From contig CAVUCU010000005.1 of assembly GCA_963740085.1 (NCBI GenBank), forward strand, positions 224,001-288,000: a stretch of 64,000 nucleotides of DNA, given 5' to 3'. The stretch is from Nitrospirota bacterium. Lineage in GTDB: Bacteria > Nitrospirota > UBA9217. Under the pieces are notes generated by a model, which was not told the origin of the DNA, searched no databases, and was given only the letters and a program-made list of their open reading frames with translations. Shown here in pieces: positions 1 to 64,000 of the stretch. Within the stretch, counting starts at the first letter, position 1. Each line of letters opens with the position of its first letter. Made by a program: the position numbers and the translations under genes.

Positions 1-477
1 GAGGACGTCGACTCATCCGTAAAAAAGCTTCTGTCGATCAATGGCAAAAAAACCGTTCACGAGTTCCACTACCTGCTCGGCAAGATCATGTGGGAACAGG
101 TGGGCATGACGCGCAGCAGTGAAAGTCTGAACAAGGCGCTCGAACTCATTCCGGAACTCCGCGCTGAGTTCTGGCGCAACGTGAAGGTGCCGGGGTCCGG
201 CATGAACCTGAATCGGGAGCTCGAGAAGGCGGGCAGGATCGCGGACTTTCTCTCCTTCAGCGAACTGATGGCCAAAGATGCTTTGCAACGGAACGAATCC
301 TGCGGCGCCCACTTCCGGGTCGAGCACCAGACCCCGGATGGCGAGGCAATGCGTGACGATAAGAACTTCAGTTATGTCTCTGCCTGGGAATACAAGGGTG
401 CGGATAAAGAACCAGAGCTTCACAAAGAACTGCTGGAGTTCGAGCATCTGAAACCCGCCACGAGAAGCTATAAATAG
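1..477 (+). CDS. sdhA: succinate dehydrogenase/fumarate reductase flavoprotein subunit, C-terminal part (runs off window start)
   Basis: Frame open from base 1; [10 protein letters not shown] motif and C-terminal RSYK; directly upstream of the Fe-S subunit. Confidence 0.92.
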
Positions 478-520
478 GAACGAGACAATTTGGCGGGATA
501 ACCGGATACTATTTGAAATT

Positions 521-590
521 GTCATTCTGAGCAGAGCGAAGAATCTTGCCTTTTTAAACACGTAAGATCCTTCACTTCGTTCAGGATGAC
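521..590. repeat. REP/RPE-like palindromic element
   Basis: GTCATTCTGAGCAGAGCGAAGAATCT...AGATCCTTCACTTCGTTCAGGATGAC; the ends are near-perfect inverted repeats. Confidence 0.75.
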
Positions 591-643
591 GCAAAAGGAT
601 GATTTTCAAGAGTCAAGGGAATCCTGTCTACGAGGTTGAATCA

Positions 644-1384
644 ATGAATCTCATACTTTACGTCTGGCGTCAGAAGGGTCCCGGGGAAAACGGGCGGCTC
701 GTTCGTTACGAGGCAAAGGATATCAGCTCCGAGATGTCCTTCCTCGAGATGCTCGATGTCGTGAACGAGGAGTTGATCCGGCAGGGAGACGAGCCCATCG
801 CCTTTGACAGCGACTGCCGCGAGGGCATCTGCGGCATGTGCGGCCAGGTCGTGAACGGTGTCCCGCACGGCCCGCGGGAAAAAACCACGGTCTGCCAGCT
901 TCATATGCGCCATTTCAAGGATGGAGACAGCATCTATATAGAACCCTTCCGCAGCCGGGCATTCCCGGTGATCAAGGACCTGGTCGTGGAGCGGAGCGCC
1001 TTTGACAAGATCATTCAGGCCGCTGGCTACATTTCGGCGCGCACGGGCGGCGTGCCCGACGGCAATGCCATCCTGGTCCCGAAGCATGACGCGGACACCG
1101 CAATGGATGCCGCGGAATGCATAGGCTGCGGGGCCTGCGTCGCCGCCTGTCCGAACGGCTCGGCCATGCTCTTCACCGCGGCCAAGGTGACGCACCTTGC
1201 CATGCTGCCGCAGGGCAGTGTCGAAGCGGCCCGACGTGTTTGCATCATGACCGAGGAGATGCTGAAACAGGGCTTCGGCAATTGCGGCAACCACTACGAA
1301 TGCCAGGCGGTCTGCCCCAAGGGGATCAAGGTCCAGTTTATCGCAAAGTTGAACCGCGAATTCATCAAGGCAAAGATAACGTAA
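644..1384 (+). CDS. sdhB: succinate dehydrogenase/fumarate reductase iron-sulfur subunit
   Basis: [22 protein letters not shown] and [12 protein letters not shown] Cys clusters; start taken at [10 protein letters not shown] after GAGG. Confidence 0.93.
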
Positions 1385-1494
1385 TTTGATAAGTCGACAT
1401 TGCGAAGGAACCTTTCCTATGCTATCTTATTGAAGTAGGCAAACAATCAGCACAGATAATAACCAACCATCTCTACCACTATAAGGAGGGCACC

Positions 1495-2685
1495 ATGAAA
1501 CGTCTGGCACTAGCAATCGCAGTGATGTTCGTAAGCTTTGTCTTCTCAACCACGTTGTTGGCCGCTGACTCACTGGATCTCACCATTCCGCTTCCGCTGA
1601 CCGGCAAGCAGGCGAAGTTCGGCGAGATCATGAAACGGTCCTATGAAATAGCCGCGGAAGAGATCAATGCCGCGGGCGGTGTTAAGGGCAAAAAGCTCGT
1701 CCTCTCCTTCGAGGACTCATCGGGAAAACCCGAGACTGCCCGCGCTATCGTGGAGAAGCTCATTGATGTGAAAAAGCAGCCCGTCATCGTGGGCGAGTAC
1801 ACCTCGTCCTGCGCCAAGGCCGTTGCCGCTGTCGCCGAGGAGCGCAAGACGCCGTACCTGGTCGTTGCAAGCGCGGATGATGCAATTACGCAGCAGCATT
1901 ATAAATATGTGTTCCGTCAAAACCAGGTCAATGATCATTATGCCGATGCGTTCGTTTCCTTTCTGCGGGAGGTGGTCAAACCGAAGACCATGGCGATCCT
2001 CTACGAAAGTTCGGCCTTCGGCACCTCAGGCGCCGATGCGATGGAACGGGATGCTAAGAAGATGGGAACAGCGATTGTTCTGAAGGAAAAGTTCGAGACC
2101 GGCGCCATCGATTTCAAACCGCTTCTGTCCAAGGTGAAAGCGGCCCAGCCGGATGTCGTGTATACCGTCTCGTATGCCAACGAGGCACAGCTCATTATGA
2201 AGCAGGCAATGGAGCTCAGGCTTGATGCCAAGCTCTTTTCCGGCGGTGCAGCCGGGTTCGCCATCCCCGAGTTCATCACCGGCGCAAAAGAGGCTGCAGA
2301 GTATGTGGTCAGCGCGACCCTCTGGACACCCCAGGTCAAGTATCCCGGCGCCAAAGAGTTTGCCGATAAGTACAAGGCCAAATACGGAGAATTCCCCTCG
2401 TATCACGGCGCTTCTGCCTATTCCGCCATCTACGTGACTGCCGACGCGCTGAAGCGTGCCAAGAACTGGACCCAGGACGGCATCCGGGACGCGCTTAAGG
2501 CCACAAATCTCATGACAGCCTTCGGTCCGGTCAAGTTCGAAGACAGAGACGGCTACCAGAACCAGAACTTTGCCGAAACTCTTGCCATCCAGGTGCAGAA
2601 GGGCGAGTTTGAGACGATCTGGCCCAAGTCGCAGGCAAGCAAACCTTATATCTACCCGGTCCCGACGTGGAGGGAGCGCAGGTAG
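1495..2685 (+). CDS. livK: branched-chain amino acid ABC transporter substrate-binding protein
   Basis: Signal peptide; PLTG...EEINAAGGVKGKK motif; strong AAGGAGG RBS; heads a liv operon. Confidence 0.88.
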   Translation: MKRLALAIAVMFVSFVFSTTLLAADSLDLTIPLPLTGKQAKFGEIMKRSYEIAAEEINAAGGVKGKKLVLSFEDSSGKPETARAIVEKLIDVKKQPVIVGEYTSSCAKAVAAVAEERKTPYLVVASADDAITQQHYKYVFRQNQVNDHYADAFVSFLREVVKPKTMAILYESSAFGTSGADAMERDAKKMGTAIVLKEKFETGAIDFKPLLSKVKAAQPDVVYTVSYANEAQLIMKQAMELRLDAKLFSGGAAGFAIPEFITGAKEAAEYVVSATLWTPQVKYPGAKEFADKYKAKYGEFPSYHGASAYSAIYVTADALKRAKNWTQDGIRDALKATNLMTAFGPVKFEDRDGYQNQNFAETLAIQVQKGEFETIWPKSQASKPYIYPVPTWRERR

Positions 2686-2728
2686 TTCCAGTTCGAACAA
2701 AAGAATAATTGCTACTTTTCCCGTGGAA

Positions 2729-2757
2729 TCCCCCTCTCCCCGTTGGGGAGGGGGGGT
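2729..2757. repeat. GC-rich palindromic hairpin element
   Basis: CCCCCTCTCCCC-GTT-GGGGAGGGGGG between livK and livH. Confidence 0.55.
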
Positions 2758-2853
2758 AAGACCAGGGCGTATCCGTAGTATTTCAAATGCGGAGAAAGGA
2801 TATTCCACTCCGTAGTTGCGGCACTCTGAACGCCGAACTATCGAAGGTACTCC

Positions 2854-3783
2854 ATGACCGCTATCCAAACTGAAGTCCTTTTGCAGACGCTCATTTCCGG
2901 CATACTGCTCGGCGGGCTCTATGCCCTGATCGGCCTCGGCATGACCATCATCATGGGCGTCATGAAAATCATCAATCTTGCCCATGGCGAGCTCATGATG
3001 GTGGGCATGTACATCGCCTATGTTCTCTACGCTCATTTCCATATCGATCCATATCTCTCGATCTTCATCGCGGCGCCGGCCCTTTTCCTGTTCGGCATGG
3101 CGCTCCAGAAGTTCCTGATCAATCCGGTGGTCAAGGTGGACTCCATCCTGCCCGAGAACCAGGTGATCCTCACCGTCGGCATCGGTATGGTGCTGGCGAA
3201 CCTGGCAACGATCATCTTCACGTCCGATTACCTGCAAACTCCAGTGAGCTATGGCACGAAGGCATGGTACCTCACCGATCTCTGGAAAAAGTCACCCATT
3301 GAGTTGTCTCTGTCATTCCCCTGGAGCGTCTCGTTCGTGTTCTCCCTGCTGATCACCGCGGGACTGTGGTTCTTCCTGACCAAAATGGACACCGGCAAAT
3401 CCATTCGGGCCACGGCACAGGACAGCGATGCCGCACTGCTCATGGGCGTGAACGTCGGACGGATGCGGGTGATCACCTTCGGTCTCGGATCAGCCCTCGT
3501 GGGAGCGGCCGGCTGCCTCTTCATTCCCATTTACTATATTTATCCCGACATCGGGGGGCAGTTCACTTTGATCGCGTTCGTCATCACCATTCTGGGCGGT
3601 CTCGGATCTACCGTGGGGGCGATTATCGGCGGCTTGATCCTGGGTCTTTTTGAATCGCTCACGGCGACCTACATCGGCATGGGGTGGGCGCCCGTCGGCA
3701 GGTTCGTCATCTTCATTGCCGTGCTGATCTTCATTCCGGGCGGAGTGGCGTCGCTGCTCAAGACAAGAAAGTTCGGAAAGTAA
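2854..3783 (+). CDS. livH: branched-chain amino acid ABC transporter permease
   Basis: YALIGLGMT..INLAHGE and IRATAQD..AALLMGVN motifs; multiple TM helices. Confidence 0.92.
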   Translation: MTAIQTEVLLQTLISGILLGGLYALIGLGMTIIMGVMKIINLAHGELMMVGMYIAYVLYAHFHIDPYLSIFIAAPALFLFGMALQKFLINPVVKVDSILPENQVILTVGIGMVLANLATIIFTSDYLQTPVSYGTKAWYLTDLWKKSPIELSLSFPWSVSFVFSLLITAGLWFFLTKMDTGKSIRATAQDSDAALLMGVNVGRMRVITFGLGSALVGAAGCLFIPIYYIYPDIGGQFTLIAFVITILGGLGSTVGAIIGGLILGLFESLTATYIGMGWAPVGRFVIFIAVLIFIPGGVASLLKTRKFGK

Positions 3784-3810
3784 CATTTACTGTAGTCATT
3801 AAAGTCGTTC

Positions 3811-3892
3811 TCACACAAAGCCACGAAGACACAAAGTGTATAATCTTATGTGTTCAAGGGGCCTTTCTTCGTGTCTTTGTGTCTTCGTGTGA
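3811..3892. repeat. 9-nt-periodic palindromic element
   Basis: CACACAAAGCCACGAAGACACAAAG ... CTTCGTGTCTTTGTGTCTTCGTGTG inverted arms. Confidence 0.75.
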
Positions 3893-3951
3893 AAATTGAT
3901 TTTTCGTTTTTGTTGCATATAAAACCGTAAAAAGCGGGTCATGTTAGTAGG

Positions 3952-4893
3952 ATGAAAAAATATTTTCCTTCCATAGCGCTGGTTCTGATGGCCCTCATTC
4001 CCTTTCTGGGTCTGAACAGCTATCTGATGCATATCCTGATCCTGGTCGTCATGTGGTCGGTGATCGGCATGGCCTGGAACCTCCTCGGCGGGTACTGCGG
4101 CCAGGTATCCTTCGGCCACGCGGCTTTTTTCGGCGTCGGGGCATATACCAGCGGCATGTTGTACAGCAAACTGGGGATCTCCGGCTGGTGGGGCATTCCT
4201 GCCAGTATCGTCGTGGTCACCCTCTTCGCGCTGGTCATCGGTTACATCTGCCTGAGACTGCGCGGCCCCTACTTCGCACTGGCCACGCTGTCCGTGGGCG
4301 TCATCCTCCGGATCGTCGCGGAGAACCTCGTAAACGTTACCGGCGGAGACCTCGGCATCATGATCCGCGAACGGAGCTGGATAGAGAAGACCTGGTACTA
4401 CTATATCATCCTGGCGATCGCAGCCCTGTCGTACGTGCTCATTCAGAGGATCATCGGTTCAAAGCTGGGCTACTACTTCGTCGCCATCCGCGAGGACCAG
4501 GACGCTGCGGAGTCCCTCGGCATCAATACAACGCTGTACAAGACCATCGCGCTCTGCCTGAGCGCCGTGATCACCGGATTCGCAGGCGCCTTTTACACGA
4601 ACTACATGGGGTACATCGACCCGAAGGTCGTCTTCGCCCTCCACGATATATCGATCATTGCGATCATGGTCGTCATGGTCGGCGGCGTTGCGACCTTCTC
4701 GGGTCCCATCGTCGGCGCGATCATCATGGTGATACTTGCCGAGGCCATCAGGTCCATCCCGCTGCTCGGTACGGCGCACCATACGCTTTTCGGCATCCTG
4801 CTGATCGTCATTATCATTTTTCTGCCCAACGGCATAGTCGGAGATTTTTTGAAACTGAAGAGACTGGTCGGTCTTGGACGGAGACCTTCATGA
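3952..4893 (+). CDS. livM: branched-chain amino acid ABC transporter permease
   Basis: [32 protein letters not shown] and [14 protein letters not shown] motifs. Confidence 0.92.
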
Positions 4894-5612
4894 ACCTGCT
4901 TGAGATAAAAAAGGTCTCCCGGTTCTTCGGAGGCCTCGCCGCCATCAAGGACGTGTCCTTTGAGGTACGGGAAGGCGAGATCCTCGGCCTTATCGGGCCG
5001 AACGGCGCCGGCAAGACAACCATGTTCAACGTGGTGAATGGTTTTTATTCTCCCTCGAGGGGCGACGTCTTTTTCAAGGCCCGGAGGATCTCCGGCCTCA
5101 AACCGCATCAGATCTGCGGGCTCGGCATTGCCAGGACATTCCAGGTAGTAAAACCGCTCCAGAGGATGAGCGTGCTCGACAACGTCATTGCATCATCTTT
5201 CCTCCGCGCAAAGGATAAAAACCAGGCCGTGGAGATCGCGCGCGAGTCGCTCCAGTTCTCAGGACTGTATGAGGACCGTGAAATCATATCACGGGGATTA
5301 CCGCTCGGGAAAAGGAAGCGGCTCGAGATCGCGCGGGCTCTTGCCACGCAGCCGGAGGTATTGCTCCTCGACGAGTCCTTTGCCGGGCTGAATGCGACCG
5401 AGCTTGATGAGTCCATTGGCATCATACGGAAGATCAAGGACAGGGGCATCACCATCATGATCATCGAACACCATATGAAGGTCATCATGGCCATATCCGA
5501 CCGGATCGTGGTATTGAATTACGGGGAGAAGATCGCCGAGGGCACGCCGCAGGAGATCCGGAGCAATCCCGTCGTCGTCGAGGCTTACCTGGGAGAGGCG
5601 CAAAGTGCTTGA
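4890..5612 (+). CDS. livG: branched-chain amino acid ABC transporter ATP-binding protein
   Basis: ATGA overlap with the livM stop; GPNGAGKTT Walker A; ARTFQ; VVEAYLG tail. Confidence 0.92.
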
Positions 5613-6309
5613 GATCAGGAACATAGACGTCTTCTACGGCGATGTCCAGGTGCTCTGGGACATTTCATTCGACGTGAAGCAGGGCGAGGTCGTAGCGCTT
5701 ATCGGCGCAAATGGCGCTGGCAAATCGACAACCCTCAAGACGATCTCCGGGCTTCTGCGGCCCCGCAGAGGCGAGATACTGTTCAACACCATGCCGATCC
5801 ATTCTGTCGAGGCGTTCAGGCTCGTCGAGCTGGGGATCGCCCACTGCCCCGAGGCACGGCGGCTTTTTGTCGAGATGACGGTCGAGGAGAACCTTGACAT
5901 GGGGTCGCTCCGGGGAGAGGCGAAACAACAGCGTGAAAAGACCAAGGAAATGGTGTTCGGCCTCTTTCCCCGGCTCAGCGAACGCAGAAAACAGCCCGCA
6001 GGCCTGCTCTCGGGTGGCGAACAACAGATGGTGGCGATCGGAAGAGGACTCATGGCGATACCGAAACTTCTCATGTTCGATGAGCCCTCGCTTGGACTCG
6101 CGCCGATCCTCGTGCGCGAGATCTTCGATATCATCAAAAAGATCCGGCAGCAGGGAACCACGGTCCTGATCGTGGAGCAGAATGTGAAGCAGACCCTGGC
6201 GATCTCTGACCGTGCCTATGTGCTCGAAAACGGCAAGGTGGTGATGCAGGGGACCGGCAGTGCATTGCTGAACGATGAGCATGTGAAGACGGCATATCTC
6301 GGGGTCTAA
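5605..6309 (+). CDS. livF: branched-chain amino acid ABC transporter ATP-binding protein
   Basis: GANGAGKST, LSGGEQQM and DEPSLGLAP motifs. Confidence 0.93.
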   Translation: MLEIRNIDVFYGDVQVLWDISFDVKQGEVVALIGANGAGKSTTLKTISGLLRPRRGEILFNTMPIHSVEAFRLVELGIAHCPEARRLFVEMTVEENLDMGSLRGEAKQQREKTKEMVFGLFPRLSERRKQPAGLLSGGEQQMVAIGRGLMAIPKLLMFDEPSLGLAPILVREIFDIIKKIRQQGTTVLIVEQNVKQTLAISDRAYVLENGKVVMQGTGSALLNDEHVKTAYLGV

Positions 6310-6325
6310 CGGCTGAGACAGGCAT

Positions 6326-6430
6326 CAAATGCGAATATCGAAATCCTGAACAAATGAGAGGCAGGGGTATCAATGTTTGAATTTAAAATTATTCGGATAT
6401 TTTTGGGATAGAATTTGAGATCTTAAATTT
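6326..6430. repeat. AT-rich 7-nt-periodic palindromic element
   Basis: CAAATGCGAATATCGAAATCCTGAACAAAT ... TTTGAATTT..TTCGGATATT..GAATTTGAGATCTTAAATTT. Confidence 0.6.
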
Positions 6431-6453
6431 TTAGTATTCTTCTGGAGGCGGCC

Positions 6454-7098
6454 ATGTTTGTTTCCGATTGGATGACGAAAAAGGTCTTTACCATAGAGCC
6501 CGACGATTTTCTCTCCAGTGCCATCACCCTGATGAAGGAGAAACACATCAAGCATATCCCGGTCACCCGGAACGGGAAACTGAAGGGCATCATTTCGGAC
6601 CGCGACATCAAGGAGTACAGCCCCTCGAAGGCCACAACCCTCGATATTTACGAACTTCATTATATAGTCGCGAATACGAAGATCAAGCAGCTCGTTAAGA
6701 CCAAGGTCATCACCACGACACCCGAAACGCCCGTGGAAGACGCCGCTATGATCATGCTGGACGAGAATATAGGATGCCTCCCCGTGCTGGATAACGGGAT
6801 CCTCGTCGGCATCATTTCCGACAAGGACATCTTTCATGCCCTGGTGGATATCACCGGGGCCAGACACGGCGGCAACCGGATCTGCGTGACCATCGAGGAC
6901 CGGGCGGGATCCATTCGGGAAGTGGCCGATATCGTCCGGAAACACAACTTCCGCCTTCAGGGGATCCTCACCTCGTATGAAGGCATAAAAGAAGGTTATC
7001 GGAGGGTGGTCATCAGAACGCAGGGTAAGGGCGATTTCTTCGGCCTGAGGGCGGAGATAGAGAGCGCTTTCAAGACCTGCCAGGTAAAGAAGGGTTAA
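6454..7098 (+). CDS. CBS-pair plus ACT domain protein (AcuB-like)
   Basis: Tandem CBS domains (KHIPV, GIISDRD, IGCLPV) and a C-terminal ACT-like segment. Confidence 0.85.
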   Translation: MFVSDWMTKKVFTIEPDDFLSSAITLMKEKHIKHIPVTRNGKLKGIISDRDIKEYSPSKATTLDIYELHYIVANTKIKQLVKTKVITTTPETPVEDAAMIMLDENIGCLPVLDNGILVGIISDKDIFHALVDITGARHGGNRICVTIEDRAGSIREVADIVRKHNFRLQGILTSYEGIKEGYRRVVIRTQGKGDFFGLRAEIESAFKTCQVKKG

Positions 7099-7134
7099 CG
7101 AAGCCCTTCTCTTGCAGCGTGGCGATTCAAATAG

Positions 7135-7173
7135 AAGAGGCCGGAGCAGATGACTGCCCGGCCTCTTGGTTTT
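7135..7173. terminator. intrinsic terminator hairpin between convergent genes
   Basis: AAGAGGCCGG...CCGGCCTCTT followed by GGTTTT. Confidence 0.6.
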
Positions 7174-7236
7174 CACTCTGCCCCCGGAGCCTGTCCCCCT
7201 GAAGACTGAATTGGGAGGTGCTCCGCGGCGTATCTT

Positions 7237-8898
7237 TTATATCGGATTCAGTCTCTTGTCGATCACGGTCCGCGCTGCCACAAGCGGATCAATGAAGGCG
7301 CTGTCCATGTCCTTTTCGAGATCGCGCTTGTTCGACAGGAAGGTGATGCGGTCCTGCATCCGGTTTCTGAGGAACTGGAGATACTCGGGGTTTTTTGACG
7401 GCCTGAACTTCTTGTCGAAATCCGAGCCGAACAGCTCGACCCCGTTGGAGGGGACCATCAGGCCCGGGAAGGACTTCCATTCCCGCCACTCGATCGTGCC
7501 ACGCACCATCTGGGTCACAATGTTCAAAGACAGGTCCTTCGGAACCTTGATCTCTTCGCCGGGCAGGCCAAAGTGACCGGTGTTCATGATGTAGCATTCG
7601 GTCCCGAGTTTGAAGAGTTTGAGGAACTGCCGGCAGTCCTCCATGAGCGAATGGACCCGGAAGGGATTTGCAAACGGCTCGATAACGAGCTTGGCCAGCT
7701 CTTCCCTCGGTACGTTCTCCACGCCTTTGGCCCGCAGGGTGCTCAGTGACGCGCCCATTGCCACGGACAGACCCACATCGGATACCTTCATGATCGGCGG
7801 CAAAGATTGATCCTTCTGGAGCCAGATAAGCTGGCCGGGCCTGGCGCAGGAATCGGCGGTATTGAACATATCGCGCGACTTGATGCACCGGCCGTTGTCG
7901 TTCCGGACGTCCTCGCACACCATCTCTCGTTTCCCGTTGCCGAGATCGGTCACAGACACATTCTGGGCCGAGTAGAAATATTTGATGATGGGGTCCCGGA
8001 ACGGGACCGCGTCGGTCTTGTCAAAAAGGCTGGGCTCAAGCGCGACGGTCAGGTTCGCGTCAAGCGCAATAAGAAACGCATCGTCATGGATCACGATCAC
8101 CTTCTCGCCCTTCCTGAGCGTGCCATCGTGGTCGTGACTGTTCGTGATCGAGGACTTTCCTGAACCGGAAAGGCCGAAGACCGCGACCGGAGGATGGTTG
8201 CCGATGGTCTTGATCCCGCCGTGGCACGCCACCATGTTCTGGCGCACACCGATGGTCCAGGCCAGGGTCAAGGTCCCCTTCTTGCGCTCGCCGAAATATC
8301 GAAGGCCAAGGATTGCAATGCAGTTCTCTTCTTCGTCGATGATCACAAGCCCGTTCGGGAACTCGGGGTCCGTCCAATCCGGGTCGGCCAGCACCAGGAT
8401 GTCCGGCTCATCGAGCTTCTTCGATCTCTTATATGCCTCGCTCCAGGGCTTCATGCAGGGTGCAAAGTTGATGCCCCAGTCGAACATGTTCTTGGCATCC
8501 GTTGCAGGGCTCAGCAAGTGCGCCTTGACCATGAAATCTTTGTGCAGGCCGACCGTGGCCTCAAGCCACAGGCACTCACGCTTGGTCAGCTGGTAGGTGA
8601 CCTCTCCCAGGATGCGAAGGTACTTGTCACGGTCCTTGCCCATCTCGCGCACCAGCCTGCGCGCCCTGGCCGTCCTGCCGACAATACCGCCGTCGTTGGA
8701 GATGAGCACCCTGGCGTCCTTCGGCAATCCGAATTGGGACGGTTTGTAAAAGGGATGGGATGTCGCCATAACCTCGGGCTGTTTGATCGCCAGCTTGTAG
8801 AGCGCGGCCATGGTGGTCTTGCGCACCGAATTGGCGTAGAAAGCGCCGTCGATCATCGCCCGCCAGGGCGACCTGGGTAATCTGTTCACTGATGCCAT
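7237..8898 (-). CDS. phosphoenolpyruvate carboxykinase (ATP-type family, divergent)
   Basis: YFGERKKG, CHGG, GLSGSGKSS P-loop, IHDD metal motif, NGR and PFANPFR. Confidence 0.8.
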   Translation of the reverse strand: MASVNRLPRSPWRAMIDGAFYANSVRKTTMAALYKLAIKQPEVMATSHPFYKPSQFGLPKDARVLISNDGGIVGRTARARRLVREMGKDRDKYLRILGEVTYQLTKRECLWLEATVGLHKDFMVKAHLLSPATDAKNMFDWGINFAPCMKPWSEAYKRSKKLDEPDILVLADPDWTDPEFPNGLVIIDEEENCIAILGLRYFGERKKGTLTLAWTIGVRQNMVACHGGIKTIGNHPPVAVFGLSGSGKSSITNSHDHDGTLRKGEKVIVIHDDAFLIALDANLTVALEPSLFDKTDAVPFRDPIIKYFYSAQNVSVTDLGNGKREMVCEDVRNDNGRCIKSRDMFNTADSCARPGQLIWLQKDQSLPPIMKVSDVGLSVAMGASLSTLRAKGVENVPREELAKLVIEPFANPFRVHSLMEDCRQFLKLFKLGTECYIMNTGHFGLPGEEIKVPKDLSLNIVTQMVRGTIEWREWKSFPGLMVPSNGVELFGSDFDKKFRPSKNPEYLQFLRNRMQDRITFLSNKRDLEKDMDSAFIDPLVAARTVIDKRLNPI

Positions 8899-8990
8899 AG
8901 ATCCTCCTCGATATCAACAACCCGCTGAGCGGTGACAGGTATGGGTCGAATTATGCACGATAATGGCATAAAAGTAAAGAGGAGGGTGAA

Positions 8991-9022
8991 AAAACAAAAG
9001 CCCCGCGAACAGCACGGGGCTT
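8991..9022 (-). terminator. intrinsic terminator
   Basis: Minus strand AAGCCCCG...CGGGGCTTTTGTTTT. Confidence 0.7.
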
Positions 9023-9049
9023 ATTGATTCCGTCCTCTTCTCCACTGGA

Positions 9050-9829
9050 TCAGCGTTGTATGCTCGCCTTTTCCATGATCACCGCATACTTGTATCCTGC
9101 GCCGAAGTCTTTATCTTTATAGATCGTGCCCTTCATCGTCACAATGTCTCCGACTGCCGGCAGGTCCTGCGATGTCGCGATCAGTTTGTTGGATTGATTG
9201 GCCGCATCGCCCGTGCCGTCCTTCAAATGGATCCAGTTCTTGCCCATGATGCCCGCGGAAACCTTTACCACTTTCCCCTTGACCACCGCGGTCTTCTCGT
9301 TCAGCGCTGCCGCTTTTTCATGGATCTCGCTTACCGTATAGGCATCGGGACCCGAGGCCTTCCCGACGCTGATCTTTTCGGCCGACTTCGAATCCCCGGC
9401 CGTTTTATCGCCATGTTGCGAACTTGACGGTGATTTGCCAACCGCCGTCCCCGATTGAGAGACAAGGCCGCCGGAGAAAATGATGCTTTCGAATGTCCGC
9501 TTGAGCGTTTTGCTCGTGAAGTTCCTCATCTCTGCACCAGGCTGGAACGTCACCTCCTGTCCAACGGTGACTTCAGTCTGCGGTACGGCGACCCAGGTCT
9601 TCCTTCCCTTCTTCTCGAAAAGGACATACGTATAGCCGCCGGCATTCATCGTCTCCAACACCTTGCCCGAGAGGGAAGAGGCCTTATGAGAAGCCTCTGC
9701 TTTTTTCACCTTCATCTCCGGCGGAGGCACGGGGGAAGCCTTATCCGTTACGGCAAAAGCCGAGACAACTGAAAAGACGATCGTGGGGATAACTACACCA
9801 TATACTGCACGTCCAAAAAATCGTTTCAT
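9050..9829 (-). CDS. exported NrfJ-like/OB-fold protein
   Basis: Signal peptide; GKVLETMNAGGYTY...WVA domain; C-terminal GKVVKV..IMGKNWIHL..DKDFGAGYKY domain. Confidence 0.7.
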   Translation of the reverse strand: MKRFFGRAVYGVVIPTIVFSVVSAFAVTDKASPVPPPEMKVKKAEASHKASSLSGKVLETMNAGGYTYVLFEKKGRKTWVAVPQTEVTVGQEVTFQPGAEMRNFTSKTLKRTFESIIFSGGLVSQSGTAVGKSPSSSQHGDKTAGDSKSAEKISVGKASGPDAYTVSEIHEKAAALNEKTAVVKGKVVKVSAGIMGKNWIHLKDGTGDAANQSNKLIATSQDLPAVGDIVTMKGTIYKDKDFGAGYKYAVIMEKASIQR

Positions 9830-10078
9830 TTTTTCGCTCCCTGGTATATTTGATTGGATTCAAACCGTGGCCGGTGAATCATCCTGCATGCACAACGCAT
9901 TGGAGATTACCGCTTTTAGAGAAAGTAATCAAGCGGTTTTTTCGACCGCAACCGTTTCCGGCCGACACGCACGGCACAAGGAACACAGAGGTACCAATGG
10001 AATCATTTCGTATCATCCATCAATTTTGTGACATTCGTGATAATGCATTGATATTCCCCCGCCTTGAAGGGCGTTGGG

Positions 10079-10561
10079 TCATAGCTTGTATCCGATCCTT
10101 CGCAGGAATTCCTTCCTCTGCGCCCTGTCGGCGGGCGTTTCCACTCCCTTCGGGGAGAAACCATCGATCACGCCCAGGATACCCTTGCCCTGGGGCGACG
10201 TTGCAACCACCACTTCGAGGGGGTTCGCCGTGGCGCAAAAGATATGGCAAACCTCGGGACAATTCTTGATCGGGGTGAGGACGTTGACGGGAAATGCGTT
10301 CTTAAGATAAATACAGAACACGTGGCCCGCACCGATGGATTGGAGTGTTTTCACGGAGATATTGATGAGTGCCTCGTCGTTCCCTTCTGTGCGGATGAGA
10401 CAGGGGCCGGACGCCTCGGTAAAGGCAATGCCGAACTTCGCCTGAGGGACGGTCGTGGCGATGATCTCATACAGGTCTTCTGCGGTCTTGATGAAGTGGG
10501 TCTGGCCGAGAATGACATTGCAGCCTTCGGGAATATCAACTTTTACGGTATGCATGACCAT
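10079..10561 (-). CDS. adenosine-specific kinase family protein (DUF355)
   Basis: [33 protein letters not shown] and GYK C-terminus. Confidence 0.85.
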
Positions 10562-10657
10562 ATGCGTCTCTTCGCACGAATCGATAACAAGTCGATCATG
10601 ATCCGAAAGCATGAATTGACTCGTAGCGGAAGTGAATCGAAGCGAAATATTGCGCTA

Positions 10658-11344
10658 TCAGAGCGGGTTCTTGTTCAGCACCGCAGACTCGGTGCCGTTC
10701 TGGAGCAGTTCAAGCATGCGGGCCAGGGATTCGTCATGAAGTTCCTGAATGAGCTCCTTGTCCACTCCCCGCTTTCTCTTCTTGTTCAGGAACGAGAGAA
10801 AGACCATGCTTTTGTAGATCCGCTTGTTGGTCTTGAAGGAAAAGATGTAACTGTCAAGAGAGTTTTCGAGCAGCAAGTCACTCCGTTTCCGGACCGCCCT
10901 GCTGATCCTGACGGTCTGGAGCCAGTAGGACTTATCGATCAGGCTGTCAGCCTTCATCTCGACCCACGTATGTCCCATGTTCCCCATCTCATCGGTCAGG
11001 GTCTCATGCGCCACGGTATCGGCGGCAAGATGAGCCAGGTAGCCGTAGGCAAACGATCGCTCGGGCCAGGTCTTTGCCTGATCCAGAAGTTTGAGGCCCA
11101 CATCCCAGGAGTGCGAACTCTTGTCGTCCGGGAGATACTTTTTCCCGAGTATGATATCGGCCATGATGTTGCCGTAGAGGAAGTCCTGACGGTGCTTATT
11201 GAGAAGCGCGAGGATGCCGGCCGGGATGAGCGGTGCGCAGTTGAGCAGTTCATTGCCAAGATACATATGGGTCATGGGACCCCATGCAAAAGCAAAGGAA
11301 GGGACAAGAATGAAACCGGCTGCAAGAAATAAAATAAATATCAT
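10658..11344 (-). CDS. zinc-dependent phospholipase C family protein
   Basis: Signal peptide then WGPMTH; FLYGNIMAD; GYLAHLAADTVAH. Confidence 0.8.
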   Translation of the reverse strand: MIFILFLAAGFILVPSFAFAWGPMTHMYLGNELLNCAPLIPAGILALLNKHRQDFLYGNIMADIILGKKYLPDDKSSHSWDVGLKLLDQAKTWPERSFAYGYLAHLAADTVAHETLTDEMGNMGHTWVEMKADSLIDKSYWLQTVRISRAVRKRSDLLLENSLDSYIFSFKTNKRIYKSMVFLSFLNKKRKRGVDKELIQELHDESLARMLELLQNGTESAVLNKNPL

Positions 11345-11724
11345 GTGCTCTTTTCTGACTCGTATAATAAATGGTCCGAACAACAAACTCTTACATAATA
11401 CCTCTTGGGTACCGTTGCGTCAATACAAAAATTGACCGGGAAACCCCGTGAGAGCAAGCAGTTCTCTCATGATTATATATCGTGGCTTTGCACCACAATT
11501 TCTCCGGCAGATATTTTCCACTGACTGGAGTCCGGCGGCTTTCTCGAATGGGGTAAATCTTACTTTTTGTCGTCTGAAAACATAGCCTCCGGTTATTCGT
11601 ACTTCACAGAAGAACCGACTGCACCCGGATCCCCTGTTGGAAACCTGCCTTGCCACCGAGCGGCTTGACGGGCAAGAATCTCAAAAGGGTCCGGGGAAAG
11701 ATATCCCTCGGGATCGGGAAACGG

Positions 11725-11952
11725 CTACTTGCACCCTGCGCAGGACGATGAAGAACAGCCGCCGCAGCCGGAACTGCTGCCTGAAGACGCTGATGTCGAA
11801 CTGTTCGAAGACCTGCCCGTGCCGAAGCGGGACATGAGCTTCTCGGTCTTCTTTGAGCCACACCTCTCGCAGGCGACTTCCGGATTCGATCCGAAGACGA
11901 GCTTCTCGAAATCGGTGTTGCAATCATCACAGTGATATTCGTAGATGGGCAT
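11725..11952 (-). CDS. FmdB-family zinc-ribbon protein
   Basis: MPIYEYHCDDC...CERCGS and Cys-rich tail CGGCSSSSCAGC. Confidence 0.88.
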   Translation of the reverse strand: MPIYEYHCDDCNTDFEKLVFGSNPEVACERCGSKKTEKLMSRFGTGRSSNSSTSASSGSSSGCGGCSSSSCAGCK

Positions 11953-11966
11953 AGTATCCTTTTAAT

Positions 11967-13244
11967 TCATTTCACCTTCTGAAGGGAATGCCTGCCGTCA
12001 AATGTCTCTCTTGGGGGGCAATCCGCGGTTGAAAGCGCCTCTTCCAGCAGTTGCACCGGGTGCATCACTTCGATCCCGGAACCGCGTCGCCTCAGCGCAT
12101 CTGATATCTGCATGCAACAGCCGGGGCAACCCGTTGCAACCACCGCCGCGCGGGTTGCGATGATATTGTTCACCTTGTCTGCGGCAATACCATCGGAAAG
12201 CTCCCGGTGGGTTATACGCATCACCCCGCCGAACCCGCAGCAGCGGTCCGGGTACCTCATTTCCACGAGCGTAAGACCGGGGATGCTCCGGAGCAGGGCT
12301 CGTACGGTCCCCGACAGTCCCTGACCTCTGCTGAGGTGACACGGGTCATGGACGGTTACGCTTTTGCTGACCGGGTTGAGCTTGAGCCCTGCGATCCTGC
12401 CCGCAAGAAACTCATGGATGTCGAGCACAACCGGCGCCTTCGCGCCGGGTCGAAGCAGCTTAGGATAATCCTTTTTAAACGTCAGGCCGCAAGAGGCGCA
12501 GGAGGTGACGATCGCATCCACCTCAAGTGCCTCGAAGAGCGCGGCGTTTTGCGCGGCAAGCTCTTCCGCCGCCTGTCGGTCGCCGAGCGAAAGGAGCGGT
12601 CTGCCACAGCATTTCAGATCGTCGGGCACGATCACGTCGTATCCGATAGCGTTCAGGACGCGTATCGTTGCGCCTCCGATGTCGGTCTGAATGTGCTCGA
12701 CCGCGCACCCCGGGAAAAAAGCAACCGTCCCTCTTCTTGTTGTTTTCTCTGAACTTTGAACGAAGCCCGCCCTCGAACGTTTTAATCGAGGGAACCTTGA
12801 GCCTGTTCCCCGCTCCCCTGCCCCCTGACTTTTTGAGTAATGGAGCATGACCGGGGCAAGCCATGCGGCAGCGCGCATCAGGGCGGGCTGCTTCAAGGCG
12901 CCGGCTATGACGCTGCTGATGATCCCCGTGCCGGACTCTGCAACCGCCTGCTCTTTTGCCGCCTGAAGGATCTCCGTCACCGGGACATTGCTCGGGCAGG
13001 CCGCCTCGCAGGCCAGACAGGTCGCACACGTAGCGAGGCGGTCTTTGTATATCCTGGAGACCTTGAGCCGTCCGTCCAATACGGCTTTGATAAGCGCCAT
13101 CCTGCCGCGGGCAGAGAACGACTCATCGTGTTCATGCAGATAGGTTGGACAGACCGCGCTGCAGGAACCGCACTTTACGCAGCGGGCAAGGTCCGCCTGG
13201 TGAAGCTCCAGTGCACTGGCGATTTGTGTTTGCTTATTCTTCAT
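11967..13244 (-). CDS. GlcF-like Fe-S oxidoreductase (two 4Fe-4S motifs plus two CCG domains)
   Basis: CVKCGSCSAVCP, CATCLACEAACP, FFPGC, CCG, HDPCH and CCGFGG. Confidence 0.85.
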   Translation of the reverse strand: MKNKQTQIASALELHQADLARCVKCGSCSAVCPTYLHEHDESFSARGRMALIKAVLDGRLKVSRIYKDRLATCATCLACEAACPSNVPVTEILQAAKEQAVAESGTGIISSVIAGALKQPALMRAAAWLAPVMLHYSKSQGAGERGTGSRFPRLKRSRAGFVQSSEKTTRRGTVAFFPGCAVEHIQTDIGGATIRVLNAIGYDVIVPDDLKCCGRPLLSLGDRQAAEELAAQNAALFEALEVDAIVTSCASCGLTFKKDYPKLLRPGAKAPVVLDIHEFLAGRIAGLKLNPVSKSVTVHDPCHLSRGQGLSGTVRALLRSIPGLTLVEMRYPDRCCGFGGVMRITHRELSDGIAADKVNNIIATRAAVVATGCPGCCMQISDALRRRGSGIEVMHPVQLLEEALSTADCPPRETFDGRHSLQKVK

Positions 13245-13260
13245 GGCTCATCATGACGGT

Positions 13261-13893
13261 TCATGGCAGGATCGACACCGGAGTGCCAAGGGACACCACG
13301 CGGTAAATTTCGTCTACATCGGCGTTGTCAAGTGCGATGCAGCCGTCGGTCCAGTTTCTCTCAACCGGCTGTCGAGGCACATCACTGGCACCGATCGTTC
13401 TGCCATGGATGCCCACGGCCCCGCCAAGCTTCGTCTCCCACGTGGGTGGCAACCGTGCCTCGATAGCCTTCCTGATCATCGCATATTCAACAGGAGAGAT
13501 CATTCTGGATTTGAGGCCGTATTCCGCGTGTGGCAAACCGGGGTAGCTGAGGCCCAGGAACTTATGGAATCGCCTGCTGTGATTCATGGTGCAGATATAG
13601 AAATCCCCTTCCGGTGTCCGCCGGTCACCCATCCGTTGTTTATCGCCTTCCCCATAGCCCTTGCCGAACACAGCCTGGTACGTCTTGACGGAAGTCTCAC
13701 CCTTGAAGAGGGTCATGCTATACCGCGATTTCCGGATAACGAGCTTGATCTTCCCGTCGAGTGAGGAGAGCAAGGTTTCAAAGGCTTCCGTATGGAGGGT
13801 CGGCGTCTCGGGCAGCGGCGAAATGCAGGTCAACAGCAGGAACGCGGCAAGGGGTATGAGTACACGACTGCTATTTTTCTGTTTCGGGGCCAT
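13261..13893 (-). CDS. L,D-transpeptidase family protein (YkuD-like)
   Basis: GDKQRMGDRRTPEG, LSYP and IHG...WTDGCIAL catalytic His/Cys. Confidence 0.85.
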   Translation of the reverse strand: MAPKQKNSSRVLIPLAAFLLLTCISPLPETPTLHTEAFETLLSSLDGKIKLVIRKSRYSMTLFKGETSVKTYQAVFGKGYGEGDKQRMGDRRTPEGDFYICTMNHSRRFHKFLGLSYPGLPHAEYGLKSRMISPVEYAMIRKAIEARLPPTWETKLGGAVGIHGRTIGASDVPRQPVERNWTDGCIALDNADVDEIYRVVSLGTPVSILP

Positions 13894-13907
13894 TCATCCA
13901 CCCGCGA

Positions 13908-14171
13908 TCACGCGCGGTTCTTGTCCTCGTATCGTCGGGCACAGGCGTCGCTGCAGAAATAAGTAAGCGTGCCCCGAATGCGCCGTGTTACCGCGCGGTC
14001 CTTTACCACATAGGTACGGCATTCGGGATCAAGCACCATTTCATCTCCCATGATCTGCCTGCCGTGACGTTGTTCATCATTGTGATAGGCCCTGAGCGCC
14101 GACCGCACGACGGTCCTGAGCGCGGAATAGATCACAAAAATGACGAGGATAAACACCACACCCCGGATCAT
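13908..14171 (-). CDS. membrane-anchored YHS/TRASH-like metal-binding protein
   Basis: N-terminal TM; MVLDPECRTYV...YFCSDAC. Confidence 0.75.
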   Translation of the reverse strand: MIRGVVFILVIFVIYSALRTVVRSALRAYHNDEQRHGRQIMGDEMVLDPECRTYVVKDRAVTRRIRGTLTYFCSDACARRYEDKNRA

Positions 14172-14274
14172 GAAGTCTCCTTTTTGAGCGCTTTTTTAAA
14201 TGTCATTGCCTGAACCTCATAGCATCCGTCCGCGGGTGACCGGGGTAAGTTTCAAAAGGCATTTTCGCGTCGGA

Positions 14275-15849
14275 TCAATGCCTGAAATGCCGCATCCCGG
14301 TCATGACCATGGCGATCCCGTGCTCGTTCGCCGCCTTGATCACCTCTTCGTCCTTAAGCGACCCGCCGGGCTGGATAACGGCCGTTATGCCGGCCTTCGC
14401 CGCCTCGTCAAGTCCGTCGCGGAAGGGGAAGAAGGCGTCCGACGCGAGCACGGTCCCGGTAAGCGGGAACTGCGCCTTCATCACAGCGATACGCACCGAA
14501 TCAAGACGGCTCATCTGTCCGGCCCCGATGCCGATGGTCCGGTCTTTTGTGGTAAAGACGATGGCATTCGACTTCACATGCTTGCAGACCTTCCAGGCGA
14601 AGGCAAGCGCTTCGTATTCGTCATCAGTGGGTTTCCGCGCGGTCGCGACGGCCAGTTTCCGGATGTCTTCGATCCGGCCGAGGTCGCGGTCCTGATAGAT
14701 CAGCCCTCCCACGAGTTTTTTCATGTCCATGCCCTCGGGCGCGCCCGTCACCGTGGGTCCAACATCGAGCAGCCTCAGGTCCTTTTTCCGCTTGAGTTCT
14801 TCAAGTGCATCAGGCGCATACTCGGGCGCGACCACCACCTCCACGAATGTGGACGTGAGTTCCTTGGCGGTATCAAAATCCACCATGCGGTTAAAGGCGA
14901 TCACCCCGCCGAAGGCCGAGACCGGGTCACAGTCGCGCGCCTTGCAATAGGCCTCGAGGGGCGTTGCTGCCGTGGCCGCACCGCAGGGGTTGTTGTGCTT
15001 CACAATGATCGCCGCGGTCTGGTCGTACTCCTTCGCAAGCTCGAGCGCGCTGTTTGCATCGAGGAAGTTGTTGAAGGACATCTCTTTTCCCTGCAGCTGT
15101 CTCGCGTGGGCAACGCTCGGTTCTTTGCGTCCGAATTCCCTGTAGAACGCACCCTGCTGATGGGGATTCTCGCCGTAGCGCAGGTTCTGCACCTTCTCAA
15201 ACTGGAGCGTGAGGATGTTGGGGAAGCGGGTCTTCTCGTCTGCCGGCACCTGGCTGTCGAGCCAGGCCGAGATCGCACTGTCGTAGCGGGCGGTATGGAG
15301 AAAGACCGTGCGGCAAAGCTCGAAGCGGGTCTTTGCCGAGACCTCGCCGTGCTTCTGAAGCTCTTCGAGCACGCGACCGTAGTCGCGGGGTGACACCACC
15401 ACGGCCACGTCTGTGTAATTCTTGGCCGCGGAACGCAGCATGGTCGGGCCGCCTATATCGATGTTCTCGATCGCGTCCTCAAGGGTACACCCCGGTTTAG
15501 CCACGGTCTGCTCAAAGGGGTAGAGGTTCACGACCACGAGATCGATGGGCTCGATGCCGTGCTGTTTCATCTGTCTCACATGCTCGGGATTGCCTCGCCT
15601 GCCGAGGATCCCGCCATGCACCTTGGGGTGCAGGGTCTTGACCCTGCCGTCGAGCATCTCGGGGAATCCCGTGAATTCCGACACATCCTTGACCTTGACG
15701 CCGGCATCGCGAAGCATCTTTGCCGTTCCGCCAGTGGACAGGATCTCAATGCCGAGTTTCTCGATCCCCCTGGCGAAATCGAGAATGCCTTCCTTGTGTG
15801 AAACACTGATGAGTGCGCGCGTCACTTTGGCCACAGGGTGAACCTCCAT
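14275..15849 (-). CDS. purH: bifunctional AICAR transformylase/IMP cyclohydrolase
   Basis: ALISV, GRVKTLHP, ENIDIGGP, LRYGENPHQ, SDAFFPF and RHFRH. Confidence 0.98.
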   Translation of the reverse strand: MEVHPVAKVTRALISVSHKEGILDFARGIEKLGIEILSTGGTAKMLRDAGVKVKDVSEFTGFPEMLDGRVKTLHPKVHGGILGRRGNPEHVRQMKQHGIEPIDLVVVNLYPFEQTVAKPGCTLEDAIENIDIGGPTMLRSAAKNYTDVAVVVSPRDYGRVLEELQKHGEVSAKTRFELCRTVFLHTARYDSAISAWLDSQVPADEKTRFPNILTLQFEKVQNLRYGENPHQQGAFYREFGRKEPSVAHARQLQGKEMSFNNFLDANSALELAKEYDQTAAIIVKHNNPCGAATAATPLEAYCKARDCDPVSAFGGVIAFNRMVDFDTAKELTSTFVEVVVAPEYAPDALEELKRKKDLRLLDVGPTVTGAPEGMDMKKLVGGLIYQDRDLGRIEDIRKLAVATARKPTDDEYEALAFAWKVCKHVKSNAIVFTTKDRTIGIGAGQMSRLDSVRIAVMKAQFPLTGTVLASDAFFPFRDGLDEAAKAGITAVIQPGGSLKDEEVIKAANEHGIAMVMTGMRHFRH

Positions 15850-15887
15850 GATAAAAAATGATGGGAAACCACAGTAGAACGTGAAGA

Positions 15888-15916
15888 ATTGTAACCGATA
15901 GGACGGTGAAAGTCAA
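15888..15916 (-). promoter_or_regulatory. sigma70-type promoter of purH
   Basis: Minus strand TTGACT-17 nt-TACAAT. Confidence 0.65.
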
Positions 15917-15960
15917 TTTATGACGTGCTCTTTGACGTGCTCTTAAAAAGCGGGCTTTCA

Positions 15961-16040
15961 TCACAGCGGCACAGAGGACACGGAGAATAAATCGTTGGCA
16001 TTAAAATGCCATACCTCCGTGTCTCAGTGTCTCAGTGGTT
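15961..16040. repeat. 9-nt-periodic palindromic element
   Basis: CACAGCGGCACAGAGGACACGGAG ... CTCCGTGTCTCAGTGTCTCAGTGG. Confidence 0.7.
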
Positions 16041-16066
16041 TTTTGAATTTTTGTGATCGATTATAT

Positions 16067-16543
16067 CTATTTCGTCAGACCCGCGCGGAAGGCATCGAGC
16101 CACCTGATATGGCTTTTCTCCTCGTTAATAATCTCGTCGACCGCTTTCTTCTCTTTTACGAGGGACCTGAGCTCAAAAAAGTAGAGAAGCGTCTCTTTTT
16201 CGAAGCCAATCGCGAACTTTATGACATCCTGCACGGTCTTCACATGGTCCATGGCGGGAAGGGCCTTCCCCTTGCCAAGAAAAAATTCGGATTCGACAAA
16301 GGCTCGCATGTAATTGCTCACCTCATCCCACTCGACCGGCTCTGCTCCCTGCTTCGCGACCGTCGCCTTCAGATCGGTAAAGATCTTCTCATGCACCTTT
16401 TCCTTTGACGCCAGGGTGGTGAAAAGCTTGGCCAGATCGTCTTCCTTTTTGAACTTCTCCGCCATGGTGGAATAGAACTGGTAGCCAAGCGTTTCCGTCC
16501 GGATCGCCATCTCCATGATCTCATCGATCGAATATTTGTTCAT
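16067..16543 (-). CDS. ferritin-like/rubrerythrin family protein
   Basis: AIRTE..GYQFY, EKVH, AIGFEK and EEKSH di-iron pattern. Confidence 0.82.
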   Translation of the reverse strand: MNKYSIDEIMEMAIRTETLGYQFYSTMAEKFKKEDDLAKLFTTLASKEKVHEKIFTDLKATVAKQGAEPVEWDEVSNYMRAFVESEFFLGKGKALPAMDHVKTVQDVIKFAIGFEKETLLYFFELRSLVKEKKAVDEIINEEKSHIRWLDAFRAGLTK

Positions 16544-16779
16544 GCCTGTCTCCTTTATAAAAAGAATGGATGATTTACGCTGCGCACGCCGAAGCCGTTG
16601 CCTGAAAATAATAGCGTTTTACGAAGAAGGTGTCAATCGAATTTTGTTCCATCAATCGGCCGCTTTCCTGTTGACCCGGTACACATCGACACGGATGCCG
16701 TGGTACAGAAACACAAGACCGGCCTGCAAATCAAACTAGCCGCCATTACCCCAAGCTCTGCCTCGCCGCTGTTTCGGGG

Positions 16780-16808
16780 TTGACAAGTACGTCTTGTTTT
16801 GCTACATT
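16780..16808 (+). promoter_or_regulatory. sigma70-type promoter of pfp
   Basis: TTGACA-17 nt-TACATT. Confidence 0.7.
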
Positions 16809-16877
16809 TGCGCGGGACTTGAAAAGCAGGGGTGAGAAGCAAAAAGGTACAAAAATATCAGCCATCAGGAGGCGATC

Positions 16878-18113
16878 ATGGGAGAAAAACTTGCAATAGT
16901 CATCGGCGGGGGACCGGCACCAGGGATCAACGGGGTGATTGCCGCAGTCACATTCGAGGCCGTAAAGCAGGGACTGGAGGTCATCGGCATCTACGACGGA
17001 TTCAAGTGGCTGGGCAAGGGGGATACCTCACATACGATCCGTCTTGACAAAGACGAGATCTCACGCATACACCTGCGCGGCGGCTCGCTCCTGCGCACCT
17101 CGCGCGACAACCCTACCAAGAGCCCCGAAAAAATGGCCAATGTGCTCAAGTCCTTGAACAGCCTCGGCATCAGGTATCTGGTGACCATCGGTGGAGACGA
17201 CACGGCCTACACAGCCACCCGGGTCGAACAGGAGGCAGGCGGCAAGATAGCAGTCTGCCATGTGCCCAAGACCATCGACAACGACCTGCCGCTTCCGCAC
17301 GGCATCCCGACCTTCGGATTTGAGACCGCGCGCCAGCTCGGCACCCAGCTGGTCGAGAACATCATGGAGGACGCCCGAACCGCGGGCAGGTGGTATTTCG
17401 TTATCGCCATGGGCCGCTCCGCGGGGTTCCTGGCGCTCGGCATGGGCATGGGCGCCGGCGCCACGCTGACCCTCATCCCGGAGGAACTGGGCAGCAAAAT
17501 ATCGCTGAACAAGGTGATCGCCATTCTCGCGGGCGCTGTCATCAAGCGGCTTTCCCTCGGCAGGTCCCACGGTGTGGTCGTGATCGCAGAAGGCGTTGCC
17601 ACGCGTTTCGATCCTGAAGAACTGACCTTCCTCAAAGACGTGCCGCGGGACGACCACGGCAACATCCGCCTGGCGGAGATCCCGCTCGGAGATCTGCTGA
17701 AACAGCGGGTGATGGCGGAACTGGACAAGCTTGGAATCAAGACGACCATCATCGCCAAGGACATCGGCTATGAGCTTCGCTGTCAGCCGCCCATCTCCTA
17801 CGACCGCGAATACACCCGCTACCTGGGCTACAGCGCGGTAAAGTTCCTGACCTCGGGCGGCACCGGCGCCATGATCATGCTGAAGGACGGCAAGAACCTG
17901 CCGATCAAGTTCGCGGATCTTATAGACCCCAAGACGGGCAAGACGCGTATCCGTACCGTGGATATCAATTCCGATGACTACCACATGGCCCGAAGATATA
18001 TGATACGGCTCGAGAAGGAAGACATGGAAGGTGAGAAACTAAATCTACTGGCGGCAACGGCAAAGATGAGCCCCGAGGATTTCAAGAAGAAGTTCGGCGC
18101 AGCAGTGGAATGA
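16878..18113 (+). CDS. pfp: pyrophosphate-dependent phosphofructokinase
   Basis: GGGPAPGIN; GGDDT (Asp indicates PPi type); PKTIDND; MGR; IGYELR. Confidence 0.88.
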   Translation: MGEKLAIVIGGGPAPGINGVIAAVTFEAVKQGLEVIGIYDGFKWLGKGDTSHTIRLDKDEISRIHLRGGSLLRTSRDNPTKSPEKMANVLKSLNSLGIRYLVTIGGDDTAYTATRVEQEAGGKIAVCHVPKTIDNDLPLPHGIPTFGFETARQLGTQLVENIMEDARTAGRWYFVIAMGRSAGFLALGMGMGAGATLTLIPEELGSKISLNKVIAILAGAVIKRLSLGRSHGVVVIAEGVATRFDPEELTFLKDVPRDDHGNIRLAEIPLGDLLKQRVMAELDKLGIKTTIIAKDIGYELRCQPPISYDREYTRYLGYSAVKFLTSGGTGAMIMLKDGKNLPIKFADLIDPKTGKTRIRTVDINSDDYHMARRYMIRLEKEDMEGEKLNLLAATAKMSPEDFKKKFGAAVE

Positions 18114-18240
18114 TGAACACCCGTGACAGGTAATAGGTGATCCGTAACAGGTAGGGGGGAAGTGACCCGCAAATACACCGTGAGGGGCTGCATCTGCTCC
18201 TCACTTTTTTATTTCTGTTTATTCATCACTCATTACTGAT
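18112..18240. repeat. 7-nt-periodic element, right arm interrupted by a transposase fragment
   Basis: GTGACAG GTAATAG GTGATCC GTAACAG ... TCATCAC TCATTAC; units resume at 18771-18783 (TATTAC TCATTAC). Confidence 0.6.
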
Positions 18241-18773
18241 GCTATCTTTCCGGCCCGATCAAATTTTACAGCCTGAATGCCGTTGATACGGCAATCAACC
18301 GCTGTGGGATAGAACCGATGGCTTTCCGGGAAGCGCAAAGCGTTTTAGACGCTGTTTATGCGATCTGGATGCGCATGGGCATACCGGAGAACCTGCAGGT
18401 AGACAATGAGTTCTCCTTTTACGGGAGCCCAACCCATCCCCGTGGCATGGGGCCGCTTATTCGTCTCTGCCTGCGCTACGGGGTCAACCTTTGGTTCATT
18501 CCGCCTTCCGAACCATGGCGAAACGGGATTGTCGAGAAGTTCAATGATCATTACCGGCAAAAGTTTCTCGAAAAGATCACCATGGCATCAATGCCGCAGC
18601 TTCGACAAGAATCACTGGCATTTGAACATCGGCATAACAGCGCTTATCGCTACAGCAAAATCAAAGGGAAAACGCCTCTTACAGCATTAGCCGAAGAGAA
18701 AACGAAACTGATCTTCCCGAGCAAGAGTGATGCTCCAAAGCATCCCTTGGAGAAACCGGAGGAAGGACGCTAT
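18240..18773 (+). pseudogene. internal fragment of a DDE integrase-core transposase (IS481-like)
   Basis: YSLNAVD...GIPENLQVDN...FIPPSEPWRNGIVEKFN...HN..YRYS.IKGKTP; no N-terminal HTH and no IS ends. Confidence 0.8.
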
Positions 18774-18792
18774 TACTCATTACGCCTTTCAA

Positions 18793-19074
18793 CTACAGCG
18801 GGATCCTCTTCTCCCGTGCAATGTTTCTGAGGACGATCATGGCATTGTGCAGGCGCTGGAGCTTCATGTTCCTCGTTCTGAGGACAGCCTGATCAGTGAA
18901 ATCCGTCTTTTCGTTCCTCGTGCTGGTAAGCGCCTTGTTCAGGTGATCGTAAAGTTCCTTGACCATGGCCTTGTCGAATTTTTTAAGGAAAAGCGGGTTC
19001 ACCGAGATGTAGCCTTCGGCGACATCGATGGCTACCACCCTCATGCTCTTGCCCCTGAATCCGCTTTCCGCCAT
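18793..19074 (-). CDS. hypothetical protein (93 aa)
   Basis: Host-like codon usage; tightly follows the upstream HAMP gene. Confidence 0.7.
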   Translation of the reverse strand: MAESGFRGKSMRVVAIDVAEGYISVNPLFLKKFDKAMVKELYDHLNKALTSTRNEKTDFTDQAVLRTRNMKLQRLHNAMIVLRNIAREKRIPL

Positions 19075-19085
19075 GATGACCGCCC

Positions 19086-19640
19086 CTACCTTTTATCACA
19101 AGCCTTGATGGCATTTTCCAGGATATCCTGCGTGGTGCGCAGGCCCTCGATGTGCTTCTGAATTTCCTCACTGTCCGCGCCTTGCCGGACTTTTTCCTTG
19201 AGGGCCTCGATGCCCGCAAAAAGTTCCCGGGCGGTTTCCCGGATCAAAGCATGGGAGCTCCTGCTGTGATCACACAGACGGGTGACCGCCTTGCCAAGGT
19301 CCTTCAGGATGGGATCGTCCGAATCCCGCAGCCGCAGAGAAACATTGCTGTCTCCCTCCGCAAGGTGCTCGAGCATCCTGCGTATCCGTTGCAACGGCCC
19401 GATGAAGGTGTGGGAATACATCGTGCCGACAATGCCGACGAAGAACAGGAGGGTGATCAAAGCGATGGGGAAAAAAACGGAAAGTTGCACAATCTCGGCG
19501 AGTTTCTGGAAAACCTTCAACAGAAAGGTGTAGGCGCCCAGGACAACGAGAAGAAAGATGATAAACCGCAATTGCGGGCCTGCCGCGCTCAGATGGCTCT
19601 TACCCCTGCTTAGCGAGTGTCTCTTTCCGGTCGTCGGCAT
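19086..19640 (-). CDS. two-TM HAMP-domain membrane protein
   Basis: Two TM helices then SHTFIGPLQRI...LAEGD...LRLRDSD HAMP-like motif and a coiled coil. Confidence 0.72.
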   Translation of the reverse strand: MPTTGKRHSLSRGKSHLSAAGPQLRFIIFLLVVLGAYTFLLKVFQKLAEIVQLSVFFPIALITLLFFVGIVGTMYSHTFIGPLQRIRRMLEHLAEGDSNVSLRLRDSDDPILKDLGKAVTRLCDHSRSSHALIRETARELFAGIEALKEKVRQGADSEEIQKHIEGLRTTQDILENAIKACDKR

Positions 19641-19793
19641 AAATTCTCTTCACCTTAATCAATACGTTATTGCACTCATGTCATTTCAGGTGGTCATGCC
19701 TGGCGCAAGACAAACCACGATTTGATTATACTGTTAACGGGCTGGCCGGTCAAGGTCATATTTGCAGGCGAATCGGCCGTCATGAAATACCCC

Positions 19794-19822
19794 TTGAAGA
19801 ACACGAAGCACTATGGTAGAGT
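19794..19822 (+). promoter_or_regulatory. sigma70 promoter of moaA (extended -10), probably leaderless
   Basis: TTGAAG-17 nt-TAGAGT with TGn extension; ATG 6 nt after the -10 and no SD. Confidence 0.55.
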
Positions 19823-19828
19823 TTCTTC

Positions 19829-20818
19829 ATGCCGCTTTACGACCCTCATAAAAGGCTCATCGACTATCTTCGGATCTCCGTCACAGACCGGTGTAATCTC
19901 TCGTGCTTATACTGTAAGCCCCGCGCCGAGATGAAGATGCTCTCTCACAGCGAGATCCTCTCCTATGAAGAGATCTCCCGGCTCGTGGCCCTTGCCGTGC
20001 CGTTAGGGATCTCCCGGGTGCGCGTGACCGGCGGCGAACCTCTGGTAAGGCGCGGGATCGTGGATTTCATCACATCGCTCCATACACTGCAAGGCATAGA
20101 GGATATCAGCATTACGACGAACGGCGTCCTGCTCGATGAGATGGCGGAAGGCCTTATCAAGACCGGGAAACTGCGGCTCAATATCAGCCTAGATTCGCTC
20201 AACCCGCGCACGTTCCGGGATATCACGGGCAGCGACAACTACGACCGGGTATGGCGCGGGATCAACCGGGCCGAGGAACTCGGATTTTCCCCGCTCAAGA
20301 TCAACATGGTCCCGGTCAGGGGCATGAACGATGCCGAAGTGGCAGACTTTGCGCGCCTCACGCTCGACCGTAAGTTCCATGTACGGTTCATCGAATACAT
20401 GCCCATCGGCGCGGATAAACGATGGCAAAGGGATTCATGCGTTCCCTCCAGCGAGATCCGGGAGAAAATAGAACGCGAACTCGGGCCGCTCAAACCTTTC
20501 TCATCGGGGAATTCCGCGGGCCCTTCTGACAATTTTCAACTCCCCGATGCCCTCGGGGTTATCGGGTTCATCAGCCCCATCACGCGGCATTTTTGTGAGT
20601 CCTGCAGGCGCCTCCGCCTCACGGCAGACGGGAAGATCAGGCCCTGCCTGCTTTCGGACACGGAAATCGATGTAAAGTCTCCCTTGCGCGGCGGGTGCGA
20701 TGATGCGGAGCTGGAACGATTGTTCAGGCTGGCTCTCGAGATCAAGCCCGACAGGCATTATATCAATGAGACCGAACCCGGTTGCTTCCAACGGACCATG
20801 TCGCGAATAGGAGGATGA
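19829..20818 (+). CDS. moaA: GTP 3',8-cyclase
   Basis: YLRISVTDRCNLSCLYC radical-SAM motif; FCESCRRLRLTADG..PCL; C-terminal IGG. Confidence 0.96.
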   Translation: MPLYDPHKRLIDYLRISVTDRCNLSCLYCKPRAEMKMLSHSEILSYEEISRLVALAVPLGISRVRVTGGEPLVRRGIVDFITSLHTLQGIEDISITTNGVLLDEMAEGLIKTGKLRLNISLDSLNPRTFRDITGSDNYDRVWRGINRAEELGFSPLKINMVPVRGMNDAEVADFARLTLDRKFHVRFIEYMPIGADKRWQRDSCVPSSEIREKIERELGPLKPFSSGNSAGPSDNFQLPDALGVIGFISPITRHFCESCRRLRLTADGKIRPCLLSDTEIDVKSPLRGGCDDAELERLFRLALEIKPDRHYINETEPGCFQRTMSRIGG

Positions 20819-20830
20819 GCAGTATAAAAT

Positions 20831-20958
20831 AAAAATTTCAACTCCCAAGCTCCAGATAACGAATAAACGCCAGTAACCAAGCACCAAGGTCCAAACGTCT
20901 GGTTATTATTATTTGGTCCTTGGATATTATTTGTATTTGGATATTAATTTGGAATTTT
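20831..20958. repeat. AT-rich 7-nt-periodic palindromic element
   Basis: TCCCAAG CTCCAGA ... AACCAAG CACCAAG GTCCAAA ... TTTGGTC CTTGGAT ... TTTGGAT .. TTTGGAATTT. Confidence 0.65.
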
Positions 20959-20974
20959 CTTATTTCACACACTT

Positions 20975-21454
20975 ATGGCTAATTTTAACCATTTCGACAA
21001 AGAAGGCGCCGCGCGAATGGTGGACATTACCGCCAAAGATGAAACAGCCCGGGTGGCTGTGGCAGAAGGCCTCGTGTTCATGCAACCCGAGACACTTGCG
21101 CTTATCCTCGACCGCAACGTCGTCAAAGGTGACGTTTTTTCAGTGGCGCGCATTGCAGGCATCATGGCGGCAAAAAGGACACCCGAACTGATCCCCCTCT
21201 GCCATCCGCTGAATATCTCGTCCGTCAACATCGACTTCGAGCCGGACAAGGAGCGATCCTGCGTCCTGGTCCGCGCCACGATCAGGATCTTCTCGCGGAC
21301 CGGCGTGGAGATGGAGGCGCTCAATGCAGTCGCTTTAGCAGGCCTCACGATCTACGACATGTGCAAGTCAACGGACCGCACCATGACCATTTCCGATATC
21401 CGGTTGATGAAAAAATCAGGCGGCAAGAGCGGGACGTTTGTGCGAGAAAAGTGA
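20975..21454 (+). CDS. moaC: cyclic pyranopterin monophosphate synthase
   Basis: HFD..ARMVDI, LIPLCHP, TGVEMEAL, IYDMCK and KSGGKSG. Confidence 0.96.
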   Translation: MANFNHFDKEGAARMVDITAKDETARVAVAEGLVFMQPETLALILDRNVVKGDVFSVARIAGIMAAKRTPELIPLCHPLNISSVNIDFEPDKERSCVLVRATIRIFSRTGVEMEALNAVALAGLTIYDMCKSTDRTMTISDIRLMKKSGGKSGTFVREK

Positions 21455-21822
21455 CGGGATCACCGGGAGCCCTGTGGCTACAGATGATGCATCCAGCTTA
21501 TGTATGACGGCATGCGGCGAAGTTGGATAAAAAGTGCAGGAAACGTTTCGATTGCTAGAACGCGTGAAGAAACATTTCAAGGGTCTTCATAAGAAATGCG
21601 CCGAGAAGAAGCCCGAGAAGCACTATTCCGATATACTTTAAGGTAGATTTCAATCGATCGTTCATCAAATCTCCGCATGAGCAAATAAAAGCAGACAATT
21701 ACCGAGCGTACCGTTGGCTTTTCGATGTATCGCAATTGCAATACTATTGACCCGCGCAAACCGCCTTTAGTTATTCCCGTGAAAAGCGTTTTCGGCCGCG
21801 CTTATTTCGGCGGACAATAATG

Positions 21823-22476
21823 CTAAGGGAAAACAGCTCCCTGCATCCGGCCGTGCTCTGTTTTTATATCGTATTCTTTCTGCTCTTCAACTAATTTATT
21901 CATCCGGATTCGGCTGAGGTCATCAATGCGTCGGTCGAGTTCAGCGCAGGTCCAGATCGGAGCCAATTCGGCAACATCGCGTGATATATCAGCGGCGGCG
22001 GCAACCGCCAGGTCGCGATGGCCGTTCTCATGCGTAACGAGATTTTTCATATATCTATCCCATTTGTCCACAAGCGCCGTGGGAGCGGCGTCGGTGTGCT
22101 CCCATCTGGGCAGACGAAAAACGACCTCAACCGTGATCGTGAAAGCCTCGACTGAGCAGGCGCCGGCAGTGTTGTTGCGATCGTAATGCCGCTTCATTTT
22201 CCAGCTCGTCATCGAGTCATATTTTTTCCCGTCGGTCCATTTGATGCATTTATTCTTCAGGTCGCATTGAAGGTCCTTTTCGCACAATCCGCAGACATCA
22301 TAGTAGACATATTTTTCATTCACCCTGGTGGGGACAATTTTATTCACTTTCCGGGACGCAATGCTATTTCCGGCCAATGCATCACCAGCGCCGCGGTCCC
22401 CGGCGAAGGCCGTTGTGAAAACGGACAAACATAAAAAAAGCAGACCGTATATCCGGAAAATACCTGGATAGCTCAT
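21823..22476 (-). CDS. exported DUF922-like predicted Zn-dependent protease
   Basis: Signal peptide; LPRW, HENGH (HExxH) and YD..TEHG..QG motifs. Confidence 0.75.
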   Translation of the reverse strand: MSYPGIFRIYGLLFLCLSVFTTAFAGDRGAGDALAGNSIASRKVNKIVPTRVNEKYVYYDVCGLCEKDLQCDLKNKCIKWTDGKKYDSMTSWKMKRHYDRNNTAGACSVEAFTITVEVVFRLPRWEHTDAAPTALVDKWDRYMKNLVTHENGHRDLAVAAAADISRDVAELAPIWTCAELDRRIDDLSRIRMNKLVEEQKEYDIKTEHGRMQGAVFP

Positions 22477-22786
22477 AGTTCTTTCGTTTTTGTGAAGAGG
22501 GAATTTTATATATTATACACCAGGATCGATTGGATTCAAGAGAGAAGAAATGTCTGGTAGATCATGGTAAGCAATTTTTTCATCGCCCTTCTCTCCCGTT
22601 TGCTGCCGTACCTTTGCTCCTGCCAGTTGACTTTGTTCCCATCGTCTCCATTCCGGCAAAGCCGCTTCACAAACGAAACAAGGCAAGCCATCGGCCTGCC
22701 TTGTTTGACCACACGCTCATCAGCGTTAACCGTTTCGCGGACCATCCTCTCCGAACCAAAAGCGGGGCCTTTCGTCCGACCAAACC

Positions 22787-23995
22787 TCACTTGTCTTTTT
22801 GCTCCATCTTCGGCTTCAGCATATCTCCCAGCGTCCCCATGTTCTGGGGCTCTTCCTCCGCTTTTTGTTTATAGTCCTTCATCGTTGCGGCTTCCTCTTC
22901 CTCTGCGCGGCGGATCTCTGCCAGGGCAAGCGAGATCCTTCTCTGCGCCCGGTCCACCGCTTCCACCTGCACTTCTACGCTCTGACCCTCTTTCACCACC
23001 TCGCGGGGATGATTGATCCTTCTCCCGGCGCCCATCTTCGAGATGTGGATGAGCCCGTCCACGCCCTCCTTCAGGGTGACGAACGCGCCGAAGGCGGCAA
23101 TGCGGGAGACGGTACCGGCGTGGTATGAGCCGACGAGATAGGTGTCCGCAACGAGGTCCCAAGGGTCCGGCATCGCGTCTTTCAGGCTGAACGAAATGCG
23201 ATCATGTTCCCAATCCAGTTTCTTGATGATCACCTCGACTTCCTGGCCGACAGAGAGAAGGTCGCTGACCTTTTCGGTCCTGGTCCAGGCGATCTCCGAG
23301 ACCGGGAGCAGACCTTCCACGCCGCCGATATCGACAAAAGCGCCGAACTTCTGGATGGAGGTCACCTTCCCCCTTACCTTCTCCCCCTCTTTGAGCGTTT
23401 CCTTCAGCGCCTGTTTCTTCTCCCGTTTCTCCTGGTCCAGGATGGCCCTCCGGGAGAGCACAATGTTCCTGCCTCCCTCTTCGTACTCTGCAATGGTAAA
23501 TGACAGTGACCTGCCGATATAATCGGCCTGGTTCTCATCGCGCCGGATCCCCATCTGGGAAAAGGGACAGAAGGCCCGCACCGTGCCGCCGATCTTGACC
23601 TCGAATCCGCCCTTTATCTCCTTGGCTACCGTACCGTCGACCGGGATCCCGTTTTTCCACGCATCTTCAAGCTGGCTCTGTTTTCCCGGACCCGACCCGA
23701 TCTTGGTGGTAAAATGCATCTCATTGTTTTTCGAGGACAGGAAATAAGCACGGATCCTGTCGCCTTCTTTGACGAGCAGGTTCCCGGTATCATCGAGCAT
23801 CTCTTTCCTCTCGAGGTAGCCTTCGCCCTTGCCGCCGAGATCGAGGAATATCCAGTCTCCCGAGATCTTGACGATCGTGGTTTCGACCATCTGCCCAGGC
23901 TCCAGCCTGTCGCGCTGCACATAGCTCTTTTCGAACATGTCTGCGAAGTTCTCTTCGCCGCTTGCTGAATTTGCCGTCTTGTCGTTAGTCTCCAT
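22787..23995 (-). CDS. rpsA: 30S ribosomal protein S1 (short, four S1 domains)
   Basis: FADMFE N-terminus; repeated FGAFV..G..GL S1 domains; GTLGD tail. Confidence 0.88.
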   Translation of the reverse strand: METNDKTANSASGEENFADMFEKSYVQRDRLEPGQMVETTIVKISGDWIFLDLGGKGEGYLERKEMLDDTGNLLVKEGDRIRAYFLSSKNNEMHFTTKIGSGPGKQSQLEDAWKNGIPVDGTVAKEIKGGFEVKIGGTVRAFCPFSQMGIRRDENQADYIGRSLSFTIAEYEEGGRNIVLSRRAILDQEKREKKQALKETLKEGEKVRGKVTSIQKFGAFVDIGGVEGLLPVSEIAWTRTEKVSDLLSVGQEVEVIIKKLDWEHDRISFSLKDAMPDPWDLVADTYLVGSYHAGTVSRIAAFGAFVTLKEGVDGLIHISKMGAGRRINHPREVVKEGQSVEVQVEAVDRAQRRISLALAEIRRAEEEEAATMKDYKQKAEEEPQNMGTLGDMLKPKMEQKDK

Positions 23996-24024
23996 AAAGT
24001 CCCTTTCACGTCACTTAATAATCA

Positions 24025-24115
24025 ACACGAATGTAACGAATGCATCGAATGGCACGAATACTCTGGGTCAGGATCGTTTTCTTCGCGCAATTCGTTCCTT
24101 CGTGTCATTCGTGTT
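24025..24115. repeat. 9-nt-periodic palindromic element overlapping the rimO 3' end
   Basis: ACACGAAT GTAACGAAT GCATCGAAT GGCACGAAT ... ATTCGTTC CTTCGTGTC ATTCGTGTT. Confidence 0.75.
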
Positions 24116-25435
24116 CCTGTTTTTTGTTTCCGCCATCAGATCATACTCCGTGGCATCGGTGATCGTCGCCTCGACGAACGTGCCGGGCTCCGCCTCGGTC
24201 TCGGAGAGATAGACCACGCCGTCGATCTCAGGCGCCTGCGTCTCCAGCCTCCCGATGAGCGCCATGTCCTCCATGCCGTCGATGAGCACGCGCCGTCGCG
24301 TTCCGATGAGCGCCCTGTTCTTCCTGAGCGAGCTCTTCGCCTGGGCCGTCATGATCCGGTCGAGCCGGTCCGCTGCCGTCTCTGCCGGGACCGGTAATGC
24401 AAGGTCAAAGGCCGCCGTCCCTTCTTCAGGGGAATAGGTGAACACGCCGAGATGCTCGAATTCGATTTCCCTGATAAACGAGAGCAACCGCTTGAAGGCG
24501 GCATCGGTCTCGCCGGGAAAGCCGACAATGAGCGATGTGCGAAGCGCGATACCGGGCACCCGCTTTCTGAGCTGCTCGATGGTCCTCCGTATATCTTCCG
24601 AGGTCCCGCGCCGGTTCATGGCTGAAAGCACCTTGTCGTCGTAGTGCTGGATCGGGATGTCGAGGTACTTGCAGATCTTCTCTTCCTCCGCCATGACCAT
24701 CATCAGCGCGGTGCTGATCCTGCCGGGATACGCGTACATCAGGCGCACCCATGCGATCCCTTTGATTCGCGTCAGTGCCTTCAGGAGCTTCGGCAGATCC
24801 GCCTCGCCATCCCGGTAGGCCGTGGAATCCTGGGCCAGCAGGACCAGTTCCTTCGCGCCCTCGTCCGCGAGCCTGCGCGCCTCATCCAGGATGGACCGGT
24901 ACGGCCGGCTGGTGAAATTCCCTCGGATGATGGGAATGGCGCAGTAGGAACAGCGGTTGCTGCATCCCTCGGCGATCTTGAGATACCGGTAATGGACCGG
25001 CGTGGTGCTGACGCGGGGAAGACCGTAAACCATCGTCGGCCCGGTTACCTTCACCAGGCGTTCTTTACCCGCGAGCGCCTGTTCACAGATCTCGCTGATC
25101 CGGCCGATCTCTCCCGTGCCGATCACCATGTCGGCCTCCGGCAGCTCCCGTAACAGTTCCTCTTTATACCGCTGCGCAAGACAACCCGCAATGATGACCT
25201 TCGCGCATTTTCCCTGTTCTTTCATCCTCGCGGCCTCGAGGATCGCTTCGATGGATTCCTCTTTGGCCGTTTCAATGAACCCGCACGTGTTCACCACGAT
25301 CACGTCCGCCTGGTTCTGCTCGGACGTTATTTCGAATCCCGACCCGGCGAGCAACCCGAGCATCTGCTCGGCATCCACCTGGTTCTTGGGGCAGCCGAGG
25401 CTGACCATGCCTATTTTATACGGTTTTTTTTTCAC
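24068..25435 (-). CDS. rimO: ribosomal protein S12 methylthiotransferase
   Basis: SLGCPKN, NTCGFI..AKEES, YLKIAEGCSNRCSYC and APEIDG TRAM domain. Confidence 0.96.
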   Translation of the reverse strand: MKKKPYKIGMVSLGCPKNQVDAEQMLGLLAGSGFEITSEQNQADVIVVNTCGFIETAKEESIEAILEAARMKEQGKCAKVIIAGCLAQRYKEELLRELPEADMVIGTGEIGRISEICEQALAGKERLVKVTGPTMVYGLPRVSTTPVHYRYLKIAEGCSNRCSYCAIPIIRGNFTSRPYRSILDEARRLADEGAKELVLLAQDSTAYRDGEADLPKLLKALTRIKGIAWVRLMYAYPGRISTALMMVMAEEEKICKYLDIPIQHYDDKVLSAMNRRGTSEDIRRTIEQLRKRVPGIALRTSLIVGFPGETDAAFKRLLSFIREIEFEHLGVFTYSPEEGTAAFDLALPVPAETAADRLDRIMTAQAKSSLRKNRALIGTRRRVLIDGMEDMALIGRLETQAPEIDGVVYLSETEAEPGTFVEATITDATEYDLMAETKNRNTNDTKERIARRKRS

Positions 25436-25535
25436 AGCTCTGAAGATGCACGAACGCGTGGCAAACCCGAACAGGAGCGCTCACTGCGGTGATGACACTA
25501 TACCACCCGGCCCCTGCGCGGACAATGGAAAAAAA

Positions 25536-25993
25536 CTAAAACCCGCCGCTCAAAGCCAGGAAGCCCGCCATTTTTTCATTGGTCTCGCGTAAACGCTTCG
25601 AGAGGGTCTTCGTGAACGTCAAGAGAAGCTTATCCCCGAGCTCGTGGTCCATGGCAAGGATGTTATCCAGATCGGTCTTGTTGATCGCAATAAGCACGAC
25701 ATCGGTGTTCGCAATAGCGTGGGCTGAGCGCGGGAAGTTGTCGATCAGGGCCATCTCCCCGAAATAGTCCCCCACCTTCAGCACCGCAAGCGCCTCCTCA
25801 CCGATGTTCGGGATGAATTTGCTGATGCGCACTTCCCCCTTGATGATGAGGTAACACCGTTTCCGGGATCGTCTTCGAAGAACATCATCGTGTCCTTGGC
25901 ATGAGTTTCCTTGATGCAGATATTCCGGATCTTCTCCAGTTCTTTCGTGGTGAGACCATCGAACAGGTGTATCTTATTGAGCAGTTCACTCAT
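25536..25993 (-). pseudogene. cyclic-nucleotide-binding (cNMP) domain protein, frameshifted near 25860
   Basis: MSELLNKIHLFDGL...FFEDDPG in one frame continues as CYLIIKGEVRIS...GDYFGEMAL..PRSA in another; a 1-nt deletion. Confidence 0.8.
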
Positions 25994-26003
25994 CTTCCCC
26001 CCG

Positions 26004-26378
26004 CTACAAATGCGTACGGTCCATCTCGAATGCGTTCCGGATGAGCTCCACTTCCTGTTCCGCTGCCGTGGTGATGGCCACCACATCGAACCTGCAGGGG
26101 ACCTGATGAAGCTTTTTATATTTGATGTACGCAAGCGCCGCCTTGATCATCCGCTGCTGCTTGCGGGAAGTGACCGCAAGTTCCGGCGCGCCGAAGGCGT
26201 CGCTCGTTCTCGTTTTCACCTCAACGAACACCACGGCACCGTCGTGCAGGGCGATCAGGTCGATCTCACCGCTTCGCGTTCTGTAATTCCGTTCCAGGAT
26301 CCGGTATCCCTGTTTGGTCAAAAACCGCGCGGCCAGTTCCTCGCCTTCCCTGCCGAGAAGTTTTTTTAGCAGACTCAA
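26004..26378 (-). CDS. yraN: YraN (UPF0102) family protein
   Basis: GEELA..FL..GY.ILERN, GEIDLI, FVEVK.R and RFDV. Confidence 0.92.
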   Translation of the reverse strand: MSLLKKLLGREGEELAARFLTKQGYRILERNYRTRSGEIDLIALHDGAVVFVEVKTRTSDAFGAPELAVTSRKQQRMIKAALAYIKYKKLHQVPCRFDVVAITTAAEQEVELIRNAFEMDRTHL

Positions 26379-26390
26379 AGGGCCTCTCCG

Positions 26391-27068
26391 TTAGAGCATC
26401 CGGGAAACGGGATTGAACGTTTTGCGATGGACATCACAGGGTCCATGCTTTCGCAGAAGCGAGAGGTGCTCCTCGGTGCCGTAACCCTTATGTTTATGAA
26501 AATTGTAACGGGGATATTTTTTATGCAGCTCCAGCATTATGCGGTCCCGGGTCACCTTGGCAAGAATGGACGCTGCTGCGATGGAGTGGCTGCGACAGTC
26601 TCCCTTGATGAGCGACTTCTGCGGGAGCGGGACGCGCGGAAGGAAGATAGCATCAAGGAGCAGGTAATCGGGTTGCGGATTGAGCGCCTGGAGCGCCCGC
26701 TCCATGGCAATGATGGTCGCCTGAAGGATGTTCACGAGGTCAATGGTCCGCTCGTCGGCAATGCCGACGCCAAAGCAGACCGCCCGTTCTCGTATCACCT
26801 CGAAGAGACTCTCCCGCTCCTCTTCAGGGACCTGTTTGGAATCAGTGAGCCCGGGGATCAACAGGTCGACGGGCAGCACCACCGCAGCAGCCACAACCGG
26901 ACCGGCCAGCGGTCCCCTGCCCGCCTCATCCAGCCCGGCGATGCACCGGTAACCGTCCTTGCGCGAACTACGCTCGAAGTACAAGGGGTCGCACTCCAGC
27001 TCGTCGCCGAACAGATCAGCAGTGCGATCCGGATGTACATCACGAGGACGTGATCGGCCTAGAGGCAT
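26391..27068 (-). CDS. rnhB: ribonuclease HII
   Basis: GLDEAGRGPLAGPV, DSK, IAAASILAKVTRD and HKGYGT. Confidence 0.96.
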   Translation of the reverse strand: MPLGRSRPRDVHPDRTADLFGDELECDPLYFERSSRKDGYRCIAGLDEAGRGPLAGPVVAAAVVLPVDLLIPGLTDSKQVPEEERESLFEVIRERAVCFGVGIADERTIDLVNILQATIIAMERALQALNPQPDYLLLDAIFLPRVPLPQKSLIKGDCRSHSIAAASILAKVTRDRIMLELHKKYPRYNFHKHKGYGTEEHLSLLRKHGPCDVHRKTFNPVSRML

Positions 27069-27084
27069 AGCGACCTCAATATGG

Positions 27085-27200
27085 GAAAAATCCCAAACTA
27101 TAAATCCCAAATCACAAACAATTTCCAATGATCAAAATAAAGGAATTTGATGCTTGTTGTTTGGGATTTATCTGGAGCCTGGTACTTGAGCTTTAGCGTT
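27085..27200. repeat. AT-rich 7-nt-periodic palindromic element
   Basis: TCCCAAA CTATAAA TCCCAAA TCACAAA CAATTTCCAA ... TTTGGGATTT..CTGGAGC CTGGTAC TTGAGC. Confidence 0.7.
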
Positions 27201-27208
27201 TAACCTGC

Positions 27209-27604
27209 TTACTTCTGTTCAGCGATATCCGGCTGCGTCGCGCCTGCCACGGTTGCATAGACGCGCTCTTTCTCTTTGATCCTGGCGGCCTTGCCGCGCA
27301 GCGCTCTGAGGAAATAAAGCTTGGCCCGGCGGACCTTGCCCTGTTTGGCGATCTCGATCTTGTCGATCATGGGCGAGTGGGTCGGAAAGAGTCTCTCGAC
27401 ACCCACGCCGTAGGACAGCTTCCGGACCCGGATGAGCTCGCGTGCGCCTGTTCCCTGGCGGCCTATCACTACGCCTTCGTAGATCTGGATTCTTTCCTTA
27501 TCGCCCTCTACAACCTTCGCATGTACACGGATGGTATCTCCCACGCGGAAGTTCGGGATCACTTCTTTCAATTGCGCCTTTTCCAACGACTGTATGATGT
27601 TCAT
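27209..27604 (-). CDS. rplS: 50S ribosomal protein L19
   Basis: [20 protein letters not shown] and [11 protein letters not shown]. Confidence 0.97.
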
Positions 27605-27623
27605 TGCAAACCTCCCTCACCTT

Positions 27624-27746
27624 AAACAATTTCTGAAGTTCTAAATTCTAAATCCTAAAAAAATAATGCCGGAAAAAAGATATTAACCTTTATTGATTTC
27701 GTTACTTGATATTGTTTAGGATTTCGATATTAGGATTTCGAACTTT
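27624..27746. repeat. AT-rich 7-nt-periodic palindromic element supplying the trmD stop
   Basis: TTCTAAA TTCTAAA TCCTAAA ... TTTAGGA TTTCGAT ATTAGGA TTTCGAA. Confidence 0.72.
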
Positions 27747-28494
27747 CCCATTCCCGTTTCAGTTCCTCCAGTATCTTCCGGTCTTCATCCGTGAGCTCCG
27801 CGGTCGCCAGCAGGTCCGGCCTTTTCATGAGCGTCGCCTTGAGCGCCTCGCGTCGGCGCCACCTATCGATGTCTGCATGGTTGCCGGAAAGGAGCACGTC
27901 CGGGACCTTTCTGCCGAGAAACTCTGCAGGTCGCGTATAGTGCGGGTGATCAAGCAGCCCGTCTCCGAAGGAATCCCGGTAAGCCGACTCCTCGTCGCCC
28001 AGAACGCCGGGTAGGAGCCTTGCGGCCGCGTCGATCACCACGAGCGCCGCGAGTTCCCCGCCGGTGAGCACATAGTCGCCAATCGAAAGCTCTTCGTCAA
28101 CGAGGGAATCGATCACACGCTCATCAATGGCCTCGTAGTGCCCGCAGAGCAGGATGATCCTGCGCTTTTCCCCGGAAAGCTCTTCGGCTCGTTGTTGATC
28201 GAAAATCCTGCCTTGCGGCGAGAGCAGGATCGTGAGAAACGTTTCACCGGGATGCTCCGCTTTAAGCGCCTCAAAGGCACTGAAGATCGGCCCGGGCTTG
28301 AGCACCATACCGGCGCCCCCGCCATAGGGGCTGTCATCTGCGGTCTTGTGCTTGTCTTCCGCATAGTCCCGAATGTTCCGGACCGCAACGTTCAGGAGCC
28401 CTTTTTCCCTTCCCCGTTTGAGAATGCTCTCGTTCAGCGGACCCTCAAGCATCCCGGGGAACAGGGTGAGCACCTCAAAGTTCAGTCTTCGCAT
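27730..28494 (-). CDS. trmD: tRNA (guanine37-N1)-methyltransferase
   Basis: TLFP, DDSPYGGGAGM, SIGDYVLTGGE, YTRP and SGNH. Confidence 0.97.
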   Translation of the reverse strand: MRRLNFEVLTLFPGMLEGPLNESILKRGREKGLLNVAVRNIRDYAEDKHKTADDSPYGGGAGMVLKPGPIFSAFEALKAEHPGETFLTILLSPQGRIFDQQRAEELSGEKRRIILLCGHYEAIDERVIDSLVDEELSIGDYVLTGGELAALVVIDAAARLLPGVLGDEESAYRDSFGDGLLDHPHYTRPAEFLGRKVPDVLLSGNHADIDRWRRREALKATLMKRPDLLATAELTDEDRKILEELKREWESSKS

Positions 28495-28519
28495 AAGAAA
28501 CGGTGCCGTTGTATTCCTT

Positions 28520-29023
28520 TTATTCCATCAGGCCGTCAATCAGATGGATGACCATCTGTTTTGCCTTCCGGTCGACCCGCTTTATCACTTCCTTCGTTGC
28601 GGGGAGATAGACTTCCTTCATCCCGCGTTTCATCACATACACGTCGTTACTGCCCGTTTCGAAGATGTCCACGACGGTGCCGAGCTTCTCGCCATCCTCG
28701 GAAAGCACCTCCATGCCGATGAGTTCGTACCAGTAATACTGCCCTTCGGGCAGCGGGACCGTGTCTTCCTCGGGGATCTTGACGAGCCACCCGTTCAGCG
28801 CCTTTGCCTTCTCGGGAGAATCGTACCCGTCAAAAAGAAGGAGAGGGACGTCGCCGGCGTACCGAACGGACTTTACTTTGCAAACGATCTCCTTGCCTGC
28901 CGGTGAGACCAGATACACCCGGCCCAGGTCCTTGAAGCGCCCGGGGAAGTCTGTCATGAGCCCGATCTTCATCTCGCCCTTGACGCCGAATGGTTTCATC
29001 GCCTTGCCGATCGTGATGAGCAT
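28520..29023 (-). CDS. rimM: 16S rRNA processing protein
   Basis: PFGVKGE, YYWYELIG and TGSNDVYV; operon position. Confidence 0.94.
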   Translation of the reverse strand: MLITIGKAMKPFGVKGEMKIGLMTDFPGRFKDLGRVYLVSPAGKEIVCKVKSVRYAGDVPLLLFDGYDSPEKAKALNGWLVKIPEEDTVPLPEGQYYWYELIGMEVLSEDGEKLGTVVDIFETGSNDVYVMKRGMKEVYLPATKEVIKRVDRKAKQMVIHLIDGLME

Positions 29024-29070
29024 AGTTCTCAGCTGACCAGCTTGAAAGCCGGCAGGCCCGCAGGCTGGCC

Positions 29071-29337
29071 CTACTTCGCTGCCTCTGCGAACTGCTTCAT
29101 GATCCCAACCTTGGAGAGCAGGGTCCGAGCCGTATCAGAGGGGACTGCGCCCTTCTTGAGCCAGTCCAATGTCTTGGTCTGGTCAACCTTGATCTCCGCC
29201 GGCTTCTTGAGCGGGTCGTAGATACCGACCATCTCGATAAAGCGGCCGTCTCTCGGCGACCGGGCATCCGCCACCACGAGCCGGTAGTACGGCTTCTTGT
29301 GGGTTCCCATCCGTTTCAGTCTGATCTTTACAGCCAT
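29071..29337 (-). CDS. rpsP: 30S ribosomal protein S16
   Basis: [22 protein letters not shown]. Confidence 0.97.
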
Positions 29338-29360
29338 GTGTTCACCTCTTTCGTTAAATA

Positions 29361-29475
29361 CAATTTCTAATTTCTCTTCTAAACTCCAAACAATTTTTTT
29401 AAATTTGAATTTTCAAAACTATTTGGATATTTTCCCTGCAATTTAAGCTTATTTCGGATTTCGATATGAGAATTT
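29361..29475. repeat. AT-rich 7-nt-periodic palindromic element
   Basis: AATTTCTAA..TTCTAAA CTCCAAA CAA ... TTTCGGA TTTCGAT ATGAGAA TTT. Confidence 0.6.
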
Positions 29476-29484
29476 AACACGTGC

Positions 29485-30822
29485 CTATCGGAATCCGCCG
29501 AGCATTTTTCCTATATTGCCAATCTTCCCCATCTTGCCGCCCGACATTGACTTTATCATCTTGCGCATCTCGGCGAACTGCTTCAGGAGCCGGTTCACAT
29601 CCTGCACCTGGGTCCCACTGCCTTTGGCGATGCGGGCCCTGCGGCTGCCGTTGATGATCAGATAGTCGATCCGTTCCTTGGTGGTCATGGAGCTGATGAT
29701 CGCGTCGACCTTCATCAGTTCCTTTTCATTCACCTGCGCATCGGGGAGCTTCATCTTGCCCATCCCGGGGATCATTCCCATGATCTGCTCAAGACCGCCG
29801 AGTTTTTTCACCTGCTTTAACTGGTCGCGGAAATCATCCAGGTCGAAGGAGTTCTTCTTGAGCTTCTTCGCAAGCTTGAGCGCCTCTTCCCGGTCAACGC
29901 CCTCCTGCGCCTTCTCGATGAGCGACATCACGTCGCCCATGCCGAGGATGCGCGAGGCCATGCGGTCCGGATGGAACGGCTCGAGGGCATCGAGCTTCTC
30001 GCCCATGCCCACGAACTTGAGCGGCTTACCGGTAACGGACCTGACCGAGAGCGCCGCGCCGCCGCGCGCATCGCCATCGAGCTTGGTCAGGACCACGCCG
30101 TCAAATCCCAGGTCGGCGTTGAACTTCGAGGCGATATTCACGGCCTCCTGGCCGGTCATCGCATCGGCCACGAACAGTACTTCGCTCGGCTTGACCCCGG
30201 CCTTGATCTGCCGGAGCTCATCCATGAGCGGCTCGTCTATCTGAAGCCGGCCCGCCGTATCAAGGATCACTACCTCATACAGAGATGAAGCTGCCTGCTT
30301 GACCGCCGCGCGGCAAATGACAACAGGGTCCTGCTCTTCCGACAGATAGGCATCCACCCCCACCTGCTTCGCAAGGGTAACGAGCTGCTGGACCGCTGCC
30401 GGCCTCCGCGTATCTGCGGGGACCAGAAGGACCCTGCGTCCGTCCTTTTTGAAATTCTTCGCCAGCTTGCCGGCCGTGGTCGTCTTGCCGGAGCCCTGCA
30501 AGCCGACCAGCATTATGACGGTCGGCGGGTTCGGCGACAGATAAAGCTTTGCGTGCGTTCCGCCAAGGAGCGTCACGAGTTCCTCGTGGACGATCTTGAT
30601 GACCTGCTGGCCCGGGGTAAGGCTTGAAAGTATCTCCTGCCCAACTGCCCGTTCCTGGACCTTGCCGATGAAGTCCTTCACCACCTTGAAGTTTACGTCG
30701 GCTTCAAGGAGCGCAAGACGAACTTCGCGCAGGGCCTCTTTAACATCATCTTCTTTGAGAACGCCTCTGCCGCGGAGCTTCTTGAAAACGGACTCTAATT
30801 TACCGCTTAAGGAATCAAACAT
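29485..30822 (-). CDS. ffh: signal recognition particle protein
   Basis: LLEADV, GLQGSGKTT, DTAGR, TKLDGDARGG and M-domain. Confidence 0.98.
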   Translation of the reverse strand: MFDSLSGKLESVFKKLRGRGVLKEDDVKEALREVRLALLEADVNFKVVKDFIGKVQERAVGQEILSSLTPGQQVIKIVHEELVTLLGGTHAKLYLSPNPPTVIMLVGLQGSGKTTTAGKLAKNFKKDGRRVLLVPADTRRPAAVQQLVTLAKQVGVDAYLSEEQDPVVICRAAVKQAASSLYEVVILDTAGRLQIDEPLMDELRQIKAGVKPSEVLFVADAMTGQEAVNIASKFNADLGFDGVVLTKLDGDARGGAALSVRSVTGKPLKFVGMGEKLDALEPFHPDRMASRILGMGDVMSLIEKAQEGVDREEALKLAKKLKKNSFDLDDFRDQLKQVKKLGGLEQIMGMIPGMGKMKLPDAQVNEKELMKVDAIISSMTTKERIDYLIINGSRRARIAKGSGTQVQDVNRLLKQFAEMRKMIKSMSGGKMGKIGNIGKMLGGFR

Positions 30823-30851
30823 ACAGTACACCCGCCTGACAAAGAATTGTA

Positions 30852-30880
30852 AATATATAAGATAAGTCCATTATTGTCAA
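30852..30880 (-). promoter_or_regulatory. sigma70 promoter of the ffh operon
   Basis: Minus strand TTGACA-17 nt-TATATT. Confidence 0.7.
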
Positions 30881-30975
30881 GGGTTTTCTATCGGCAAGTC
30901 CCGCCGCACGAAAACGATCGGATTTCATGTCATTAAACAGAAACAATAAAGTCAGCAGACAAGCAGGAAATTATA

Positions 30976-31004
30976 TTGACTAAGGCTAAAGCTGCAATTA
31001 TAAT
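30976..31004 (+). promoter_or_regulatory. sigma70 promoter of the rhodanese gene
   Basis: TTGACT-17 nt-TATAAT. Confidence 0.75.
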
Positions 31005-31103
31005 ATCTTTAGTCCGTCACTTCTCGGGTTGCATTCCCTTTTTCAGAAAGCAAAGCTGCCGAAATGATTGAAAAAATCTGCCGCATCGCGAAAGGAAAAA
31101 AAT

Positions 31104-32519
31104 ATGTTGCATAAACGATTTATGAGCATCAGCTGCGCAGCGGCCATGGTTTTCGGTCTGGCAATGACCGCCGACCTGTCGGTTGCGCAGGAAAAAGCTG
31201 CCGTTATGACAGCGCAGCAGGCAAAACCAACCATCGCCAAATCGTGTACGAGTTGTCACCAGGCACAAGAAGGGAACCTCCGGGGTAATTTCGACAATGT
31301 TGCGTTTAAAAGCCGGTCCATCCAGCTCAAGATAGACGACAGCACTGAGATCCTCAAGTTCGATGAAAAAACCATCAAAGTAGTCACCGCAGACAAGACC
31401 GAAGACGCCGAGGCACTCAGGGACATCAAGAAAGGACACGAGGTCCGCATAGTATTTACGGAAAAGAACGGCATCAAGACCGCCTCTCTTGTCTCAATAA
31501 AACCGCCCATCAAGGTCGCTCCCCAGAAGCTCATGACCACTGCCGAGGTCGAAAAGCTCGTGGCCATGGGTCCGGAGAAAGGGAAATACACCCTCATCGA
31601 TGCACGCCCGGCGCCTCGGTTCATGGAAGGCTCGATCCCCACGGCGATCAACATCTCCTTTGCAGCTTTTGATAAAAACATCGACAAGCTTCCCAAGGAC
31701 AAGAATGCGCTCATCATTTACTATTGTGGTGGCGTCACCTGAGCAATGAGCCCTAACTCTGCCGGTAAGGCGGAGAAGCTCGGTTATGCCAACGTAAAAG
31801 TGTATCATGAAGGTCTGCCCGTATGGTCCAGGAACAACTACTCCGTTCTTTCTGCACAGTTCCTCAAGGAGGCATGGATCGACAAGGATATCCCCTCGGT
31901 GATCCTCGATATCCGCCCGGTTGATGTTGCCAAAAGAGGCTTCATCAAGGGTGCCGTATCCCTTCCCGCAGCGGATGTTGAAAATTCCCTCGCCAGGTTC
32001 CCTGCCAAGGAATTGAAACCACCGATCATCATCTACAGCGATGCAAGCGGCGACGACGCGGTCAAGGCTGCGAAGGCCATCATCGCCGGAGGATACAAGA
32101 ACGTAAAGATCTTAACCAGTGGAATATCCGGATGGCAGGCTGCAAAATACCCCCTCGACTCCGGGAACTTGAATGTCACCATGGCCTATGTGCCCAAGCC
32201 CAGGCCGGGTTCAATGCCAATCGATGAGTTCAAGAAGATCGCTTCTGCGACCCCGGCCGATGTCCTGATCCTCGATGTGCGGGACAGGGACGAGGCGAAT
32301 GCCGGCATGATCCAGGGGGCGAAACTGGTGCCTGATGAAGAAATCCTCGACCGCCTGGCAGAGATCCCAAAGGACAAACAGATCCTCACGTATTGCTCGA
32401 CAGGCGTGCGCGCGGAGATGGCGTACCACAAGCTGAAGGAGAGAGGCTACAGGGTAGCCTTCCTGAACGCGATCATGGAGATCGATAAGGAAGGGAACTT
32501 CAAGATCGAAAAACCGTAG
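31104..32519 (+). CDS. exported c-type heme (CxxCH) multi-rhodanese sulfurtransferase with probable selenocysteine (TGA 31740-31742)
   Basis: ORFs 31068..31742 and 31746..32519 share a frame and are separated only by TGA in YYCGGVT*AMSP; signal peptide, CTSCH, three rhodanese domains (last with YCSTGVR); SECIS-like hairpin follows the TGA. Confidence 0.85.
31748..31781 (+). promoter_or_regulatory. bacterial SECIS-like hairpin
   Basis: Lower stem GAGC/GCTC, upper stem CTCTGCC/GGCGGAG, apical loop GGTAA beginning 21 nt after UGA. Confidence 0.75.
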
Positions 32520-32544
32520 CGCATTGTCAAAGCGCTCTTTTCCG

Positions 32545-32576
32545 GCCCCGGATGGTGAATGCCTCCGGGGCTTTTT
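32545..32576 (+). terminator. intrinsic terminator
   Basis: GCCCCGGA...TCCGGGGC-TTTTT. Confidence 0.75.
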
Positions 32577-32640
32577 GCGTCCATTGGATGAGAAAACGCG
32601 GGACATGATCCATAACGTGGACATTCCACAATGGCAATCG

Positions 32641-33378
32641 TCATTGGATCATCCTCGTCTTTTTTTCAATCGCACTGGTCACTTCGGTTTTGCTGGGAAC
32701 GTCGCTGTCTGCAGAGTAGAGGTATTCGGTCCTCACCAGTTCCTTCGCATATTCCCCGGGCGGATACATCTTCATGACCCTGATCCTTCCCCTTTCATCG
32801 TACTCATAGAGCGTGGATCTGATCACGGTCTCGCGGGCATTCACGATCATGCGCCTCAGCTCAGTCCCCGTTTCAGGGATGCTGGAAACGATACCGGCAA
32901 CGAATCCGGTCACCCCGCCAATGACGATCGGGGCCGCCACGATCGCCAGATATGCAACCGCCTCCTCGCCCGACCCGTGAAAAGACCATGCAAAGCTGCC
33001 CGAGATGTCCAACCCCGCCTGGAACCCCTTGCCGGTCCATTCATACACGATCGCAATCGGCTTTCCGATGTCGGCCTGCTGTTCAATGATCGCGATATCA
33101 TATGACCTGACAGGCCGGTCGTTCACGGTATGCACGATGGTAAACGTTCCCCCCGCTTTTCCCGGTCGATCGCGCAGTATCACGGGGAACAGGGGCCGCC
33201 CATGGTCGTCGAATTCAACTTTTTTCACCAGGAATGTCGATTGTTTTGGAACAGAAGGATATTCTGTGACAGGTTGAACGCGCTCTGTCATGCAGCCGCC
33301 AAGGACCAGCAACACACAACAGATGCAGCCAGCGCAGACATGCATCATGAATAATCCGCCATTACGTGAATGAATCAT
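32641..33378 (-). CDS. hypothetical lipoprotein (start could be 33348)
   Basis: LVLGGC lipobox-like signal; internal hydrophobic Gly-rich helix; ATGA coupling to the upstream gene. Confidence 0.65.
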   Translation of the reverse strand: MIHSRNGGLFMMHVCAGCICCVLLVLGGCMTERVQPVTEYPSVPKQSTFLVKKVEFDDHGRPLFPVILRDRPGKAGGTFTIVHTVNDRPVRSYDIAIIEQQADIGKPIAIVYEWTGKGFQAGLDISGSFAWSFHGSGEEAVAYLAIVAAPIVIGGVTGFVAGIVSSIPETGTELRRMIVNARETVIRSTLYEYDERGRIRVMKMYPPGEYAKELVRTEYLYSADSDVPSKTEVTSAIEKKTRMIQ

Positions 33379-34517
33379 GCCGAAGACTTCCTCACCAGCT
33401 CGATGAGAGTAACTTCCGGGGGCGCGAGGAACCGGATCGGCGGCCCCCAGGTTCCGGTCCCGCGGCTCACGTGCAGGAGCGAACCTTTCCCGAGATCGTA
33501 GTTGCCCGCATTCAGCGGAAACGACAGGCGCGTCAGCAAGGTGAAGGGAAAGATCTGCCCCTTATGCGTGTGTCCGGAGAGCTGGAGGTCAAAGAGGCCG
33601 ATGGTGTTCGGATCGATGTGCGGCTGGTGTTTAAGAAAAAGGATGAACTTGTCCCTCGCCAGCCCGCCCAGCAGATCTTTTTCTGATGATGGATGTCCAA
33701 GGTTCATCTGTACCGCGGTCCGATCGTCGGCGCCGACGATCGTGACGGGGCCGCCCGCGGCAACCTCATCACGCAGCATGGTAAGTCCCGCCTCATGGAT
33801 GAACGCGAGCGACTTTTCGGGTCCCGCATAATACTCATGGTTACCCATGACGGCGTACTTTCCGTATTTCGCCTTTATTTCACGAAGCATATCGGCAAGG
33901 CCGGGGAAATGGTTTATCTGGGCATCCACCAGGTCGCCGGTCACTACGAATAGATCGGGATCCGCGCCCCTGACCGCCTCGATCATCGGGCCGAACCGCT
34001 CGTGCCGGTTGATAAGGCCGAGGTGCACGTCCGATATCTGCGCGATCACAAGCCTGTCGATGCCCGCGGGGAGTTTCGTGGTCTCGATGACAAGCCGTTC
34101 CGTGTGGATGTCCTTCGCCTCAAAATAACCGTATGCACAGATCGCGAGCGCCAGGCCAAGACTGATGAAGAACGAGGTTTTCACCGGGACGAGATATGGG
34201 GAAATATCGTGCCGCGTCATCCAGCCCGCTATTCGGGTGATAAGGGTAATGCCATCGACGAGGAGTGAACTGCAGAAAAAGAGGAACAGCGCGGCCATCC
34301 AGAGGTAGGCGACATACGACAGTATCCGCGCCGCAAATTCATGCTCATGGGATTCGAGCGTCCGGACAAGAAAAACTGCGAAGACCATGAGCAGCATGAA
34401 CGAGGCAAGCACAGCCCCGACGATCGGACCGAACGCAAAGACGCTCCTTGCCTTGAGGAAGGCGTAGACGTGCACTCCTCCGTAGATGGTAAAGACCGTA
34501 ACAATGAAGAGGATCAT
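33375..34517 (-). CDS. membrane-bound metallophosphoesterase (YkuE-like)
   Basis: N-terminal TMs; SDVHLG, TGDLVD, GNHE and SGHTHKGQ. Confidence 0.9.
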   Translation of the reverse strand: MILFIVTVFTIYGGVHVYAFLKARSVFAFGPIVGAVLASFMLLMVFAVFLVRTLESHEHEFAARILSYVAYLWMAALFLFFCSSLLVDGITLITRIAGWMTRHDISPYLVPVKTSFFISLGLALAICAYGYFEAKDIHTERLVIETTKLPAGIDRLVIAQISDVHLGLINRHERFGPMIEAVRGADPDLFVVTGDLVDAQINHFPGLADMLREIKAKYGKYAVMGNHEYYAGPEKSLAFIHEAGLTMLRDEVAAGGPVTIVGADDRTAVQMNLGHPSSEKDLLGGLARDKFILFLKHQPHIDPNTIGLFDLQLSGHTHKGQIFPFTLLTRLSFPLNAGNYDLGKGSLLHVSRGTGTWGPPIRFLAPPEVTLIELVRKSSA

Positions 34518-35593
34518 CTGCCGAAATTCACTCCCATGCCCTCGGCGATATGAACGAGTTCGCCATCGGGATCAACGAGTTTAAGCTTGCTGATCGCACT
34601 CTCCAGCGGCACCGAGGTAATGGCCGGGGGTTGATAGGAAACCATCTCCCCGAACTTCTTTTGAGCGATGAGCTCTACGGCATATGCGCCGTAACGCGTG
34701 GCCAGCAGGCGGTCAAAGGAACAGGGACTTCCTCCCCGCTGCACATGGCCGAGCACGGTCACCCGCGTCTCGAAGCTGGTACGCCTGCTGATCTCATTCG
34801 CGACGATCTCACCCATGCCGCCGAGCCTCAGAACGTAGCCATCGGCGGCCTTTTCCCGTACCGACATTTCACCGCCTGCCGGTTTGGCTCCCTCGGCCAC
34901 AACCACGATACTCGACTTGCTCCCCGCCTTTTTCCGCTCAAGAAGCTTCTCTGTCACTTTTTCCATGCTGAACGGGATCTCGGGGATCAGGATAACGTCG
35001 GCGCTCCCGGCCATACCCGCCTCGAGGGCGATCCACCCGGCATATCGCCCCATCACCTCCAGCACGATCACCCGCTGATGGCTTTCTGCCGTGGTATGGA
35101 GCTTGTCGAGCGCTTCAGTGGCGGTATCCACCGCAGTCTGGAAACCGAAGGTCACGTCGGTGGCCATAAGATCATTGTCAATGGTCTTGGGAACGCCGAT
35201 CACGGGCACGCCGAGCTTGTGTATCCCCTCGCCTATCTTAAGCGATCCGTCGCCCCCGATGACAACGAGCACATCGAGCCCCAGCTCGGTGATGTTGTCC
35301 AGCACCTCCGGCGACATGTCCTCCACGATCTCCCTGCCGCCGACGACGGTCTTATGGGCAAAGGGGTTGCCTCGATTCGTGGTGCCGAGAATGGTGCCCC
35401 CGACAGACAGGATTCCCCGCGTGTTCCATGACGTGAGCTGGCGTGTTTTTGTCGGCGTCAACAGGCCCTCGAACCCGTCGATGATGCCCGTAACCTGCCA
35501 GCCGTACTTGACGATGGCCGTCTTCGTGGCCGCGCGGATGACCGCATTGAGACCAGGGGCATCGCCCCCGCCTGAAAGAACTCCGATTCGCAT
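34514..35593 (-). CDS. pfkA: 6-phosphofructokinase (ATP-dependent/mixed-substrate clade)
   Basis: GGGDAPGLN, GGTILGT, GGDGS, PKTIDND, EVMGR and LGHVQRGG. Confidence 0.9.
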   Translation of the reverse strand: MRIGVLSGGGDAPGLNAVIRAATKTAIVKYGWQVTGIIDGFEGLLTPTKTRQLTSWNTRGILSVGGTILGTTNRGNPFAHKTVVGGREIVEDMSPEVLDNITELGLDVLVVIGGDGSLKIGEGIHKLGVPVIGVPKTIDNDLMATDVTFGFQTAVDTATEALDKLHTTAESHQRVIVLEVMGRYAGWIALEAGMAGSADVILIPEIPFSMEKVTEKLLERKKAGSKSSIVVVAEGAKPAGGEMSVREKAADGYVLRLGGMGEIVANEISRRTSFETRVTVLGHVQRGGSPCSFDRLLATRYGAYAVELIAQKKFGEMVSYQPPAITSVPLESAISKLKLVDPDGELVHIAEGMGVNFGR

Positions 35594-35613
35594 GAAACCT
35601 CCAAAAATAATAT

Positions 35614-35706
35614 GGGGTCCAGCAGCTATGGTCCAGGGCACAGGTGAAAAAACCTTAATGCGGTTCAGCGTTTTTTCCAGAACCCCGACCCCTTGACCCG
35701 GGACCC
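35614..35706. repeat. 8-nt-periodic palindromic element
   Basis: GGGTCCAG..TGGTCCAG ... AGAACCCC GACCCC TTGACCC GGGACCCT. Confidence 0.4.
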
Positions 35707-35712
35707 TGTATT

Positions 35713-36585
35713 TTAGATTCCCAGCAGCCTTGCCCCGCATTCACGGGCGATCTTCATAACCTCGTCATGAGGAATTCCCGCCTGCTCAAAATACGCAAGC
35801 TCCGCTTCGTAGGCTTCCGCGTACCGTGGATCAGGCAGCACGCAATCCGTACCAACGGCGAGCGGAACGCCGATACCATGTGCATGCAGTATCATCTCGA
35901 GATGAGAACGGATCAGGCCGGCAACGAAGTCCACTGCTTTTTTTGATGCCTTACCGGACTCAGCGGCGCGTTTGAGCGCTCCGGTCGTTGGTACCCAGAA
36001 TGTGGATCTTTTTGCCATTCTCTCGAGCGCTCGCTCGGACATGAAGAACCCATGCTCGATGGACCGCACCCCCGCGTCTGCGGCGTCAATGATGGCCTGT
36101 TCCCCGTTCGCGTGCGCCATGACGCCCAGGCCGCAGGCTGCGGCAGCCTGCACGATGAACTGGAGTTCGTCGTTGTTGAAGCCTCCAGCCGTCACCCTGC
36201 CGGGATCTTTGAGGCTCACCATGCCCGATGCCATGACCTTTATTATACCAGCACCGCCACGCTTGAGATTAAGAATTTCGCACTGGATCTCGTCCCTGGT
36301 CTCTACGGGATTGCCGAATATCGACCCATATCCGCCCTTTTTCCAGAGCGCCCATACTGCGGAAACAATGATGGGAGCGGCTGACCGTTCAACTGTTTTG
36401 CTGACGGGCCTTGCCCCGTTTTTCCTACCCGCGTCCCGCACCGCTATAACGCCGGCATCGACGATAGCATCCAGACAGCAGGTATCCCTAAGATGCACAT
36501 GGGCGTCGACCAATCCGGCGCCGCGTCTTGGATGTCCGGGAAATCGTTCTGATAATGGATGAAGATGTTCTCTCTGTTCTTTCAC
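35713..36585 (-). CDS. amidohydrolase family protein
   Basis: GLVDAHVH, IKVMASG, VMAHANG, SIEHG and VGTD. Confidence 0.82.
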   Translation of the reverse strand: MKEQREHLHPLSERFPGHPRRGAGLVDAHVHLRDTCCLDAIVDAGVIAVRDAGRKNGARPVSKTVERSAAPIIVSAVWALWKKGGYGSIFGNPVETRDEIQCEILNLKRGGAGIIKVMASGMVSLKDPGRVTAGGFNNDELQFIVQAAAACGLGVMAHANGEQAIIDAADAGVRSIEHGFFMSERALERMAKRSTFWVPTTGALKRAAESGKASKKAVDFVAGLIRSHLEMILHAHGIGVPLAVGTDCVLPDPRYAEAYEAELAYFEQAGIPHDEVMKIARECGARLLGI

Positions 36586-38615
36586 GGGTGGTATTGTTCG
36601 TACAGGCTATCCGGAATTAGTTTCAGGTCTCGGGTGAAGCGGTCGTTCATTGATTTGTAGTGGTTGAACTCCGCGATCAGCTCGTTCTTTTTCCCCTCGT
36701 CCTGTATCGGCTCCAGATCCATACTCTTCCCGATGGAAAACAATTCATCCTGATCGATGAAATACATTCCGGAAATATAATCTATCAGATCGGTTTTCGT
36801 GTGTTTGAGGGGATAGCTGTGGATATTTCTGAATGAAGGGTCCGTATCAAGTCCCGTACCGACCCAGGCAGCGGTCGAAGGGACATCTATATGATAATTC
36901 TTTTTAAGAAAGGCGAGTAGGGAAGGGGTAATATCCAATTGCGATGAGATCGACTGGATATACGCGGTGCGCTTTAGCATGGGCGAGAATATGATCAGCG
37001 GGACATGAAATCGATCGATCTTGGTGGACATCTCGATCTCAGGCAGGCGATGGTCGCCGGTAAGGATAAATATGGTATTGCTATAGGCCGGAAGTTTCGC
37101 GTATTGCTCAAAAAAGAATCGTAACGCCTCATCAGTGTACATGATCGTGGAATATATCTTTTCGTAGGTGCGGTGCTCTTTCTTCCGGACCTCATCAAAA
37201 CCCAATCTGTTCATCCGCTCCTCAACGAGCCTTATATATCTCTCCTGTTCGGGTATGGAATATGACGTGTGCATGCTCATGGTCTGTATGAACGAAACAT
37301 ATGGCTGCCGCGAATCTCGACGGTCCATTTCCAGAGCTTTCCTCATCACCTCCCTGTCGGGATAACCCCAGCTTGAACCGGGACTTTTCGCATAGGTGTT
37401 GTCATAGTCATCAATTCCGACCAGAACATCCACACCCTGCCGCTGGAGAAATAATCGCTCGTTATCAAAATCCGGATCACTGCCAATATAAAATTTGAGC
37501 CGATATCCACTGTGTTTCAGGATGCTCATCAATGAAAGATGCCTGGGCATCCGTTTACCCAGTTCATTAAAGCCTTGCTCCGCGAACGGCAAGGAGGCTA
37601 AAATCGATGGAAGCGCCGCAAAGGTGCGCCCCTGTGAAGCAAGGAAATTCTCCCAGTACAGACTTCTTCCCGCCAGATCATCGAGAAAGGGAGTGAAGCT
37701 CCCCAGATACGCATTGGGCCCGCTGAATGCCTTGCCCAAACCCTCCACCAGAATAAACACAAGGTTGGGCGGCCTGGTGGAATCAACAGTGAAGTATTCG
37801 CCCAACACATCGCGGGTATCGTCGGTCCTGAGAAAGGGATATTCTGGATCGATATATTTGAATACCGGCGCCCCGACAGGCCGCCCATCCGCCCTGCGGG
37901 AGGCAATGACAGAATCATTCGCTTTTGCGGCGTGAGAAAAATAGGCATAAGAATCCACGGCAAAATACATCACTTTGTTCAATGCCAGGTTATAGGATAA
38001 TTCCGATGCAAATGATGCTCTCTCGGGTAAACCGGATGCCGTGAAGACCAGCACGATCCCCGCCCCTAAGGCGACAAACGCATATGCCGGTTTCATCGAC
38101 TTGCGGGTGTATAAAAACGCCAGCGTCGCCCAGAATACTGCCACGGGCATGATAAAGAGGAATATTGAAATTGCATTGATCGTGATCCCGCCTCTGACCG
38201 TTTCTTCAATTTCCTTCACGGAATATCCAAAAACATCGGCCCCGAGGGGAACCCCCGCCGTGGCAAAGTATTTGATCAATACTGCGTACAGGATGAGAAC
38301 GATCGATCCACCGATACCATATGCCAGGTAACGGGACTTCATCGTTCTTGTGCTCAGGTATATGATGAGAAAGGGAACGAACAGGAACGGAAGCATTTTC
38401 AGATAGGATACAATATCAAACAGGAGAGCCTGTACGATAACGTTCCGGATATCCTCCGGAAGATTGCGGGTCATTGAAATGAAAATGAATTCCATCATGC
38501 GCGCCGCCAAGAATGCCATCAATAATGCTGATGACAGGCTCGCAAACAGGGCAACGCTGTGTTTTAATGAACTGAGAAATGACTGTTCAGGTTTCCTCTG
38601 GATCGCGCTGTTCAT
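36582..38615 (-). CDS. LTA synthase/sulfatase-family membrane protein
   Basis: N-terminal TMs; PNLVFILVEG, GRT, TMSMH, YTDEAL and TGDH. Confidence 0.85.
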   Translation of the reverse strand: MNSAIQRKPEQSFLSSLKHSVALFASLSSALLMAFLAARMMEFIFISMTRNLPEDIRNVIVQALLFDIVSYLKMLPFLFVPFLIIYLSTRTMKSRYLAYGIGGSIVLILYAVLIKYFATAGVPLGADVFGYSVKEIEETVRGGITINAISIFLFIMPVAVFWATLAFLYTRKSMKPAYAFVALGAGIVLVFTASGLPERASFASELSYNLALNKVMYFAVDSYAYFSHAAKANDSVIASRRADGRPVGAPVFKYIDPEYPFLRTDDTRDVLGEYFTVDSTRPPNLVFILVEGLGKAFSGPNAYLGSFTPFLDDLAGRSLYWENFLASQGRTFAALPSILASLPFAEQGFNELGKRMPRHLSLMSILKHSGYRLKFYIGSDPDFDNERLFLQRQGVDVLVGIDDYDNTYAKSPGSSWGYPDREVMRKALEMDRRDSRQPYVSFIQTMSMHTSYSIPEQERYIRLVEERMNRLGFDEVRKKEHRTYEKIYSTIMYTDEALRFFFEQYAKLPAYSNTIFILTGDHRLPEIEMSTKIDRFHVPLIIFSPMLKRTAYIQSISSQLDITPSLLAFLKKNYHIDVPSTAAWVGTGLDTDPSFRNIHSYPLKHTKTDLIDYISGMYFIDQDELFSIGKSMDLEPIQDEGKKNELIAEFNHYKSMNDRFTRDLKLIPDSLYEQYHP

Positions 38616-38745
38616 GCTCTGCAGCTCTTCCTTTCAAAGAAACCGGTCGATGGCATGTTTTCCCCGGTTGTTCTCGGATCAAAGCCGATTTCCTTTTCGA
38701 AACCGACCAGCATGCACCTATCCGACAAGCGGCTGCGAGCTTTCA

Positions 38746-40047
38746 TCACCAGCGCCTTAAAATATTGGCCGAGATGCTTCGCTCAAAAAAAGGATAGGTA
38801 TTGTTATCGCCATAGCCTGCCGAAATTTTGAAGCCCCAGCGGGGATTGAAATATTTCTGGAACACGGCCCCATACGATTTGCTCCTCGTTGTCTTAACGA
38901 TCGTCGTCCCCGCGAGGAATTCACCGCCCTGGCCAAATCCGCCGTTCAGTTCAAAGTAATCATCTCCATTTCCCGCAAAGTAATACCGGGCGAGAAGGTG
39001 ATGAGATACGCTCAGTTTCGCGGATGACGGGACAAAGAGGGTCCGCCATCGGAAATACCAGTTGCCGGTATATTTTCCAAGTCCGAGGCCATACATATCG
39101 ACGGTGCTTGTCCCGAAATCCATGTGGTCATAGCTGAGGGAAGGCTCCCATCCCTTGCCGGCCCCCTGAAATATTTCAACGCGATAAGAATCCTCCGGGT
39201 AGAGGATGGCACGCGGTGAATACTGATACCGGACATTCGCATACGCCCGCGGCCAGAGATCCACATACCCATCGAGGGCCAAGGCATAGTCGTCAGATCC
39301 AAACCGCAGGGAATCGAGATATTCAAAAGCGAGCGAACCCTTTTGCCAGTAATGACGAAGAGAAGCGCTGTAATAATTCCAGGTTCCACGGACCGGTGAA
39401 AATTCGCTCACGCCGTATGACAGGTTCGCTAACCATTTGTACGCATCAGGTGCTTCTGATTCGGGCGCCTGTCTGCGTTGTTAAGAGAAGTAAGATATTG
39501 CTCGATCTCGGAGTCCGGCGCGCCGTGTGCGCGGGCCGCTTCAAAGTCGGCGCGGGCTGCATCGAAGATCGCCCGCAGACCGGCAGGCTCTTGCGCGCGC
39601 GATGTACGCGCCGGGGTCACCGGGGTCCGCCGCTATCCATTTTCCGTATGCGTTCACGGCATCCCGAGGCCGGTCATTCCAGAGATACATGTCCCCGAGG
39701 GCCGACCAGGCATCGCCGTAGTCCGGTGACCGCGACGTTACCGCGGTCAGGTCCTGCTCGGCCTCCTTCCAGCGGTTCTCCCACGCATAGGTCCGCCCTC
39801 GCGCGAGCAGCAGATCGGAATTATTCGGTCGCGTCGCCAGTAATTCCGTGTAAAGCCGTATTGCTTCATCACGATGTTTCGAAAAAGAGAGGGCTCTTGC
39901 AAGCTTGAACTTAGCGTCATACGATTTGGGATGGGCTTTAGCCTCTGCACGATAGTACTGTGCTGCAGAATCATAATCACCCCTTGACATCGCCACATCA
40001 CCATCCGCTATCGCGACGACAAGACTCAACGCGAGAAGAATCATCAT
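38746..40047 (-). pseudogene. TPR plus YaiO-family outer-membrane beta-barrel protein with two compensating frameshifts
   Basis: Signal peptide and TPRs (40047-39565), aromatic-rich barrel ending in W; +1 indel near 39565 and -1 indel near 39482 create in-frame TGA and TAA. Confidence 0.75.
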
Positions 40048-40136
40048 TCCTTTAACCCTTCCTCTTTACCATGCCCGCATTACTTTCCCTGCCCTGTTTC
40101 CGGCGTGGCAGCGCAGAAAGCCCCGCTTCCTGTTTT

Positions 40137-41579
40137 TCATTGAGGACCGTTAGCACCGGCCGGCGCATGTTCTTCGTGTCCTTTTTTGTGGACTAGCTCC
40201 CACTTTCTCTTCCCTACGAGGTACTGGATGAGCGCTTCGAACCTCCAGAAAGAATTGATCTGTCGATAGCCGAAATTTTCAAGCACTCCGTAGATGAGAA
40301 GTTTGAACAGGTGACTCCACTTCGGATACCGCCTGAAGGTCAATTCTTCGAGAAAGATGCTGGCAGTCGAGAGAAACACTCCATAGAATATCGCCAGCGT
40401 AAGGAAAAGCAGGAGGAAGTCAAGGCTCAGGATCCCGAGGAAATAGGAAATAATGACAAAGGGATATCCCAGAACTTCGATCACCGGACCCAGGATCTCG
40501 AAAAGAACATAGTAGGGCAGAATCACCATGCCTATTTTGCCGAATCGGGGATTGAGCATCATCTCTCTATTTTGGAAAATAGTCTGGATCAGGCCGAGGT
40601 GCCACCTTCTCCGCTGTCTGCCGAGCATTTTAAAGTCATCCGGCGCCTCGGTCCAGCAGATAGGATCGGATACAAATCGTATTCGGTACGGTTTTTTCTT
40701 TTTCAGCATATGGCGGTGGAGCCGGACGATCATGTCCATGTCTTCCGCCACGTTGCCCACCATGAACCCCCCCGCCTCTACTACACTGGCTTTTTGAAAG
40801 AGCGAAAAGGTCCCGGAAAGAATAAGCAGCGCCCGCAGGTTGTCCCATCCCACCCTGCCGAAGAGGAACCCCCGGATGTACTCCACGATCTGGAACAGAA
40901 GCAACGTGTTGTCAGGGAGATCGATCTCCTCGATCGTGATCCCGTCGGTAAGCCGGAGGCCGTTGATAATTCGCACGACCCCGCCGCTTGCGATCACGGG
41001 AACGTTGCTCTCGAGGAGGGGGGTCATTACCCGTATGAGCGCGTCTTTTTCCAGCAGCGAATCCGCGTCGAGTGAGCAAAAATACGGCGACCGTGAGGCA
41101 TTTATCCCGCAATTCAGCGCATCGGCCTTGCCGCCCTGCTCCTTGTCTATCACGAGGAGATTCGGTGTTTCCAGGCTATAGTATAAACCCTTTACGGGTT
41201 TCGTCTTAAGAAACGTCCGATAGACGCGATCGATCTTTTTAAGACTGAACGAGTCGATCACTTTTTGCAATGTCCCGTCTGTCGACCCGTCGTTGATAAT
41301 GATCACCTCGAAAAAAGGGTATTCAGTGGCAAGCGCGGATCGAATGCTCCGGAGAACGACCTGTTCCTCATTATGCATGGCAATCAGGATCGTGACGGGC
41401 GGGGTCTCCGGAGAGAGGGTAAATTCCTTGTACGGGGAATATTTTATACGGCGAAGGTGCCTCAATATCACAAAAAGGGCAAGGGCGAGAAGTACTGAGT
41501 AAAGGCTGTTCAAGACTCCGAAATAAATCCCGACGCAATAGTTGAATCCGACAACCGTTATGATGAGTATTTTCTTCAT
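40137..41579 (-). CDS. processive GT2 glycosyltransferase (PgaC/YaiP-like)
   Basis: HNEE, NDGSTD, GGKADALN, DAD, AED and QRRRW; C-terminal TMs. Confidence 0.9.
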   Translation of the reverse strand: MKKILIITVVGFNYCVGIYFGVLNSLYSVLLALALFVILRHLRRIKYSPYKEFTLSPETPPVTILIAMHNEEQVVLRSIRSALATEYPFFEVIIINDGSTDGTLQKVIDSFSLKKIDRVYRTFLKTKPVKGLYYSLETPNLLVIDKEQGGKADALNCGINASRSPYFCSLDADSLLEKDALIRVMTPLLESNVPVIASGGVVRIINGLRLTDGITIEEIDLPDNTLLLFQIVEYIRGFLFGRVGWDNLRALLILSGTFSLFQKASVVEAGGFMVGNVAEDMDMIVRLHRHMLKKKKPYRIRFVSDPICWTEAPDDFKMLGRQRRRWHLGLIQTIFQNREMMLNPRFGKIGMVILPYYVLFEILGPVIEVLGYPFVIISYFLGILSLDFLLLFLTLAIFYGVFLSTASIFLEELTFRRYPKWSHLFKLLIYGVLENFGYRQINSFWRFEALIQYLVGKRKWELVHKKGHEEHAPAGANGPQ

Positions 41580-42838
41580 GTGCCGGATCCCGTTATCATC
41601 GTGCTGCGGACGAGCTCTTTTTCTGTTTCGTCGCCTTCCTGTCCCAGAAATTCATTCAGCGGTGTCGAAAATCCGAGGGAATGCATGATCTCAAGGATCC
41701 GGCGTGATTTATTTTGGAGACCCTGATCAGTGGCCTTGAGGTTTTTGATGAGTTGTCCGGAGAAATTCGTCTTCTCTATCTCTTCACAAATACTGTCTTT
41801 CGCATACCGGTCGGTACCGAGAAGGATATCGAGTAAAATGTCGAGAGAATGTACGCCGAGAACAGTCAACGCCTGCGCAGCTTCATTTCGAACCTGCCAG
41901 TCTTCGTCAAAAATCAGTTTCCCGATCGATGGCGCTGCCCCCTCATACCCCAATGCTCTGATCGACCGTATTGCCTGAAGCCTGACAAACCACACCGGAT
42001 CGCGGAGCAGGGGAACGATCGATTCCGGCAGATTGTGAACCATGCGGATATTTTCAGCCCTGCCCAGCACCTTGAGCGCTTTGCTTCTCACCTCGACATT
42101 CGTGCTCGAAAGATGCTCAATGGCCAGATGGGCCGATCGCGGGTCGGCCGGCAATCGGGAGAGGATATCCAGAATGCACGACATGACCCAGAGATTGTCC
42201 CGTCCGGCCTTGTGCTCGACCAGCAAGGGGATCGCTTCGGCTCCAAAGGTCTGCAGGGCCATTCCCATTGCCCTGCGCGTCACGATCGACCGGTCTAGAA
42301 TGACGGCCAAGCGCTCGACGATGGCCAGCATTGCCGCTCGTCCTCCTATTTTACACAGCGACCGAACGACAACGGAAACGATCTCCGGATTCTTTTCATC
42401 CAGCAGGGGAATGAGTTTCGGAACGGATGCTTCGCTTTTCATCCTGCCGAGCTTATCGATGCCCAGAGCGCGCAACTGAATATTTCTGTTCTCAATCTGT
42501 GTTTCGTAGAATGAAATATACCCGAGCGTGGATAGTTGTGTTTTTACCTCATCCCGATATCGTTCTTCATTGATCAGGTTCAGAAGAATATCCTCGATCG
42601 CCTGCCATGTGTCTGATCTCGGACGGGCAGTGAACTCGCTCTGCGTTCTCAGCATGGTTCCGGCTTCAAGAGACTCGCGTATTTTTTTGTCGAAGGTCTC
42701 TTTTAAATGGTCGAGCTTCCGGTATTTCCGTGCTTTGTATACCCTCCGGATGACACTCGTGAGAAACAGGGCGGTAATCAACAGCATCAGCGCTGCGATC
42801 GTCATCGTAACGATTAATATTATGACCTTATTCTGCAT
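41576..42838 (-). CDS. membrane-anchored HEAT-repeat protein
   Basis: N-terminal TM; PBS-lyase-like HEAT repeats (LLRDPVWFVR, DEDWQVRNEAA). Confidence 0.82.
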   Translation of the reverse strand: MQNKVIILIVTMTIAALMLLITALFLTSVIRRVYKARKYRKLDHLKETFDKKIRESLEAGTMLRTQSEFTARPRSDTWQAIEDILLNLINEERYRDEVKTQLSTLGYISFYETQIENRNIQLRALGIDKLGRMKSEASVPKLIPLLDEKNPEIVSVVVRSLCKIGGRAAMLAIVERLAVILDRSIVTRRAMGMALQTFGAEAIPLLVEHKAGRDNLWVMSCILDILSRLPADPRSAHLAIEHLSSTNVEVRSKALKVLGRAENIRMVHNLPESIVPLLRDPVWFVRLQAIRSIRALGYEGAAPSIGKLIFDEDWQVRNEAAQALTVLGVHSLDILLDILLGTDRYAKDSICEEIEKTNFSGQLIKNLKATDQGLQNKSRRILEIMHSLGFSTPLNEFLGQEGDETEKELVRSTMITGSGT

Positions 42839-42899
42839 TACTCACAGTGCGTCCGGTGCGTGGAATATCGGTATTGATAGCCCGCGCCCGGAATGGATG

Positions 42900-43613
42900 T
42901 CATTGCAGCGCTGGCGTAATCATGCCGTTGTCTCTGAAACTGAAATGGTCGCCATCGCCAATGATGATATGATCGAGCACCTGAATGCCGATCACCTCGC
43001 CCGCCTGGACCAGCCGCCTGGTGAGCAGGATGTCTTCCTGGCTCGGTTTGATATCTCCGCTCGGGTGGTTGTGAATGAAGATGACCGCGGCCGCAGACTC
43101 CCGGATAGCGGCCTTGAAGGTCTCACGAGGATGAACAAGGGAGGCGGAAAGGCTACCCACTGAAATTTCCTCGTCCTTGATGATCTTGCTGATCTTGTTT
43201 TTTGTGTCGAGCACCACACATTGGAAAATCTCTTTTTTCAAACCCTTCATACGCGGTTGATAGTACGCTGCGACGTCGTGACTGGAGCAGAAGGACGCGC
43301 CCGCGAGGCTCGGTTTCTGATACCGTCTCCCGATCTCGATGGCAGCCTTGATCTCGGCCGCCTTGGCTTTCCCGATCCCCGGGACCTCACAGATCTCACT
43401 GATTCCGGCCTGCTCAATGCCCGTGAGATTTTCAAACTTGACGAGCAGCTCCATGGCGAGGTCGAGGGCGGTCCTTCCCGTTTTGCCGTTCTTGATGATG
43501 ATGGCAAGTAGCTGAGCATCGGAGAGCGAAGCAGGTCCATGGGCAATGAGCCGTTCGCGGGGCCGTTCGTCCTCGGGCCAATGCTTGACGCTCCGGTTCT
43601 TTTCTTCGGGCAT
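42900..43613 (-). CDS. radC: RadC family JAB-domain protein
   Basis: ERPRERL...LSDAQLLAI, HhH, VHPRE and HNHPSG..PS.ED..LDHIIIG. Confidence 0.94.
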   Translation of the reverse strand: MPEEKNRSVKHWPEDERPRERLIAHGPASLSDAQLLAIIIKNGKTGRTALDLAMELLVKFENLTGIEQAGISEICEVPGIGKAKAAEIKAAIEIGRRYQKPSLAGASFCSSHDVAAYYQPRMKGLKKEIFQCVVLDTKNKISKIIKDEEISVGSLSASLVHPRETFKAAIRESAAAVIFIHNHPSGDIKPSQEDILLTRRLVQAGEVIGIQVLDHIIIGDGDHFSFRDNGMITPALQ

Positions 43614-43747
43614 GGGTGACCTTCCTCTTCGCCTGAGACGTCCGCTGCCTGGCGTCCTCCTCTGAGAACGTCAGTTCAAGGATGATCCGCCATTAAAACA
43701 TTCTCTGCGCGATAAATTATAGAATGGACACTGGTGACTGTCAAATG

Positions 43748-43783
43748 AAAAAGGCGGCCCTTATTCAAACCATGGCCGCCTTT
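43748..43783 (-). terminator. intrinsic terminator after rubredoxin
   Basis: Minus strand AAAGGCGGCC...GGCCGCCTTTTT. Confidence 0.65.
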
Positions 43784-43802
43784 GCAGAAAACAGGGCTGG
43801 AC

Positions 43803-43931
43803 TTATATTTTTACAAATGCATCCTTGGGCGCATTGCAGACCGGGCATGCCCAGTCGTCCGGAAGGTCCTCGAACTTTTTACCCTCTTTCGCTTCATCGT
43901 AAATGTAACCGCATACCGTGCATCTCCACAT
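43803..43931 (-). CDS. rubredoxin (42 aa, below the ORF-track cutoff)
   Basis: [42 protein letters not shown]; GGAGG RBS. Confidence 0.93.
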
Positions 43932-43980
43932 GATAGCCTCCTTAACGTGTAGTTATCCTTTTATCCGGCACTTACTCAAC

Positions 43981-45225
43981 TTATGGTTTACACTTTACCG
44001 GCTGATTGCCGTTGAACTTTTTGTGATACTCGATCGTCTTTTCCGCAAACAATTTCCCGAACTCGAAACATTTCCTTTCGTCTTCCGGACCCGGTCGGTA
44101 GAGGACCTCAACGCCGGGCTCAACTACCTCAAGACCCATCTTCTTAAAGGCCTCGTATGCCTCCTTTACCGCGCCGCCTCCCCAGCCAAAGCTCCCGAAG
44201 GCCCCTGCAAGCCGGTTCTTGGGGCGGAGCCCCCTGAGATGCGTCAGAAACTCGGCGACGGACGGAAACATGATGTTGTTCAGCGTCGGCGTGCCCACCA
44301 GCATGGCCCGTGATTCCCAGATACTTTTGATCGCTATGCTCATGGGGGTGGACCGAAGCTTGACCACATCCACATCGACGCCCGCGGACTTGACCCCCTC
44401 CATAAGCGGGATGGTCATGCGTTCGGTGCTGTGCCACATGGTATCGTAGACGATCACGACGCGGAGGTCCGCCTTATCGTTCGCCATATCAAGGTACATC
44501 TGAATGATCTTGCCGGGGTCCTTCTTCCAGATGATCCCGTGATCGGGAGCGATCATGTCGATAACGAGGCCGAGCTTCTGAACCTCGGCGAGCTTTGCCT
44601 TGATGAGCGCGCCGAACGGCATCAGGATGTTCGCATAATAGTCTCGTACCGCGTGCTCAAGCGCGGTGACCGAATACTGGTCACAGAACTCGTCGTCGAA
44701 CCGCGCCGATGTGGCAAGGTGCTGCCCGAAGGCGTCCTGGCTGATAAGAAGCTTGTCTTCCTTCACGTAGCTCATCATCGAATCCGGCCAGTGGAGCATC
44801 GGCGTTTCGAGGAAGGTGATGGTCTTGGTGCCTGTATTGAGCGTGTCGCCGGTCTTGACGATCCTGAACTGCCATTTCGAGGTGTCGAAGAACCGGTCGA
44901 GACCCTTTTTCCCCCGCGCAGTGATATGGATCAAGGCCTTCGGCGTAAGCTCCATGATCCGGTCGAGGCTCGACATATGGTCGTTCTCGATATGGTTGAT
45001 CACGATGTTCTCGATCTTCGCGGGGTCAACTAGGCCCCTTATGTTGTCGATCGTGTATTCCCAGAAATCATGCTTCACCGTATCGACCAGCGTCACCTGC
45101 TTGTCAAGGATCAGATAGTTATTGTAAGACGTGCCGTGAGGTGTTACATAACCGTGAAAATCCCGCACCGCCCAGTCTATTGCTCCCACCCAGTAGATAC
45201 CCGGTTTTATCTCTACAGCTCCCAT
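43981..45225 (-). CDS. fprA: flavodiiron protein (O2/NO reductase)
   Basis: GTSYN.YL, NHIENDH, LHWPDSM, DAFGQH, APDHG and flavodoxin domain FGSFGWGG. Confidence 0.92.
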   Translation of the reverse strand: MGAVEIKPGIYWVGAIDWAVRDFHGYVTPHGTSYNNYLILDKQVTLVDTVKHDFWEYTIDNIRGLVDPAKIENIVINHIENDHMSSLDRIMELTPKALIHITARGKKGLDRFFDTSKWQFRIVKTGDTLNTGTKTITFLETPMLHWPDSMMSYVKEDKLLISQDAFGQHLATSARFDDEFCDQYSVTALEHAVRDYYANILMPFGALIKAKLAEVQKLGLVIDMIAPDHGIIWKKDPGKIIQMYLDMANDKADLRVVIVYDTMWHSTERMTIPLMEGVKSAGVDVDVVKLRSTPMSIAIKSIWESRAMLVGTPTLNNIMFPSVAEFLTHLRGLRPKNRLAGAFGSFGWGGGAVKEAYEAFKKMGLEVVEPGVEVLYRPGPEDERKCFEFGKLFAEKTIEYHKKFNGNQPVKCKP

Positions 45226-45399
45226 GAAAACCTCCTTATAACTACCGCCGTCCAATACCGCATGTCATCCCAAAGCAGTTCTATCGGGGAGATGATGTTT
45301 ATTGGTATTTCCAGAAACCGGATTCCCGGCGAGAATATTCGGGAATGACAATTTCGAGGCGGAGTAATGACCTATCAATAGCGCATCCCGGGAAGGTGC

Positions 45400-45801
45400 T
45401 CAGGAAAGCTTCCCCTTCTTTTTACATCGGGAACAATGACCGTAAAACTCGACGTGATTCCCGAGAAGAGTAAAATCCTGCGTCAGTTCTCCCGGCAGAT
45501 TGACGTTAATCCCCTCGGGAATATCCACGATCTTACCACACAGGACACAAATGAGATGGTGATGGCGGGTCGTGTCCGGGTCGTAGCGCTTTCTTTCGGG
45601 ATCAATGGTGAGTTCCCGCAAGGTGCCTGCCTTCGCGAGCATATTGAGCGTATTGTAGACCGTCGCAAACGACATGGACCGGTATTTTTTCGACACCGCC
45701 CTGTAGATATCCTCCGCCGAGGGGTGGGCGGTGTTCCCCTCCAGATAGTCGAGAATAGCTAGCCGTTGCGGGGTGCGCTTCCATGTTGTTCTTATGCTCA
45801 T
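45400..45801 (-). CDS. perR: Fur-family regulator, PerR-like
   Basis: TPQR, HPSAEDIY, ATVYNTL, HHHLICVLCG and GHCSRC; upstream of fprA and rubredoxin. Confidence 0.82.
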   Translation of the reverse strand: MSIRTTWKRTPQRLAILDYLEGNTAHPSAEDIYRAVSKKYRSMSFATVYNTLNMLAKAGTLRELTIDPERKRYDPDTTRHHHLICVLCGKIVDIPEGINVNLPGELTQDFTLLGNHVEFYGHCSRCKKKGKLS

Positions 45802-45832
45802 TCTTTGCCTTCATAGGGTAAGAGTTACGATT

Positions 45833-45861
45833 ATAATAAAGTACGGGGCCTGTGCTGTCAA
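45833..45861 (-). promoter_or_regulatory. sigma70 promoter of perR
   Basis: Minus strand TTGACA-17 nt-TATTAT. Confidence 0.7.
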
Positions 45862-45928
45862 GAAATTTCACAGGGAGAGGACATGACCGTGGCCTGGCGG
45901 TTGTTAGCGGTTGTCCGTTGTCGCACGG

Positions 45929-45962
45929 AAAACAAACAGGCCCGCTCTCGAACGGGCCTGTT
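45929..45962 (-). terminator. intrinsic terminator downstream of the che cluster
   Basis: Minus strand AACAGGCCCG...CGGGCCTGTTTGTTTT. Confidence 0.6.
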
Positions 45963-46237
45963 GAAGACGGTTCAGCCGAGAAAGCGGAATTATCTCCAAA
46001 GGACACAGGGACCAAAGAGAAAAATCAGGAAGAGGTTAAAATACCTTTTGATAACGGCCCGTTCCGAGCTTCAAGGCTTGTCAGGGTTGGGCTTAAGCGG
46101 GTGATGTGTCCGTGATATTCCTGTCCATCCATGGCCAACTATCGTTTTGAGATTCTCGCGCAATACGATCATCATGGCACCTGTGCTCCGGTTTATCTCA
46201 GACGCCTGCACATTCGCCATTACGGCGCAATCATGTC

Positions 46238-46400
46238 TTACTGTCGATAACTGCGGAGCCGCTCGGCCTGGGACGACAGTTCTTCCGCTGTGGAGACCAT
46301 CTCCTCGGCGCCGCCCGCGTTCTGCTGCACCACATGGTTCACTGCTGGATTGCGCCGTTGATCTTGTCGGATCTCTTCGTCTGTTCCTTCGATGCCGTAC
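46238..46400 (-). pseudogene. degenerate MCP signalling-domain C-terminal remnant
   Basis: [28 protein letters not shown] closely matches [28 protein letters not shown] in the MCP at 49243-50922. Confidence 0.75.
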
Positions 46401-46459
46401 TGATCTCCGGTATCGGGCAAAGTGAATGGGACTGTCGGCATAAGCGCGGCCCGGCGACG

Positions 46460-47600
<1,141 letters not shown>

Positions 47601-47613
47601 CCTCGCAGGCTTG

Positions 47614-47736
47614 TTACCACGTGATGTCCGGGTCGTTCACTTTCGTCAGCCACTTCAGAAATACATCGCCGGTATCCATATAAAAAAGGACCTTGCGACC
47701 GCGCATACCGCCGACGTCGGATACCTTCAGATTCAC
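47614..47736 (-). pseudogene. 40-codon CheD C-terminal remnant
   Basis: GTGA overlap with the cheR stop; MNLKVSDVGGMRGRKVLFYMDTGDVFLKWL matches the CheD tail DVGGTTGRKLFFNTHTGEVLLKRL. Confidence 0.75.
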
Positions 47737-48602
47737 GGCAGATTTCTGTAAATGGTGGACGCGATCCGGATGAGCGGAAGGTCGAATCCGTGCACGGTCT
47801 CCGAATGTCCCAGAAAAAGATGTCCGTCCCTTTTCAGATAGTGGCAAAATCTTCCGAGGAGTTTGCTTTGCGTCTCCCGCTCGAAATAGATCATCACGTT
47901 CCGGCAAAAGATCGCGTCCAGCGACGCCTCGGGCACAGGAAAGCGCTGATCCATGAGATTAAGGCGCTGGAACCGGACGAGCGAGCGCAGCGCGGGCACC
48001 ACCCGTACGAGCTTCTTGTCCCGATCCTTGCTCCGCGTGAAATATTTTTGCTTCAGCGTGTACGGGATCATCGCGATCTGGTCCTCGTCATAGATGCCGT
48101 TTCGCGCCTTGTCCAGGACCTTCGTGGAGATGTCCGTGGCCATGATCGTGAACTGAAAGCCGGGATTTCGCGCGGCAAATTCGCTCAGCACGATGGCGAG
48201 CGTATACGGTTCCTCCCCTGAGGAACATCCCGCGCTCCAGACCGTAAACTGCTGAGTGCCCGTTGCTCGCTGATGATGGACAAACTCAGGCAGCACGGTC
48301 TCACTGAGATAGGAATAATGCGCGGGCTCCCGAAAAAAATCCGTCTTGTTCGTGGTCACAGCGTCGATCATGTGCACGAGCTCGCTCATCCCATGCGGGT
48401 TCTCGAACAAATAATCGCAGTATTCACGGAATGACCGCGTGCCGAGTGTCCTGATCCGTTTCTGGAGCCGCGACTCAAGCAAGGTCTTCTTCGCCGGCGG
48501 CATCTTGATGCCGCAATGTTCGCTGATGAACTGGCTCAGGCGGTCAAAATCGCTGTTGGACAGCACTTTTATGCCTTCGCTGTATGTTTTGCTCTCGCCC
48601 AT
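47733..48602 (-). CDS. cheR: chemotaxis methyltransferase (alternative start 48671)
   Basis: TTNKTDFFRE, WSAGCSSGEEPYT, IFCRNVMIYF and LGHSE. Confidence 0.96.
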   Translation of the reverse strand: MGESKTYSEGIKVLSNSDFDRLSQFISEHCGIKMPPAKKTLLESRLQKRIRTLGTRSFREYCDYLFENPHGMSELVHMIDAVTTNKTDFFREPAHYSYLSETVLPEFVHHQRATGTQQFTVWSAGCSSGEEPYTLAIVLSEFAARNPGFQFTIMATDISTKVLDKARNGIYDEDQIAMIPYTLKQKYFTRSKDRDKKLVRVVPALRSLVRFQRLNLMDQRFPVPEASLDAIFCRNVMIYFERETQSKLLGRFCHYLKRDGHLFLGHSETVHGFDLPLIRIASTIYRNLP

Positions 48603-48695
48603 AGTATGATTACTTTCAGGAATCAGAAAAGCGTGGACAGGGGAACAGGGCACGGTGCCTGTAATGCTCATCAGATGTCACACCGCGATTACTGA

Positions 48696-49196
48696 TTACT
48701 GCCCAATGCCTGCCGGCGTCTCAACCTGCGCCTGCGCAAGTTCGCTCACGGAGAAAACCTTGTCGATGTCCAGGATGAGGATAAACCGATCGTTCTGCTT
48801 GCCCATCCCCTTGATGAACTCCGTGTTAAGCTTCGTCCCGATCTTCGGCGCGGGCTCGATGTGCTCCGCACCGAGGTCTAGCACCTCCTGCACGGAGTCC
48901 GCAAGCGCGCCCAGCACCGTCGTCTCCCCGTCCACCGCTACCTCGACGATGATGATGCAGGTGTTCACCGTCTTCTCGGTCTTGTTCATTCCGAACTTGA
49001 GCCGCAGGTCCACCACCGGCACCACGCTGCCTCGAAGGTTGATGACGCCGCGCATGAACTCCGGCGTGCGAGGCACTTTGGTGATAGAGGTAAAATCGAG
49101 CACCTCCCGCACCTTCGTGATATCGAGGGCGAAGACCTCGTGGTCAAGTTCAAATGTCAGATATTGTGTCATCTCTTGTACAGCTTCCCCATTCAT
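48696..49196 (-). CDS. cheW: chemotaxis coupling protein
   Basis: QYLTF, GVINLRG.VVPVVDLR; GGAGG RBS. Confidence 0.95.
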   Translation of the reverse strand: MNGEAVQEMTQYLTFELDHEVFALDITKVREVLDFTSITKVPRTPEFMRGVINLRGSVVPVVDLRLKFGMNKTEKTVNTCIIIVEVAVDGETTVLGALADSVQEVLDLGAEHIEPAPKIGTKLNTEFIKGMGKQNDRFILILDIDKVFSVSELAQAQVETPAGIGQ

Positions 49197-49242
49197 GATT
49201 TCCTCCAGCCTGTGATGGTTCATCAGTCGTCTGTCCTCTGCC

Positions 49243-50922
49243 TTAAAACCGTTCGAACTCCGCGTCTCTGCTATCACCATCTCCATTGCCGTTGCTGTTA
49301 CCTGCCATGCTCAGGGCTACGCCTTTATGCGTCGAGAGTATCGCCTTCTTGGATATGTGTCCGCCCTGGCCGATGGGGGCGATCCGGCCGGGCTTCTTTG
49401 GAGACAGCGCCGTCCTTCGCGTTGCCTGTCCCTCTGTACTGCCAATCTTGAAGAACGCGATGGTGCTCTGGAGCTGCTCGGCCTGGGACGACAGCTCTTC
49501 CGCCGTGGAAGACATTTCCTCGGCAGAACCGGCGTTCTGCTGGATCACCTGATTGAGCTGCTGGATCGCGCTGTTGATCTGATCCGCGCCTGAGGTCTGC
49601 TCCTTGGAGGCAGCGCTGATCTCCTGAACGAGTTCCGACGTCTTGTGGATATCCGGCACGAGTTTGGCCAGCATTTGGCCGGCTTTCTCGGCAACTTCGA
49701 CGCTCGAAGCCGACAGATGACCGATCTCTCCTGCCGCGGTCTGGCTCCGCTCCGCGAGCTTACGCACTTCCGATGCCACGACCGCGAATCCTTTGCCGTG
49801 CTCGCCTGCCCGCGCCGCCTCGATGGCCGCGTTCAGGGCTAAGAGATTTGTCTGCCGCGCGATCTCTTCGATGATCGAGATCTTCTTCGCGATGTCCTTC
49901 ATGGCGCTTACGGTCTCGCTCACGGCCTTGCCGCTCTCCATGGCATCCGACGCTGACTTGAGTGCGATCTTCTCGGTCTGCATGGCATTGTCCGCGTTCT
50001 GTTTGATCGTGGCGTTCATTTCCTCAACCGAAGACGATGCCTCCTCGGCGGAGGCCGCCTGCTCTGTGGTCCCCTGGGACATCTGCTCGGACCCGGCGGA
50101 AAGCTGCTGGCTGCCTGAGGCCACATTGTCGATTGCGGCCCTTACCTCTGTCACTACTTCCTTTAACTTCATTACCATCGAATTGAGCGCACCGGAAAGT
50201 CGACCGATCTCGTCTTTGCCCTCATGGTCTATGGTTACTTCGAGGTTTCCACTGGCTATCTCTCCTGCTTTTTTGGTTAATACGGATAAAGGCATAAGTG
50301 TCGCTCTGACTATTATCACCACAGCCCCAGTCAACAAAAGCATTCCAACTGCCCCTACCACGAGAAGAAAGGTCCTCAATGATCTGGACTTGCCCAGTAA
50401 CTCGCCTAAAGGCATTTTAATGCTTATGGCACCGATGACTGTTCCCTCTTTTACTTTGTGACAGCTAAGACAGCTTCTACCCATAAAATTTGCCATCCCT
50501 ATATATGGATAGACGCCCCGGATATATTCACCTTCAAGCACAACCTTCTCTTTGCCTTTTTCTATGACCTCCTTTTCAATAGCATCTTTTGGATAGTCAT
50601 CAGGAGTACCCTTTCCAAAGTCTTTATCAAGGGCTTCCGCCCGAATTACCCTGAGGTCAATTATATGACCCATCTGTTCGAAAAATGGAGCCTTGGCCTC
50701 TTTGAAATTGCCAGTGATCATCATGGTGGTTAAGGCATTCAGCACCGTGTCCCGATAACCATTGAGCGCTGTCGTTTTCGCTCCGTCAATCACAATCTCC
50801 GTTGACTTATCGCCGGCAACCAAAGCCATGAGTAATATCCCGACAGTTACAATTATGATGATTGGGATTGCTACCTTCCACCTTACCGACATGTCTTTGA
50901 TTTTCATTGATCTGTTCATCAT
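49243..50922 (-). CDS. methyl-accepting chemotaxis protein with periplasmic CxxCH heme sensor
   Basis: TM-sensor (CLSCH)-TM-HAMP; [26 protein letters not shown]; C-terminal EFERF pentapeptide. Confidence 0.93.
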
Positions 50923-51043
50923 TTCGCTCTCCTTTTTCGTCGTGCATTACTCATTTTATATTTTAAGATCAGGGCTGCTCTTGCTCGATTTCCTTGATCT
51001 CCCCAACTATCCAAACTGAATGCCTCAGAACTAGCTGAACTTA

Positions 51044-51060
51044 TGCAAGCGCGATGCCAA
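51044..51060 (-). promoter_or_regulatory. sigma54 (-24/-12) promoter of mcp-cheW-cheR-cheB
   Basis: Minus strand TTGGCAT-CGCGC-TTGCA. Confidence 0.85.
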
Positions 51061-51113
51061 CTCAAAATCTCCAGTATTTCAGCGCATTATCGCATCGAAA
51101 GCCCTTCATTGCA

Positions 51114-51147
51114 AGACAACCTGTCTCCAGGTAAGGACAATCTATCC
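51114..51147. promoter_or_regulatory. putative enhancer-binding-protein sites (paired GACA-n3-TGTC)
   Basis: AGACAACCTGTCT and GGACAATCTATCC, 21 bp apart. Confidence 0.6.
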
Positions 51148-51451
51148 GAGGGCAAAGCGCTGTGGAATTGCAGCACGGGTCGTATCGTCAAAGGCACAGC
51201 AATTCAATCCTGCGAGCGGAAATACCCTGCATGCATACAAAAGGGCCGACTCCCCCTTCCCTTGCGCCATCGGGAACTCAGCGATTCTATCGGATCTCTC
51301 GCTGACGCGCCTCACACACTCTCCCGAACATCGGCTGTCGCAGGTGGCTCTGCCGCCATGCGGTTTTGCCGTTATTCGGACATTCGGATATCGGCACTCC
51401 GACGGACGTTGTGTCCGGAAGCAACCTCGGAGTCTTCGGGCATGCCGGTTG

Positions 51452-51826
51452 TTACCGCGAGTCGGCAAAAAGCGCTTCGATGAGCGCATGGAAGTCACTC
51501 GGCTGAACGGGTTTCGTCACATACCCGCGTGCGCCGAGGGCAATTCCCCGATTCGTATCTTCTTCCCTTCCTTCGGTGCTCGAAATAACGATCGGAATGT
51601 GCTCGTACGTTCCGAGTTCTTTTACCTTTTTGATGAACTCGATGCCGCCCATCACCGGCATATTGATATCGAGCAGTATCAGGTCGATATCGGGGTGCTG
51701 AGCAAGCTTGTCCAGGCCAATCTGGCCGTTCTGCGCAATCACCATGGCGCATTTGTATCGCATCAGCACCATCTTGTACATTTGATGGATCAACGCAGAA
51801 TCGTCAACAATCAAAACCTTTTTCAT
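51452..51826 (-). CDS. single-domain response regulator (CheY-like)
   Basis: VLIVDD, LILLDINMP and YVTKP. Confidence 0.9.
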   Translation of the reverse strand: MKKVLIVDDSALIHQMYKMVLMRYKCAMVIAQNGQIGLDKLAQHPDIDLILLDINMPVMGGIEFIKKVKELGTYEHIPIVISSTEGREEDTNRGIALGARGYVTKPVQPSDFHALIEALFADSR

Positions 51827-51901
51827 AATATGCCCTCCTCAAGATAGCTCGTTTCCCGGGGAAGAGAACGCTGTTCGCTCTTCTGCCCCGGTGAACCGGA
51901 T

Positions 51902-52729
51902 TTATTTTTCTTTCAGCAGATCCAGGAAGCTCTGGATCGTCGTTAATTTCCGTTCGGACTCGGAATACAGTTTCGAGGAAAAGAGCGCCGTTGCCGCGTG
52001 GCCCGCCAGCATCGAGAACAGCTCGAAGTCCATGGCCGTGAGTTCGTCCTTCTGGACGAGCAGCTTGTAGATCACGATCGTGCCGATGACATGCTCCTTG
52101 ATCTTGAGCGGGATGCAGACGAGCGGGTTTGCATAGTCCACCCCCGTCACATCGGAGGGATCGCCCTTCCGGTAGTATGCTTCTCCGGTCTTGACCGCCA
52201 TGCCGATGATGCCATGACCGAGCCGGATGCTGGCCCGCGCCTGGGGCCCCATCCCCTCCTGCGCCACGATCGAAAGTTCGTTCAACTTCTCGTCGAGCAG
52301 CATGATGGAGAACTCCTCGGCGCCGATAAGGTTCATCACGATCTCGAGAATGATTTTGAGGCTCTCGTTGAAGTCCAGGGTGGAATGGAGCTGGTAGCTT
52401 GCCACGTAGAGGTTGGCAAGGTTGTTGTTCTCTGTCTCGACCTCCACATACCTGCTCGCAAAATCCTTGTTTTCCTCCTCCACCTGGCGGTACTGGCCCA
52501 GGAGGGTCCTGTTCTCCTCCTCCAGGAGACAGATCCGCTCCTCCAGGGAGTTCAACTGGGAGCTGCCGGTCCGGTTGGCGGGCCGGGTCTTCCCTTCGAG
52601 CTGGACGATCTTGTACCGGAGCTTCTCATTTTCTTTCAGCAGTTCATGAGTGAATTCCTCTCCTTTTCGGAAGACTTGAAGAAAGTCCTCCACTTTTTTG
52701 GAAAGCGTACCTGCCTCTGTCGTATCCAT
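51902..52729 (-). CDS. coiled-coil plus GAF domain protein
   Basis: N-terminal heptad coiled coil; GAF motifs (LHSTLDF, CIPLK, LAGHAATAL). Confidence 0.82.
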   Translation of the reverse strand: MDTTEAGTLSKKVEDFLQVFRKGEEFTHELLKENEKLRYKIVQLEGKTRPANRTGSSQLNSLEERICLLEEENRTLLGQYRQVEEENKDFASRYVEVETENNNLANLYVASYQLHSTLDFNESLKIILEIVMNLIGAEEFSIMLLDEKLNELSIVAQEGMGPQARASIRLGHGIIGMAVKTGEAYYRKGDPSDVTGVDYANPLVCIPLKIKEHVIGTIVIYKLLVQKDELTAMDFELFSMLAGHAATALFSSKLYSESERKLTTIQSFLDLLKEK

Positions 52730-52859
52730 GGATCCTCCTTGGAGAAATTATAGAATCGATCGAACCGTCAGTCCCTCTCTGTACTGCATACTGGTGAAAT
52801 GCCTGCCCTCGCGTGACAGCAAACGGATATACCCGGGGCCAGGAACCGGATCGTGTTGA

Positions 52860-53402
52860 TCATTCCCGGCCTTTCGTGCCTGCCAGGATCACACGAGGCC
52901 GCAAGCGCTTGAGCAGGACCTCGCCCGTGTGGGTATTGAAAAACAATTTCCGCCCGGTTGTACCCCCCACATCAAGCGAGAGGATGCTGAGTCCTTCCTT
53001 TTCGAGTGCCTGCAGTGCCATCGCGGCGTTCCTCTTCCCGATGGAGATCCCGCCTCTGCCGCCCGGCCCTGCGCCGAACATGTCCGCGCCGCCGAACACC
53101 TTGATCTCGATCTCATGAAGCAACACTCCCCGTTGTTTGAATCGCTTCATCATCCATTGGATGGCGCAATCCACGTACTTGCCCGGCTCCGGGCACTCGC
53201 CGCCGCACCGTCCCTTTTGCGGTTCCCGGCATTCCGGCAAAAACCCGTGACAGATCGCGCCGATGCCCGAGCGACGGTGAAACATGGTCACCGCAAGGCA
53301 GGAGCCGAGCACGGTATAGATGCTTGCCGATTGCTCTGCAAAGTGGATCTCCCCGGTCTTGAGGTAGATCACCGGTAATGTGTTCCCTGATAAGCTCATC
53401 AT
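52860..53402 (-). CDS. cheD: chemoreceptor glutamine deamidase
   Basis: TVLGSCLAV, ICHGFLP, KVFGGA, IGKRN and DVGG.TGRK. Confidence 0.92.
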   Translation of the reverse strand: MMSLSGNTLPVIYLKTGEIHFAEQSASIYTVLGSCLAVTMFHRRSGIGAICHGFLPECREPQKGRCGGECPEPGKYVDCAIQWMMKRFKQRGVLLHEIEIKVFGGADMFGAGPGGRGGISIGKRNAAMALQALEKEGLSILSLDVGGTTGRKLFFNTHTGEVLLKRLRPRVILAGTKGRE

Positions 53403-53441
53403 GTTTTTATCGAGACCATTGATCCTAATAACGGCGGTTGG

Positions 53442-53562
53442 AACCACAGATGAACACGGGTAAGACCTTCAATCAATAACGTATTTCGAACGAGAGCTTC
53501 ACCCTATTGGCGCCTCTAATTTTTGTCTTAAGACTTTGAATCATCTTTGGTTATCCGTGGTT
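53442..53562. repeat. 9-nt-periodic palindromic element
   Basis: AACCACAGATGAACACGG ... ATCTTTGGTTATCCGTGGTT. Confidence 0.6.
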
Positions 53563-53705
53563 ACATGCTTTTTCCAGTTTTGATGCGACGCGTTCGAAGG
53601 AGCATCTCAACCGGCACATGACCGTGCCACCTCTACGGGCCGTGAGCGGCACGTTCGGCACGAACATCGCGCTGCGGGAACCCGGTGACGGCATGACCGG
53701 AGTCC

Positions 53706-55847
53706 TTAACCGTTCTTGCTGGCTTTTTCGTGTTCCGCCATCGCCGCCAGCCGAGGTAGGTCCAGGATCAGGGCCATGGTGCCGTCTCCCAGGATCGTCG
53801 CGCCGGATACGCCCTCGATGTCCTTGTAGACGCTGCCGAGGTTCTTGATCACCGTCTGGTGTCCGCCGATCACGCGGTCCACCACGAAACCGGTTCGCTG
53901 ATCATCTATCGACACGATCACGATCTGTTCAATGGAGGGACTCTCCCCATCGATCCTGAATTGCTCGCGGAGGCGGATGAACGGAACGATCTTTCCCCGC
54001 ACACGGGCCAGATCACGGCCATTGGCCCTCTGTATGTCTTTGAGTGTCAGCTCCACGCATTCCTCCACCAGGGAAAGCGGCATGATGAACGACTCCGCGC
54101 CGATCCTGACCAGAAGACCATCGATGATCGCGAGGGTAAGGGGGAGCTTCAGCGTTATTGTCGTGCCCGAACCTTTTTTGCTGCTGATCTCGATGTTGCC
54201 GCGCAGCGAATCGATGGCTCGTTTCACCACATCCATTCCCACGCCCCGGCCTGACAAACTCGTGATTTTTTTCGCAGTAGAAAAGCCCGGCGCAAGGATG
54301 AGCGAAAAGAGCTCCTTTTCCGTCAGTTTTGCATCGGAAGATATCAGTCTTTTTTCCACGGCCTTTGCGCGGATCACATCTGGGTCAAGGCCCTTGCCAT
54401 CGTCCCGGACCTGCACGATAACATGCGAGCCCGAATGTTTTGCAGACAGATGGATCGTGCCGCTCAGTGGCTTACCGTCGGCCACCCGGTCCTCCGTCAG
54501 CTCGATGCCATGGTCGATGCTGTTCCTGATGATGTGGATCAGCGGGTCGCTCAATCGTTCGATCACGGTCTTGTCCAGCTCGGTCTCCTCACCCGAGGTC
54601 GTCAGCTCGATCTCTTTATCGAGCTCCGAGGAGAGGTCCCGGACGAGACGCTTGAACTTGCTGAATATCGTGCCTATGGGCAGCATCCGGATGCTCATGG
54701 TGTTGTCGCGCAGCGACGTGGTCAGACGCTCTACCTCTTCGGCAATAGAAAGCAGCGAGGTGATGCCGGTGGTGAGGGCCGTCTGGCTGAGGCGGGCCTG
54801 AACCGTCACGAGCTCTCCGACAAGATTGGCCAGGTTGTCAAGCTTGTCGGTCGACACGCGGATGCTCGATGTCGCATCATCACCCTGACGCTGCGCCCGC
54901 ACTTCCCGGACATGCCGCTGCTCGACCAAGGCGGACTCCACGTGTCCGGGAGTTACCGCTCCTGCCTCTACCAGCATCTCGCCGATAAGCTTTCTTGACT
55001 TCAGCACTTCCTGGAGATCATCGGTCGTCAGATCTCCTCGCTCGACCAGGATATCAGCCAGTCTCTTATAGCTCTGCTCATCTTCCAGTCTTCCCTCTTC
55101 ATCGATGATATCCACAGCCAGTTCGGAGCCGTCCTGAACAAAAATAAACACATCCTGAATGGCGTCCACGCCCTGGGAGGTGGTCAAAATCACGTCCCAG
55201 TACGTATAGCATGTCTGAGGGTTGATGTCTTCCAGATACGGGACCTCGTCCGTCTGAGCCACGACCTCGCACGTCCCGAGCGTGCGCAATTCGTTCAGCA
55301 GGTTGATAGGGTTCGTTCCCCGGACAAAGACCTCCGCACCCGGCCGGAAGCGTATCCGATAGGTGATGTGTCGTAGCTGTCCTTCAGCTGCCGACGCCGG
55401 GGTTGCCTTTCTCCGCGTCCCTGCTTCGGGCGCCAGCGCTCTGAACGATGCAACGATCGACGCTGTTTTCGACTCATCGACCGAACCACCCTTATAATAG
55501 TGGTCGAAGAGCGACTCGATCTGGTCGCAGGCCTGCAGGGTCAGATTGATGATCTCGTGAGTGGCGTTGGCTTTTCCGCTTCTGACCCTGTCGAAGATCG
55601 TCTCCAGCTCGTGCGTGAATGCGACGATCTCACGGAACTCGCATGCCCCGCCGGACCCCTTGATGGTATGCATGGCCCGGAATGCCCTGCCGATCTGCTC
55701 CATGTTATCAGGGGCCTTCTCGAGCTCAAGCAGCGAGCTCTCGAGTTCGGCCAGCAACTCATAGGCCTCTTCCCGGAAGGTTACCCGGAGCGCGTGGACC
55801 ATGGTCTCAGCGCTGTAATCTTCGTTGTCTTTCAGCTCGTTCGTCAT
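53706..55847 (-). CDS. cheA: chemotaxis histidine kinase
   Basis: HPt FRAMHTIKG; RNSIDHG; DDGKG; GFSTA..SGRGVGMDVV; C-terminal CheW-like domain. Confidence 0.97.
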   Translation of the reverse strand: MTNELKDNEDYSAETMVHALRVTFREEAYELLAELESSLLELEKAPDNMEQIGRAFRAMHTIKGSGGACEFREIVAFTHELETIFDRVRSGKANATHEIINLTLQACDQIESLFDHYYKGGSVDESKTASIVASFRALAPEAGTRRKATPASAAEGQLRHITYRIRFRPGAEVFVRGTNPINLLNELRTLGTCEVVAQTDEVPYLEDINPQTCYTYWDVILTTSQGVDAIQDVFIFVQDGSELAVDIIDEEGRLEDEQSYKRLADILVERGDLTTDDLQEVLKSRKLIGEMLVEAGAVTPGHVESALVEQRHVREVRAQRQGDDATSSIRVSTDKLDNLANLVGELVTVQARLSQTALTTGITSLLSIAEEVERLTTSLRDNTMSIRMLPIGTIFSKFKRLVRDLSSELDKEIELTTSGEETELDKTVIERLSDPLIHIIRNSIDHGIELTEDRVADGKPLSGTIHLSAKHSGSHVIVQVRDDGKGLDPDVIRAKAVEKRLISSDAKLTEKELFSLILAPGFSTAKKITSLSGRGVGMDVVKRAIDSLRGNIEISSKKGSGTTITLKLPLTLAIIDGLLVRIGAESFIMPLSLVEECVELTLKDIQRANGRDLARVRGKIVPFIRLREQFRIDGESPSIEQIVIVSIDDQRTGFVVDRVIGGHQTVIKNLGSVYKDIEGVSGATILGDGTMALILDLPRLAAMAEHEKASKNG

Positions 55848-55856
55848 GTTCTCCCC

Positions 55857-56198
55857 CTAGGCCGCGGCCATCCAGATACAGCTCTTGTCGCAGTCCAGCT
55901 TGCATCCCTTCAAACGCGCGTACCCGGCGGCCTCTACCGCTTCATTCATCACGGGCGGCAGACTGCCTTCGATGCACACCCGCTTCTTCAGCCTGACCGC
56001 GCTCCGATGCGCGGAGCAAAGCAATTGAAGACAGGACACGTCCACTTCCTGTACGCTTCCAAAGCCAATGGAGATGTCGTAGGTGTCGAGGAGCGCTCTG
56101 AGGAGCGCTTTCCTCAGCTCTTCCGCATACGGCAGCGTGAGCTCTCCCTCCAGTGTCAGAACACCGCTCTTACCTGATAGTTTGAACATTGCGATCAT
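55857..56198 (-). CDS. STAS domain protein
   Basis: LEGELT and VDVSCLQLL..AH; directly upstream of cheA. Confidence 0.85.
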   Translation of the reverse strand: MIAMFKLSGKSGVLTLEGELTLPYAEELRKALLRALLDTYDISIGFGSVQEVDVSCLQLLCSAHRSAVRLKKRVCIEGSLPPVMNEAVEAAGYARLKGCKLDCDKSCIWMAAA

Positions 56199-56305
56199 GG
56201 AATTCCGTCCTCCCTTCCTGGTTCGTGATGTTCACCGGGGTGCTGCTCACCGTGCATGGACCGCTACCTGCTCCGCATGCTGTACGAGCCTGGGGCTATC
56301 GAGTA

Positions 56306-57343
56306 TCAACGCGACCGTTGCCTTCCCCCTCTCGCATCAGGATGACCCGCTCGCAGAATCTGGACAAAATAATCCACCAGCATGGGATCGAACTGCCTCG
56401 CCGAACAGGCAATGAGTTCGGCTATCGCCGTCATTCTATCTGCCGCGGCGCGGTACGGTCTGTTGGACAGAATAGAATCGTAGGCGTCGGCGACGGCGAT
56501 GATCCGTGCGGACAAGGGTATGCCGTTTCCGGCCAGGCCTGCCGGGTAACCGCTGCCATCGTAGTTTTCATGGTGATGAAGAATGCCGGGCAGAAGAGCT
56601 TCAAATTGTCTTAGCGGACGAAGGATTTCCACTCCCTTGCGCGAATGACTCTTGATGATCGTCATTTCTTCTTCGCTCAATTCGCCTTTTTTCCCCAGAA
56701 TGGCGTTGCTGATGCCGATCTTGCCGATATCATGGAGCAGAGCGGCCGCCCTGATATTTTCAAAAGCGAGTGCGTCGAAGTCCAGTCTCCTGGCAATCAA
56801 ACAGCAGTAGTCGCTTACCCGGATGCTGTGGCCGTAGGTTCCAAGATCTTTTGTTTCCGCGGCCTGGCACAGGGACACAAGGACGGACAAATAGGTGTAA
56901 TTGAGATCGTCGGTTTTTCCCCTGACCTTCAACTCCCGGCCGGCTATCAAAGCCCGATTCTCCCGTTCAAGCGACTTCTTCCCGTACACGTAATCGATGG
57001 ACCTGAGTATCTCTTCGATCCGAAAGGGTTTGCGGATGAAATCGCTTGCGCCTGTTTTGAGCGCTTCGACGGCAAGATCAATGTCCGGACTGCCCGTCAT
57101 GATCACGAAATCCAGCGCGGGGTTCTGCTTCGCCATCTGCGGCATGAGATCAACACCTCTCATCGGGCCAAGGAAATTGTCGATGAACGCTATCTGGAAG
57201 GTGTCCCCGCGTGCGCACAGCATTGCCTCATCGGGTCCCGATGCCGTTTTAACGTAGTACCCCATATCCGTGAGCGCCATGGACAGCGTCTCTAACAGTC
57301 GTACTTCGTCGTCTACCAGGAGTATCCTCGCGTCCAATGCCAT
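56306..57343 (-). CDS. response regulator with HD-GYP phosphodiesterase domain
   Basis: REC domain; GHS.RV, LHDIGK, HHENYDGSGYP and VADAYD...RPYR. Confidence 0.9.
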   Translation of the reverse strand: MALDARILLVDDEVRLLETLSMALTDMGYYVKTASGPDEAMLCARGDTFQIAFIDNFLGPMRGVDLMPQMAKQNPALDFVIMTGSPDIDLAVEALKTGASDFIRKPFRIEEILRSIDYVYGKKSLERENRALIAGRELKVRGKTDDLNYTYLSVLVSLCQAAETKDLGTYGHSIRVSDYCCLIARRLDFDALAFENIRAAALLHDIGKIGISNAILGKKGELSEEEMTIIKSHSRKGVEILRPLRQFEALLPGILHHHENYDGSGYPAGLAGNGIPLSARIIAVADAYDSILSNRPYRAAADRMTAIAELIACSARQFDPMLVDYFVQILRAGHPDARGGRQRSR

Positions 57344-57399
57344 AGAGAGTTTCACCAATCATGTAGGATATTTATATTTCGTCGTAACGCTTGAGATTG

Positions 57400-57433
57400 T
57401 GCAAAGATAATGCCAGGATCTAACCAGTTGATT
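57400..57433 (-). promoter_or_regulatory. sigma54 promoter with adjacent IHF site
   Basis: Minus strand TGGCAT-TATCT-TTGCA (57415-57400); AATCAACTGGTTA (57433-57421) matches IHF WATCAANNNNTTR. Confidence 0.85.
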
Positions 57434-57470
57434 GTTCAGCAGAAGGAACACGAGGAGGTAGGTGAGTCGG

Positions 57471-57504
57471 GGACATGTTGTACTGCGTCAGGGACAGGTT
57501 GTCA
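57471..57504. promoter_or_regulatory. putative enhancer-binding-protein sites (paired GACA-n3-TGTC)
   Basis: GGACATGTTGTAC and GGACAGGTTGTCA, 21 bp apart. Confidence 0.6.
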
Positions 57505-59892
57505 GGGAAGAAGCTGCGGCGCAAGCGGCAGCTTGATCGTAAAGGCGGCGCCATGGCCCTGCTCTGATGCGACGTCAATTGAGCCTTGGTGGCTGGCGAT
57601 GATCTTCCGGGCAATGGAAAGCCCCAGCCCGGTGCCGCCTGTTTCGGCTTTCGTCGTAAAAAACGGGGAGAATATTTTCGCGATATTTTCAGGGGATATC
57701 CCCGGACCGGTGTCGCTGATCATGACGTATGCGTTGTCCGCCCGGATCGCTGTTTCTATCTTGAGCGTGCCTTTACTTTCCATAGCATCGAGGGCATTGA
57801 TGATAAGGGCCACAATGACCTGTCTCAATTCTCCCTCGCTGCCGCGGATCAGCGGCCGGCCCTGATACTCTTTTATGACCTCCACCTGTTTGAGCCTCCC
57901 TTGATAGCCGATGAGACTGAGCGCGCTGTCGATCGCCTGGTGAACATCGACCGTGCTCCGGTCAGCGGACGTCTTTCGGAAAAAAGAAAGCATGTTGCCC
58001 GTAATGTCACGGCAGCGGAGGACCTCATCGTCGATGATCTGCAGGTACTTTTTGAAGATCGCCTGATCATACGGGACCTTGTCCACCCGCAGGAGGAGCG
58101 ATTCGGCGGAGATTATGATCGATTCCAGCGGATTATTGATCTCATGGGCGATGCCGGTTGCCATCTCACCCAGCGAGGCAAGTCGTTCATTCATGATCAA
58201 CTGCATCTCGTATTCCTTCCGTTCGGTGATGTCTCTCGCAATATGGATCGATCCGACAATATCACCCTCGGGAGAATAATACGGGAACGTGGAGATGTTG
58301 AACGTTCTTTGGGTGTTTGCGTCAACGATTTCTTCAAGCACTGGCATGGCGGCATCCGCGGACCGTTGGGGAGAGCAGCCCAGAAGCGGCGATGATGCTC
58401 CATGCGGGAAAAGCGCATGACATTTCTTCTGAAAGACCTCTTGGGGTGTCAAACCCAGATACGCCGCATAGGCCTTGTTCGCCTTGATGATCGTGAAATT
58501 ATTGTCGTGGATGGAGATCATGTCCGTAATACTGTCGAAGGTATCCCGCCATTCTTTCTGCGATCGGCGCTCCCGGAGAGCTTCTTCGGACCGCTTGATC
58601 TGAGATAAGTCGGTTGTGATACCGACGTAGTTGCTGACAATGCCAGCATCATCCTTTACGGCACTGATGGAAAGCCACTTCGGGTAAATCTCGCCGCTCT
58701 TTTTTCTGTCCCAGATTTCTCCTGACCACTGACCCGTTTCGATGATCGAGCGCCACATCTCCACGTAGAATTCCCGGTTATGCCTGCCCGATTTCAGGAT
58801 CCGGGGGTTCTTCCCCAGAACCTCATTTTTTGTAAATCCTGACTTCAATACAAATGACTCGTTCACGTCCACGATGTTCGCGTCGGCGTCGGTGATGACA
58901 ACGGACTCAGACGTTGTTTGAAGGAACTTTGCCGACAGCTGCATACTCCTCTCTACTGTCTTTCGCCATGTAATATCCTTGGAAACCGAAATCACTCCGA
59001 TCAGATCCCCCGTGTTGCTCCTGACGGCGGTAGAGGTCAGTTCCTGGTTGAACGTCGTTCCATCCTTCCTCGTCGCGACGACCTCCCGTGTCCACGGCTG
59101 CCATTTTATATCCTGCCGCTTTTTTACTGTGTTCATCTTGGCAGGGTTGAAGATGGATGCGTTTTTTCCCACCAGATCATGGACAGTATACCCATGCATC
59201 CCGGCCTCCGCATCGTTCGTAAATAAAATAATCCCCTCAGAATCTGTCATGGTGATACCGGCCGGGGCGACCTCAATGGCTCTCCTCAGCAGCATAAGCT
59301 CTTCATTCTTTTGCCGTATTTGGAGCTCTGTTAAGGATTTCATCATCGTAAGTGAGACGGCGGAAGCAATTCTCTTCAACTGGGCAACGTCGCTCTCGGA
59401 GATTTCTGAGCGTCTGCCGACACCAAGCACCCCGATGACGGAACCGCCCGCGAACAGAGGAAAGCGTGCTATGGACTTAAAGCCGAAGATCGACGCGACC
59501 ATCCCGGACAATTTCTTAAGCGTGGTATTGTCTGTATAGTCCTCAAAAGCCTTGCGAACGTCGTTCGTCACGATCGCGCGGTTGTTATATACGACGTCAT
59601 AAAACGAGGTGCCTTCACGGAGAGAGATCGTGAGCTCCTTCAACTTTATTCCGATCAAATCCATAACCTTATTGACAGCCGTCATGTCAGCTGCAATCGA
59701 GATATACCGCAGGCACTTCCGGTCCTCGTCCAGCAGATAGACGTTGCAGGCATCGTACGACAACAGGTCTTTCACGCTGCTGGTCACGGTCGAGAGGATA
59801 CTCTCCAACAGTTGACCGTCTATCATCGCATTGTGGACCTTGCTCATGATTTCCAGTTCGGAAAGTCGATCCTTTATCAGACGCTCATTCAT
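57502..59892 (-). CDS. cytoplasmic GAF-PAS-PAS-PAS sensor histidine kinase (NtrB-like)
   Basis: GAF, three PAS/PAC; AHEINNPL H-box, DTGPG, FFTTK and GTGLGL. Confidence 0.9.
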   Translation of the reverse strand: MNERLIKDRLSELEIMSKVHNAMIDGQLLESILSTVTSSVKDLLSYDACNVYLLDEDRKCLRYISIAADMTAVNKVMDLIGIKLKELTISLREGTSFYDVVYNNRAIVTNDVRKAFEDYTDNTTLKKLSGMVASIFGFKSIARFPLFAGGSVIGVLGVGRRSEISESDVAQLKRIASAVSLTMMKSLTELQIRQKNEELMLLRRAIEVAPAGITMTDSEGIILFTNDAEAGMHGYTVHDLVGKNASIFNPAKMNTVKKRQDIKWQPWTREVVATRKDGTTFNQELTSTAVRSNTGDLIGVISVSKDITWRKTVERSMQLSAKFLQTTSESVVITDADANIVDVNESFVLKSGFTKNEVLGKNPRILKSGRHNREFYVEMWRSIIETGQWSGEIWDRKKSGEIYPKWLSISAVKDDAGIVSNYVGITTDLSQIKRSEEALRERRSQKEWRDTFDSITDMISIHDNNFTIIKANKAYAAYLGLTPQEVFQKKCHALFPHGASSPLLGCSPQRSADAAMPVLEEIVDANTQRTFNISTFPYYSPEGDIVGSIHIARDITERKEYEMQLIMNERLASLGEMATGIAHEINNPLESIIISAESLLLRVDKVPYDQAIFKKYLQIIDDEVLRCRDITGNMLSFFRKTSADRSTVDVHQAIDSALSLIGYQGRLKQVEVIKEYQGRPLIRGSEGELRQVIVALIINALDAMESKGTLKIETAIRADNAYVMISDTGPGISPENIAKIFSPFFTTKAETGGTGLGLSIARKIIASHQGSIDVASEQGHGAAFTIKLPLAPQLLP

Positions 59893-59969
59893 ATATCTCT
59901 CTCGTGGTTGCCTGGGCATGCCGGGCTCTTTTGGGACCTGCTGGAAATGTCGTGAACCAGCGCCGCCTT

Positions 59970-60450
59970 CTATATCCCTAATGTGCTGATCAGATGATCT
60001 GCCGAAGCAGCGGCAGTGTCCCGGTTCAGATTTAGCCGCATGAAGACGTCGTCCTTTTTTCCGGTCAGATCGTTGCTTCCTATCGTCGGTGAGAGCATCA
60101 GCGTCACGGAGGCATCGGTGATCGGTATGATGGTTATGGCAACAACGCTTGTCATGGGTCCCCTGATGGCTGACACCTTTGCGGAGGCGAGCCCGCTGGC
60201 AGCCTTCCGGGCATCGTCAGGGTCACTCTGGCCATCGCGAACGATAAGCTCGATTCGTTTCCCCCCGATGCCCCGCCTGCATTGATGGCCTTTACAGCGA
60301 GAAGCGCTCCATCCCGGCCGGCGGTCCCCCGGATCGCCGTTGCGGCCGGTCAGCCCACCCACGTCGCCGACCCGGATCGTTTCATGCTCGCCTGCACCGC
60401 GCGCCCCGTCAGCAGTACCACTATCGTGATGATCGCGAATCTCCTGGTGC
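59970..60450 (-). pseudogene. truncated, frameshifted LivK-like substrate-binding protein
   Basis: Pieces TIRVG..GGLTG, GRDGALLAVKAINAG, GIGGKRIEL and GPMTS..LSPT lie in different frames; C-terminal half absent. Confidence 0.72.
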
Positions 60451-60508
60451 CCGACGTCCGCCTCCCGTTATAATGGACGGCGCCAATGCCGCGTTCAACC
60501 CGGTGGGC

Positions 60509-61840
60509 TCACTTCTCGATCCCGTACTCCGCAAGCTTGCGGGCCAGTGTCCGCGGATGGACCCCCAACGCCTCCGCCGCCCTGTTCCGTTCGCCGCCCG
60601 ACTGCTTCAGTATGCGCAAGATGTGCTCCCGCTCCAGGTCATCAAGCCGGATGCTGCCGACGCCCGGGCAGCTTCCCAGATCACGGGGAAGGTCGGCAGG
60701 TTCTATTAAATCGTTCCTGCTCAGCAGAAGAACATGATGGACTACGTTCTGGAGTTCCCGTACATTTCCCGGCCATGCACAACCGGTCAATATACTAATC
60801 GCTTCACTACTGAACTGCTTCTGTTTGAATACCGGGCTGCTACTCCTGAAATGCTCGATGAGCGGGACGATATCTTCCTTCCGCTCCCGCAGTGGCGGGA
60901 GATGAACGGTCAATGCGGAGATCCGGTAGTACAGGTCCCCCCGGAAGGTACCGTTCTCGATCCCTGACTTCAAGTTCTTATTGGTTGCGGAAATGATCCG
61001 CACGCTGACCTGCTGCTCCCGGGTTCCGCCGAGCCGGTAAAAATTCCCCGTTTCAATGACCCGGAGCAACTTCACCTGGAGCGAGAGCGGCATATCCCCG
61101 ATCTCATCAAGGAAGAGCGTCCCTTCATGCGCTATTTCGAGCAAACCGGGCTTTTTCGCCTGGGCCCCGGTGAACGCGCCCTTTTCATAGCCGAACAATT
61201 CGCTCTCGATCATGGTCTCGGGAAGGGCGCCGCAATTGATCGCGACATAGGATCTATCGGCCCTGGAAGAGGCGTTGTGGATGATCCGGGCGATCAGTTC
61301 CTTGCCCGTGCCGCTCTCACCGGTGATCAGGACGGGGAAATCCGACTGGGCAATCTTCTTTGATCGCTCGACAACATCCCGCATCACCGGGCTTTCCACG
61401 ATCAGATTAGATACTTCCGATTGTTTTTTTACCTGGGTCTTGAGTAGCAGGTTCTCAATGCAAAGCTTCTTCTTGTCATAAGCCTTTTCGATGACCGGAG
61501 CGAGCTCAACGATCTTGAAAGGCTTCATCAGGTAATCATAAGCGCCTAATTTCATGGCTTCAACTGCGGTCATGACGGTGGCGTGGGCGGTCAGGATGAC
61601 AACCTCCGTAGGGATTTCCCGGCTTCTGATCCTTTTCAGGACTTCGATGCCGTCGAGGCCAGGCATATTCATGTCAAGAAGAAGGACGTCGAATTCCTCC
61701 TTTTCGAGCAGCTCAAGCGCCTGGGTGCCGTTCTCAACCGATACAACATGAGACACCAGGGTCGACAGCGCATCCCGAAGAAGCTCCCGGATGTTCTTCT
61801 CATCATCGGCAATCATGACTTTCGCAAGTGTGAGGCCCAT
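60509..61840 (-). CDS. sigma54-dependent response regulator (NtrC family)
   Basis: REC; GESGTGKE, ESELFG, GAFTGA, LFLDEIG and WPGNVREL; Fis-type HTH. Confidence 0.95.
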   Translation of the reverse strand: MGLTLAKVMIADDEKNIRELLRDALSTLVSHVVSVENGTQALELLEKEEFDVLLLDMNMPGLDGIEVLKRIRSREIPTEVVILTAHATVMTAVEAMKLGAYDYLMKPFKIVELAPVIEKAYDKKKLCIENLLLKTQVKKQSEVSNLIVESPVMRDVVERSKKIAQSDFPVLITGESGTGKELIARIIHNASSRADRSYVAINCGALPETMIESELFGYEKGAFTGAQAKKPGLLEIAHEGTLFLDEIGDMPLSLQVKLLRVIETGNFYRLGGTREQQVSVRIISATNKNLKSGIENGTFRGDLYYRISALTVHLPPLRERKEDIVPLIEHFRSSSPVFKQKQFSSEAISILTGCAWPGNVRELQNVVHHVLLLSRNDLIEPADLPRDLGSCPGVGSIRLDDLEREHILRILKQSGGERNRAAEALGVHPRTLARKLAEYGIEK

Positions 61841-62074
61841 AGTATTTTCCCTGTAACGGCTAGACTAGCCTATCGAAAAGTAACCGCCGCTCGATGCTGA
61901 TTTGGCGCAGCGGGTGATATTTCCGTTACTATAGCAAAATTACCCCGTGTTCACAATGTTAATTTGTCATTCGGATGATCTCGGCCGAGCGGAGAGATCT
62001 TTCCGCCGGGGTACTCGAGGAATAACGAAACACGGGACGGCAAAGGGCGGGTCAAGAACGGGACACACGGCAAT

Positions 62075-62105
62075 AAAAAAGCGGCTCCGATATTCGGAGC
62101 CGCTT
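62075..62105 (-). terminator. intrinsic terminator of the atp operon
   Basis: Minus strand AAGCGGCTCCGA-ATA-TCGGAGCCGC-TTTTTT. Confidence 0.85.
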
Positions 62106-62134
62106 CCTACGTGTACGATAGTGTCGTTCAGAAA

Positions 62135-62560
62135 TTACTTTTGTCCGTGCTTTTCCGCCACCTGTATCCGGATCATCGCCCGCAGGAGTTCGATGCGTGC
62201 CTTTTCGTAATCTTTCTGTTCGAGGTTTTCGCTCAGCGCCTTCTCTGCACGCTCTTTCACAGCCCGTTCTTCAGTAAGGTCTATATCCGCAGCCCGGTCG
62301 GCACCCTCTGCCAGAATGATGACCCGGTCCGCTCCTACCTCGGCATATCCCCAGTCAACAGCCAGACGGTGCCACTCCGTTCCTTCACGGTAAGAGAGCA
62401 TGCCGACCTTGAGCGTCGTCAGAAAGGGCGTGTGCCCCGGAAGCACGCCGAACTCGCCTTCACTGCCCGGAGCTATCACTTCATCCACGCGTTCCGAACG
62501 GACCACCTGACGGCTCGGCGCAACGATCTCAAGAAGCATTTTTCCTTTTTCAGCGACCAT
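62135..62560 (-). CDS. atpC: F1 ATP synthase epsilon subunit (alternative start 62623)
   Basis: LEIVAP, APGSEGEFGVLPGH; follows atpD. Confidence 0.94.
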   Translation of the reverse strand: MVAEKGKMLLEIVAPSRQVVRSERVDEVIAPGSEGEFGVLPGHTPFLTTLKVGMLSYREGTEWHRLAVDWGYAEVGADRVIILAEGADRAADIDLTEERAVKERAEKALSENLEQKDYEKARIELLRAMIRIQVAEKHGQK

Positions 62561-62639
62561 CTTCTTTTTCCAATCTTCGCCACTCAGTTGTGATGGGCCT
62601 CTCGTGTTCGCCTGTTCTCCCATCGTTCATCCACGATAC

Positions 62640-64000
<1,361 letters not shown>

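Follow-up and report, generated by a model that had tools for sequence, protein, structure and literature searches.

We identified, in the genome of a Nitrospirota bacterium (lineage UBA9217; GCA_963740085.1), a gene that almost certainly encodes a selenoprotein: an in-frame TGA within the active-site loop of a predicted exported triple-rhodanese protein of 471 aa appears, from sequence comparison, to be a real selenocysteine (Sec) codon. The gene lies in a window of 64,000 nucleotides (contig CAVUCU010000005.1, positions 224,001 to 288,000 of the forward strand), and positions given below are those of the window unless a contig is named. The explanation as a whole (i.e., an exported selenoprotein with a probable c-type haem and a periplasmic sulfane-sulfur function) is, in our judgment, likely.

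Reading frame, TGA column, and SECIS-type hairpin

Two ORFs in the same frame of the + strand (31068/31104..31742 and 31746..32519) are parted by the TGA alone, and read-through yields a 471-aa product with U213 within YYC-GGVT-U-AMSP (Table 1). Direct inspection of the sequence thereby upheld what a first-pass annotation of the DNA had proposed, and gene calling with translation table 11 returned two ORFs, i.e., the split that it had foreseen. The promoter and terminator that it had assigned to the gene were both located. The promoter matches the consensus at 11 of 12 positions, and a 29-nt hairpin (32544-32572; z, -2.23; 5 of 200 shuffles equally good) followed by UUUUU was recovered by folding; the pattern scan, with its loop limit of 8 nt, did not report this terminator. 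Another promoter-like site, on the - strand (30880-30852), faces ffh and stands back to back with that of the gene. The flanking genes are ffh, rimM, trmD, rplS, and rnhB upstream and those for a phosphoesterase and PFK downstream.

Table 1. Features of the predicted selenoprotein gene (window coordinates)
Feature	Position	Strand	Evidence
Sigma-70-like promoter, TTGACT-17-TATAAT	30976..31004	+	Consensus match only, 11/12 positions
Shine-Dalgarno-like AAGGA	31092..31096	+	Read from sequence; 7 nt ahead of ATG 31104
Full CDS, predicted 471-aa selenoprotein	31104..32519	+	Homolog comparison; TGA 31740-31742 read as Sec; stop TAG 32517-32519
Predicted signal peptide, residues 1-28	31104..31187	+	Sequence features: K4/R5, hydrophobic core, SVA|QE
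CTSCH, putative c-type haem-attachment motif, residues 48-52 (C48, C51, H52)	31245..31259	+	Conservation
OB-fold beta domain, ~residues 55-135	31266..31508	+	Domain model, Foldseek, VIA-align
Rhodanese 1, loop C208-GGVT-U213 (C208 = 31725-31727)	31536..31853	+	Pfam stretch 158-243
UGA, predicted Sec codon, residue 213	31740..31742	+	TGA/Cys column comparison across homologs
SECIS-type hairpin (lower stem GAGC/GCUC, upper stem CUCUGCC/GGCGGAG, loop GGUAA)	31748..31781	+	Folding, covariation
Rhodanese 2, inactive type, without catalytic Cys	31866..32159	+	Pfam stretch
Rhodanese 3, canonical loop C431-STGVR (C431 = 32394-32396)	32211..32483	+	Profile matches
Intrinsic-terminator-like hairpin + UUUUU	32544..32577	+	Folding

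The homologs carry at position 213 what a selenoprotein would lead one to expect, i.e., Cys or a TGA followed by a conserved, covarying hairpin. In the alignment, Cys occupies this position in 120 of 120 full-length homologs, and another 19 copies, from 18 related genomes, have a TGA in this column. Among 80 named loci, the codon is TGA in 16, all with Nitrospirota-type labels, and TGC or TGT in 64. When the phylum was sampled, 44 of 47 matches carried one in-frame TGA, and the genomes with the gene (44 of 201) represented at least 9 families. Dozens of genomes keep the TGA in the same column, down to 33% identity, and the Sec and Cys forms are interleaved on the tree. All the full-length forms retrieved by a protein search were Cys forms, with no full-length Sec form among them.

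Bacterial SECIS elements are modeled as a hairpin at a set distance just 3' of the UGA, with a G early in the apical loop. The hairpin following the TGA is as the first-pass annotation described it: the stems are formed by GAGC (31748-31751) with GCTC (31778-31781) and by CTCTGCC (31757-31763) with GGCGGAG (31769-31775), and the GGUAA loop (31764-31768) begins 21 nt after the UGA. As a single sequence, it folds unremarkably (minimum free energy, -19.1 kcal/mol; z, -1.73; an equally good fold in 12 of 200 shuffles), and its significance stems from conservation and covariation instead. In an alignment of 20 TGA copies, 90.9% of the cells are paired, compared with 30 to 60% when the partners are slid; three pairs (23-37, 24-36, and 25-35) have changed on both sides, and the covariation score was reached by none of 500 shuffles. 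A TGC paralog (L033) is without the hairpin. A similar one, with a GCC/GGC-closed 5-nt loop starting with GG, is found in two other selenoprotein genes of this genome, both of them Fdh-like. A search of Rfam, which may hold no bacterial SECIS model, yielded no family at its gathering score in the window and chance-level matches only (E up to 10) near the hairpin. Comparison of the copies shows that this hairpin directs the predicted Sec decoding.

The Sec machinery, whose presence in the genome the first-pass annotation had set as a check, was found: selA, selB, and selD score above curated cut-offs, selA adjoins selB, selD has a TGA of its own, and a tRNA-SeC gene (tca) is located at 198420-198518 of contig C3. 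Decoding of the UGA as Sec by this SelA/SelB/SelD/tRNA-Sec system, as predicted from the sequence, is likewise shown by comparison. If the TGA were instead a genuine stop, or had arisen through misassembly or as the lesion of a pseudogene, two separate products or none would be made. This explanation would accord with the two ORFs obtained under table 11 and with a pattern scan that placed a promoter-like site upstream of 31104 but not of ATG 31746. It is close to refuted, as the break falls inside a rhodanese active-site loop, the TGA is held in one column across dozens of genomes and is followed by a covarying hairpin, ATG 31746 showed no Shine-Dalgarno sequence on inspection, and contigs from three public runs, all belonging to a single study and perhaps to the sample from which the genome came, have an identical TGA at 31740-31742, with TGC or TGT seen in none of them.

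Domain architecture and the N-terminal CxxCH motif

The predicted protein consists, in order, of a signal peptide, the CTSCH motif, an OB-fold domain, and three rhodanese domains. Its leader is of the signal-peptidase-I type and has no lipobox, and the N-termini of homologs are comparable to it. The domain assignments of the first-pass annotation stood throughout: three stretches match PF00581 (145.9 bits; cut-off, 22.2), CTSCH is where it was reported, residues 250-360 of the second rhodanese (containing IIIYSD) hold no Cys, and the third rhodanese has YC431STGVR. Assignment to the rhodanese superfamily follows from the PF00581 score together with the conservation, at the loop start, of C208 (120 of 121 aligned sequences) and C431 (121 of 121). 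Every NCBIfam model scored below its cut-off for the 471-aa protein. Cys208 opens and Sec213 closes the six-residue active-site loop of rhodanese 1; ordinary rhodaneses have Arg, Thr, or Ser at the position equivalent to Sec213.

Attachment of a c-type haem at CTSCH is probable on sequence grounds. C48 is kept in 120 of 121 aligned sequences and C51 and H52 in all 121, and the motif occurs in a predicted exported protein of a genome that encodes ResB (326 bits) and at least 29 ORFs with four or more CxxCH motifs. In the structural model (OB domain pLDDT, 84.3; pTM, 0.72), CTSCH is positioned on an arm before the OB-fold domain, outside any cytochrome fold. No cytochrome Pfam family was found for the N-terminus, the fold search of the N-terminal domain returned OB folds and no haem-binding domain, and no conserved His or Met was found in the N-terminal region of the alignment.

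The CxxCH of the same selenoprotein might instead be a redox-active dithiol, or might bind metal as a Cys2His site carried by an OB-fold domain of the CusF-like type; electrons, or atoms of a metal or chalcogen, would then pass between it and the Cys208/Sec213 pair. The lack of a cytochrome match and of a conserved distal His or Met near the motif is in keeping with this, and Foldseek ranks two Cu/Ag chaperones of the periplasm, CusF and SilF, highest for the OB domain (E, 1.7e-3; TMt, 0.64 to 0.71). However, VIA-align, which gave Z scores of up to 8.4 against OB folds, itself notes that an OB-fold Z of 7 to 8 denotes a common arrangement. Moreover, the "CH" is invariant in the alignment, and it is kept both in a distant ortholog with a CX4CH variant and in P0055, in which the first Cys is lost; its retention through a change of spacing and the loss of the first Cys is more readily explained by haem attachment than by a CxxC dithiol. 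Export from a genome with ResB and so many multihaem ORFs also speaks against the dithiol or metal site, which we consider unlikely.

His442 was examined as a candidate distal ligand of the probable haem. Of the proteins with CxxCH, 125 of 129 have this His, versus 1 of 94 of those without the motif, but three independent pairs of proteins differ in CxxCH and none of them differs at 442; therefore, the association amounts to one evolutionary event. Four CxxCH-bearing relatives have Asn or Tyr at this position, and the G048 copies have Asn or another residue. His442 is retained as no more than a weak candidate for the distal ligand.

Comparison with known rhodanese selenoproteins and similar systems

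Rhodanese-type selenoproteins are known, as the first-pass annotation had stated, and a 2026 review catalogs five forms (forms 1 to 5; PMC13188914). Form 1 (PF00581; motif UxxS; WP_010941598.1), credited there to the bSECISearch study, resembles the present protein by its motif description, which U213-A-M-S216 matches; the portion of the description available to us mentions no haem, OB domain, or three rhodanese domains (PMC13188914). The accession WP_010941598.1 was found in two reviews only. A Geobacteraceae paralog (L122/L123) that is 37% identical to the 471-aa protein has Sec in the same column and its own hairpin, and 6 of 51 genomes from the Geobacteraceae carry TGA copies of this type. 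Judging by the accession range, we presume that form 1 is this paralog. It is a lipoprotein (LAGC lipobox) without CxxCH, whereas the 471-aa protein has a signal-peptidase-I leader and CTSCH. The paralog was also considered as ExtH of the ext cluster, and this identification was rejected, as it adjoins genes for an M16 peptidase and pyr genes instead.

Two further forms were compared by model score. The model for form 3 (NF041203; LYCAU; CxU) gave 74.7 bits against a cut-off of 115 over residues 260-352 (i.e., domains 2 and 3), and CxU is absent. Form 5, TsoB (NF045694), is described as a rhodanese/DsbD fusion-like selenoprotein with UxxxxU in the text accessible to us (PMC13188914). It shares with the 471-aa protein an x4-spaced chalcogen pair in a rhodanese loop (here C-x4-U), but the first loop position is Sec in TsoB and Cys here, the score is 62.7 bits against a cut-off of 805 (residues 139-251), and Pfam finds no DsbD-like part.

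ExtH (GSU2940) is described, in the available parts of three papers, as a rhodanese-like lipoprotein of Geobacter extHIJKL, encoded beside MccSep/ExtKL (PMC5877670, PMC6148476, PMC13510729). By those descriptions it resembles our protein as an exported rhodanese-like protein of ~49 kDa, with a context of porin, small protein, and multihaem cytochrome; the genes for the Geobacterales Cys forms of the present protein have as neighbors a DUF3373 barrel gene and genes for a small protein, a 7-haem cytochrome, and a PhsA-like enzyme. ExtH differs in being, per the same partial sources, a lipoprotein within the ext cluster, whereas the 471-aa protein has neither a lipobox nor such neighbors.

The multi-rhodanese architecture is shared with YnjE of Escherichia coli (3ipo/2wlr), 1yt8, and EanB (6ktv), which were found both by Foldseek (E, 1.5e-10 to 3.4e-13; 16 to 20% identity) and by profile matches. 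These proteins are without Sec, CxxCH, and the OB domain, and no Cys-x4-Cys loop was noted in them. Sud of Wolinella succinogenes is a periplasmic polysulfide-sulfur transferase with a single domain, Cys only, and no known haem, and some rhodaneses supply sulfur to sulfur reductases. Sud, a rhodanese of the periplasm that serves a polysulfide reductase of the Psr type, offers a functional analogy, and we claim no membership in its group. The literature searched, as far as its accessible text extends, describes neither a rhodanese with a haem motif nor this Nitrospirota protein.

Genome context and predicted role

Psr/Phs-like genes lie within 4 kb in 49 of the 64 Cys-form loci, which hold genes for PsrA-like (46 loci), 4Fe-4S (36), and NrfD (33 and 7) proteins. 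The molybdoenzyme beside the Cys form is closest to PhsA (518 bits; below the cut-off of 694), and the neighboring 7-haem cytochrome has its best match in the tetrathionate-reductase octahaem family. This context of the Cys homologs favors sulfur over selenium as the substrate. The Nitrospirota Sec loci (35 loci, not de-duplicated) include none with Psr-like neighbors and 26 in which ffh adjoins the gene. In the genome of the window, no close PsrA was found, the best candidates being two Fdh-like TGA genes of ~890 aa (26 to 27% identity); no Otr-like cytochrome was found with the Geobacter 7-haem cytochrome as the query; and the single DUF3373 barrel (62929-64116 of contig C4) has no CxxCH-bearing ORF among its neighbors.

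The same genome has DsrA above its cut-off and a homolog of MccSep/ExtKL with a TGA of its own (584 bits; cut-off, 250), which stands alone, without partner genes, on a contig other than that of the 471-aa gene. In one paper, experiments established MccSep as a polysulfide reductase of the haem/Cys/Sec kind, and sulfur respiration was found to require the polysulfide reductase ExtKL (PMC13510729). In the phylum sample, MccSep occurs in 34 of 44 genomes with the rhodanese gene versus 25 of 157 without it, counts that are uncorrected for kinship; in one family (f16), the rhodanese is present in 5 of 10 genomes and MccSep in 1 of 10, and these are different genomes.

We infer that the most likely role is periplasmic sulfane-sulfur handling by a Cys208/Sec213 redox pair, and we rate a sulfur-handling role as fairly probable. 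The substrate would be sulfane sulfur (polysulfide, thiosulfate, or persulfide) in the periplasm, in the respiration or disproportionation of sulfur compounds. Cys431, Cys208, or both would carry a persulfide, and Sec213 would attack a Cys persulfide or form a Cys-S-Se-Sec bridge, so that domain 1 would take part in redox chemistry and not simply act as a carrier. Electrons would move between domain 1 and the haem, if one is bound. Clients may be the Psr/Phs-type molybdoenzymes of Proteobacteria and Geobacterales, whose operons encode the Cys form, and possibly, in this genome, the MccSep polysulfide reductase encoded elsewhere.

It is improbable that the same selenoprotein acts on selenium, tellurium, or arsenic oxyanions, in selenite reduction or selenium delivery. 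Such a role has been proposed for the Geobacter ext cluster, to which the rhodanese-like ExtH belongs and whose porin ExtI must be present for G. sulfurreducens to reduce selenite and tellurite (PMC5877670); Psr/Phs-like molybdoenzymes are also related to arsenate and selenate reductases, to which weaker NCBIfam matches were obtained. However, the partner enzyme scores 518 bits for PhsA versus 174 for ArrA and 183 to 192 for YnfE/YnfF, a later study demonstrated that ExtKL reduces polysulfide (PMC13510729), and DsrA and MccSep are both encoded in the genome of the window.

A further elaboration of the sulfane-sulfur role, which we hold to be doubtful, is that of a haem-coupled Cys-Sec persulfide/polysulfide oxidoreductase of a novel type on the rhodanese loop, with a Cys persulfide resolved by Sec213 by way of a selenenylsulfide, this bond re-reduced by the N-terminal haem, MccSep as the partner, and Sec as the ancestral residue. 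The protein and MccSep would then form a periplasmic sulfur-reducing or -disproportionating module of Nitrospirota, and the ancestral Sec would have been repeatedly replaced by Cys upon moves into the Psr/Phs operons of Proteobacteria and Geobacterales.

Rhodaneses bearing Sec are already known (PMC13188914), and the form with a haem motif, as predicted here, appears to be new. The gene is present in 44 of the 201 sampled genomes of the phylum, nearly always in the TGA form. Since the TGA form prevails, no full-length Sec form was returned by the protein search, and no NCBIfam model reached its cut-off, the gene is probably misannotated. Proteomes and metabolic reconstructions of sulfur-cycling Nitrospirota from groundwater and sediment therefore probably list two meaningless fragments in its place. 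The interleaving of Sec and Cys forms on the tree provides a clean case for the study of Sec retention versus replacement. If the proposed function is true, the Cys/Sec pair at the ends of the rhodanese loop, together with the probable haem, would make the protein the second haem/Cys/Sec sulfur enzyme after MccSep and a candidate for the periplasmic steps of sulfur reduction and disproportionation.

A selenocysteine codon within a triple-rhodanese gene

Reading through the TGA that alone separates two ORFs in the same frame yields a protein of 471 residues with U213 (i.e., ...IIYYC-GGVT-U-AMSPNSAG...). Pfam recognized three rhodanese stretches (145.9 bits; cut-off, 22.2); the loop of the third is YC431STGVR, and residues 250 to 360 contain no Cys. 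The gene is alone on the + strand at its locus. The sequence agrees with the first-pass annotation on the ORF pair, the TGA position, the read-through length, the CTSCH motif, the third rhodanese loop, the Cys-less second rhodanese, and the promoter; the terminator that it described was recovered by folding.

Features of the selenoprotein locus and related genes elsewhere in the same genome
Feature	Position	Strand	Remark
Promoter-like pair, back to back	30852-31004		each 11/12; one toward ffh (-), the other toward the selenoprotein gene (+)
Promoter TTGACT-17-TATAAT	30976-31004	+	11/12 positions match
ORF 1	31068/31104..31742	+	same frame as ORF 2; only TGA 31740-31742 between
CTSCH motif	31245-31259	+	translated sequence
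ORF 2	31746..32519	+	
Terminator-like 29-nt hairpin, then UUUUU	32544-32572 (hairpin)	+	folding; pattern scan did not flag it
Upstream neighbors ffh, rimM, trmD, rplS, rnhB		-	annotation of locus
Downstream neighbors			protein without Pfam match, phosphoesterase, phosphofructokinase
selD	G000:C1:750805-751725		outside the window; in-frame TGA
MccSep/ExtKL homolog (L144/L146)	G000:C1:787709-788989		outside the window
DUF3373 outer-membrane barrel (L126/L127)	G000:C4:62929-64116		442 bits; no CxxCH-bearing ORF alongside
Fdh-like molybdopterin enzymes, ~890 aa	G000:C5:408716-410659; C5:415279-416763		outside the window; TGA in ...CARL-U-HS..., each with a SECIS-type hairpin

The TGA is almost certainly the selenocysteine (Sec) codon of a genuine selenoprotein, because four independent lines of evidence converge: Cys homologs, TGA-containing relatives, a hairpin, and the Sec machinery. 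A protein search returned 1,576 proteins (E ≤ 0.001), and the best 120 were aligned with the selenoprotein (121 sequences). Each of the 120 is a single ORF of 451 to 483 aa in which residue 213 is Cys; among the aligned sequences, C208 is conserved in 120 and C431 in all 121. Exactly one in-frame TGA was present in 20 of the 23 matches listed from 61 related genomes (the window's own copy included), at an identical column in all 20 (motif C-x-G-x-T-U-[AG]-[ML]-S-P); the other three are a paralog with TGC, a C-terminal fragment that lacks this position, and a protein of 32% identity. Among 80 named loci from species-representative genomes, 16 have TGA, all labeled Nitrospirota, Nitrospirae, Nitrospiraceae, or Nitrospiria, and 64 have TGC or TGT (Geobacterales, Betaproteobacteria, and a few others). 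An evenly sampled set of 201 genomes of the phylum contained 44 with a match at E ≤ 1e-50, and 44 of the 47 matches listed carry one TGA, at identities down to 33% and in at least nine families. Adjacent selA and selB, selD, and tRNA-Sec are all encoded in the window's genome. The first-pass annotation had named these features of the homologs and the Sec machinery as supporting Sec, and an assembly error as one of the alternatives; contigs from three public runs (one study, possibly including the source sample) show the TGA without difference. Database fragments of 251 to 252 aa that begin directly after the Sec site resemble split annotations of Sec forms.

The proposed hairpin 3' of the UGA (CUCUGCC-GGUAA-GGCGGAG) is unremarkable as a single sequence (fold z, -1.73), and its position is identical across all Sec forms. 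In the alignment of the 20 TGA copies, 90.9% of its cells are paired, versus 30 to 60% with the 3' partners slid by 1 to 3 columns; three of the seven upper-stem pairs show both-sided changes, and the covariation score was reached by 0 of 500 shuffles. No such hairpin was found in the TGC paralog. Both Fdh-like selenoprotein genes carry a similar element after the UGA (GGUGGCC-GGGCU-GGCCGCC and GGCC-GGUCU-GGCU), a shared type that would fit a single SelB reading all three genes.

Domain architecture and the CxxCH motif

The N terminus looks like a signal peptidase I leader (K4/R5, a hydrophobic core, and SVA|QE). AlphaFold2 modeled the three rhodanese domains of the full protein well and the first 100 residues poorly (mean pLDDT, 75.6). 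Modeled alone, residues 40 to 139 form an OB-fold barrel with CxxCH on the preceding arm (pLDDT, 84.3; pTM, 0.72). Foldseek placed this domain closest to CusF and SilF, two periplasmic chaperones for Cu/Ag (E, 1.7e-3), and VIA-align Z scores reached 8.4 in comparisons with many OB folds, an arrangement that the tool notes as common. On the basis of this model and these matches, the N-terminal domain is predicted not to be a cytochrome fold. The solved structures 1yt8, EanB, YnjE, and 6mxv match only the rhodanese part.

The CxxCH motif seems rather likely to bind heme. Its residues are kept in 120 to 121 of the 121 aligned sequences (the best 120 of 1,576 homologs plus our own), and "CH" is invariant in all 121. 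The pair also persists in P0055, in which the first Cys is lost; a distant TGA-containing ortholog (L031; G048:C1:44505-45773; G048a; 49% identity) has the CX4CH-type variant C-S-L-P-G-C-H. The protein has a predicted export leader, and the genome encodes ResB as well as 29 ORFs that each contain at least four CxxCH motifs. However, neither a cytochrome family or fold for the N terminus nor a conserved His or Met in the N-terminal part was found. His442, Met439, and Met402 of rhodanese 3 accompany CxxCH; His442 occurs in 125 of 129 proteins with CxxCH versus 1 of 94 without it. In four distant proteins that carry CxxCH, position 442 is Asn or Tyr; L031 has Asn at this position. The tree lends the tie between His442 and CxxCH no independent support: it shows one event, and none of three independent pairs differing in CxxCH differ at 442.

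Cys208 occupies the canonical catalytic position of the rhodanese-1 loop. The +5 residue of a rhodanese loop stabilizes the persulfide; aligning both loops places Sec213 at +5, where rhodanese 3 carries Arg436. The presence of both Cys208 and Sec213 suggests a redox reaction that goes further than simple transfer. Relatives of 386 aa in Geobacter-type bacteria (e.g., Trichlorobacter lovleyi; P0134, P0147, and similar proteins) are lipoproteins without the OB domain that keep a C-x4-C-P-F-S loop.

Known rhodanese selenoproteins and Sec/Cys exchange

Rhodanese-type selenoproteins are known, as the first-pass annotation stated. A 2026 review (PMC13188914) gives five forms: form 1 (PF00581; UxxS; WP_010941598.1; attributed to the bSECISearch study), forms 2 and 4 (UxxG), form 3 (NF041203; CxU), and form 5 (TsoB; UxxxxU). 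The U-A-M-S of our protein matches the UxxS motif of form 1. A Geobacteraceae paralog (37% identical), which is a lipoprotein lacking CxxCH, aligns its Sec with U213 and is probably form 1. A search of 51 Geobacteraceae genomes located TGA copies like this paralog in 6; none of the 19 weaker matches listed there has an in-frame stop, and their 32 to 38% identity to the paralog is the range of the two heme-type copies of G061. None of the NCBIfam models reached its cut-off on the selenoprotein, and the literature searched contained no description of a heme-motif rhodanese or of the present Nitrospirota protein. What is new is the combination of signal peptide, CxxCH, OB fold, and C-x4-U loop, rhodanese selenoproteins as such being already known.

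A quick maximum-likelihood tree (108 rows; 26 Sec and 82 Cys) requires at least four Sec/Cys changes, three of them forced by starred branches; 0 of 500 label shuffles needed as few. Seventeen Nitrospirota Sec forms make up a single group, and the window's protein is nested among three Cys forms, its closest relatives (72 to 76% identity; SH-aLRT, 99%). All three outgroup paralogs have Sec. An ancestral Sec repeatedly replaced by Cys is the simpler story, on a tree whose root is not established.

Genomic context and sulfur metabolism

The window's own neighborhood is uninformative on function, while homolog loci are informative. Psr/Phs-like genes lie within 4 kb in 49 of the 64 Cys-form loci (molybdopterin subunit, 46; 4Fe-4S subunit, 36; NrfD, 33 and 7), and those of the Geobacterales also encode a DUF3373 outer-membrane barrel (in 17), a small protein (in 19), and a seven-heme cytochrome (in 9). 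The best match of the molybdoenzyme is thiosulfate reductase PhsA (518 bits, below the cut-off of 694); that of the cytochrome is the tetrathionate reductase octaheme family. At the Sec loci, Psr/Phs-like neighbors were found in 0 of 35 and ffh adjoins 26 of 35, some contigs being counted twice. In L075, L078, L092, and other Geobacterales loci, a polysaccharide deacetylase, the DUF3373 barrel (~660 aa), the small protein (~110 to 140 aa), the Cys-form rhodanese, the Otr-like seven-heme cytochrome, a TAT-exported PhsA-like molybdoenzyme, and NrfD form a conserved cluster, of which the literature searched contained no description.

Such a gene context is reminiscent of the Geobacter extHIJKL cluster, described as encoding a rhodanese-like lipoprotein (ExtH), a porin (ExtI), the small ExtJ, and ExtKL (PMC5877670, PMC6148476), yet the Geobacterales cluster is built differently. 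ExtKL, now named MccSep, is a pentaheme selenoprotein that was shown to reduce polysulfide and to be indispensable for sulfur respiration; one of its Cys residues ligates a heme, and its catalysis requires Sec (PMC13510729). The window's genome encodes DsrA and an MccSep homolog (NF040886, 584 bits; cut-off, 250) that contains five CxxCH motifs plus its own in-frame TGA (...AGHAIPDG-U-PTPNR...). This homolog stands alone, the adjacent genes encoding a GGDEF/PAS protein and a response regulator. In the 201-genome sample, MccSep occurs in 34 of the 44 genomes that encode the rhodanese protein versus 25 of the 157 that do not (odds ratio, 18; Fisher p, 4e-14; relatedness ignored); in one family (f16) the two do not co-occur. 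Given the Psr/Phs context of the Cys homologs, the ext/MccSep likeness, the MccSep and DsrA genes, and this co-occurrence, we lean toward a periplasmic sulfane-sulfur handler in sulfur-compound respiration or disproportionation. The selenoprotein is genuine, widespread, and misannotated, and its function is plausibly, though unproven, tied to periplasmic sulfur reduction.
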